Assembly: GCA_017624735.1 (NCBI GenBank)
Contig: JAGAMK010000057.1
Location: 1-11,887 of the forward strand
DNA from: Clostridia bacterium
Lineage (GTDB): Bacteria; Bacillota; Clostridia; Oscillospirales; Acutalibacteraceae
Reading direction: 5' to 3'
Length of the DNA: 11,887 nucleotides
The notes under the pieces were generated by a model that was given only the letters and a program-made list of their open reading frames with translations, was not told the origin of the DNA and searched no databases. The position numbers were made by a program, and so were the translations under genes. Numbering within the stretch: the first letter of the stretch is position 1; each line of letters begins with the position of its first letter. Positions 1-11,887 of this stretch are shown here, in pieces.

Positions 1-5
1 CACTT

Positions 6-1277
6 ATGGCAAGACAATCAACAAAAAGAAAAGACAAAGACAGGATCGTTCTCCGTAAAGGGGAATGCCAACGACCGAACGGTAGCTATGACTATCGGTG
101 GACCGATCAATTTGGAAAGAGACACGTTATCTACGGTAAAACGCTTGAAGAACTCCGTGAGAAAGAAAAGGAAGTTGACCGCGATATTTCGGACGGCATA
201 AAGGCTGAGAAACGAAATACGACCATCAACGAGCTTTTTGATCTCTGGTGTCATATCAAGCGAGGGCTTAAGGATAACACCTTCCAAAACTACAAGTATA
301 TGTATAACACCTTTGTTCGACCTAAGTTTGGGAAGCTTAAAATTTCCCAAGTAAAGAAATCGGATGTTAAGCGGTTTTACAACTACTTGGCAGATGAAAG
401 AGGTTTGCAGGCTTCCACCATTGATAGCATCCATACCGTGCTACATCAGGTATTTGATTTAGCGGTTGATGATGGGTACATCAGAAGTAACCCTTCGGAG
501 AGAGTTTTGAAGGAACTCAAGCAAGCCCACTGTTTCCAAACGGAAAAGCGGAAGGCACTGACGGTTGCCGAGCAGGAATTGCTTTTGGACTACCTGAGGA
601 ACACGCCGCAGTATCGTCATTGGTATCCGATATTTGCAGTGATGTTAGGCACCGGTCTTCGCGTTGGGGAAGCAACAGGTCTTCGTTGGTGTGATATCGA
701 TTTGGACGAAGGGCTCATTGATGTGAACCATACCCTCGTTTACTATAGCCACGGACCACAAAAGGGTTGCAGCTTTAATGTGAACACACCAAAGACCAAA
801 GCCGGTGAGCGTGTCGTTCCGATGCTGGGCTTTGTCAAGGAAGCGTTCTTAGAGGAACGGGAAAATCAAAAAGAAACAGGCATAAGCTGTAAGGCGTCTG
901 TTGACGGATATACCGATTTTATTTTCGTCAACAGATACGGTGATACGCAGCACTTAGGAACGCTCAACAAAGCGATCCGCCGCATCATTCGCGATTGCAA
1001 TGATGCGCAGTTTGAAAAAAGCGAAAATCCCGAGGTGCTGTTACCGCATTTCAGTTGCCACACCCTTCGTCATACCTTTACTACGAGGATGTGCGAAGCG
1101 GGTGTTAACATCAAGGTGATTCAAGATGCTTTAGGCCATGCCGATGTTTCGACCACACTCGGAATTTATGCCGATGTCACAAAAGACCTCAGAAAAGATG
1201 AGTTTGCAGGACTGGATGCCTATTTTCAAAAGGGCAAGCTTGCAGCATCTAATTCCGAGGCATCCGTAAGCCAATAA
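6..1277 (+). CDS. int: Tyrosine site-specific recombinase / integrase, Tn916-family-like, with an N-terminal arm-type DNA-binding domain
   Basis: The N-terminus KDRIVLRKGECQRPNGSYDYRWTDQFGKRHVIYGKTLEELREKEKEV resembles the Tn916 Int N-terminal three-stranded-sheet DNA-binding domain. Catalytic signature of the tyrosine recombinase fold: TGLRVGEATGLRW (Arg I), HTLRHTF (His-x-x-Arg II), LGHADVSTTLGIYADV (His/Trp position plus nucleophilic Tyr). Confidence 0.9.
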   Translation: MARQSTKRKDKDRIVLRKGECQRPNGSYDYRWTDQFGKRHVIYGKTLEELREKEKEVDRDISDGIKAEKRNTTINELFDLWCHIKRGLKDNTFQNYKYMYNTFVRPKFGKLKISQVKKSDVKRFYNYLADERGLQASTIDSIHTVLHQVFDLAVDDGYIRSNPSERVLKELKQAHCFQTEKRKALTVAEQELLLDYLRNTPQYRHWYPIFAVMLGTGLRVGEATGLRWCDIDLDEGLIDVNHTLVYYSHGPQKGCSFNVNTPKTKAGERVVPMLGFVKEAFLEERENQKETGISCKASVDGYTDFIFVNRYGDTQHLGTLNKAIRRIIRDCNDAQFEKSENPEVLLPHFSCHTLRHTFTTRMCEAGVNIKVIQDALGHADVSTTLGIYADVTKDLRKDEFAGLDAYFQKGKLAASNSEASVSQ

Positions 1278-1294
1278 GCCAAAAGTTAAGCCAA
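1267..1294 (+). repeat. Three direct copies of TAAGCCAA (1267-1274, 1275-1282, 1287-1294) spanning the integrase stop codon. Candidate arm-type recombinase binding sites.
   Basis: Read directly: gTAAGCCAATAAGCCAAaagtTAAGCCAAatgg. The assignment as arm sites is inference from the Tn916/lambda Int paradigm. Confidence 0.45.
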
Positions 1295-1448
1295 ATGGAA
1301 CATAATGTACGTAGACTTACGGAGAGTTATATTTTTATAAAAGTTTGGAAAGTGGCTTATTTACTGGGGTTTTGAAGACTTTTGTAGGGTTACGTGAGTT
1401 TTACAAATGAAATCCCAACAATGAAACCACTTGATTAATAATACGACA

Positions 1449-1480
1449 GAGGACATCGGTAAAAGATGTCCTCTTGTTTT
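1449..1480 (+). terminator. Rho-independent terminator
   Basis: Perfect 9-bp stem GAGGACATC (1449-1457) / GATGTCCTC (1465-1473), 7-nt loop, followed by TTGTTTT. Confidence 0.7.
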
Positions 1481-1577
1481 ATGTTCAAATAAATGGTAAA
1501 ATATTTGTGTAGTGATAATAAAGACATAAATTGTTATATTATATAATGCCGATTAACCTATACGGGAGATAGTTAAA

Positions 1578-2072
1578 ATGTATAATGAGCAGGAAATCAG
1601 AAACGAATATGCAAAACTTACCAAATTGTTAATAGAGAAAAAACTTACAATTACAACAATGGAAAGTTGTACATCGGGGCAGATAGCATCCCTTTTAACT
1701 GACACAGAGGGTGCGTCTGCAGTACTAAAAGGTGCATTTGTCACATATTGTAACGAAGCAAAAATTATGCAAGGTGTACCTGAAGAAATTATTGAAAAAT
1801 ATTCTGTTTATTCCAAAGAAACTGCTCGTGCTATGGCGGAAGCTTGTCGTAAGGCTTACAATGCAGATATCGGTATAGGTGTAACAGGCTCGCTGGAAAA
1901 CGTTGACCCTGAAAACGAAAACGCATCCATACCCGGTAGTGTGTGGTTTGCTGTTAGTTTTAAAGATAAAGTTTATGATTATTACTTTGAATTCCTGCCA
2001 CAATCAACACGGTATGAGTGTAAAATGACCGTGGCTAAAAAGATAGTCGATGAACTCCTAAAAATATTATAA
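1578..2072 (+). CDS. pncC: Stand-alone CinA C-terminal domain protein / nicotinamide-nucleotide (NMN) amidohydrolase, PncC family
   Basis: TTMESCTSGQIASLLTDTEGASAVLKGAFVTYCNEAKIMQGVPEEIIEKYSVYSKETARAMAEACRKAYNADIGIGVTGSL matches the conserved CinA-C/PncC core (ESCTGG..T...G.S..F.GG.V.Y.N..K...LGV......GAVS...A..MA). The 164-aa length equals stand-alone PncC. RBS GGGAGA at 1564-1569. Confidence 0.8.
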   Translation: MYNEQEIRNEYAKLTKLLIEKKLTITTMESCTSGQIASLLTDTEGASAVLKGAFVTYCNEAKIMQGVPEEIIEKYSVYSKETARAMAEACRKAYNADIGIGVTGSLENVDPENENASIPGSVWFAVSFKDKVYDYYFEFLPQSTRYECKMTVAKKIVDELLKIL

Positions 2073-2083
2073 TGATTCTAAAA

Positions 2084-2114
2084 GGCTTTTACAGTAATTG
2101 TAAGAGTCTTTTTT
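2084..2114 (+). terminator. Rho-independent terminator after the pncC-like gene
   Basis: 10-bp stem GGCTTTTACA (2084-2093) / TGTAAGAGTC (2099-2108) with two G-U wobbles, 5-nt loop, then TTTTTT (2109-2114). Confidence 0.65.
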
Positions 2115-2115
2115 C

Positions 2116-2143
2116 TTGCAAAAATAATTCTGTGTGCTATAAT
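2116..2143 (+). promoter_or_regulatory. Sigma-A type promoter for the gtrA-family gene
   Basis: -35 TTGCAA (2116-2121), 16-bp spacer, extended -10 TGcTATAAT (2135-2143). RBS AAGGGGGA ~7 nt before ATG 2174. Confidence 0.5.
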
Positions 2144-2173
2144 CTAAATATAAGGAAATAAGGGGGATTTTTT

Positions 2174-2632
2174 ATGTCAGAGAATAAAGAAAAAGTTAAA
2201 CTTACACCTAAAGAAACCGCAATTCAGGTTGCAAAATTTGTTGCATTCTCAATGGGAGCAGGAATTATTCAAATTGTATCTTACACAATTATTCACGAAC
2301 TTACTAATTGTGAACATTGGAAAGCTTATCTTCCATCGCTTATTTTGTCAGTTCTTTATAATTTCACAGTAAACAGAAAATTCACTTTCAAATCAGCAAC
2401 AAATGTACCTGTCGCAATGCTTAAAGTAGCGCTTTTCTATTGTGTGTTCACTCCAGTTTCATTGTATCTCGGTCAGTTAGCCGAGAATGCAGGTGTCAAC
2501 AACTACATAGTTGAAGCCGTAACAATGGCTTGTAATCTTGTTACTGAATATCTTTTCTGCCGTTTTGTTGTTTATCGCAATTCAATGAACACAAATAATA
2601 TTGCCGAAAAGGATAAAGCAAAGAAAAAATAA
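2174..2632 (+). CDS. GtrA-family membrane protein (polysaccharide/glycolipid synthesis-associated small 4-TM protein)
   Basis: 152 aa with four hydrophobic segments and the GtrA-like signatures KFVAFSMGAGIIQIVSYTI and YNFTVNRKFTFKS. Confidence 0.8.
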   Translation: MSENKEKVKLTPKETAIQVAKFVAFSMGAGIIQIVSYTIIHELTNCEHWKAYLPSLILSVLYNFTVNRKFTFKSATNVPVAMLKVALFYCVFTPVSLYLGQLAENAGVNNYIVEAVTMACNLVTEYLFCRFVVYRNSMNTNNIAEKDKAKKK

Positions 2633-2643
2633 TTAAAATGTAT

Positions 2644-2670
2644 GGGCGATTTGCGAATCGCCCGTTTCTT
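2644..2670 (+). terminator. Rho-independent terminator after gtrA (GC-rich hairpin of the GGGCGA family)
   Basis: 8-bp stem GGGCGATT (2644-2651) / AATCGCCC (2656-2663), loop TGCG, then GTTTCTT. Confidence 0.7.
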
Positions 2671-2671
2671 G

Positions 2672-2720
2672 GCTCCCCTGAAAGGGGAGCTGTCATTTTT
2701 GCAGAAAATGACTGAGGGGT
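2672..2720 (+). repeat. Bipartite tandem-hairpin intergenic element, copy 1 (hairpin GCTCCCC/GGGGAGC, hairpin GTCATTTT/AAAATGAC, then TGAGGGG)
   Basis: Stems read directly: 2672-2678/2684-2690 and 2692-2699/2705-2712. It shares CTCCCCTG..AAAGGG..AG and the overall layout with 8902-8947. Confidence 0.5.
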
Positions 2721-2750
2721 TTATAATTTTTCAATTTTCTTAAAAAACTC

Positions 2751-2781
2751 TTGACTTTTACCCAAGGTAAAAATGTAAAAT
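2751..2781 (+). promoter_or_regulatory. MerR-type promoter/operator: -35 TTGACT, 19-bp spacer containing a 7-3-7 palindrome, -10 TAAAAT
   Basis: TTGACT 2751-2756, TAAAAT 2776-2781, spacer 2757-2775 = 19 bp. Inverted repeat TTTTACC (2756-2762) / GGTAAAA (2766-2772). RBS AAAGGGGG 2791-2798 precedes GTG 2806. Confidence 0.6.
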
Positions 2782-2805
2782 TGTCATTGTAAAGGGGGCG
2801 TTACT

Positions 2806-4047
2806 GTGAAAATAAAACAGGTTATCAAAGAAACAGGTCTTACTGACAGAGCAATAAGACTTTATATTGAAAATGACCTTGTAAAACCCGAATGTGACGA
2901 AAATTACAATGGCAGAAAAAGTATTGACTTTTCTGAAAATGATGTTTAACAACTAAAAAATATCGCTTTGCTCCGTAAAGCAGATTTTTCAATTCAAGAA
3001 ATCAAAGCCTTGCAAATGGGTGGCGAAACTGCACAACAAACAGTTAAAGAATACATAAACAGAACAAACGAAAAGATACGGTTCAATAGTGAAATAATTG
3101 AAAAAATCGGCACTCTTGCAAACGAAGAAAATATCACAGTTGAAATAATCTGTGAAAGACTTTCAACCAATTTAGCGGACGAAAAAGTACCAACAGAAGA
3201 CATGGAACTCTCACCCAAGGAACAGAAAGAGAAACACGTTTTTACAGCAATTTCTGTAATCGGCATGGTGTTGTCGTGTGGTTCAATGATACTGATACTA
3301 TTGCTGGTTGTGTTTGGATTTGGATATAAATATACCGAGTTCCTTCCTTATGATACAGATTTTGTACGTAAACTGATTTTTTATCCGATACAATACTTTT
3401 TTTTAATACAATTTGTGTTGTGTTTAATAATATATTTGTTCTGTAAAAAGAAGAAAAAAATAGGCAAGAAAAAAGATAGAAAAAAAGCTCTATGCATTTT
3501 TATTACAATTTTATGGGTAATATCATTGCTATTCTCACCATTCGCATTTCTGTTACATCTTATAGCTGGATATTGCTCAATAACATCTAATCCCAATAAC
3601 TATTTAGTGGTGGATGAAGAATATTTGAAATACGAGTGGGAAGAAATTTTTCAAGTTTTTCCATACAAGATGCCTGATTCAGTAAAGCAAATTGTGTATA
3701 GTAAAAACTCTACAACCAAGTATTTTTATGCTTACTCTGATGAGTTTTTAGACGCTTATAGAATGGATATATATGCAGAGTGGCAGCTTGACCATAATAC
3801 GGAATCAATATATGAAAGTGATTATGAAAAAGAAAAGCAAAGAATACTAAGTAAAGATAATATTGTCTGTATAGAGTCTATGGGAGATTGGCAGTGTGTT
3901 CATTTTAAAAATAAAAGAGATGTTACAGAGGCTATGTGCGATTATGAATATCTGTTTTTTGCCTATAATGATGAAACACATACCGTAAGATATATTGCTG
4001 AGTTTGGGTATAAAACAGACCCATATCACTTACAATTAGATTGGTAA
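2806..4047 (+). pseudogene. MerR-family HTH regulator fused to a 3-TM membrane region and an uncharacterised ~150-aa C-terminal domain. The frame is interrupted by one in-frame TAA at 2947-2949.
   Basis: From GTG 2806: VKIKQVIKETGLTDRAIRLYIENDLVKPECDENYNGRKSIDFSENDV*QLKNIALLRKADFSIQEIKAL. This is one continuous MerR HTH-wing-helix motif in the same frame (pos mod 3 = 1) as ORF-track 2968..4047. No SD precedes TTG 2968. Hydrophobic segments: VFTAISVIGMVLSCGSMILILLLVVFGFG, LIFYPIQYFFLIQFVLCLIIYLF, ALCIFITILWVISLLFSPFAFLLHLIAGY. Confidence 0.7.
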
Positions 4048-4049
4048 CT

Positions 4050-4078
4050 AAGCGTGGTCTTTGACCACGCTTTTCTTC
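4050..4078 (+). terminator. Rho-independent terminator after the MerR-TM gene
   Basis: 9-bp stem AGCGTGGTC (4051-4059) / GACCACGCT (4063-4071), loop TTT, then TTTCTTCG. Confidence 0.75.
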
Positions 4079-4122
4079 GTGTCAAAATATTATATAAAAT
4101 TGAATTTATCGGGGAGATTAAA

Positions 4123-4203
4123 TGTAGGGGCGGATGCCCACATCCGCCCGCAATAAGTTTATATATAAACCAAAACGGGACGATGTGGGCATCGTCCCCT
4201 ACA
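4123..4203. repeat. 81-bp composite palindromic (REP/MITE-like) element: two 28-nt inverted arms, each itself a 9-bp GC-rich hairpin, around a 25-nt AT-rich spacer
   Basis: Left arm TGTAGGGGCGGATGCCCACATCCGCCCG (4123-4150). The reverse complement of the right arm (4176-4203) is TGTAGGGGACGATGCCCACATCGTCCCG, a 24/28 match. The 4 differences are two compensated pairs within each local stem. Confidence 0.7.
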
Positions 4204-4322
4204 ATTTCTGCTGAATTTAATACTCAAACATCCCGACAAACTCCAATTTACCTAATCGTTTTCAACTTTCCGTTTTTCACTTTACATTTTTTAATTCCCA
4301 CTAAATTTATATGAATTAACTC

Positions 4323-4351
4323 TTGAATTCCTACTAATTTTGTAGTATATT
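4323..4351 (+). promoter_or_regulatory. Candidate sigma-A promoter for the Rrf2-metH unit, with overlapping repeat motifs
   Basis: -35 TTGAAT (4323-4328), 17-bp spacer, -10 TATATT (4346-4351). TACTA-N6-TAGTA (4332-4347) overlaps the spacer and -10. Confidence 0.45.
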
Positions 4352-4395
4352 ATTTCAGTAACAAAAAACAATACTCTAAAAAAGGTGTAGATACA

Positions 4396-4830
4396 ATGAA
4401 AATCTCAACAAAAGGCAGATATGCGCTTCGCCTTATGACCGATTTGGCAATTCATAAGGATGATGGATATATCTCAATAAAAACCGTGTCACAACGTCAG
4501 GGTATCAGCGAAAAATACCTTGAACAGATTATTAAAATGCTTGCAAAAGAAAACTTTGTTGAAAGCATTCGCGGTGCTCAGGGCGGATACCGACTCACTC
4601 GCGAACCTATCGAATATACAGTAGGCGAAATTCTTCGTGTAACAGAGGGTAGCCTTGCTCCTGTCGCTTGCCTTGCAACGGACGAAAATACTTGTGAGAA
4701 CTGTATGGACTGCGTAACCCTTGAAATTTGGCAATGTGTCCTTGATGCAGTCAATAAGGTTGTCGATTCAATTACTTTGCAATATCTCGTTGACAAACAG
4801 AAAGAAAAGGGGAATTGCGGATGTTGTTAA
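4396..4830 (+). CDS. Rrf2-family transcriptional regulator (IscR/CymR-like), Cys-rich and probably Fe-S binding
   Basis: MKISTKGRYALRLMTDLA...ISEKYLEQIIKMLAKENFVESIRGAQGGYRLTR is the canonical Rrf2 winged-helix domain. Cys cluster: ACLATDENTCENCMDC. C-terminal tail: GNCGCC. Confidence 0.9.
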   Translation: MKISTKGRYALRLMTDLAIHKDDGYISIKTVSQRQGISEKYLEQIIKMLAKENFVESIRGAQGGYRLTREPIEYTVGEILRVTEGSLAPVACLATDENTCENCMDCVTLEIWQCVLDAVNKVVDSITLQYLVDKQKEKGNCGCC

Positions 4831-7172
4831 ACAGATTCGGTAAAGAATTACTTTTCTTTGACGGCGGAATGGGTACAGAATTGCAGAAAAACGGACTCAA
4901 AAAAGGTGAGTTGCCTGAACTTTTAAATATCCATTCACCCGAAATAGTGAAAAAAGTCCATAAATCATATCTCGATGCAGGTTGCGACATTATTACAACT
5001 AACACATTCGGTGCAAATTCCCTCAAATTTAATAATGTAGAAGAAATCATCACAAATGCTGTAAGTATTGTTAAAGATGCCATTTGTGAAAGTGGCAGAA
5101 AAGCTTATACAGCCCTTGATGTTGGTCCAATAGGTAAACTTTTACAACCCTATGGAGATTTGCCATTTGAAGATGCATATAACCTTTTCAAAGAGCAGGT
5201 TGTAGCAGGTGAAAAAGCAGGTGCCGACCTTGTTCTTATCGAAACAATGGGTGATTTGTACGAGATTAAATCAGCAGTTTTGGCTGCAAAAGAGAATACA
5301 GAACTTCCCGTATTCGTTTCAATGATTTTTGACAGTAAGGGTACTCTTTTAACAGGAGCAGATGTTAAAACTGCAGTTGTAACATTGGAGGGACTCGGTG
5401 TTGACGGAATAGGTCTTAACTGCGGACTCGGTCCTGACCAGATGCTTGAACTTTTAAAAGAAATGACAAAATATTCAAGCACACCAATTTTTATTCAACC
5501 AAATGCAGGTCTTCCAGTTTCTATTAACGGCGAAACGTTTTACAATGTGACTCCCGAAGAATTTGCCGAAAAACAACTTAAAATATTAGAAAACGGTGCT
5601 TGTGCTTTGGGCGGTTGCTGTGGAACAAATCCAATGCACATAAAGGCTATGATTGACCTATGCAAGGGTAGAAAAATCAAGGAAATAACCAAGAAGAATT
5701 ATACAGCAGTTTCGTCTTATTCAAAGTCAGTTTTCTTTGAAAACAAGCCAATTATCGTGGGTGAAAGAATTAACCCAACGGGAAAAAAACTCCTTAAAGA
5801 TGCCCTTCGCAACAAGGATATGGAATACATCTTCCGCGAGGGTGTAAGTCAGACGGATTTGGGTGCTGATATTCTTGATGTCAATGTTGGACTTCCCGAA
5901 ATCGATGAATGTGAAATGATGACAAATGCCGTTACGGGACTTCAAAGTATTCTCAATGTGCCTTTACAAATTGACACATCAAATCCCGAAGTAATGGAAA
6001 AAGCACTCCGTTTTTATAATGGTAAGGCTATGGTAAACTCCGTAAACGGCAAAGAGGAGTCAATGAATTCCGTCTTCCCACTTGTGAAAAAATATGGTGG
6101 TGTTGTGGTCTGCTTAACCCTTGACGAAAACGGAATTCCCGAAACGGTTGAAGGCAGAATAGCCATAGCAGAGAAGATTATAAATAGAGCAAAAGAGTTT
6201 GGAATTGAGAAAAAAGACCTTGTTTTTGACCCACTTTGTATGACAATCAGCACGAATAAGGACAGTGCCAAAATCACTCTCAAATGCGTTGAAAAGCTTA
6301 CAAGGGAACTTGGGGTTAAAACAATTTTGGGTGTTTCAAATGTGTCATTCGGTCTTCCTAACCGAGAACTTATCAACTCAACATTTTTTGGTCTTGCTTT
6401 GCAAAAAGGACTTAGTGCAGGTATTATAAACCCCAAAAGCGAAATGATGATGAATACTTATTATTCATTCAATGCGTTAAATGGCCTTGACGAGAATTTT
6501 GAACATTATATTGCAAATGCAACCGATGTTAAAGCCGAAATCAAAACTGATGTTGTTGACCTCAAAACTGCGGTTATAAAAGGTCTTAAAGAAAGAGCAA
6601 AACAAGAAACCGAAAAAGAACTTCTTACGAAAACTCCACTCGAAATAATCGATAATATCATAATTCCTGCGCTTGATGTGGTTGGAGAAGGCTTTGAAAA
6701 TAACAAAATTTTCTTGCCGGGACTTTTAATGAGTGCCGAAACTGCAGGCGTAAGCTTTGAAGTTCTTAAAAAAGAGATGGAGAAAAACGGCTTACAAGGT
6801 GAAAAAAAGGGTAAGATAATTATGGCAACCGTTGAGGGTGACATTCACGATATCGGTAAAAACATTGTTAATGTGTTGCTTGAAAACTATGGTTATGATG
6901 TAATTGACCTTGGTAAAGATGTTAAGCCCGAAACAATAGTTGAAACAGCACTTCGTGAGAACGTGAAATTCGTCGGACTTTCTGCTCTTATGACAACAAC
7001 TGTGCCTTCAATGGAAAAAACAATCAAATTGCTCCGTGAAAAAGACAAGGATATTGCAGTTATGGTTGGTGGTGCAGTTCTGACAGAGGAATATGCAGGG
7101 ATGATAGGTGCAGACTTTTATGCAAAGGATGCAATGACAACTGTAAGAATTGCCGAAAAATTCTTCGCATAA
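4821..7172 (+). CDS. metH: Cobalamin-dependent methionine synthase, short form (Hcy S-methyltransferase + pterin-binding + B12 cap + B12-binding domains, no AdoMet reactivation domain)
   Basis: N-terminal Hcy-binding domain (LLFFDGGMGTEL ... GLNCG ... LGGCCGTNP zinc-Cys motifs). Pterin-binding barrel (IVGERINPTG ... LDVNVG ... VNSVNG ... GVSNVSFGLP). B12 motif EGDIHDIGKNIV ... GLSALMTTT. I prefer ATG 4821 (RBS AAAGGGGAA 4806-4814) over the ORF-track TTG 4815. It overlaps the Rrf2 stop by 10 nt. Confidence 0.9.
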   Translation: MLLNRFGKELLFFDGGMGTELQKNGLKKGELPELLNIHSPEIVKKVHKSYLDAGCDIITTNTFGANSLKFNNVEEIITNAVSIVKDAICESGRKAYTALDVGPIGKLLQPYGDLPFEDAYNLFKEQVVAGEKAGADLVLIETMGDLYEIKSAVLAAKENTELPVFVSMIFDSKGTLLTGADVKTAVVTLEGLGVDGIGLNCGLGPDQMLELLKEMTKYSSTPIFIQPNAGLPVSINGETFYNVTPEEFAEKQLKILENGACALGGCCGTNPMHIKAMIDLCKGRKIKEITKKNYTAVSSYSKSVFFENKPIIVGERINPTGKKLLKDALRNKDMEYIFREGVSQTDLGADILDVNVGLPEIDECEMMTNAVTGLQSILNVPLQIDTSNPEVMEKALRFYNGKAMVNSVNGKEESMNSVFPLVKKYGGVVVCLTLDENGIPETVEGRIAIAEKIINRAKEFGIEKKDLVFDPLCMTISTNKDSAKITLKCVEKLTRELGVKTILGVSNVSFGLPNRELINSTFFGLALQKGLSAGIINPKSEMMMNTYYSFNALNGLDENFEHYIANATDVKAEIKTDVVDLKTAVIKGLKERAKQETEKELLTKTPLEIIDNIIIPALDVVGEGFENNKIFLPGLLMSAETAGVSFEVLKKEMEKNGLQGEKKGKIIMATVEGDIHDIGKNIVNVLLENYGYDVIDLGKDVKPETIVETALRENVKFVGLSALMTTTVPSMEKTIKLLREKDKDIAVMVGGAVLTEEYAGMIGADFYAKDAMTTVRIAEKFFA

Positions 7173-7197
7173 TAGTGCTATTTGTACATTGTTATAA

Positions 7198-7227
7198 TTG
7201 ACAAAATATTACAGTATGTAGTATCAT
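7198..7227 (+). promoter_or_regulatory. Candidate internal sigma-A promoter upstream of nifS
   Basis: -35 TTGACA (7198-7203), 18-bp spacer, -10 TATCAT (7222-7227). No obvious terminator lies between metH and this site. Confidence 0.4.
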
Positions 7228-7297
7228 ATAAATGAATTCATAGTAATTTACTGTGAAATAAGAAAAACTATTGATTTTAATGAAATGAGATGTATAT

Positions 7298-8473
7298 ATG
7301 AAAGTTTACGCAGATAATGCTGCAACAACAAAAATATCAAAAATAGCACTTGATGCTATGATGCCATGTTTCCTTGAAACATACGGAAACCCTTCAAGCT
7401 TACATTCGGTCGGACAAGATGCTTTCCATGCTGTAAGGGATGCTCGTAATACGATTGCCAAATGTATCAACGCAGACCCTAATGATGTTTATTTCTCATC
7501 AGGTGGTAGCGAGAGCGATAACTGGGCAATTAAAGGTGCTGCCTACTTAATGGCTAAAAAAGGCAAGAAGCATATTATCAGTTCAAAGTTTGAACACCAC
7601 GCAGTTCTTCATACACTCAATGTTCTCGAAAAGGAAGGCTTTGAAATTACCTTGCTTGATGTTTATGAAAACGGTCTTGTGCGTGTTGAAGATGTAAAAA
7701 ATGCGATTAAAGAAGATACAGCACTTGTAACAATTATGTTTGCTAATAACGAAATCGGTACAGTTCAGCCAATCCGTGAAATCGGTGCGGTTTGCCGTGA
7801 AAAAGGTGTTCTTTTCCATACAGATGCTGTTCAGGCAGTAGGTCATGTTCCTGTTGACGTTGTGGCAGATAATATTGATATGATGTCTTTCTCAGGTCAC
7901 AAATTCCACGGACCAAAGGGTGTGGGCGGTCTTTACTGCAAAAAGGGTATAAGACTTCCAAACCTTATTGAGGGTGGTGCACAGGAAAGAAATCGTCGTG
8001 CAGGTACTGAAAATGTTCCTGCAATCGTAGGTATGGCAGCAGCACTAAAAGATGCTTGTGACCACATGGAAGAAAACACAAAGAAACTTGTCAAGATGAG
8101 AGAACAACTCATTGAGGGTATTCTCAAAATTGAGCGTAGCCGAATTAACGGTGACCGTGAGCACAGATTACCCGGTAATGTTAGTGCTTGTTTTGAGGGT
8201 GTTGAGGGCGAATCACTTCTCCTTTACCTTGATATTATGGGAATCAGTGCTTCATCAGGTTCAGCTTGTACATCAGGCTCACTTGACCCAAGCCACGTGC
8301 TTCTCTCAATCGGCTTGCCACATGAAATTGCACACGGTTCACTTCGTTTGAGCCTTTGTGAAGATAATACACCTGAAGAAATGGAATATATCATCGAACA
8401 GTTACCACCAATTATTAACAGACTTCGTGATATGTCACCACTCTGGGAAAAGATACAGAAAGAAGGTAAATAA
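7298..8473 (+). CDS. nifS: Cysteine desulfurase, NifS/IscS type (PLP-dependent)
   Basis: YADNAATT start, PLP-lysine motif [17 protein letters not shown], active-site loop [17 protein letters not shown], 391 aa. Confidence 0.92.
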
Positions 8474-8474
8474 A

Positions 8475-8891
8475 ATGGAATATTCAGAAAAAGTAATGGA
8501 ACATTTTGTAAATCCGCATAATGTTGGTAAATTAGAGGATGCTGACGGAATCGGTGAAGTTGGTAATGCAAAATGTGGAGATATTATGAAAATGTATCTC
8601 AAAATTGAGAATGATATTATCACAGACGTTAAATTCAATACTTATGGTTGTGCATCTGCAATCGCAACAAGCTCAATCGCAACTGATATGATTAAAGGTC
8701 AGCCTTTAAGTGAGGCTCTTAAACTCACAAATAAGGCTGTTGTTGAGGCTCTTGACGGACTTCCTGCAGTTAAAATTCACTGTTCAGTTCTTGCAGAACA
8801 AGCAATCAAAGCAGCTGTTAAGGACTACTACGACAAAAATGGTATTGAATATAACAAAGCTGACTTCGAATTCGAAGACCACCATCATTAA
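8475..8891 (+). CDS. nifU: Fe-S cluster assembly scaffold, NifU N-terminal domain / IscU type
   Basis: MEYSEKVMEHFVNPHNVGKL... with the three scaffold Cys motifs GNAKCGD, YGCASAIA, KIHCSVLA. I prefer ATG 8475, 1 nt after the nifS stop with RBS GAAGG at 8462-8466. The ORF-track start 8358 lies inside nifS. Confidence 0.9.
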   Translation: MEYSEKVMEHFVNPHNVGKLEDADGIGEVGNAKCGDIMKMYLKIENDIITDVKFNTYGCASAIATSSIATDMIKGQPLSEALKLTNKAVVEALDGLPAVKIHCSVLAEQAIKAAVKDYYDKNGIEYNKADFEFEDHHH

Positions 8892-8901
8892 TCTATAATC
8901 A

Positions 8902-8947
8902 GCCTCCCCTGTTAAAGGGAGGGGGACCGTCGAAGACGGTGGAGGGA
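8902..8947 (+). repeat. Bipartite tandem-hairpin intergenic element, copy 2, lying between nifU and nadA. Its 3' G-rich end supplies the nadA RBS.
   Basis: CCTCCCCT (8903-8910) pairs with AGGGAGG (8916-8922), leaving one bulged C. Perfect hairpin ACCGTC (8926-8931) / GACGGT (8935-8940). GGAGGG (8941-8946) sits 9 nt before ATG 8956. No T-run follows. Confidence 0.5.
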
Positions 8948-8955
8948 TTCCTAAA

Positions 8956-9870
8956 ATGACAGTAAAAGAAATGCAGGAAAGAATCTTGCAACTTAAAAAA
9001 GAAAAAGATATCTGTATTCTCGCTCACAGTTATGTTGCTCGTGAGATTATTGAGGTTGCCGACTATACAGGTGACAGTTTTCAGTTAAGTGTACTTGCAG
9101 AAAAAACTAATGCAAAAACTGTAATTATGTGTGGAGTTCGTTTTATGGCAGAAACCGTAAAAATTCTCTCACCTGAAAAAACAGTTTATATTACAAGTCC
9201 TGTTGCAGGTTGCCCAATGGCAGAGCAGATGAGTGTGGAGTATATCGAAGAAATCAAAAAAGAGTATCCCGATTATACTGTTGTGGCTTATATCAACACA
9301 ACTGCAGCACTCAAAACTGTTTGTGATGTGTGTGTAACATCTGCATCAGCAGTACAGATTGTGAAAAAACTCGAAAACGATAAAATTCTCTTTATCCCTG
9401 ACTGTAATCTCGGTGATTTCGTTGCAAAACAAGTGCCAGAAAAGACATTTAAGTTTGTAAACGGTGGTTGTCCAATTCACGGTCAGATAACAAAAGACGA
9501 TGTAAAAAAAGCAAGAGAATATTATCCCGATTCACTTTTGCTTGTTCATCCTGAATGTAAACCTGAGGTTGTGGCAGAGGCAGATTATGTCGGCTCAACA
9601 ACAGGTATTATGAAATTTGCAAAGGAAAGTGACCATAAGAATTTCATCATCGGTACAGAAATCAGTATTGCAGAATCTTTGCAGTATGAATGTCCCGATA
9701 AGAATTTCTTTGCACTTTCACCAAAACTCATTTGTCCTGATATGAAAGCAACAACTCTTGTTGACCTTTATAACACAATGCAGGGCAAGGGTGGAGAAGA
9801 AATAACATTAGACGAAGAAACAATTATAAAAGCCAAAAAATGCATTGATAAAATGCTTGAACTTGGGTGA
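8956..9870 (+). CDS. nadA: Quinolinate synthase NadA ([4Fe-4S] enzyme of de novo NAD synthesis)
   Basis: ILAHSYVAREIIEVADYTGDSFQLS, and three cluster-ligand Cys contexts: VAGCPMAEQM, NGGCPIHGQ, LICPDMK. Also LLVHPEC. 304 aa, typical of the short NadA type. Confidence 0.92.
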   Translation: MTVKEMQERILQLKKEKDICILAHSYVAREIIEVADYTGDSFQLSVLAEKTNAKTVIMCGVRFMAETVKILSPEKTVYITSPVAGCPMAEQMSVEYIEEIKKEYPDYTVVAYINTTAALKTVCDVCVTSASAVQIVKKLENDKILFIPDCNLGDFVAKQVPEKTFKFVNGGCPIHGQITKDDVKKAREYYPDSLLLVHPECKPEVVAEADYVGSTTGIMKFAKESDHKNFIIGTEISIAESLQYECPDKNFFALSPKLICPDMKATTLVDLYNTMQGKGGEEITLDEETIIKAKKCIDKMLELG

Positions 9871-9874
9871 CAAT

Positions 9875-10897
9875 ATGAACAAAGCAGTAATTGCTATGAG
9901 TGGCGGAGTGGATAGCTCCGTCGCTGCTTTACTTATGAAAAATGAAGGCTATGCCTGTGTCGGCGCTACAATGCAACTCTATTCCGAAGGGGATTGCAGT
10001 GATGCAAAAGCAGTTGCCGATAAGCTCGGTATGCCTTTTTATATTTTCCCACTCAAAGAAGAATTCAAAAAACAGGTTATTGATAAGTTTATAGAATTTT
10101 ATGAGAATGGCAAAACCCCAAACCCATGTGTTGAGTGTAATCGTACACTTAAATTCGGTGCTATGATGGACAAAATGCAGGAGTTGGATGCCGATTTTGT
10201 AGTTACAGGTCATTATGCTCGTGTAGTTTTTGAAAACGGTGAGTATAAACTCAAAAAAGCCGTTGATGAGAGCAAAGACCAGAGTTATTTTCTCTATATG
10301 CTCACCCAAGAACAATTAAAGCACATCAAATTCCCATTGGGGGAATACACGAAACCCGAAATTCGTGAAATCGCAGAAGAAAATGACCTTATTACTGCAC
10401 GAAAAAAAGATAGTCAGGATATCTGCTTTGTACCCGACGGTGACTACGTGAGCTTCATTAAAGGATATAACGGAAAAGAATATCCCAAAGGTCAATTTAT
10501 GCATAAAGATGGCTTCTCATTCGGTGAACATAAAGGTATTGTAAATTACACAATTGGTCAGCGTAAAGGTCTTGGAATTGCCTATAAAAATCCACTTTAT
10601 GTGCTTAACATTGACCCCGAAACTAACAATGTAATTTTAGGGGATAATGATGACCTTTTCACAGACGAGGTAAGTGCAAAAAATGTGAACATAATCAGCG
10701 GAAAATTACTAACAGAGCCCATCCGTGTGCTTGCAAGGGTGCGTTATCGTCATAAAGAGCAGCCTGCAACTGCATGGCAGACAGAAGACGGAATTTTACA
10801 CGTAAAATTTGACGAGCCACAACGAGCAATCACAAAAGGACAGTCATTAGTAATATTTGATGGTGACGAAGTATTAGGTGGCGGCGAGATTATATAA
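9875..10897 (+). CDS. mnmA: tRNA-specific 2-thiouridylase MnmA (tRNA U34 2-thiolation)
   Basis: PP-loop AMSGGVDSSVAA, catalytic Cys motifs NPCVECNRTLKF and DSQDICFV, GHYAR, DQSYFL. I prefer ATG 9875 (MNKAVIAMSGGVDSS) over the ORF-track start 9845, which lies inside nadA. Confidence 0.93.
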   Translation: MNKAVIAMSGGVDSSVAALLMKNEGYACVGATMQLYSEGDCSDAKAVADKLGMPFYIFPLKEEFKKQVIDKFIEFYENGKTPNPCVECNRTLKFGAMMDKMQELDADFVVTGHYARVVFENGEYKLKKAVDESKDQSYFLYMLTQEQLKHIKFPLGEYTKPEIREIAEENDLITARKKDSQDICFVPDGDYVSFIKGYNGKEYPKGQFMHKDGFSFGEHKGIVNYTIGQRKGLGIAYKNPLYVLNIDPETNNVILGDNDDLFTDEVSAKNVNIISGKLLTEPIRVLARVRYRHKEQPATAWQTEDGILHVKFDEPQRAITKGQSLVIFDGDEVLGGGEII

Positions 10898-10915
10898 GTG
10901 CAAAATACAAAATGC

Positions 10916-10947
10916 AAGGGACGAATAACTCGTCCCTTTATTTTTTT
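10916..10947 (+). terminator. Rho-independent terminator ending the Rrf2...mnmA gene string
   Basis: 8-bp stem AAGGGACG (10916-10923) / CGTCCCTT (10931-10938), 7-nt loop, then TATTTTTTT. Confidence 0.8.
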
Positions 10948-11003
10948 ACCGAATACATTCCCAAAAATGCCGAACACTTTTAATATATTGCAAACCGAAA
11001 AAC
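10948..11003 (+). promoter_or_regulatory. Three direct repeats with a CCGAA core (ACCGAATAC, GCCGAACAC, ACCGAAAAA). Candidate LytTR binding sites.
   Basis: Cores start at 10949, 10970 and 10995, giving spacings of 21 and 25 bp. The third lies within the -35/-10 spacer of the downstream promoter. Confidence 0.35.
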
Positions 11004-11016
11004 AAGGTGATATTAT
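10988..11016 (+). promoter_or_regulatory. Sigma-A promoter for the LytTR/membrane-protein pair
   Basis: -35 TTGCAA (10988-10993), 17-bp spacer, -10 TATTAT (11011-11016). RBS AAGGAGG (11025-11031) lies 6 nt before ATG 11038. Confidence 0.5.
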
Positions 11017-11037
11017 ACACTTGCAAGGAGGAATTTC

Positions 11038-11469
11038 ATGAAACTTCAAATTGTAATTGACCCTAATCGTGATGAAGAAATTATTATATATGCCCACGAG
11101 AAAACACCATTAGTGTGTGAAATTGAAGAGCTTGTAAAGAGTCATTCTGTTGACTTAATCGGCTACACCGAAAACGAAACAGTAAAGCTTAATTTGAACG
11201 ATATTTACTGCTTTTTCACAGAGGATAATAAGGTCTATGCACTCACTGAAAATGAGAAATATAGGCTTAAATCAAGGCTTTATCAGATAGAAGAAAGTTT
11301 GAGTGATAACTTTGTTAAAATCAATCAGTCCTGTATAGCAAATATCAAAAAAGTTGACCGTTTCAAAGCAACAGTAGGTGGCTCGTTAACGGTAATTTTC
11401 AAAAATGGTCATATTGATTACGTGTCACGAAGAAATCTCAAAAATGTAAAAGAAAGGTTAGGTTTGTAA
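11038..11469 (+). CDS. LytTR-family DNA-binding protein with no phospho-receiver domain
   Basis: The C-terminal ~95 aa match the LytTR domain pattern: IYCFFTEDNKVYALTENEKYRLKSRLYQIEESLSDNFVKINQSCIANIKKVDRF...GSLTVIFKNGHIDYVSRRNLKNVKERLG. The N-terminal ~45 aa are too short for a REC domain. Confidence 0.85.
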   Translation: MKLQIVIDPNRDEEIIIYAHEKTPLVCEIEELVKSHSVDLIGYTENETVKLNLNDIYCFFTEDNKVYALTENEKYRLKSRLYQIEESLSDNFVKINQSCIANIKKVDRFKATVGGSLTVIFKNGHIDYVSRRNLKNVKERLGL

Positions 11470-11470
11470 T

Positions 11471-11887
11471 ATGAATAAATATGTAAAAGAATTTTTCCAC
11501 CGCGGACTTATGTTTAGTGGTTTTGGTCCAATAATTTTAGGCATAATATATTTTATACTCTCAAAAACCGTTGATAATTTCGCATTGAGTGGTGGTGAGG
11601 TGTTAGCTGGAATTGTTTCAACTTATCTCTTGGCATTTGTTCAGGCAGGTGCAACAGTATTTAACCAGATTGAGCATTGGTCAACTGGAAAATCTCTGCT
11701 TTGTCATTTGTCAACAATATATGTTGCATACTCTCTTTGCTATGTGGCAAACACCTGGATTCCATTTGAACCAAAAGTCCTTTGGATTTTCACAATAATT
11801 TTTATGATTGTTTACTTTGTCGTATGGGGAATTGTTTATATTTCAATCAAAGCCACAAGCAAAAACTTCAATGCAAAACTAAAATAA
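11471..11887 (+). CDS. Small 4-TM membrane protein, DUF3021-like, the usual partner of stand-alone LytTR regulators
   Basis: 138 aa with four hydrophobic helices: GLMFSGFGPIILGIIYFILS, VLAGIVSTYLLAFVQAGATVF, LLCHLSTIYVAYSLCYVANTWI, VLWIFTIIFMIVYFVVWGIVYISI. The start is 1 nt after the LytTR stop. The DUF3021 assignment is from memory of the family, not a search. Confidence 0.6.
   Translation: MNKYVKEFFHRGLMFSGFGPIILGIIYFILSKTVDNFALSGGEVLAGIVSTYLLAFVQAGATVFNQIEHWSTGKSLLCHLSTIYVAYSLCYVANTWIPFEPKVLWIFTIIFMIVYFVVWGIVYISIKATSKNFNAKLK

What the first reader, a model, noticed from the sequence alone, without database searches (positions are those of the whole stretch)
2806..4047. Membrane-anchored MerR-family regulator with an unrecognised outward-facing domain, broken by one in-frame TAA
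- The ORF track starts this gene at TTG 2968. Reading the same frame from GTG 2806 (strong RBS AAAGGGGG) gives a complete MerR HTH-wing motif that continues straight through a TAA at 2947-2949 (…FSENDV*QLKNIALLRKADFSIQEIKAL…).
- The gene is therefore a ~413-codon MerR fusion: HTH, a coiled linker, three hydrophobic helices with a poly-Lys cytoplasmic loop (CKKKKKIGKKKDRKK), and a ~150-aa Tyr/Trp/Asp/Glu-rich C-terminal domain I cannot place in any family.
- MerR regulators are classically soluble cytoplasmic effector-binding dimers. A membrane-tethered one-component MerR with a probably extracytoplasmic sensor domain is an unusual, essentially uncharacterised architecture.
- The single nonsense codon is one substitution away from GAA, CAA or AAA. 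It could be recent inactivation, a strain polymorphism acting as an on/off switch, or a sequencing error.
Basis: partly seen in the sequence, partly recalled or inferred. Interest (0 to 1): 0.7.

Follow-up and report, generated by a model that had tools for sequence, protein, structure and literature searches.

The report
Broken membrane-anchored MerR regulator gene
This is one gene for a DNA-binding regulator anchored in the cell membrane with an unknown outward-facing domain, a member of a conserved but unstudied family in gut Clostridia, and in this strain a single real base change has knocked it out.

Summary
Window 2806-4047 is one 413-codon reading frame, interrupted only by TAA at 2947-2949.

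- **Architecture.** Joined, the frame encodes a MerR winged helix-turn-helix that spans the stop, a conserved cytoplasmic linker, three membrane helices with a polybasic inside loop, and a ~155-aa outside domain. That domain has no Pfam, PDB-sequence or Foldseek match.
- **Family.** More than 100 full-length homologues (26-97% identity) exist in 80 Oscillospirales gut genomes. All have a sense codon at position 48, Glu in 94 of 116.
- **The stop codon.** The TAA allele recurs, 100% identical, in independent Logan and ENA assemblies, so it is not an assembly error. dN/dS of 0.06-0.15 shows the knockout is recent. TAA is this window's normal stop codon.
- **New finding.** The gene has a textbook MerR-type promoter: TTGACT, a 19-nt spacer holding the perfect dyad TTTTACC-N3-GGTAAAA, then TAAAAT. 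This is conserved in about 80 of 85 related loci, which implies autoregulation by DNA distortion. Flanking terminators make the gene monocistronic.

Verdict: a recently pseudogenised member of an uncharacterised family of transmembrane MerR regulators. The sensed signal and any wider regulon remain unknown.

The parts
2670..2702 (+). Terminator-like hairpin and T-run that ends the upstream GtrA-like gene and insulates the regulator gene
   Evidence: stem 2670-2692, 10 pairs, followed by a T-run.
2751..2756 (+). -35 hexamer TTGACT
   Evidence: TTGAC is invariant in the 68 loci that passed the dyad filter.
2756..2772 (+). Operator-like perfect inverted repeat TTTTACC-caa-GGTAAAA, lying inside the promoter spacer
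   Evidence: repeat I2, 100% complementary. A10, C11, C12, G16, G17, T18, A20 and A21 are invariant across 68 loci.
2757..2775 (+). 19-nt spacer between -35 and -10, the MerR-type over-long spacing
   Evidence: the spacer is 19 nt in 66 loci and 20 nt in 2, of 68.
2776..2781 (+). -10 hexamer TAAAAT
   Evidence: T26, A27 and T31 are invariant.
2791..2798 (+). Ribosome-binding site AAAGGGGG
   Evidence: AAAGG(G/A)GG is conserved at the same distance from the start in homologous loci.
2806..2946 (+). Codons 1-47: first part of the MerR winged helix-turn-helix. NCBI annotates it as a separate 47-aa 'MerR family transcriptional regulator', MBO5334027.1
2947..2949 (+). Premature stop TAA at codon 48. 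Ancestral state is Glu, GAA or GAG
   Evidence: The same base is present in L005 and L131.
2950..3015 (+). Codons 49-70: the rest of the winged helix-turn-helix
   Evidence: the MerR_1 match covers residues 1-69; helices 44-58 and 63-71.
3016..3234 (+). Codons 71-143: helical cytoplasmic linker, highly conserved (82% mean identity), with a Cys116 that is invariant in the 116-sequence alignment but replaced in the most distant paralogues
   Evidence: Distant paralogues lacking the Cys.
3235..3321 (+). Transmembrane helix 1 (codons ~144-172), oriented in to out
3370..3444 (+). Transmembrane helix 2 (codons ~189-213), oriented out to in
3445..3486 (+). Polybasic cytoplasmic loop KKKKKIGKKKDRKK
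   Evidence: 11 K/R against 1 D/E; the family median net charge of this loop is +9.
3487..3573 (+). Transmembrane helix 3 (codons ~228-256), oriented in to out
3577..4044 (+). Codons 258-413: predicted extracytoplasmic alpha/beta domain, a six-stranded antiparallel sheet plus helices. The family is in neither Pfam nor PDB
   Evidence: pLDDT 90.3, pTM 0.87; no Foldseek match with E<0.02 or TM>0.44.; 279 clusters among 1.84 billion proteins.
4045..4047 (+). Genuine stop codon TAA. Homologues end at the same Trp
4050..4079 (+). Intrinsic-terminator-like hairpin AAGCGTGGTC-ttt-GACCACGCTT followed by a T-run, making the gene monocistronic

Best explanation
**What it is.** Window 2806-4047 is a single gene for a 413-aa membrane-anchored MerR-family one-component regulator. 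The DNA-binding winged helix-turn-helix and a conserved helical linker lie in the cytoplasm. Three membrane helices follow. A ~155-aa domain of a previously undescribed family lies outside the cell.

**How it most likely works.**
- Shown: the gene sits behind its own MerR-type promoter, with -35 TTGACT, a 19-nt spacer and -10 TAAAAT. The spacer holds a perfect 7-3-7 palindrome, and this layout is conserved across the family.
- Inferred: the protein dimerises on this operator and, like MerR, CueR and BmrR, switches the over-spaced promoter on by untwisting the DNA.
- Inferred: the switch is driven through the membrane helices by whatever the outside domain (or the membrane part) senses, so the receptor amplifies its own synthesis.
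- Unknown: further targets elsewhere in the genome are likely but were not found within +/-6 kb.

**In this strain.** A recent GAA-to-TAA substitution at codon 48 cuts the protein inside the DNA-binding domain. The gene is therefore a young pseudogene, a natural knockout. The mutation is real, not an assembly artefact.
For: **One gene with a MerR domain across the stop**
- MerR_1 matches at E=8e-12 over residues 1-69.
- The N-terminal part of the AlphaFold2 model superposes on CadR, PbrR and GlnR, with TM-score 0.56-0.69 normalised to the target.

**Conserved family**
- 491 hits, more than 100 of them full length at 400-428 aa.
- 80 species-level genomes of Ca. Fimenecus, Acutalibacteraceae and Oscillospiraceae from animal guts.
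- Codon 48 is never a stop.
- Mean identity to P0001 falls from 91% in the HTH and 82% in the linker to 50% in the membrane region and 50% in the outside domain. This is the pattern expected of a conserved output with a variable input.

**Topology**
- 111 of 116 members have three hydrophobic segments, and the TM2-TM3 loop has a median net charge of +9.

**Promoter**
- The palindrome is at 2756-2772.
- TTGAC-N4-AC-N5-GT lies about 55 nt upstream of the start in roughly 80 of 85 loci, with only 6 other matches in 867 kb.
- The spacer is 19 nt in 66 of 68 loci.
- Two arrays of tandem paralogues share a single such promoter.
- In a metagenome scan for the promoter pattern, 15 of 44 exact matches lie just upstream of MerR genes. 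These include soluble MerR plus GyrI-like (BmrR-type) regulators.
- Terminators flank the gene on both sides.

**The TAA is real and recent**
- L005 (Logan, 3 runs) and L131 (ENA, 29-kb contig) are 100% identical to the window, including the TAA.
- The 47-aa fragment was read on six contigs (sources NCBI, Logan and ENA).
- Relatives at 95-97% protein identity have GAG, and one at 92% has GAA.
- dN/dS is 0.059 and 0.147, against 0.078 between two intact relatives.
- TAA ends 10 of the 11 other long ORFs in the window and the gene itself.
Against: - No experiment exists on any member. DNA binding, dimerisation, activation and topology are all predictions.
- The helix after the HTH (residues 73-89) is shorter than the classical MerR coiled coil, and the PF09278 match is below threshold at E=0.07. 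The nearest solved relatives by sequence are GlnR and TnrA, which do not act by spacer distortion.
- No second operator was found within +/-6 kb in 80 loci, so no output gene other than the regulator itself is known.
- The independent assemblies carrying the TAA may derive from overlapping read sets or the same animals. L131 is identical over 5.1 kb, so they show reproducibility rather than independent populations.
- The outside location of the C-terminal domain depends on there being exactly three membrane helices.
Confidence: 0.78

Rival explanations
1. The TAA is a sequencing or assembly error, and the organism carries an intact gene.
For: - The source is a metagenome-assembled genome, and the difference from Glu is a single base.
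- dN/dS shows no decay, which is also what an intact gene would show.
Against: - The same base is found in a Logan contig seen in 3 runs, made with a different assembler. It is also found in ENA assemblies with contigs up to 29-39 kb. In total six contigs carry the 47-aa ORF.
- The site is not a homopolymer or a repeat.
Confidence: 0.04
2. The stop is functional: a switch, programmed read-through or recoding event, or a deliberate two-gene split that yields a working regulator or a useful DNA-binding-free membrane protein.
For: - Stand-alone proteins with three membrane helices plus the outside domain, and no MerR part, exist elsewhere. Examples are P0212, P0252 and P0227. The membrane module can therefore live alone.
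- A different contig, L086, is truncated at exactly the same codon.
Against: - The cut falls inside the winged helix-turn-helix, so neither piece can bind DNA.
- No Shine-Dalgarno sequence precedes TTG 2968 or ATG 3013.
- TAA is the standard stop here, and the window holds no tRNA.
- A substitution is not readily reversible.
- No other family member is split at this point.
Confidence: 0.04
3. The family is not a transmembrane signal receptor. One version is a self-induced membrane effector, like TipAL/TipAS, where the autoregulated MerR protein is itself the resistance or binding factor. The other is a tethered factor that acts only after proteolytic release from the membrane.
For: - The only conserved target of the promoter or operator is the gene itself.
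- The membrane-plus-outside module also occurs without a MerR part, among lipoprotein genes.
- No neighbouring gene is conserved across the family.
Against: - The same N-terminal module and operator are fused to several unrelated membrane or outside modules (L099, L106, L127). That is the hallmark of modular sensors.
- In L106 a second identical promoter drives a neighbouring gene that is not a regulator.
- The conservation gradient fits a sensor with a variable input.
- None of these points is decisive.
Confidence: 0.2

Closest known systems
Classical MerR-family activators (MerR, CueR, ZntR, BmrR, TipAL)
   Same: - The N-terminal MerR_1 winged helix-turn-helix is present, and the model superposes on CadR and PbrR.
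- The promoter has a 19-nt spacer with the dyad starting at the last base of the -35 hexamer. From my own knowledge, this is the same geometry as Tn501 PmerT, which has TTGACT, a 19-nt spacer and TAAGGT.
- It controls its own promoter, as TipAL does.
- Soluble BmrR-like proteins (MerR plus GyrI-like) in metagenomes use the very same promoter pattern.
   Different: - There is no cytoplasmic effector-binding domain. Three membrane helices and an outside domain take its place.
- The helix after the HTH is short.
- The gene is co-directional with its promoter and monocistronic, rather than divergent from a target operon.
Transmembrane transcription regulators (ToxR, TcpP, CadC; BcrR of Enterococcus faecalis), as surveyed in PMC10269533
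   Same: - A single polypeptide carries a cytoplasmic DNA-binding domain, membrane helices and an outside domain.
- It is presumed to act on DNA from the membrane.
- MerR and MerR_1 domains make up about 1.5% of the regulators in that census.
   Different: - The DNA-binding domain is MerR-type, not OmpR-type (ToxR, CadC) and not XRE-type (BcrR).
- It has three membrane helices rather than the usual one.
- The implied mechanism, DNA untwisting at an over-spaced promoter, has not been described for any membrane-bound regulator that I could find.
GlnR/TnrA (MerR-family, Bacillus)
   Same: These are the best solved-structure matches by sequence: 7tea at E=6e-6, plus 4r4e and 4r22. NCBIfam also gives a sub-threshold TnrA-like hit, 24.9 bits against a cut-off of 140. 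Like this protein, they have a short region after the HTH.
   Different: GlnR and TnrA are small soluble proteins controlled by glutamine synthetase. From my own knowledge, their operators are TGTNA-N7-TNACA sites and are not embedded in 19-nt spacers.
RsgI-SigI systems of cellulolytic Clostridia
   Same: This is an analogy only. Both occur in gut or fibre-degrading Firmicutes, both have a conserved cytoplasmic output module joined to variable outside modules, and both have several paralogues per genome.
   Different: RsgI is an anti-sigma factor, not a DNA-binding protein. There is no sequence or fold relation. Carbohydrate sensing by this family is pure speculation.

Membership tests
MerR family transcriptional regulators | N-terminal winged helix-turn-helix matching the MerR profiles | tested here: met
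   PF13411 matches at E=8e-12 and 45.5 bits, above the 21.6-bit cut-off, over residues 1-69 across the stop. Foldseek aligns the N-terminal part to CadR, PbrR and GlnR with TMt 0.56-0.69.
MerR family transcriptional regulators | Operator dyad inside an over-long (19-20 bp) spacer of a sigma-70-type promoter | tested here: met
   perfect 7-3-7 dyad at 2756-2772; 19-nt spacer in 66 of 68 homologous loci, with invariant dyad positions. Actual binding was not tested.
MerR family transcriptional regulators | Long antiparallel coiled-coil dimerisation helix after the HTH | tested here: inconclusive
   helix 73-89, only 17 residues, followed by helices 95-106 and 112-119; the PF09278 match is below threshold at E=0.074.
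MerR family transcriptional regulators | C-terminal cytoplasmic effector-binding domain (metal site, GyrI-like, TipAS and others) | tested here: not met
   no such domain is present. Residues 144-413 are three membrane helices plus an outside domain.
Transmembrane transcription regulators (one-component, membrane-bound) | DNA-binding domain and at least one transmembrane helix in one polypeptide | tested here: met
   This holds for the reconstructed 413-aa protein and for all intact homologues. It does not hold for the products of the broken gene in this strain.
Transmembrane transcription regulators (one-component, membrane-bound) | Extracytoplasmic sensor domain, with signal-dependent transcription | not testable with these tools
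   The outside location follows from a cytoplasmic N-terminus, three membrane helices and the positive-inside rule. Signal dependence is unknown.
Pseudogene (recent nonsense allele) | An in-frame stop inside a conserved domain where all orthologues have a sense codon, present in the reads rather than introduced by an assembler | tested here: met
   0 of 116 homologues have a stop; the ancestral codon is GAG or GAA; identical TAA in Logan and ENA assemblies. I could not inspect read pile-ups directly.
ToxR/CadC-like receptors | OmpR-type winged-helix DNA-binding domain (Trans_reg_C) | tested here: not met
   there is no Trans_reg_C hit. The DNA-binding domain is MerR_1.

The most novel reading that the evidence does not exclude
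The family is a new class of transmembrane receptor in which an extracellular or membrane signal is carried through three membrane helices to a MerR-type dimer. That dimer activates an over-spaced (19-nt) promoter by DNA distortion while still anchored in the membrane. It would be the first MerR switch driven from outside the cell. The system looks modular: a conserved 'TGLTDRAIRLYI' output module and operator are combined with interchangeable outside domains, one of which is a fold with no solved relative. The window's strain would then be a natural knockout of one such receptor.
Probability: 0.45. Interest if true: 0.7.

Novelty: new variant of a known kind. Interest (0 to 1): 0.5.

Why it matters
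MerR regulators are the textbook case of activation by DNA distortion, and every studied example senses a cytoplasmic ligand. Membrane-bound one-component regulators such as ToxR, CadC and BcrR are the textbook case of transcription controlled from the membrane, and none of them uses the MerR mechanism.

This family joins the two. It comes with a sharply defined, phylogenetically conserved operator and promoter, so the idea can be tested directly with reporter fusions, footprinting and a spacer-length mutant.

The family is common in uncultured Oscillospirales of ruminant and other animal guts, where signal transduction is largely unexplored. It also carries an outside domain family of about 280 clusters that has no annotation and no solved structural relative.

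For genome annotation, the locus shows how one nonsense codon turns a recognisable regulator into two entries: a 47-aa 'MerR family regulator' and a 359-aa 'hypothetical protein'.

Tried and rejected
- **Placing the outside domain.** None of the searches gave a usable match, so the weak Mog1/PsbP, Tsi3 and BlaR1 resemblances were rejected.
  - Pfam at E<=10 found nothing, and NCBIfam found nothing.
  - A PDB sequence search with the domain found nothing, and with the full-length family profile found only the MerR HTH.
  - Foldseek of a high-confidence model gave a best E of 0.05 with TM<=0.37 against PDB, and a best E of 0.02 with TM<=0.44 against BFVD.
- **Conserved partner genes.** Clustering of ORFs within 3 kb in 78 loci found only clade-level synteny: GtrA upstream in 20 loci, and Rrf2 and MetH downstream in 14-15. 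I rejected these as functional partners because terminators lie between them and the gene.
- **A second operator nearby.** The strict pattern gave only chance-like extra hits, and the relaxed pattern gave 79 hits with no promoter context. No local regulon was found.
- **Alternative genetic code or suppression.** Rejected, because TAA ends 10 of 11 other ORFs and the window has no tRNA.
- **RNA elements.** Rfam found no match in the window.
- **Literature on a characterised membrane-bound MerR.** Four searches found none. Only the census counts turned up.
- **A conserved internal start like TipAS.** Met70 is not conserved; P0001 has Lys there. Rejected.
- **Other truncated database entries as further nonsense alleles.** P0041 and P0042 sit on mosaic or rearranged short contigs, L086 and L087, not on nonsense alleles.
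Full report
**1. The observation**

Reading the window from GTG 2806, preceded by AAAGGGGG at 2791-2798, gives 413 codons ending at TAA 4045-4047. There is one in-frame TAA at 2947-2949. The mechanical ORF list splits this into a 47-aa ORF (2806-2949) and a 359-aa ORF starting at TTG 2968.

With the stop replaced by Glu, Pfam MerR_1 (PF13411) matches residues 1-69 at E=8e-12 and 45.5 bits, against a cut-off of 21.6. The match runs through the stop. The 47-aa piece alone barely passes at 24.3 bits, and the 359-aa piece has no MerR match. NCBIfam gives only sub-threshold matches to CueR, CadR, TnrA and NmlR over residues 1-105.

Hydropathy finds three hydrophobic segments at about 144-172, 189-213 and 228-257. 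The loop between the second and third, KKKKKIGKKKDRKK, has 11 basic residues and 1 acidic residue.

**2. It is one gene, and a member of a conserved family**

A search of 5.8 billion proteins returned 491 hits. More than 100 are full length at 400-428 aa and 50-97% identical over 100% of the query, and nearly all carry PF13411. The closest relatives, P0001 and P0002 at 97% identity, are uninterrupted 413-aa proteins with Glu at position 48.

- In a 116-sequence alignment, position 48 is Glu in 94, Val or Ala in 14, and Lys, Met or Gln in 6. It is never a stop.
- At the DNA level the four contigs that encode P0001 have GAG where the window has TAA. A lineage 92% identical in protein has GAA. 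One G-to-T transversion from GAA therefore explains the stop.
- A scan of one genome per species found 80 loci with full-length matches down to 26% identity. All are metagenome-assembled genomes of Ca. Fimenecus, Acutalibacteraceae, Oscillospiraceae, Faecousia or Ruminococcus, from goat, sheep, yak, deer, cattle and other guts.
- NCBI annotates intact members as 'MerR family transcriptional regulator'. It annotates the window's two pieces as MBO5334027.1, a 47-aa 'MerR family transcriptional regulator', and MBO5334028.1, a 359-aa 'hypothetical protein' J6B37_07960.

**3. The stop codon is real and recent**

- A Logan contig from SRR12529167, seen in three runs, is 100% identical to window 2670-4129, including the TAA.
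- The exact 47-aa product is on record from NCBI, Logan and ENA. Six contigs carrying it were read, and the longest on record is 39 kb.
- One of these, L131 on a 29-kb contig, is identical to the window over 5,144 bases. The matching 343-aa downstream product, P0269, is on five ENA contigs of up to 95 kb.

Different assemblers therefore reproduce the base, so it is not an assembly artefact. Because the flanks are identical, these contigs represent one clone and possibly overlapping samples. Only a read pile-up would give an allele frequency.

Nei-Gojobori dN/dS between the window gene and its intact relatives is 0.059 (against L001) and 0.147 (against L006). The value between the two intact genes is 0.078. 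The reading frame shows no sign of decay, so the mutation is young.

TAA terminates 10 of the 11 other long ORFs in the window, and the gene itself. The window has no tRNA. There is no repeat or homopolymer at the site. Recoding, suppression and a reversible switch therefore have no support.

The cut lies between the recognition helices and the rest of the winged helix, so neither product can bind DNA. Neither TTG 2968 nor ATG 3013 has a Shine-Dalgarno sequence.

**4. Anatomy of the protein**

AlphaFold2 with the 116-sequence alignment gives mean pLDDT 81. The model shows:
- a winged helix-turn-helix (helices 3-10, 14-22, 44-58 and 63-71, with a two-strand wing);
- helices at 73-89, 95-106 and 112-119;
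- three long membrane helices at 137-171, 186-215 and 225-253;
- a C-terminal alpha/beta domain.

Foldseek aligns the N-terminal part with CadR, PbrR and GlnR, with TM-score 0.56-0.69 normalised to the target.

The DNA-binding domain must be cytoplasmic, there are three membrane helices, and the polybasic loop follows the positive-inside rule. The C-terminal domain is therefore predicted to be outside. Across the family, 111 of 116 members show three hydrophobic segments, and the TM2-TM3 loop has a median net charge of +9.

Mean identity to P0001 falls along the protein: 91% in the helix-turn-helix, 82% in the cytoplasmic linker, 50% in the membrane region and 50% in the outside domain. The linker contains a Cys116 that is invariant in the 116-sequence alignment, although the most distant paralogues lack it.

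**5. The outside domain**

Modelled alone, the domain is very confident, with pLDDT 90.3 and pTM 0.87. It is a six-stranded antiparallel sheet with two main helices.

- Foldseek finds nothing significant in PDB (best E=0.05, TM<=0.37) or in BFVD (best E=0.02, TM<=0.44).
- Sequence searches of Pfam and PDB are empty.
- A profile of the domain searched against 1.84 billion representative proteins finds only 279 clusters at E<=0.001. Most are ~400-aa proteins of the same architecture.
- A minority at 245-280 aa, such as P0212, P0252 and P0227, have the three membrane helices and the domain but no MerR part. They sit among small lipoprotein or secreted-protein genes with no MerR gene beside them.

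The conserved residues are mostly aromatic and acidic and lie on neighbouring strands (motifs TTKYYY, AEW, GDW, FFAYND, TVRY). That would suit a ligand-binding face, but this is inference only.

**6. New: a conserved MerR-type promoter**

Upstream of the gene lie TTGACT (2751-2756), a 19-nt spacer and TAAAAT (2776-2781). The spacer holds the perfect inverted repeat TTTTACC-caa-GGTAAAA at 2756-2772. The built-in promoter scan allows only 16-18-nt spacers and so misses it.

- The same arrangement lies about 55 nt upstream of the start codon in roughly 80 of 85 related loci, down to 26% protein identity. The pattern TTGAC-N4-AC-N5-GT has only 6 other matches in 867 kb.
- Among the 68 loci that pass a dyad filter, the spacer is 19 nt in 66 and 20 nt in 2. 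The ACC/GGT cores and the T, A and T of the -10 are invariant.
- From established knowledge, an over-long 19-20-bp spacer holding the operator dyad is the hallmark of promoters activated by MerR-family proteins through DNA untwisting. The dyad here begins at the last base of the -35 hexamer, as in Tn501 PmerT.
- Terminator-like hairpins lie on both sides, at 2670-2692 and 4050-4072, so the gene is a monocistronic, self-controlled unit.
- Two loci carry tandem paralogues behind one such promoter: three in L032 and two in L080. Their N-terminal modules are nearly identical and their outside domains diverge.
- One locus, L008, has a plain 17-nt-spacer promoter without the dyad.

**7. Wider context of the operator**

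A scan of JGI metagenomes for TTGACNTTTACCNNNGGTAAAA gave 44 matches on 43 contigs.

- 15 lie directly upstream of MerR genes, and one more is cut off by the contig end but has the family's promoter sequence. The rest lack a MerR gene downstream, and most lack a -10 element.
- Twelve of the 15 start with the family's N-terminal module. Five of these are complete members of this family (L088, L095, L103, L122, L128), and four are partial or truncated (L092, L093, L107, L114).
- Three carry the same 'MKIKEV..TGLTDRAIRLYI' module fused to other membrane or outside parts. L099 is 489 aa with a Cys-rich outside region. L106 is 320 aa with one membrane helix. L127 is 323 aa and is multi-pass only.
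- The other three are soluble MerR plus GyrI-like (BmrR-type) regulators: L104, L112 and L129.
- In L106 a second, identical promoter precedes the next gene, which encodes a signal-peptide protein. This is the only hint of a target other than the regulator itself.

Within +/-6 kb of the 80 genome loci no second operator was found. No neighbouring gene is conserved beyond clade-level synteny; GtrA upstream and Rrf2 and MetH downstream occur in only 14-20 loci.

**8. How it most likely works**

- Shown: the domain architecture, the family conservation, the conserved promoter and operator geometry, and the reality of the nonsense allele.
- Inferred: the intact protein dimerises on the dyad and activates its own over-spaced promoter in the MerR manner. 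The conformational switch comes from the membrane or outside part, making it a transmembrane one-component receptor with positive feedback.
- Unknown: the signal, and the rest of the regulon.

Serious alternatives for the family are a self-induced membrane effector in the manner of TipAL/TipAS, or a tethered factor released by proteolysis. In this strain, whatever the function, it has been lost.

**9. Comparison with what is known**

The protein passes the MerR membership tests for the DNA-binding domain and the promoter type. It fails the test for a cytoplasmic effector domain, and the test for the coiled-coil helix is inconclusive.

It meets the definition of a transmembrane transcription regulator. 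A 2023 census (PMC10269533) listed 386 MerR and 350 MerR_1 domains among such proteins, about 1.5%, so the general class has been noticed. Four literature searches found no characterised membrane-bound MerR.

I rate it a new variant of a known kind. The pseudogene itself is ordinary. The family, its operator and its unplaced outside domain are the interesting part.

Noticed in passing
L086 1200-1280 (ENA ERZ27303017 k141_460177), compared with window 2947: In a different species (79% nucleotide identity), homology to the gene family starts exactly at the first base of codon 48, and the junction also reads TAA-CAA. Everything upstream is unrelated: a YfjL_N-like gene on the opposite strand. A rearrangement breakpoint therefore coincides to the base with the window's nonsense substitution. 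Whether this is coincidence, a hot spot or a chimera is unresolved.
   Followed up: partly
L032 4702-8577; L080 4614-7206: Three tandem paralogues (L032) and two (L080) of the membrane MerR gene sit behind one MerR-type promoter. Their N-terminal modules are nearly identical and their membrane and outside parts diverge. This suggests heterodimers or several sensors feeding one operator.
   Followed up: partly
L106 3065-4413 (JAEEGL015125832.1): A related one-pass membrane MerR gene is followed by a second, identical TTGACTTTTACC-N3-GGTAAAA promoter. That promoter precedes a gene for a signal-peptide protein, which is cut off by the contig end and has no Pfam hit. It is the only candidate non-self target seen.
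   Followed up: partly
L104 7765, L112 6918, L129 762: Soluble MerR plus GyrI-like (BmrR-type) regulators of 257-265 aa carry the same -35, dyad and 19-nt-spacer promoter as the membrane family. The operator type is therefore shared between soluble and membrane-bound MerR proteins.
   Followed up: partly
L132 3001-3819; L133 2102-2896 (P0252, P0212): Stand-alone proteins with three membrane helices, a polybasic loop and the same outside domain, but no MerR part, lie among small lipoprotein or secreted-protein genes. One neighbour, L133 3665-4231, has a sequence pattern reminiscent of the domain.
   Followed up: partly
L008 340-420: One family member (79% identity) has lost the dyad promoter. 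It has a canonical TTGACA, 17-nt spacer and TAGAAT promoter instead.
   Followed up: no
window 3151-3153 (codon 116): A single cysteine in the cytoplasmic linker (…EIICE(K/R)L…) is invariant in the 116-sequence alignment but replaced in the most distant paralogues such as L080. It could be a cytoplasmic redox or metal input.
   Followed up: no
window 11038-11887: A 143-aa LytTR DNA-binding protein is followed immediately by a DUF3021 membrane protein, which runs off the window end. This is a pair of the LytTR-plus-membrane-partner type, a second small membrane-linked regulatory unit in the same window.
   Followed up: no
window 6-1277: A Tn916-type tyrosine integrase (Integrase_DNA plus Phage_integrase) lies at the left edge, upstream of CinA and GtrA. 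It is also present in the identical ENA contig L131 but is absent from the context of the 97%-identical strain L001. It may mark the end of an integrated element.
   Followed up: no
window 4127-4199: Two GC-rich hairpins in an AT-rich intergenic region have loops that are reverse complements of each other: GGGCGGATG-CCCA-CATCCGCCC and GGGACGATG-TGGG-CATCGTCCC. Similar GC-rich hairpins lie at 2644-2692. They look like REP-type elements or bidirectional terminators.
   Followed up: no
window 4396-8891: Downstream lies an Rrf2-family regulator gene overlapping the start of a three-module MetH-like gene (homocysteine S-methyltransferase, pterin-binding and B12-binding domains, no activation domain). 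NifS-like and NifU-like genes follow. This is housekeeping synteny shared only with the closer clade.
   Followed up: no

Follow-up and report, generated by a model that had tools for sequence, protein, structure and literature searches.

The 81-bp palindrome at positions 4123-4203 of the window is a REP doublet of the REPIN or BIME kind, composed of two GTAG-tagged REPs in inverted orientation, and this pair is the core of a 154-bp unit of which the genome contains at least six copies, each copied as a whole. The REP family is widespread in gut and rumen Oscillospirales-type Clostridia. We regard it as probable that the doublet comes from a RAYT-linked family, that it has been orphaned in this genome and that it now forms the core of a unit with two distinct ends. 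The window is the whole stretch of DNA that was analysed (11,887 nt), contig C49 of a draft assembly of 2.04 Mb with 36.9% G+C, 69 contigs and 97.5% completeness; other contigs of this assembly are numbered with C and genomes of the same genus with G.

Background

REP hairpins, familiar from E. coli and Pseudomonas, are selfish repeats. To our knowledge, work on REP/RAYT systems has been confined almost entirely to Proteobacteria and Cyanobacteria, and there is barely any description of them in Clostridia. In REPs of the GTAG class, as set out in the available text of two sources (PMC3733652, PMC6006769), an unpaired tetranucleotide (GTAG or GTGG) lies 0-2 nt 5' of a GC-rich hairpin with basal G-C pairs; these elements are extragenic and often stand in inverted pairs. 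An inverted REP pair with a short spacer is called a REPIN in the accessible part of Bertels and Rainey 2011 (PMC3116915).

Structure of the palindrome

The window reads TGTAGGGGCGGATGCCCACATCCGCCCG, 25 nt and then CGGGACGATGTGGGCATCGTCCCCTACA over positions 4123-4203, and the two inverted 28-nt arms (4123-4150 and 4176-4203) match at 24 of 28 positions, as the initial annotation had reported. A repeat search extends them to 31-nt arms with 84% complementarity and a 25-nt gap, which is the longest inverted repeat in the window. The 81-bp outline stands, but the REPs proper are slightly shorter than these arms, the spacer between them is 27 nt (Table 1) and the repeated unit is larger than the palindrome.

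Both arms have a 9-bp stem, a 4-nt loop, a GGG/CCC base and a GTAG that directly abuts the stem, and each is able to fold alone, as had been proposed: as single-stranded DNA, arm A (GGGCGGATG/CCCA/CATCCGCCC) gives -12.0 kcal/mol (shuffle z -4.8) and arm B (GGGACGATG/TGGG/CATCGTCCC on the window strand) gives -10.2 kcal/mol (shuffle z -4.9). The whole 81-mer, folded as DNA, makes a single long hairpin of -26.7 kcal/mol (z -7.6) with the 27-nt spacer at its tip; since the two small hairpins together come near this energy, both conformations are open to it.

Table 1. Features in and around the repeat, in window coordinates
Feature	Position	Strand	Remarks
Intrinsic terminator of upstream gene (2968..4047)	4050..4078	+	AAGCGTGGTC-TTT-GACCACGCTT, then TTCTT; hairpin 4050-4072; outside the repeat
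Spurious 86-codon ORF	4054..4314	+	Read-through of hairpins; translation has CRGGCPHPPA and GTMWASSPT, the REP arms as protein
End 1, type-1 terminal inverted repeat	4096..4114	+	AAAATTGAATTTATCG, then GGG; copy homology begins here
REP arm A	4124..4149	+	GTAG + GGGCGGATG / CCCA / CATCCGCCC
Spacer between REPs	4150..4176	.	AT-rich, 27 nt; includes small palindrome TTTATATATAAA
REP arm B	4177..4202	-	GTAG + GGGACGATG / CCCA / CATCGTCCC (minus-strand reading), then GTTTTGGTTT
Right linker	4203..4233	+	AATTTCTGCTGAATTTAATACTCAAACATCC; common to the C53:29014 and C10:45687 copies
End 2, type-2 terminal inverted repeat	4234..4249	+	CGACAAACTCCAATTT
Degenerate GTTTTGCACTTTGCA-type module	4257..4285	+	cgttttcaactttccgtttttcactttaca; just outside end 2; missing from the empty site of G063
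Promoter-like site TTGAAT-17-TATATT	4323..4351	+	Of Rrf2-family gene (4396..4830); left untouched by the insert; conserved in all relatives compared

The arms are of unlike subtypes, CGGATG in A and ACGATG in B, and their four differences amount to two compensated pairs at stem positions 4 and 5 (C-G and G-C against A-T and C-G). It is plausible that unlike arms would keep each hairpin intact yet weaken the long perfect palindrome, which replication tolerates poorly. The compensated changes had been taken as covariation and, from that, as a sign that structure is selected rather than sequence. The covariation extends to the family: among 65 distinct 26-mer members from the genus, the four unconstrained stem positions provide 260 cells, of which 225 are Watson-Crick, whereas shuffles reach 103 +/- 7 (maximum 131). 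Positions 4 and 5 show four pair types across the 65 members. Covariation of this strength indicates that structure is what is kept, but compensatory change in quasi-palindromes also arises by template-switch mutation, and selection is not proven by covariation alone.

A 98-nt extension of the palindrome, folded as RNA, reaches z values of -9.3 and -9.6 on the two strands, with none of 200 shuffles as good. Folds of this stability on both strands (z about -9), together with the covariation, could be the mark of a small structured RNA gene, and we hold this to be very improbable. Equal folding of the two strands is what a DNA palindrome would give; moreover, a scan of positions 3900-4500 against Rfam 15 (E up to 10) returned sub-threshold noise only, the best match having 24 bits against a gathering score of 52.7, and the candidate was dropped. 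The sole promoter-like match nearby (4061-4088) spans the terminator hairpin and was taken as chance, such matches being no commoner than in shuffles, and the copies lie in either orientation relative to genes. The same sequence is also translated inside RAYT genes, as described below. The ORF across the element is, as had been suspected, a by-product of the hairpins: both of the peptide segments listed in Table 1 fall within non-coding repeat DNA.

A REP family in this genome and in congeners

GTAGGGG followed by a hairpin recurs across the genome. The loose pattern GTAGGGGNNGNNGNNNNCNNCNNCCC, in which four stem positions are left free on both sides, has 28 matches here and 0-143 in about 60 congeners, as compared with 0-1 for a reversed-pattern control. 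GTAG abuts the stem in all 28 matches of this genome and is retained in solitary copies too; besides the 28 copies of this stem/loop format, other GTAG-hairpin subtypes are present. All but one of 29 hairpins are intergenic, in a genome in which long ORFs leave only about a tenth of the DNA non-coding (~90% coding). The attributes of a REP are thus all present, namely the GTAG foot, a GC-rich stem within the 7-20-bp range with a loop within 2-5 nt, basal G-C pairs, multiple copies and an extragenic location, and the REP/BIME-like assignment of the initial annotation is borne out by these features and by inverted doublets here and in relatives. A total of 28 copies is low in comparison with the >100 typical of Proteobacteria.

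The full A/B pair exists in six copies that are 94-100% identical (C49, C53 twice, C15, C10 and C34), and the spacer is identical or nearly so in all of them; diverged pairs are found at C14, C64 and C18. With 28 hairpins and six near-identical pairs the element is not single-copy, so a merely local double terminator, which had been named as the alternative, fails as an explanation. Allowing at most one stem mismatch, arm A has seven copies in this genome, every one paired with arm B, and arm B (at most one mismatch) has 19; unlike arms make up 10 of the 11 pairs. Here is an inverted doublet with a short spacer that is replicated as a unit, as in a REPIN, with a replicated unit larger than the doublet.

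The same A/B pair is also present in G002, G005, G018 and G063, and arm B is most numerous in G052 (86 copies); G065 has 46 and G076 has 34. Named Oscillospirales-type genomes contain the exact arm-B 26-mer in 120 stretches or more, and its hosts, among the matches listed, include Oscillospiraceae, Acutalibacteraceae, Ruminococcus, Faecousia, Fimenecus, Ructibacterium, Sporobacter and others.

The 154-bp unit and its two ends

When copies were aligned with their flanks, homology spanned 4096-4249, stopping at AAAATTGAATTTATCG on the left and at CGACAAACTCCAATTT on the right. Identity therefore ends at outer inverted ends and not at the REP feet, which implies that the last-copied unit is not a plain REPIN. 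The pair lies inside a unit with terminal inverted repeats of 16-20 bp, common to about 60 elements, and the suggestion that the element is MITE-like was well founded in this respect. Between arm B and end 2, the copies at C53:42130 and C15:4774 carry a longer module instead of the right linker.

The end motif occurs about 130 times in this genome, 47 times as an exact match, and it was found in 28 of 61 genus genomes including the source genome, which has the most. Complete framed elements number 28 and measure 148-365 bp; their interiors are unrelated mosaics of REP pairs, CTCCCCTTTCAGGGGAG-type hairpins and GTTTTGCACTTTGCA runs, and many of the cores inside the same ends have no GTAG hairpin. 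Each of the 24 elements that could be classified has one type-1 end (AAATTTGAATTTGTCG) and one type-2 end (AAATTGGAGTTTGTCG), which gives the frame a polarity like that of transposon ends. Many contigs start or stop about 125 nt inside a framed element, a sign that the assembly was broken by copies that are recent and identical. Arm-B pairs of G052 are framed as well, by variant ends. This two-ended frame, with its many hairpin cores, is a layer of organization that is new here.

The outer ends were also considered as a directly duplicated target hairpin, and this was rejected because they are truly inverted and of two types, although the G011 site that has no C10 unit retains a single AAATTGAATTTGTC for which the rejection gives no account. 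Framed elements tend to lie near other hairpins: 11 of the 28, the window copy among them, are 14-30 nt from a perfect GC-rich hairpin, against 2% of random genome positions, a comparison for which an intergenic control would be fairer.

Another reading, which partly overlaps the one that we prefer, takes the framed MITE-like unit of 154 bp as the mobile thing, moved in trans by a putative transposase that reads AAATTTGAATTTGTCG and AAATTGGAGTTTGTCG, with the REP pair as just one among several interchangeable cargoes; we consider it a serious possibility that falls somewhat short of an even chance. It accounts for the exact stop of homology at the ends in all six copies, for the abundance of ends around quite different cores, for the uniform polarity, for the contig breaks and for the framing of REP pairs in G052. 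Units are missing at orthologous sites of G011, and the frame proliferated in a genome with no small RAYT (see below), both as this reading would have it. Six near-identical copies in such a genome call for a recent mover; this counts against the preferred reading, as do the end of identity at the outer ends and the many framed cores with no GTAG hairpin. On the other hand, the target-site duplications that the initial annotation proposed to record were not found: the flanks of the 28 complete elements show no direct repeats, only a preference for R-T after the end. This genome, its small contigs and about 1 Mb of fetched loci yielded no autonomous or other long element bounded by these ends, and no transposase-bearing contig was seen among the small contigs of the assembly. 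End-motif counts show no link to the sole Y1 gene of this genome, a TIRYT-like gene of 250 aa, and REP pairs and single REPs are also found outside any frame (C18:31353-31415, C18:15912).

Presence, absence and changed cores at orthologous sites

The site of the window copy is empty in G063, where the terminator is joined almost directly to the promoter region and the flanking genes are intact; for G070, hit coordinates alone point to an empty site. At the same place G005 has the same ends around a wholly different core, and G007, G074 and G044/G002 have other hairpin inserts. The GTTTTGCACTTTGCA-type module beyond end 2 is kept at the filled sites of G005, G007, G074 and G044/G002. Moreover, the REP-pair units of C10, C15 and C14 are absent at the orthologous sites of G011, and in two further comparisons, C25 with G011 and C15 with G009, the relative has kept the ends around another core. 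The C53:29014 region is rearranged in relatives and its comparison was uninformative. These patterns of presence and absence, and the changed cores, indicate that units come and go and that cores change within a retained frame. Candidate routes for this are repeated insertion at a favoured spot, gene conversion among the copies and an exchange that takes place at the ends.

A bolder proposal, which we think rather unlikely, is that the frame is a persistent docking site whose hairpin cargo is exchanged. It is suggested by the three sites where the same ends, at the same place, hold unrelated cores (window with G005, C15 with G009, C25 with G011), and by the inner edge of each end, TGTCGGGG (sometimes TGTAG), which is almost the REP foot TGTAGGGG. 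If it were true, fixed frames would take up REP pairs and other GC-rich hairpin modules in turn, as cassettes of a mosaic system; this could go on multiplying after RAYT loss and would have no described counterpart.

Local setting of the window copy

The unit starts 18 nt past the T tail of the upstream terminator and ends 74 nt before the promoter-like site of the Rrf2-family gene, which precedes metH-like and cysteine desulfurase-like genes. The terminator is complete without the element, as the initial annotation had argued, and six relatives, with or without the insert, have it at the orthologous site; relatives without the insert retain both flanking genes. With a complete terminator on one side and the next promoter on the other, the element most likely does nothing for the genes beside it, and its local role is probably nil.

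The hairpins could instead be kept for the benefit of the host, as bidirectional terminators, insulators or mRNA-stabilising 3' ends, so that their repetition would reflect selection and not mobility. We find this explanation unlikely. Solitary arm-B copies lie 5-50 nt past genes, between an A-run and a T-run (C18:15912, C37:108773, C63:1097, C31:1631), and may well terminate transcription at those places; the available text of PMC3733652 reports roles of Proteobacterial REPs in termination and mRNA stability. In the window, by contrast, arm B is terminator-like on the minus strand only, where its T-run faces no gene to terminate, and arm A has no T-run at all. Neither a conserved unpaired GTAG nor an exact 26-mer shared across families is needed for termination, and the empty site of G063 lies between intact genes.

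RAYT genes of relatives

The initial annotation proposed a search for a RAYT or TnpA-like gene, and such genes were found in congeners but not in this genome. REP-rich relatives have small Y1 genes of 156-180 aa, traced from a weak Y1_Tnp signal. Their products show the motifs NHIHLL (HuH), WQRGYxDHIIRN or WQRxYxDHIIRN, and Y---N[PA], the catalytic motif being YI(E/V)(Y/N)N(A/P); the arm-B type has DE in place of DH. They score 59-74 bits against NF047646, 'REP-associated tyrosine transposase', which is below its cut-off of 80, and this, together with the weak PF01797 match, marks them as a divergent branch. When a profile of the small RAYTs was compared with solved structures, the best match was E. 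coli TnpA-REP 4ER8 (E 1.6e-9), ISDra2 TnpA being at 3e-3. The small RAYTs align to 4ER8 residues IWQPRFWEHAIRN, and the spacing of their WQ-x4-[DE]H-x2-R motif equals that of the residues by which 4ER8 contacts GTAG, given as W94, Q95, E100, H101 and R104 in the accessible part of PMC6006769.

Every small RAYT gene has two inverted GTAG hairpins of one subtype, separated by about 150-210 nt. In all of the genes the second hairpin is translated in frame, and in most of them so is the first; the argC-argJ type has its first hairpin just upstream of the start codon. In these genes the REPs flank the HUH motif, the first before it and the second after it. The hairpins in the RAYT genes of G043, G004 and G052 are exact arm B, translated as VGDDAHIVP ... 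GTMWASSPT. An intact arm-B RAYT is present in G052, the genome with the highest arm-B count, and G076 has one too; in G065, whose genome is 81% complete, an arm-B RAYT was not identified despite the 46 arm-B hairpins, a point against the preferred reading. Small RAYTs were found in 42 of 60 congeners, and their slots are fixed: argC-argJ, tsaC-coaE, beside a hemN-like gene and beside an aminotransferase. The protein family comprises at least 1,693 clusters in a large protein collection; cluster names are 'transposase' or 'hypothetical', and the sources are Clostridia, Oscillospiraceae, Ruminococcaceae and Candidatus Fimenecus. Judging from motifs and published gene layout, the partner enzymes are likely to be small class-2 Y1 HUH nucleases (RAYT/TnpA-REP), most like subclass 2.4.

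Probable orphan hairpins in this genome

No small RAYT was found in the source genome by HMM, family profile or tblastn, and the latter two did not recover even a fragment. The four slots are contiguous and gene-free here (C64:4182-4235, C32:10569-10612, C22:12446-12455 and C30 after 56642), and the close relative G011 has one intact and one broken RAYT copy. The hairpins of this genome are probably orphans left by loss of the RAYT gene, a loss that is likely and not proven in a draft of 69 contigs with 97.5% completeness. Genomes with REPs and no tnpA-REP are interpreted as cases of gene loss in the available text of PMC6006769.

The sole PF01797/Y1_Tnp match in this genome is the 250-aa gene mentioned above, located on C20. 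It has a C-terminal extension of about 110 residues, is without the WQ..DH..R motif and fits subclass 2.1/TIRYT as outlined in the accessible part of PMC6006769. It is flanked by CACAAGGGGACGGTTCCTTGTG hairpins (seven copies) and not by GTAG REPs, and its occurrence, in 14 of 61 congeners, is unrelated to REP or end-motif counts. With other flanking hairpins, a missing motif and unrelated counts, it was rejected as partner of the REPs.

The preferred reading, a RAYT-linked doublet that was orphaned here within a two-ended unit, can be put as a series of steps. A single-stranded arm would fold into the 9-bp hairpin; a cognate RAYT would read this hairpin with its 5' GTAG, and would nick and rejoin the DNA beside it. 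Repeated over evolutionary time, such action may have scattered hairpins into intergenic DNA, and this genome would then have lost its RAYT and kept the hairpins. As far as the available text of PMC6006769 goes, a demonstration of transposition is reported for no RAYT.

Comparison with known systems

Subclass 2.4 TnpA-REP (RAYT group 4), as presented in the available text of Quentin, Siguier, Chandler and Fichant 2018 (PMC6006769), has REPs that are inserted into its gene in frame, as a rule between HuH and Y, and occurs abundantly among Cyanobacteria and among Bacteroidetes; three basal G-C pairs are present in its canonical REPs, and 'double-foot' forms are derivable from inverted dimers. 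The family described here shares with it the GTAG foot, the three basal G-C pairs, the extragenic multi-copy hairpins that are often inverted dimers, the in-frame REPs of the RAYT gene near HuH and the existence of genomes with REPs and no tnpA-REP. The likeness is to a published description, and the hosts differ, being Oscillospirales-type Clostridia; furthermore, in the RAYT genes of the relatives the HuH motif stands between the first and the second REP, and the genomic REP pair here sits inside a frame that has inverted ends of its own.

The REPINs of Pseudomonas fluorescens, according to the accessible part of PMC3116915, are also inverted REPs with a short spacer that can form one long hairpin, the doublet being repeated with a conserved spacer. 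In contrast to them, the present doublets have no RAYT in the same genome, join arms of unlike subtypes and number about 10, not hundreds; the copied unit reaches 27 and 47 nt beyond the REPs.

The BIMEs of E. coli, with their alternating Y and Z REPs and linker motifs, are likewise mosaics of a few module types in which unlike subtypes stand inverted side by side, located between convergent or co-directional genes and after terminators. They are, however, without outer terminal inverted repeats, and the sequences are unrelated.

Bacterial MITEs such as Correia, RUP, bcr1 and ERIC resemble the framed elements as non-coding units of 150-360 bp with terminal inverted repeats of 16-20 bp, dozens of copies and presence or absence between species. 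The framed elements differ in that no target-site duplication or parent insertion sequence was found for them in this genome and the fetched loci, and in that their cores are interchangeable while the ends stay.

The initial annotation's remark that such an element is little described in Clostridia agrees with the literature at hand. The available part of the Di Nocera 2013 survey (PMC3733652) lists no Firmicutes, a literature string search with one 22-mer and two peptides found no paper in the library that contains them, and a search for work on REP/RAYT in Oscillospiraceae and similar groups gave nothing relevant among its 15 best-ranked papers. The principle of REPs inside a RAYT gene is already published, as the accessible text of PMC6006769 makes clear, and the host group is little described; what merits further work is the frame and its exchangeable cores.

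Conclusions

There is a practical side to these elements, in that the hairpins create spurious ORFs (the VGDDAHIVP and GTMWASSPT peptides) and short-read assemblies break at the framed units; both should be masked when Clostridia MAGs are annotated. For the study of REPs, the case adds a well-defined family from uncultured gut and rumen Clostridia, with one 26-mer common to several bacterial families and a partner enzyme that can be named and is testable on a 26-nt oligonucleotide. It also offers a natural contrast on how REPs persist without the enzyme, since this genome has the hairpins only and its close relatives have both.

Frame ends resemble the REP foot

The ends of the frame that bounds the 154-bp unit resemble the foot of the REP hairpins. 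At their inner edge, the frame ends of most copies have TGTCGGGG / CCCGACA (window positions 4104-4114 and 4232-4241, compared with 4123-4130), and this common inner edge is one base off the REP foot, TGTAGGGG / CCCCTACA. The inner edge of end 1 in the window deviates (ATCGGGG); exact GTAG / CTAC is present at several frame ends elsewhere in the genome, e.g. on contigs C14 (position 31338) and C25 (7041). In the close relative G011, the site lacking the framed REP-pair unit of contig C10 (locus L209, G011:C10:50900-51220) retains one AAATTGAATTTGTC, which is the outer 14 nt of a frame end and could reflect either a target preference or a footprint.

Hairpin subtypes and RAYT genes

Besides arms A and B, the genome carries two more GTAG-hairpin subtypes, GTAGGGGCAGGTCTCCGTGCCTGCCC and GGTAGGGCGGGGTCTTGACCCCGCC. 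The former is also the type embedded in the RAYT genes of three congeners (G065, G056 and G052), and the latter is often a gene terminator adjoining framed elements. In the tsaC-coaE slot, G005 has a RAYT with GGCGACGACC-type REPs (L072) and G004 has one with arm-B REPs (L074). This could mean that the RAYT and the REPs inside it changed jointly, or that one RAYT gene took the place of another in the same slot.

Some RAYT homologues show additional in-frame repeat insertions C-terminal of the HUH motif (P0038, P0057): one of these proteins has two REP-derived segments (GTMKASS...GTMRASSPT), and another contains the segment DPFVRLADISPGRGI, putatively the translation of a different GC-rich hairpin repeat.

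The 250-aa Y1 protein encoded on contig C20 is extended at its C-terminus by about 110 residues and scores 79.6 bits with NF047646, against a cut-off of 80. On both sides of its gene the hairpin CACAAGGGGACGGTTCCTTGTG is repeated several times in direct orientation; the genome has 7 copies of this hairpin in total, on C8 and C20.

Coordinates of features in the window and in the own genome (C, contig)
Feature	Position	Strand
AATTCC(C/T)ACTAA(A/T)TTT, two direct copies	window 4293-4308 and 4326-4341	
GTAG-hairpin subtypes, first site group	C5:36051, C8:20116, C8:55012, C23:6806	
GTAG-hairpin subtypes, second site group	C14:38414, C18:13483, C22:8843, C35:19673, C51:11750, C51:13140	
250-aa Y1 gene, RAYT subclass 2.1/TIRYT-like	C20:68135-68884 (L001 1117..1869)	minus
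Contig ends inside 181-bp framed elements, examples	C12:126, C14:126, C33:122, C46:126, C19:133, C22:123	

Direct repeats upstream of the Rrf2-family gene

The two direct repeats of the window lie directly upstream of, and overlap, the Rrf2-family gene's promoter-like site; both are kept in all relatives compared, and they may form an operator for the Rrf2-family regulator.

Framed elements and genome assembly

Many contig ends of the draft fall about 125 nt inside 181-bp framed elements, and the family ranks among the main causes of breaks in the assembly.

Follow-up and report, generated by a model that had tools for sequence, protein, structure and literature searches.

An Fe-S assembly locus with embedded metH, nadA and mnmA genes and two predicted promoters in a gut Clostridia bacterium

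Introduction

Six co-directional genes, rrf2-metH-nifS-nifU-nadA-mnmA, occupy positions 4396-10897 on the + strand of a stretch of DNA from a gut Clostridia bacterium, and a terminator follows them. The whole stretch that we analysed, 11,887 nucleotides long, is called the window below. The locus raises the question of why genes for methionine synthase and quinolinate synthase lie among those for Fe-S assembly and tRNA thiolation, and whether all six are expressed as one unit under a single Rrf2 sensor, as had been proposed in a sequence-only reading of the same DNA. The analysis reported here indicates that the string with metH and nadA elaborates a known operon in a lineage-specific way, and is not a simple single operon. 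With some reservation, we favor the view that the locus provides a Candidatus Fimenecus-like Acutalibacteraceae host with its housekeeping operon for Fe-S assembly, in which client genes have accreted to an rrf2-nifS-nifU core and which is served by two promoters.

Results

Gene content of the locus

The genes, their identities, orientation and boundaries, as first read from the sequence, were borne out by profile matches and by reading of the junctions, the latter with some corrections:

4396-4830, + strand: rrf2, IscR-like Rrf2 regulator, 144 aa (PF02082)
4821-7172, + strand: metH, short cobalamin-dependent methionine synthase, 783 aa (four Pfam domains)
7298-8473, + strand: nifS, cysteine desulfurase, 391 aa (TIGR03402)
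8475-8891, + strand: nifU, IscU-type Fe-S scaffold, 138 aa (TIGR03419)
8956-9870, + strand: nadA, quinolinate synthase, 304 aa (NF006878)
9875-10897, + strand: mnmA, tRNA 2-thiouridine(34) synthase, 340 aa (NF001138)

At the junctions, the metH ATG (4821) lies inside the end of rrf2, with which it shares 10 nt (ATGTTGTTAA), while the ATG of nifU (8475) is 1 nt past the nifS stop and that of mnmA (9875) is 4 nt past the nadA stop. The two larger gaps are those between metH and nifS (125 nt) and between nifU and nadA (64 nt).

The regulator scores 131 bits against PF02082 and 126 bits against TIGR00738 (cut-off 73), which places it in the winged-helix fold of the family, and its best solved relative is the IscR of Thermincola potens (4CIC, E = 9e-34). 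Three cysteines, Cys94, Cys102 and Cys108, follow a C-X7-C-X5-C spacing and are kept in all 17 homologues; an additional Cys105 and a C-terminal CGCC tail are also present. The three cysteines align with serines at the ligand positions of 4CIC, which we take to be mutated cluster ligands. In an alignment to Bacillus subtilis CymR (2Y75), no cysteine stands opposite Cys102, Cys105 or Cys108. Two curated cut-offs are missed: the protein reaches 115.1 bits against the IscR equivalog TIGR02010 (cut-off 207.55) and 127.2 bits against the CymR equivalog NF047409 (cut-off 195).

NifS (TIGR03402, 553 bits, cut-off 531) has the active-site loop SSGSAC324, and NifU (TIGR03419, 205 bits, cut-off 188) carries Cys34, Cys59 and Cys103. 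The locus holds the only Fe-S cluster assembly genes found in the genome, which is 97.5% complete and in which a search for the SUF system returned no SufB. NadA (NF006878, 363 bits, cut-off 294) is encoded away from nadB-nadC, which are on contig C29, so that the arrangement is not the nifS-nadBCA locus of B. subtilis. MnmA (NF001138, 424 bits, cut-off 284) is of the C-type, with NPC85-V-E-C88 ... C184, as are all 50 MnmA proteins of the family that were checked. We take the C-type to be marked by CxxC...C in place of DxxC...C, a definition that draws in part on the study in which C-type MnmA is described with a 3-Cys cluster (PMC13066941). The NifS-NadA pair of B. subtilis, treated in the same work (PMC13066941), is a precedent for the Fe-S rationale that had been given for the presence of nadA.

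MetH and its reactivation

The methionine synthase consists of PF02574 (residues 14-280), PF00809 (316-539), PF02607 (582-652) and PF02310 (666-775), and TIGR02082 covers it only at model positions 3-855 of 1182. The AdoMet-dependent reactivation domain, PF02965, was found neither in MetH nor elsewhere in the 97.5%-complete genome, and tblastn with MetH gave no second relative in the genome. The genome encodes a RamA-like protein of 469 aa (C40:46472-47881; PF00111, PF17651, PF14574) with ferredoxin, RACo middle and RACo C-terminal ASKHA (DUF4445) domains. In the sister loci L009, L011 and L012, PF02965 is encoded by a gene of its own, which lies between rrf2 and metH, and among the sister genomes PF02965 and the RamA-like activator are mutually exclusive (11/11). 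This distribution suggests that the mode of reactivation switched at least twice among close sister species, with loss of the PF02965 gene that had stood between rrf2 and metH.

No riboswitch or T-box was detected for metH. In sister L010, metH has left the locus and is found elsewhere in the genome, in a metF-act-metH operon, so linkage of metH is not obligatory.

Distribution among relatives

The exact six-gene order occurs only in one genus-level clade of Acutalibacteraceae, the Candidatus Fimenecus-like one, and most relatives carry an rrf2-nifS-nifU core. That this core is ancestral, with metH and nadA as additions to it, agrees with these counts and with the published C. perfringens unit (PMC2940859). 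The neighborhood survey called for in the sequence-only reading thus gave an order that is far from ubiquitous, built from pieces that are common in the family: nadA adjoins mnmA in 34 of 60 nadA loci family-wide, and nifSU-nadA(-mnmA) is present in 8-9 family loci, and nifS-nifU-nadA-mnmA is seen across several genera (L132, L150, L152 and L169). In three further genera metF-act-metH abuts nadA or mnmA, as in the orders metF-act-metH-nadA (L138) and mnmA-nadA-metF-act-metH (L161). Closer to the window, nadA-mnmA is unlinked in L012, and inserts of 3-4 kb part it from nifU in L013 and L015.

Promoters and terminator

The following transcription signals and folds were predicted in and around the string:

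4323-4351, + strand: P1, candidate promoter of rrf2-metH, TTGAAT-17-TATATT (promoter scan)
7198-7227, + strand: P2, candidate promoter of nifS-nifU-nadA-mnmA, TTGACA-18-TATCAT (promoter scan)
8903-8945, + strand: two GC-rich hairpins in the nifU-nadA spacer, -22 kcal/mol, z = -1.1, without U-tract
10916-10947, + strand: intrinsic terminator that closes the string (terminator scan)

The block TTGAATTCCTACTnAtTTTGTAkTAT at P1 is unchanged in the 8/8 clade loci. P2 matches 11 of 12 consensus positions and ties for the best promoter in the window, and its -35 and -10 elements are invariant in 9/9 sister loci, among them L010, where a P2-type promoter lies between rrf2 and nifS and metH is absent. 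The internal promoter had earlier been described as weak, which does not fit a near-consensus element that is kept in every sister species. Conservation of P2 in all nine sisters, including the one without metH, points to two units, rrf2-metH and nifS-nifU-nadA-mnmA.

The single terminator noted before was confirmed as a strong one: its fold (10916-10938, followed by a T-run) has -16.2 kcal/mol and z = -5.5, and none of 200 shuffled sequences folds equally well. Neither the metH-nifS nor the nifU-nadA spacer has a terminator-like fold (z ~ -1.1 each) or a U-tract. At the 3' side of the hairpins in the nifU-nadA spacer, GGAGGG doubles as the nadA Shine-Dalgarno sequence; this spacer ranges from 20 to 250 nt across the sister species and contains unrelated hairpin or tandem repeats. 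With no terminator between the two units, transcripts that start at P1 probably continue into the second one. The unit boundaries and the co-transcription within each unit are likewise probable readings of the sequence.

Operator-like palindromes

Palindromes related to AATTCMTA-N9-TAKGAATT, a consensus derived here from sequence, are found at both promoters:

4293-4317, + strand: R1, operator-like palindrome (AATTCCCACTAAATTTATATGAATT) upstream of the rrf2 -35, 1 mismatch to the consensus
4326-4350, + strand: R2, operator-like palindrome (AATTCCTACTAATTTTGTAGTATAT) that overlaps P1 at its -35, spacer and -10
7235-7259, + strand: site B, operator-like palindrome (AATTCATAGTAATTTACTGTGAAAT) just downstream of the P2 -10, 2 mismatches

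R1 was found only in the window, L006 and L008, and is a hybrid with left half AATTCCCA and right half TATGAATT. R2, read in reverse orientation, resembles the TATACTAC-N-GTAGGAATTC sequence at the rrf2 promoters of distant relatives, with which it agrees at 20 of 25 positions by our own count. At P2, a degenerate palindrome, site A, lies inside the promoter spacer of the window and reads ATTCATACT-N5-AGTATGAT in L006, L009 and L010, while the positions GAATTCA..A...A.T.TGAA of site B are invariant across nine loci.

The consensus has three matches in the 11.9-kb window, all in the two promoter regions (0.6 expected). Across 80 nifU-anchored loci, 74 of 107 palindromes are found no more than 200 nt upstream of rrf2 or nifS (0.7 expected), a count obtained with a pattern that was derived partly from the same, mutually related loci; at least one palindrome is present in 46 of 73 loci of this survey. 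In addition, a palindrome lies 53 nt upstream of a stand-alone nadA-mnmA pair in the genus of the window (L137), and no such palindrome was found at most stand-alone nadA genes of other genera.

The half-sites fall into two subtypes, AATTCCTA at P1 and AATTCATA at P2, which are one base apart per half-site and remain split between the promoters in all clade species. In distant relatives both subtypes occur in tandem at a single rrf2 promoter. The palindromes at the two promoters support one IscR-like Rrf2 regulon predicted in silico, and we infer that they are operators of the locus's own Rrf2, which would bind them; different proteins could also act at P1 and P2. The earlier proposal of one Rrf2 sensor is thus consistent with the related palindromes at both promoters, and the part that is less settled is uniform control: the subtypes differ between P1 and P2, and differential control is therefore possible.

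Discussion

Three other explanations have to be weighed against a two-promoter locus under its own regulator. The string could be a single six-gene operon driven by the rrf2 promoter, with the match at 7198-7227 due to chance. The shared direction, the overlap of rrf2 and metH, the gaps of 1-4 nt at nifS/nifU and nadA/mnmA, the lack of a metH-nifS terminator and the one strong terminator at the end would all agree with this. However, the promoter agrees with the consensus at 11 of 12 positions, its -35 and -10 elements and the downstream palindrome are invariant in nine species whereas the flanking spacer diverges, and it stands between rrf2 and nifS where metH is absent (L010). We give this explanation little chance, and the single transcription unit of the sequence-only reading is not upheld, as nifS has a conserved promoter that persists without metH and has its own predicted operators. 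The two units may instead answer differently to the same Rrf2, through the AATTCCTA sites of P1 and the AATTCATA sites of P2, and metH would then differ from nifSU-nadA-mnmA in its response to Fe-S status. E. coli IscR uses two classes of site, type-1 and type-2, and a similar holo/apo division would agree with the clean segregation of subtypes in all clade species and with the placement of the sites, which at P1 are on or upstream of the -35 and at P2 are within the spacer and beyond the -10 on its downstream side. We consider such differential control unlikely, because the tandem subtypes at one promoter of distant relatives suggest joint action, R1 is a hybrid and the subtypes are only one base apart per half-site.

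The linkage itself, of metH and perhaps of nadA to nifSU, might be neutral, a result of rearrangement in genomes that are small and fluid, with no meaning for regulation or function and with metH hitch-hiking on the rrf2 promoter. The relocation of metH in L010, the unlinked or interrupted nadA-mnmA of L012, L013 and L015 and the role of the nifU-nadA spacer as a landing pad for unrelated repeats are compatible with such a process. What makes it improbable in our view is that the same genes re-associate in varied permutations in independent genera (L138 and L161; L132, L150, L152 and L169), where chance would place metH next to nadA in <0.1 of ~50 genera by a rough estimate, and that no other control element of metH was detected.

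In the two-promoter arrangement that we favor, P1 would drive rrf2, and metH by translational coupling, while transcription from P2 would run through nifS-nifU-nadA-mnmA and stop at the terminator (10916-10947). The three-Cys, IscR-like Rrf2 would repress with its cluster loaded and release when the supply of Fe-S or cysteine is short, which would bring methionine synthase, Fe-S assembly, quinolinate synthase and tRNA thiolation into one small local regulon. The single NifS is grouped with NifU and with two presumed 3-Cys [4Fe-4S] enzymes, NadA and the C-type MnmA, both of which it may serve directly; given that these genes share one locus, one NifS would thus have three acceptors that B. subtilis splits. 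A broader proposal, which we put forward only tentatively and hold to be somewhat doubtful, is that the local Fe-S-sensing Rrf2 of this genus captured metH, nadA and C-type mnmA, that one NifS directly serves the three acceptors, and that in the reactivation of MetH the AdoMet-dependent domain was replaced at least twice by RamA-like activators, which depend on ATP and were acquired separately. If this is true, methionine synthesis, NAD synthesis and tRNA thiolation would be set by Fe-S/cysteine status rather than by SAM- or Met-sensing RNAs or NiaR.

Like the IscR proteins of T. potens and E. coli, the regulator has the Rrf2 fold and three cysteines at ligand positions, its gene heads Fe-S genes and palindromes lie at its own promoter. 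It differs from IscR in its score below the equivalog cut-off, its C-X7-C-X5-C spacing, the extra Cys105 and the CGCC tail, and from B. subtilis CymR, whose alignment has no such cysteines, in its Fe-S ligand cysteines.

In C. perfringens, Rrf2-iscS-iscU-trmU (cpe1786-cpe1783) is a published unit that is co-induced by cysteine limitation, and suf is absent (PMC2940859). Both loci have a leading Rrf2 followed by the desulfurase, an IscU-type scaffold and MnmA in the same direction, and in both organisms these genes are the only Fe-S assembly system found, without SUF. In the window, the four genes of the clostridial iscR-iscS-iscU-mnmA type are co-directional at one locus but not contiguous, as metH lies between regulator and desulfurase and nadA between scaffold and mnmA; also unlike in the C. 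perfringens cluster, nifS is preceded by a second promoter, which is conserved and has predicted operators of its own.

B. subtilis has dedicated desulfurase-acceptor pairs, NifS-NadA, YrvO-MnmA (with CymR upstream), SufS-SufU and NifZ-ThiI (PMC13066941). In both organisms a desulfurase gene is coupled to those of NadA and MnmA, and a NifZ-like desulfurase-ThiI pair is present in the genome of the window too (C11). In contrast to B. subtilis, one NifS is grouped with NifU, NadA and MnmA where three paralogous desulfurases are used there, nadA is detached from nadB-nadC instead of lying in a nadBCA-nifS locus, and MnmA is of the C-type and not the D-type.

Finally, in Desulfovibrio and Phaeobacter a MetH without PF02965 is reactivated by a RamA-like protein (ferredoxin + DUF4445/RACo) (bioRxiv 10.1101/192971). 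The present case is similar, in that the reactivation domain is missing from MetH and a protein with Fer2, RACo_middle and RACo_C_ter domains is encoded in the genome. It differs from Desulfovibrio and Phaeobacter in that the switch appears to have taken place at least twice among close species.

Gene string and its junctions

The sequence-only reading had described a string of six co-directional genes, which is borne out by the ORF listing and by Pfam and NCBIfam searches.

Genes of the string, its two promoters, and the palindromes at the nifS promoter
4323-4351, + strand: P1, candidate promoter of rrf2-metH
4396-4830, + strand: rrf2 (ORF, Pfam, NCBIfam)
4821-7172, + strand: metH, ATG at 4821 (ORF, Pfam, NCBIfam)
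7198-7227, + strand: P2, promoter of nifS-nifU-nadA-mnmA
P2 spacer: site A, palindrome ATTCATACT-N5-AGTATGAT; degenerate in the window and in the related locus L008
7235-7259, just 3' of the P2 -10: site B, palindrome GAATTCATAGTAATTTACTATGAA
7298-8473, + strand: nifS (TIGR03402, above cut-off)
8475-8891, + strand: nifU (TIGR03419, above cut-off)
8956-9870, + strand: nadA (NCBIfam equivalog, above cut-off)
9875-10897, + strand: mnmA (NCBIfam equivalog, above cut-off)

When the junctions are read, the metH start overlaps the rrf2 stop by 10 nt, while 1 nt separates the nifS stop from nifU and 4 nt separate the nadA stop from mnmA. The only real gaps are those between metH and nifS (125 nt) and between nifU and nadA (64 nt), and a terminator-like fold is found in neither of these two spacers. 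A strong terminator lies 3' of mnmA (z = -5.5, fold against shuffles). The flanking genes are unrelated to those of the string, with an integrase, CinA, GtrA and a membrane protein with its own terminator at the end located upstream, and a LytTR pair downstream. The integrase, a tyrosine integrase of the Tn916 type, occupies the first positions of the contig (1-1277), so that a mobile element may adjoin the region before the string.

The spacers also contain repeats. GC-rich REP-like hairpins of the GTAGGGG...CCC type are present in intergenic spacers of the window (4123-4203) and of three related loci (L006:10418-10667, L007:438-497 and L008:10421-10586). The nifU-nadA gap holds three tandem copies of a ~70-nt repeat in L006, a GTAGGGGTCGGCGTCCTC hairpin in L007 and L008, and two different hairpins in the window. 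We considered the nifU-nadA hairpins as a conserved regulatory element and rejected this, as the spacer is not conserved in the sister loci and shuffled sequences fold just as well. At the end of the nifS 5' leader, directly before the ATG, there is an invariant GAAAAGAGATGT block (window 7280-7297 and eight sister loci), whose conservation goes beyond the needs of a plain Shine-Dalgarno sequence.

Two promoters and a candidate operator

The promoter before nifS had been read as a weak internal one. When the sequences before nifS are aligned for nine species, its TTGACA and its -10 (TATGAT or TATCAT) are both invariant and sites A and B are seen, whereas the remaining spacer diverges; P2 is a genuine conserved promoter and no chance match. 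The same promoter is found in the rrf2/nifS interval of L010, a relative without metH at this position. At P1, the block TTGAATTCCTACTnAtTTTGTAkTAT is invariant in the rrf2-upstream regions of eight species, and an extra palindrome (4293-4317) is present in the window, L006 and L008. Expression of metH is predicted to occur only via P1, because translational coupling ties the gene to rrf2 and it lacks a separate RNA leader. Rfam gave no riboswitch, T-box or other family at gathering score in the window, nor any on the metF/metH modules of the relatives; the sub-threshold matches in 4040-9000 are noise.

The Rrf2 protein is closest to the IscR of T. potens (4CIC), followed by CymR, and scores below both NCBIfam equivalog cut-offs (IscR and CymR). 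Cys94, Cys102 and Cys108 are conserved in 17 of 17 aligned homologues, and the identity as CymR is ruled out by the NCBIfam score together with these ligand cysteines. The C-terminus (4801-4830) ends in GNCGCC; Cys-containing tails are common in homologues of the family (CG-CC, C-CNKG, CA-GC, ELEC), and this tail could supply a fourth cluster ligand.

The candidate operator of this regulator was searched for as AATTCMTA-N9-TAKGAATT, with up to three mismatches. The window has three sites, all in the P1 and P2 regions, against 0.6 expected. Of the 107 matches in the 80 nifU loci described below, 74 are located no more than 200 nt upstream of rrf2 or nifS (24 kb; expected 0.7), and 46 of 73 loci have at least one such palindrome. 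The pattern was drawn from a subset of the same related loci, which inflates the P-value; despite this, the enrichment is unmistakable. In distant relatives, one and the same rrf2 promoter has both half-site subtypes in tandem, whereas in the window's clade the two subtypes are spread over two promoters.

The string had been interpreted as one operon under one Rrf2 sensor. A single regulator is likely for both units, judging from the palindromes, but the conserved P2 with its own palindromes argues against a single operon. An autoregulated IscR-like sensor would thus control two adjacent units, rrf2-metH and nifS-nifU-nadA-mnmA. No other promoter with the palindrome was found in the window's own genome. 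The remaining intergenic matches (C1:9902, C25:35120 and C32:1768) are tails of a repeated element with AATTACGAATT runs and not promoters. This element, gtcattctgagcgaagcgaagaatctc ... cagggtgacttga ..., ending in the AATTACGAATT runs (C1:9800-9926, C25:35020-35144, C32:1650-1800), mimics the Rrf2 palindrome and produces false operator matches.

A same-genus genome with unlinked nadA-mnmA has a good palindrome 53 nt upstream of nadA. In other genera a palindrome precedes a stand-alone nadA in a few loci only (L122, L124, L137 and L177), and most nadA upstream regions are heterogeneous or internal to other operons, which led us to reject a family-wide membership of nadA in the Rrf2 regulon. 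In L013 and L015, where a 3-4 kb insert detaches nadA-mnmA from nifU, nadA is preceded by a conserved TTGTAACAAAnTTATAATAATATTACAAAATTGTAAAG block (L013:3560-3600, L015:14585-14625), perhaps a separate promoter or operator that serves the detached genes. We found no description of an operator consensus for IscR-like regulators of Oscillospirales in the papers searched, and the candidate proposed here is testable.

Distribution of the gene order

To map the six window proteins, we fetched 80 species-representative loci anchored on nifU, the nearest of which are titled Candidatus Fimenecus or Acutalibacteraceae MAGs. Only the ten closest loci (L006-L015) have metH and/or nadA in the string; L016-L032 and beyond have only rrf2-nifS-nifU, and nifS-nifU-mnmA occurs in six distant loci. 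The window layout is identical in L006 and L008, while L009, L011 and L012 have an additional gene of 191-212 aa in the rrf2/metH interval. In L012, nadA and mnmA are located elsewhere in the genome, still mutually adjacent. L010 has rrf2-nifS-nifU-nadA-mnmA, with its metH in a metF-act-metH operon elsewhere in the genome (act being the MetH reactivation domain, PF02965). In the NifS+NifU tree embedded metH occurs in both of two subclades, and since L010 nests inside these, its metH was relocated secondarily.

A second survey, anchored on nadA, covered 185 genera of the family with 201 genomes, 103 of which have NadA. Among the best 60 nadA loci, fetched with ±9 kb, nadA and mnmA are neighbours in 34, whichever of them comes first, nifS-nifU immediately precedes nadA in 8-9, and nifS-nifU-nadA-mnmA is complete in L132, L150, L152, L158 and L169. 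The metF-act-metH module directly adjoins nadA or mnmA in L138 and L161, and is close by in L159, while the classical nadA-nadB-nadC operon is found only with more divergent NadA (L165, L174, L176, L178 and L179). Linkage of nadA to nifSU or mnmA was not found described in the papers searched.

The exact order is therefore not ubiquitous, a possibility that the sequence-only reading had raised, but clade-specific, with components that re-associate repeatedly: nadA-mnmA and act-metH are building modules that recur within the family. The sister species display stages of operon accretion, from the core to the addition of nadA-mnmA, then of act-metH, and finally the loss of act.

MetH linkage and reactivation

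The reason for the metH linkage is less clear, and could be homeostasis of the sulfur amino acids, given the cysteine response of the C. perfringens cluster (PMC2940859), methionine/SAM supply, or hitch-hiking. The additional gene in the rrf2/metH interval encodes a stand-alone PF02965 domain (L009:5746-6321, L011:5670-6308, L012:5678-6316). PF02965 is absent from the locus and genome-wide in the window, L006 and L008, whose genomes instead encode a Fer2+RACo (DUF4445) protein, which is RamA-like (C40:46472-47881 in the window's genome). Each of the 11 sister genomes has one of the two and not the other, five against six. L015, with RACo, is sister to L014, with the PF02965 gene, in the NifS+NifU tree, so at least two independent switches between the two took place. 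Divergence is far greater among the RACo proteins than among housekeeping proteins, with identities to that of the window of 54% (L006's genome) and 40% (L015's genome), compared with 89% and 76% for NifS, which suggests that they were acquired separately. The match in L006's genome (G001:C37:44991-45662) has one in-frame TAA, so this copy could be defective or an assembly error, and there is no synteny between the DNA on either side of it and the RACo locus of the window. Reactivation of MetH without PF02965 by RamA-like proteins has been inferred before (bioRxiv 10.1101/192971); the distribution seen here agrees with this, and exclusive systems in near-identical backgrounds offer a clean genetic test of it.

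Fe-S assembly and comparison with known systems

The choice of acceptor by one cysteine desulfurase is actively debated (PMC13066941), and here one NifS is encoded together with NifU, NadA and MnmA. A review describes direct assembly of the NadA cluster by NifS and counts C-type MnmA among the three-Cys cluster enzymes (PMC13066941). The MnmA of the window is C-type (CxxC...C), and the cluster of NadA is also a three-Cys [4Fe-4S] one, so that the assembly machinery is joined in the operon with two clients that have labile clusters. The C-type is found throughout the family, in all unlinked MnmA proteins too, and we rejected it as the cause of the nadA linkage.

The window makes up contig C49 of a genome of 2.04 Mb (37% GC) in which metH, nifU, nadA and mnmA are single-copy; nadB-nadC lie on C29, followed by a Mur-ligase-like gene. 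Because no SufB was found in this genome, which is 97.5% complete, NifS-NifU is its only recognisable Fe-S assembly system. Together with two labile three-Cys [4Fe-4S] enzymes, they form, in a gut anaerobe that lacks SUF, a natural minimal system for desulfurase specificity. On C20 a third class-V enzyme occurs by itself beside cdaA.

These findings overturn nothing in current understanding. The known iscR-iscS-iscU-mnmA cluster is present here in a lineage-specific variant. In C. perfringens it is likewise the sole Fe-S assembly system (PMC2940859), and the NifZ-like class-V desulfurase gene that overlaps thiI by one base on C11 (12058-14375) forms the same dedicated pair as NifZ-ThiI of B. 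subtilis.

What the first reader, a model, noticed from the sequence alone, without database searches (positions are those of the whole stretch)
11038..11887. Receiver-less LytTR regulator plus 4-TM partner: an HdrRM/BrsRM-like LytTR regulatory system of unknown signal
- A 143-aa LytTR DNA-binding protein without a REC domain is followed 1 nt later by a 138-aa four-helix membrane protein with almost no soluble loops.
- This two-gene layout matches the LytTR Regulatory Systems described in Streptococcus mutans (HdrR/HdrM, BrsR/BrsM). In those systems the membrane protein holds the LytTR activator inactive until an unknown cue releases it.
- For this clostridial pair the inducing signal, the regulon and any kinase independence are all unknown.
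- The pair has its own promoter and strong RBS.
Basis: partly seen in the sequence, partly recalled or inferred. Interest (0 to 1): 0.6.

Follow-up and report, generated by a model that had tools for sequence, protein, structure and literature searches.

The report
BrsRM-type LytTR regulator–membrane inhibitor pair
This is a well-preserved but ordinary example of a known two-gene bacterial switch, in which a DNA-binding activator is most likely held in check by a small membrane protein and turns on its own promoter when released.

Summary

**The genes**
- 11038-11469 encodes a 143-aa LytTR protein with no receiver domain (PF04397, 80 bits).
- One nucleotide later, 11471-11887 encodes a 138-aa four-helix membrane protein that is a full-length DUF3021 (PF11457, 65 bits).

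**The promoter**
- It has the published LytTR Regulatory System (LRS) layout: ACCGAATAC, 12 bp, GCCGAACAC, 10 bp, TTGCAA, 17 bp, TGaTATTAT.
- The repeats are 88-94% conserved in 11 related species, against 61% at neutral sites.

**Linkage**
- 20 of 22 DUF3021 genes in an unbiased phylum sample have a LytTR gene directly upstream.
- 79 of 80 related regulators have a DUF3021-like gene directly downstream.

**Classification**
- By size and domain content it is BrsRM-type, not HdrRM-type, because HdrM carries DUF2154.
- The host is a gut Clostridia MAG lineage (Candidatus Fimenecus, Acutalibacteraceae).
- The pair is free-standing, with no conserved neighbour.
- Its own promoter is the only good repeat site in five genomes.

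**Still unknown**
- The signal and the regulon are unknown.
- Inhibition by the membrane protein is inferred from S. mutans, not shown here.

This is a new member of a known kind. The scan has noted look-alike pairs in at least three other genomes.

The parts
10916..10938 (+). Intrinsic terminator of the upstream mnmA gene (AAGGGACGAATAACTCGTCCCTT followed by a T run). It insulates the pair from upstream transcription.
   Evidence: Terminator scan. The upstream ORF is mnmA by Pfam tRNA_Me_trans, 236 bits.
10948..10956 (+). Direct repeat 1, ACCGAATAC. Predicted binding half-site for the LytTR regulator.
   Evidence: Read from the sequence. Mean pairwise identity is 0.875 in 11 orthologous promoters, against 0.61 at four-fold degenerate sites.
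10969..10977 (+). Direct repeat 2, GCCGAACAC. It lies 12 bp after repeat 1 and 10 bp before the -35.
   Evidence: Read from the sequence. Mean pairwise identity is 0.943. The CCGAAYAC half-site persists in relatives down to about 50% regulator identity. It is the only 0-1-mismatch paired site in each of five genomes.
10988..10993 (+). -35 hexamer TTGCAA.
   Evidence: Promoter scan. Pairwise identity 0.97 across orthologues.
11008..11016 (+). Extended -10 element, TGaTATTAT, 17 bp after the -35.
   Evidence: Promoter scan, with 'TG before second hexamer' scored yes. Pairwise identity 0.93.
11026..11031 (+). Ribosome-binding site AGGAGG, 6 nt before the regulator's ATG.
   Evidence: Read from the sequence. 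The 5'UTR and RBS block is 0.94 identical across orthologues.
11038..11469 (+). Gene for a 143-aa LytTR transcription regulator with no receiver domain. It has an N-terminal extension of about 35-45 residues followed by the LytTR domain.
   Evidence: PF04397 at 80.2 bits. The AF2 model has pLDDT 90.3. It superposes on the B. cereus LytTR domain 3D6W (TM 0.91, rmsd 1.4 A) and on AgrA 4G4K (TM 0.82). dN/dS is 0.08.
11471..11887 (+). Gene for a 138-aa four-helix membrane protein of family DUF3021, the predicted membrane inhibitor and sensor. It starts 1 nt after the regulator's stop codon.
   Evidence: PF11457 at 64.9 bits, full length. The AF2 model has pLDDT 94.3 with four long helices. Hydropathy and positive-inside charges fit. 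There is no PDB relative by sequence or by fold. dN/dS is 0.14.

Best explanation
The two genes form a free-standing LytTR Regulatory System of the BrsRM (DUF3021) type.

**Shown here**
- A LytTR DNA-binding protein with no receiver domain is encoded 1 nt upstream of a four-helix DUF3021 membrane protein.
- They form a terminator-insulated two-gene unit.
- The promoter carries two conserved 9-bp direct repeats (ACCGAATAC and GCCGAACAC), spaced 12 bp apart and ending 10 bp upstream of a TTGCAA -35.

**Inferred from the S. mutans systems**
- In the resting state the membrane protein holds the regulator inactive at the membrane.
- An unknown cue relieves this. It is probably an envelope or metabolic stress.
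- The freed regulator binds the two repeats, probably one molecule per repeat on the same face of the DNA. It then helps RNA polymerase at the adjacent promoter and raises transcription of its own operon (positive feedback).
- The inhibitor is made from the same transcript, with gene spacing that fits translational coupling. It therefore rises in step and resets the switch.

**Candidate contact surfaces (inference only)**
- On the membrane protein: the conserved N-terminal helix and the near-invariant VFNQIE-x-W loop between helices 2 and 3. On a positive-inside argument both would face the cytoplasm.
- On the regulator: the N-terminal extension of about 35-45 residues that lies outside the canonical LytTR domain.
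For: - **Domains and architecture:**
- **Promoter geometry:**. It is identical to the pattern in Table 3 of PMC6193735.
- **Repeats under constraint:** identity is 0.875 and 0.943, against 0.61 at four-fold sites, 0.65 in the 12-bp spacer and 0.39 in the 5' flank.
- **Geometry kept in divergent relatives:** a 45%-identical paralogue-type locus has ACCGCTTGC-12-ACCAAATGC-10-TTGAAA. Across 79 loci, at least 8 of 9 repeat positions match in 24 of 79, against 6 of 315 control windows.
- **Linkage:** 14 of 14, 20 of 22 and 79 of 80 loci, with gene gaps of -14 to +2 nt.
- **No kinase partner possible:** there is no receiver domain. The only other LytTR protein in the genome is a normal REC-LytTR regulator beside a GHKL kinase on another contig.
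- **Genetics of the class:** deleting the membrane protein induced all five S. mutans LRS operons, and HdrR bound its operon repeats in EMSA (PMC6193735). Membrane sequestration is reported for HdrRM by Xie et al. 2020, as cited in PMC13384398.
Against: - Nothing was measured for this pair.
- The complex could not be modelled with the tools at hand.
- Direct sequence comparison with S. mutans BrsR and BrsM was not possible.
- The membrane protein's cytoplasmic surface is very small. How it would hold a 143-aa protein is unclear.
- No second binding site was found in five genomes, so no output beyond the operon itself is visible.
Confidence: 0.75

Rival explanations
1. The pair is a closed loop in which the DUF3021 membrane protein is itself the regulated product. 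It could be, for example, an envelope-protective or transport-related protein. The LytTR protein would then be a one-component activator that senses the cue directly, and the membrane protein would be an effector rather than an inhibitor.
For: - The operon's own promoter is the only 0-1-mismatch paired repeat site in each of five genomes, and weaker matches occur at the rate of the control pattern.
- No neighbouring gene is conserved across 80 loci.
Against: - In S. mutans, deleting each of five LRS membrane proteins induced the operon, which fits an inhibitor (PMC6193735). At least two of these, BrsM and SMU_1069c, carry DUF3021.
- The near-obligate pairing and overlapping or abutting genes fit partner proteins made in fixed proportion.
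- Operon repeats in S. mutans differ from the repeats at regulon targets, so a scan built on operon repeats can miss real targets.
Confidence: 0.12
2. The regulator is a repressor or an architectural DNA-binding protein. The repeats would then serve negative autoregulation rather than activation.
For: - The promoter has a good extended -10 and a 4-of-6 -35. It might therefore fire without an activator.
Against: - The repeats end 10 bp upstream of the -35 and do not overlap the core promoter. That is the position used for activation in the characterised LRS and in AgrA-type promoters.
- A third partial repeat inside the core promoter (10994-11004) is not conserved above the neutral level.
Confidence: 0.06
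3. The pair belongs to a mobile cassette, a phage, a defence system or a holin-like lysis module rather than to a chromosomal sensory system.
For: - A 13-mer flanks the unit on both sides.
- A mobile element abuts the unit.
- There is a weak sub-threshold match of the membrane protein to a phage holin family, at E 0.03.
Against: - The shared 13-mer is the left arm of two copies of one terminator hairpin.
- The mobile element is a separate 278-bp MITE-like insertion in the loop of the downstream copy.
- mnmA - pair - GH2 synteny is kept across close species, and presence tracks a subclade.
- No defence model gives a convincing match. The membrane protein has no significant phage-family match, and the regulator's PHROG matches are unannotated LytTR-type families.
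Confidence: 0.03

Closest known systems
BrsR/BrsM (SMU_2080/SMU_2081) LytTR Regulatory System of Streptococcus mutans
   Same: - The regulator is a LytTR protein with no receiver domain and of nearly the same size (144 vs 143 aa).
- A small membrane protein with a full-length DUF3021 match is encoded directly downstream (148 vs 138 aa).
- The promoter has 9-bp repeats with a 12-bp spacer just upstream of the -35.
- PMC6193735 describes this as the most widespread LRS type.
   Different: - The repeat core here is CCGAAYAC, not ACCRCTTAT.
- The spacer to the -35 is 10 bp here and 8 bp in brsRM.
- No bacteriocin genes or other repeat-bearing targets were found.
- Sequence homology to BrsR and BrsM themselves was not tested.
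- The host is an uncultured gut member of the Acutalibacteraceae.
- BrsRM activation is linked to purines and to tilS, mnmE and prfC mutations. Nothing is known here.
HdrR/HdrM (SMU_1854/1855) LRS of S. mutans
   Same: - The logic is the same: a LytTR activator, a downstream membrane inhibitor, and positive autoregulation through operon repeats.
- It is the system for which EMSA and, in a later paper, membrane sequestration were reported.
   Different: - HdrM is 228 aa and carries DUF2154, not DUF3021.
- The window's membrane protein matches only DUF3021.
SMU_1070c/SMU_1069c-type LRS, and the DUF3021-type pair of Staphylococcus aureus (SACOL_RS12395/RS12400). The S. aureus BrpR/BrpS pair is a further putative LRS.
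   Same: - A DUF3021 membrane protein lies downstream of a LytTR regulator.
- The S. aureus BrpR/BrpS pair is linked to cell envelope and biofilm phenotypes (PMC13509338).
   Different: - SMU_1069c has only a partial DUF3021 match and a 175-aa regulator, and its operon includes ABC transporter genes. The window's pair has no transporter.
- Whether BrpS is the same protein as the DUF3021 protein named in PMC6193735 was not checked.
ECF sigma factor / membrane anti-sigma factor pairs (an analogy, not homology)
   Same: - A transcription activator is held inactive by a co-transcribed small membrane protein.
- The system has a basal off state and positive autoregulation (PMC6193735 discussion).
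   Different: - The proteins are unrelated.
- The activator is a LytTR DNA-binding protein that acts from upstream repeats, not a sigma subunit.
AgrA/ComE/LytR-type two-component response regulators
   Same: - They share the LytTR DNA-binding fold.
- Binding-site geometry is also shared, with repeats phased 21 bp apart.
   Different: - The window's regulator has no receiver domain and no adjacent histidine kinase.

Membership tests
LytTR Regulatory System (LRS; Zou et al. 2018, PMC6193735) | Soluble LytTR-family regulator without a receiver domain | tested here: met
   PF04397 at 80.2 bits over residues 47-141. No Response_reg hit. The remaining 46 N-terminal residues are too few for a receiver domain. 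The LytTR fold is confirmed.
LytTR Regulatory System (LRS; Zou et al. 2018, PMC6193735) | Small polytopic membrane protein with DUF3021 or DUF2154 encoded immediately downstream of the regulator | tested here: met
   PF11457 at 64.9 bits, full length, with a 1-nt gap after the regulator gene. The model has four long helices.
LytTR Regulatory System (LRS; Zou et al. 2018, PMC6193735) | Conserved regulator-then-membrane-protein gene order across genomes | tested here: met
   14 of 14 loci in the genus. 20 of 22 DUF3021 loci in an even sample of the phylum. 79 of 80 loci selected through the regulator.
LytTR Regulatory System (LRS; Zou et al. 2018, PMC6193735) | Two 9-bp direct repeats separated by 11-13 bp, ending about 10 bp upstream of the operon's -35 | tested here: met
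   ACCGAATAC-12-GCCGAACAC-10-TTGCAA. The repeats are conserved above the neutral level and the geometry is enriched in divergent relatives.
LytTR Regulatory System (LRS; Zou et al. 2018, PMC6193735) | The membrane protein inhibits the regulator, so its deletion induces the operon | not testable with these tools
   This needs genetics or reconstitution. It is inferred from the S. mutans data.
LytTR Regulatory System (LRS; Zou et al. 2018, PMC6193735) | The regulator binds the operon repeats and activates its own transcription | not testable with these tools
   This needs an EMSA or a reporter assay.
BrsRM-type LRS | Regulator of about 144 aa with a membrane protein of about 148 aa carrying a full-length DUF3021 | tested here: met
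   The window has 143 aa and 138 aa, with DUF3021 positions 3-130 of 130. Sizes and domain span for BrsR and BrsM come from the S3 Table of PMC6193735.
BrsRM-type LRS | Detectable sequence homology to S. mutans BrsM and BrsR | not tested
BrsRM-type LRS | Control of further promoters, such as bacteriocin genes, through LytTR repeats | tested here: inconclusive
   No second paired site was found in G000 or in four congeners. Targets may use repeats that differ from those of the operon.
HdrRM-type LRS | Membrane protein carries DUF2154 (HdrM, 228 aa) | tested here: not met
   Only DUF3021 is matched, and the protein is 138 aa.
Two-component LytTR response regulators (AgrA, ComE, LytR, BtsR) | N-terminal receiver domain and a cognate histidine kinase | tested here: not met
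   There is no receiver domain. The NCBIfam equivalog scores of 17-26 bits are far below cut-offs of 246-400. The neighbours are mnmA and a GH2 gene.

The most novel reading that the evidence does not exclude
The pair is a closed, self-contained circuit whose only direct target is its own promoter. The DUF3021 membrane protein would then be both the brake and the physiological output, for example an envelope-stress protein that is made in bursts. This would make it a minimal 'sensor equals effector' variant of the LRS scheme.
Probability: 0.12. Interest if true: 0.55.

Novelty: new member of a known kind. Interest (0 to 1): 0.25.

Why it matters
LytTR Regulatory Systems are widespread, yet they have been characterised mostly in Streptococcus mutans, and their natural signals are largely unknown. 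This instance adds little conceptually. It does show that a BrsRM-type system with a shifted repeat sequence (CCGAAYAC) is stably inherited in a lineage of uncultured gut Clostridia. It is also unusually compact and clean: two genes, about 90 bp of promoter, and terminators on both sides. That makes it a convenient candidate for reconstituting an LRS in a laboratory host, to study how a four-helix membrane protein with almost no soluble surface can silence a DNA-binding protein.

Tried and rejected
1. **Mobile cassette idea.**
   - The 13-mer AAGGGACGAATAA occurs only twice in the genome, once on each side of the unit.
   - It is the left arm of two copies of the same terminator hairpin. The downstream copy is split by a 278-bp MITE-like element.
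   - Synteny is conserved in close species. Rejected.
2. **Patchy distribution.**
   - The pair is found in 12 of 24 sampled congeners, which looked patchy.
   - The five high-quality congeners without the pair that were tested have mnmA only 49-61% identical. Carriers have 93-95%. Presence therefore tracks a subclade.
3. **Third partial repeat** (ACCGAAAAACA, 10994-11004). Its conservation of 0.69 is close to that of the other spacer, 0.65, and not far above the 0.61 at four-fold sites. It is probably not functional.
4. **Search for regulon sites.**
   - A PWM scan gave 29.7 bits for the pair's own site and 18.6 bits for the next best.
   - Two degenerate patterns and a 2-mismatch pattern in five genomes gave only hits inside long ORFs, or hits at the control rate.
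5. **Naive 'best repeat' scan** of the phylum-wide loci. It was not specific, because shuffled sequences often scored as well. A position-restricted test with coding-window controls replaced it.
6. **The search for related loci with the 21-sequence alignment** failed for lack of a conserved stretch. A 5-sequence alignment worked.
7. **PDB sequence searches** gave nothing for either protein. The membrane protein also has no structural analogue.
8. **Defence and phage libraries** gave nothing meaningful.
10. **Xie et al. 2020 (PMC8177103) is not held**. The sequestration mechanism is cited second-hand.

Full report
**1. The observation**

ORF listing and the raw sequence show ATG 11038 to TAA 11469 (143 aa) and ATG 11471 to TAA 11887 (138 aa), separated by one base.
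- The first protein matches Pfam LytTR (PF04397) at 80.2 bits, E 1.4e-22, over residues 47-141, and nothing else above threshold.
- NCBIfam matches only the C-terminal DNA-binding parts of BtsR, LytR and AgrA, at 17-26 bits against cut-offs of 246-400. It is not one of those response regulators and has no receiver domain.
- The second protein matches DUF3021 (PF11457) at 64.9 bits over the whole model.
- Upstream lies mnmA (tRNA_Me_trans, 236 bits) with an intrinsic terminator at 10916-10938.
- After the terminator comes a promoter-like TTGCAA-17-TATTAT with a TG extension and an AGGAGG ribosome-binding site 6 nt before the ATG.

**2. Structure**

*Regulator.* AlphaFold2 with a 73-sequence alignment gives a confident model, with pLDDT 90.3.
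- Its C-terminal 108 or so residues superpose on solved LytTR domains: B. cereus 3D6W at TM 0.91 (normalised to the target) and rmsd 1.4 A, and AgrA 4G4K at TM 0.82.
- The first 35 or so residues lie outside that domain and include a helix at 24-36. Their sequence pattern is shared by regulators of this kind across the phylum.

*Membrane protein.* The model is also confident, with pLDDT 94.3.
- It has a short helix at 3-15, then helices at 18-33, 41-66, 72-93 and 101-137, joined by loops of 5-7 residues.
- Hydropathy and the positive charges at both termini agree with four membrane spans and both ends in the cytoplasm.
- It has no relative in the PDB by sequence or by fold.
- Across 71 homologues the most conserved stretches are the N-terminal Y-x-K-x-F-x-x-RG-x-x-F-x-G-x-GP and the loop VFNQIE-x-W at residues 63-70.

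**3. The promoter**

Read directly from the sequence:
- ACCGAATAC at 10948-10956, then 12 bp.
- GCCGAACAC at 10969-10977, then 10 bp.
- TTGCAA at 10988-10993, then 17 bp.
- TATTAT at 11011-11016, preceded by TG at 11008-11009.

Zou et al. 2018 (PMC6193735) give this as the signature of LRS operons: 9-bp repeats, most often 12 bp apart, with a strong bias to lie 10 bp upstream of the -35.

In 11 orthologous loci from related species the sequence 5' of repeat 1 is unrelated, with 0.39 identity. The table gives mean pairwise identity for each element of the promoter and for the neutral comparison.

| Element | Mean pairwise identity |
|---|---|
| Repeat 1 | 0.875 |
| Repeat 2 | 0.943 |
| -35 | 0.97 |
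| Extended -10 | 0.93 |
| 12-bp spacer between the repeats | 0.65 |
| -35 to -10 spacer | 0.69 |
| Four-fold degenerate sites of the regulator gene | 0.61 |

- Synonymous divergence among these species is high, at dS about 0.86. The conservation of the repeats is therefore meaningful.
- A third partial repeat at 10994-11004 lies in the -35 to -10 spacer, whose conservation is close to neutral. It is probably not functional.
- A 45%-identical paralogue-type locus keeps the geometry with a different repeat: ACCGCTTGC-12-ACCAAATGC-10-TTGAAA.
- Among 79 further loci with 50-91% regulator identity, a repeat pair with at least 8 of 9 matches at the expected position occurs in 24. The figure is 6 of 315 for control windows.
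- The CCGAAYAC half-site persists throughout these loci. Repeat 1 often reads CCGCTTAC or CCGTTTAC, which joins it to the common ACCRCTTAY consensus of the published table.

**4. Linkage**

- All 14 DUF3021 loci found in the genus have a LytTR gene directly upstream.
- In an even sample of 401 genomes of the phylum, DUF3021 passes the Pfam cut-off in 23.
- Of the 22 such loci outside this genome, 20 have a LytTR-type gene directly upstream. Three of those are fragmented or truncated. Two loci have none within 1.5 kb.
- In the other direction, 79 of 80 loci selected through the regulator have a DUF3021-like gene directly downstream. Gene gaps are -14 to +2 nt, which fits translational coupling.

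**5. Which known type**

The S3 Table of PMC6193735 gives the sizes and domains of the S. mutans pairs.

| Pair | Regulator | Membrane protein | Membrane protein domain |
|---|---|---|---|
| Window | 143 aa | 138 aa | DUF3021, full length |
| BrsR/BrsM (SMU_2080/2081) | 144 aa | 148 aa | DUF3021 over 137 residues |
| SMU_1070c/1069c | 175 aa | 148 aa | DUF3021, partial |
| HdrR/HdrM (SMU_1854/1855) | 133 aa | 228 aa | DUF2154 |

- The window's pair therefore matches the BrsRM type in size and domain content and does not meet the HdrRM criterion.
- Direct alignment with the S. mutans proteins could not be done here.

**6. Host and context**

- Record titles of the closest loci name Candidatus Fimenecus. 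More distant relatives are Acutalibacteraceae and Oscillospiraceae MAGs from animal guts.
- In the close species the order is mnmA, the pair, then a GH2-family glycosidase gene.
- The pair is found in 12 of 24 sampled congeners. The five high-quality congeners without it that were tested have mnmA only 49-61% identical, whereas carriers have 93-95%. The pair is therefore a trait of a subclade, not a patchy mobile gene.
- Across the 80 wider loci, the 148 flanking genes fall into 102 clusters with no generally conserved neighbour. The pair is a free-standing module.
- This differs from SMU_1070c/1069c-type systems, which travel with ABC transporter genes.
- The genome has only one other LytTR protein. 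It is a normal REC-LytTR regulator next to a GHKL histidine kinase on contig 24.

**7. Regulon**

- A position weight matrix from the 22 orthologous half-sites scores the pair's own promoter at 29.7 bits. The next best paired site scores 18.6 bits, and that hit and the other runners-up examined lie inside long ORFs.
- Two degenerate patterns find nothing else outside long ORFs.
- A 2-mismatch search in G000 and four well-assembled carriers finds the pair's own promoter as the only 0-1-mismatch hit in each. The 2-mismatch hits occur at about the rate of the reversed control pattern.
- No second target is therefore visible.
- The caveat is important. In S. mutans the operon repeats differ from those at regulon promoters, the assembly is 97.5% complete, and nothing was measured.

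**8. Mechanism**

- *Shown here:* the architecture, the fold, the conserved repeats at an activator position, obligate pairing, and purifying selection on both genes (dN/dS 0.08 and 0.14).
- *Taken from the literature on the class:*
  - HdrR binds its operon repeats.
  - Sequestration at the membrane is reported for HdrRM, cited in PMC13384398.
- *Inferred for this pair:* the membrane protein holds the regulator inactive. A cue releases it. It binds the two repeats and activates its own operon. The co-made inhibitor then resets the system.
- The cue is unknown. For BrsRM, purines and mutations in tilS, mnmE, prfC and rpoB activate the system.

**9. Verdict**

- The finding is real and correctly interpreted, but it is an ordinary member of a described class, the BrsRM-type LRS.
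- Its particular features are a shifted half-site, a stand-alone layout, and no visible second target.
- The scan's earlier notes list look-alike pairs in at least three other genomes. A sibling note on this window already pointed to the CCGAA repeats.

Noticed in passing
Just beyond the window: G000 contig C49:11908-12045 (L001 2371-2508). Partner end at C37:134742-134878.: A 278-bp MITE-like element is inserted in the loop of the pair's own terminator hairpin. It has 24-bp terminal inverted repeats (GGGGTCTCTCAATTAGGGATTTAA). There are 9 copies, and 17 of their 18 ends lie about 110-190 nt from a contig end, so the element fragments the assembly. For 5 of the 9 copies the two flanks rejoin into a 9-13-bp hairpin stem, so it seems to target terminator loops. 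The element carries its own hairpin and T run. A 53-bp remnant made of two terminal repeats lies at C5:34130.
   Followed up: partly
G000 C6:3135-3258 (L132). Also G016 C30 (L133 3122-3309) and G011 C19 (L134, about 3273-3470).: A tandem array with a 21-bp period (6, 9 and 10 copies) is present at what looks like the same intergenic locus in three genomes. Its unit carries CCGTAMAC, one base from the CCGAACAC half-site. It lies upstream of a DUF5131 gene. The half-sites face away from that gene, and the array ends about 45 nt before its -35. The phasing is LytTR-like, but the layout is not that of a canonical activation site. Which protein binds it, if any, is unknown.
   Followed up: partly
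window 10916-10938, and C49:11895-11907 together with the end of C37: Before the MITE insertion, the two-gene unit was flanked by two copies of the same hairpin terminator of about 24 nt (AAGGGACGAATAACTCGTCCCTTT). In related species the upstream and downstream terminators are of different types, and these types swap places between species.
   Followed up: partly
window about 4177-4203, and at least 16 other places in the genome: A REP-like palindrome, GTAGGGGACGATGCCCACATCGTCCCG, is scattered through the genome, often next to T runs.
   Followed up: no
window 9845-10897 (mnmA), next to the pair: In S. mutans, transposon hits that activate BrsRM include the tRNA-modification genes tilS and mnmE and the translation factor gene prfC (PMC6193735). 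Here a BrsRM-type pair sits directly downstream of the tRNA thiolation gene mnmA. This is probably coincidence, because the synteny holds only in the close clade.
   Followed up: no
G000 C24:41715-44972 (L017): This is the genome's only other LytTR protein. It is a 232-aa REC-LytTR response regulator that overlaps a 434-aa multi-span GHKL (HATPase_c_5) kinase gene. A gene for a secreted protein of more than 330 aa runs divergently from them.
   Followed up: partly
L025, L027, L028, L029, L032 (phylum sample); L024, L037: In other lineages a third gene follows the DUF3021 gene. In some loci it encodes a protein of about 365-390 aa with a repeat-rich N-terminal half (G-N/D-x-Y/F-x-A-G motifs) and a multi-span C-terminal half. 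In others it encodes an ABC-transporter ATPase. These may be outputs of those systems. The window's pair has neither.
   Followed up: no
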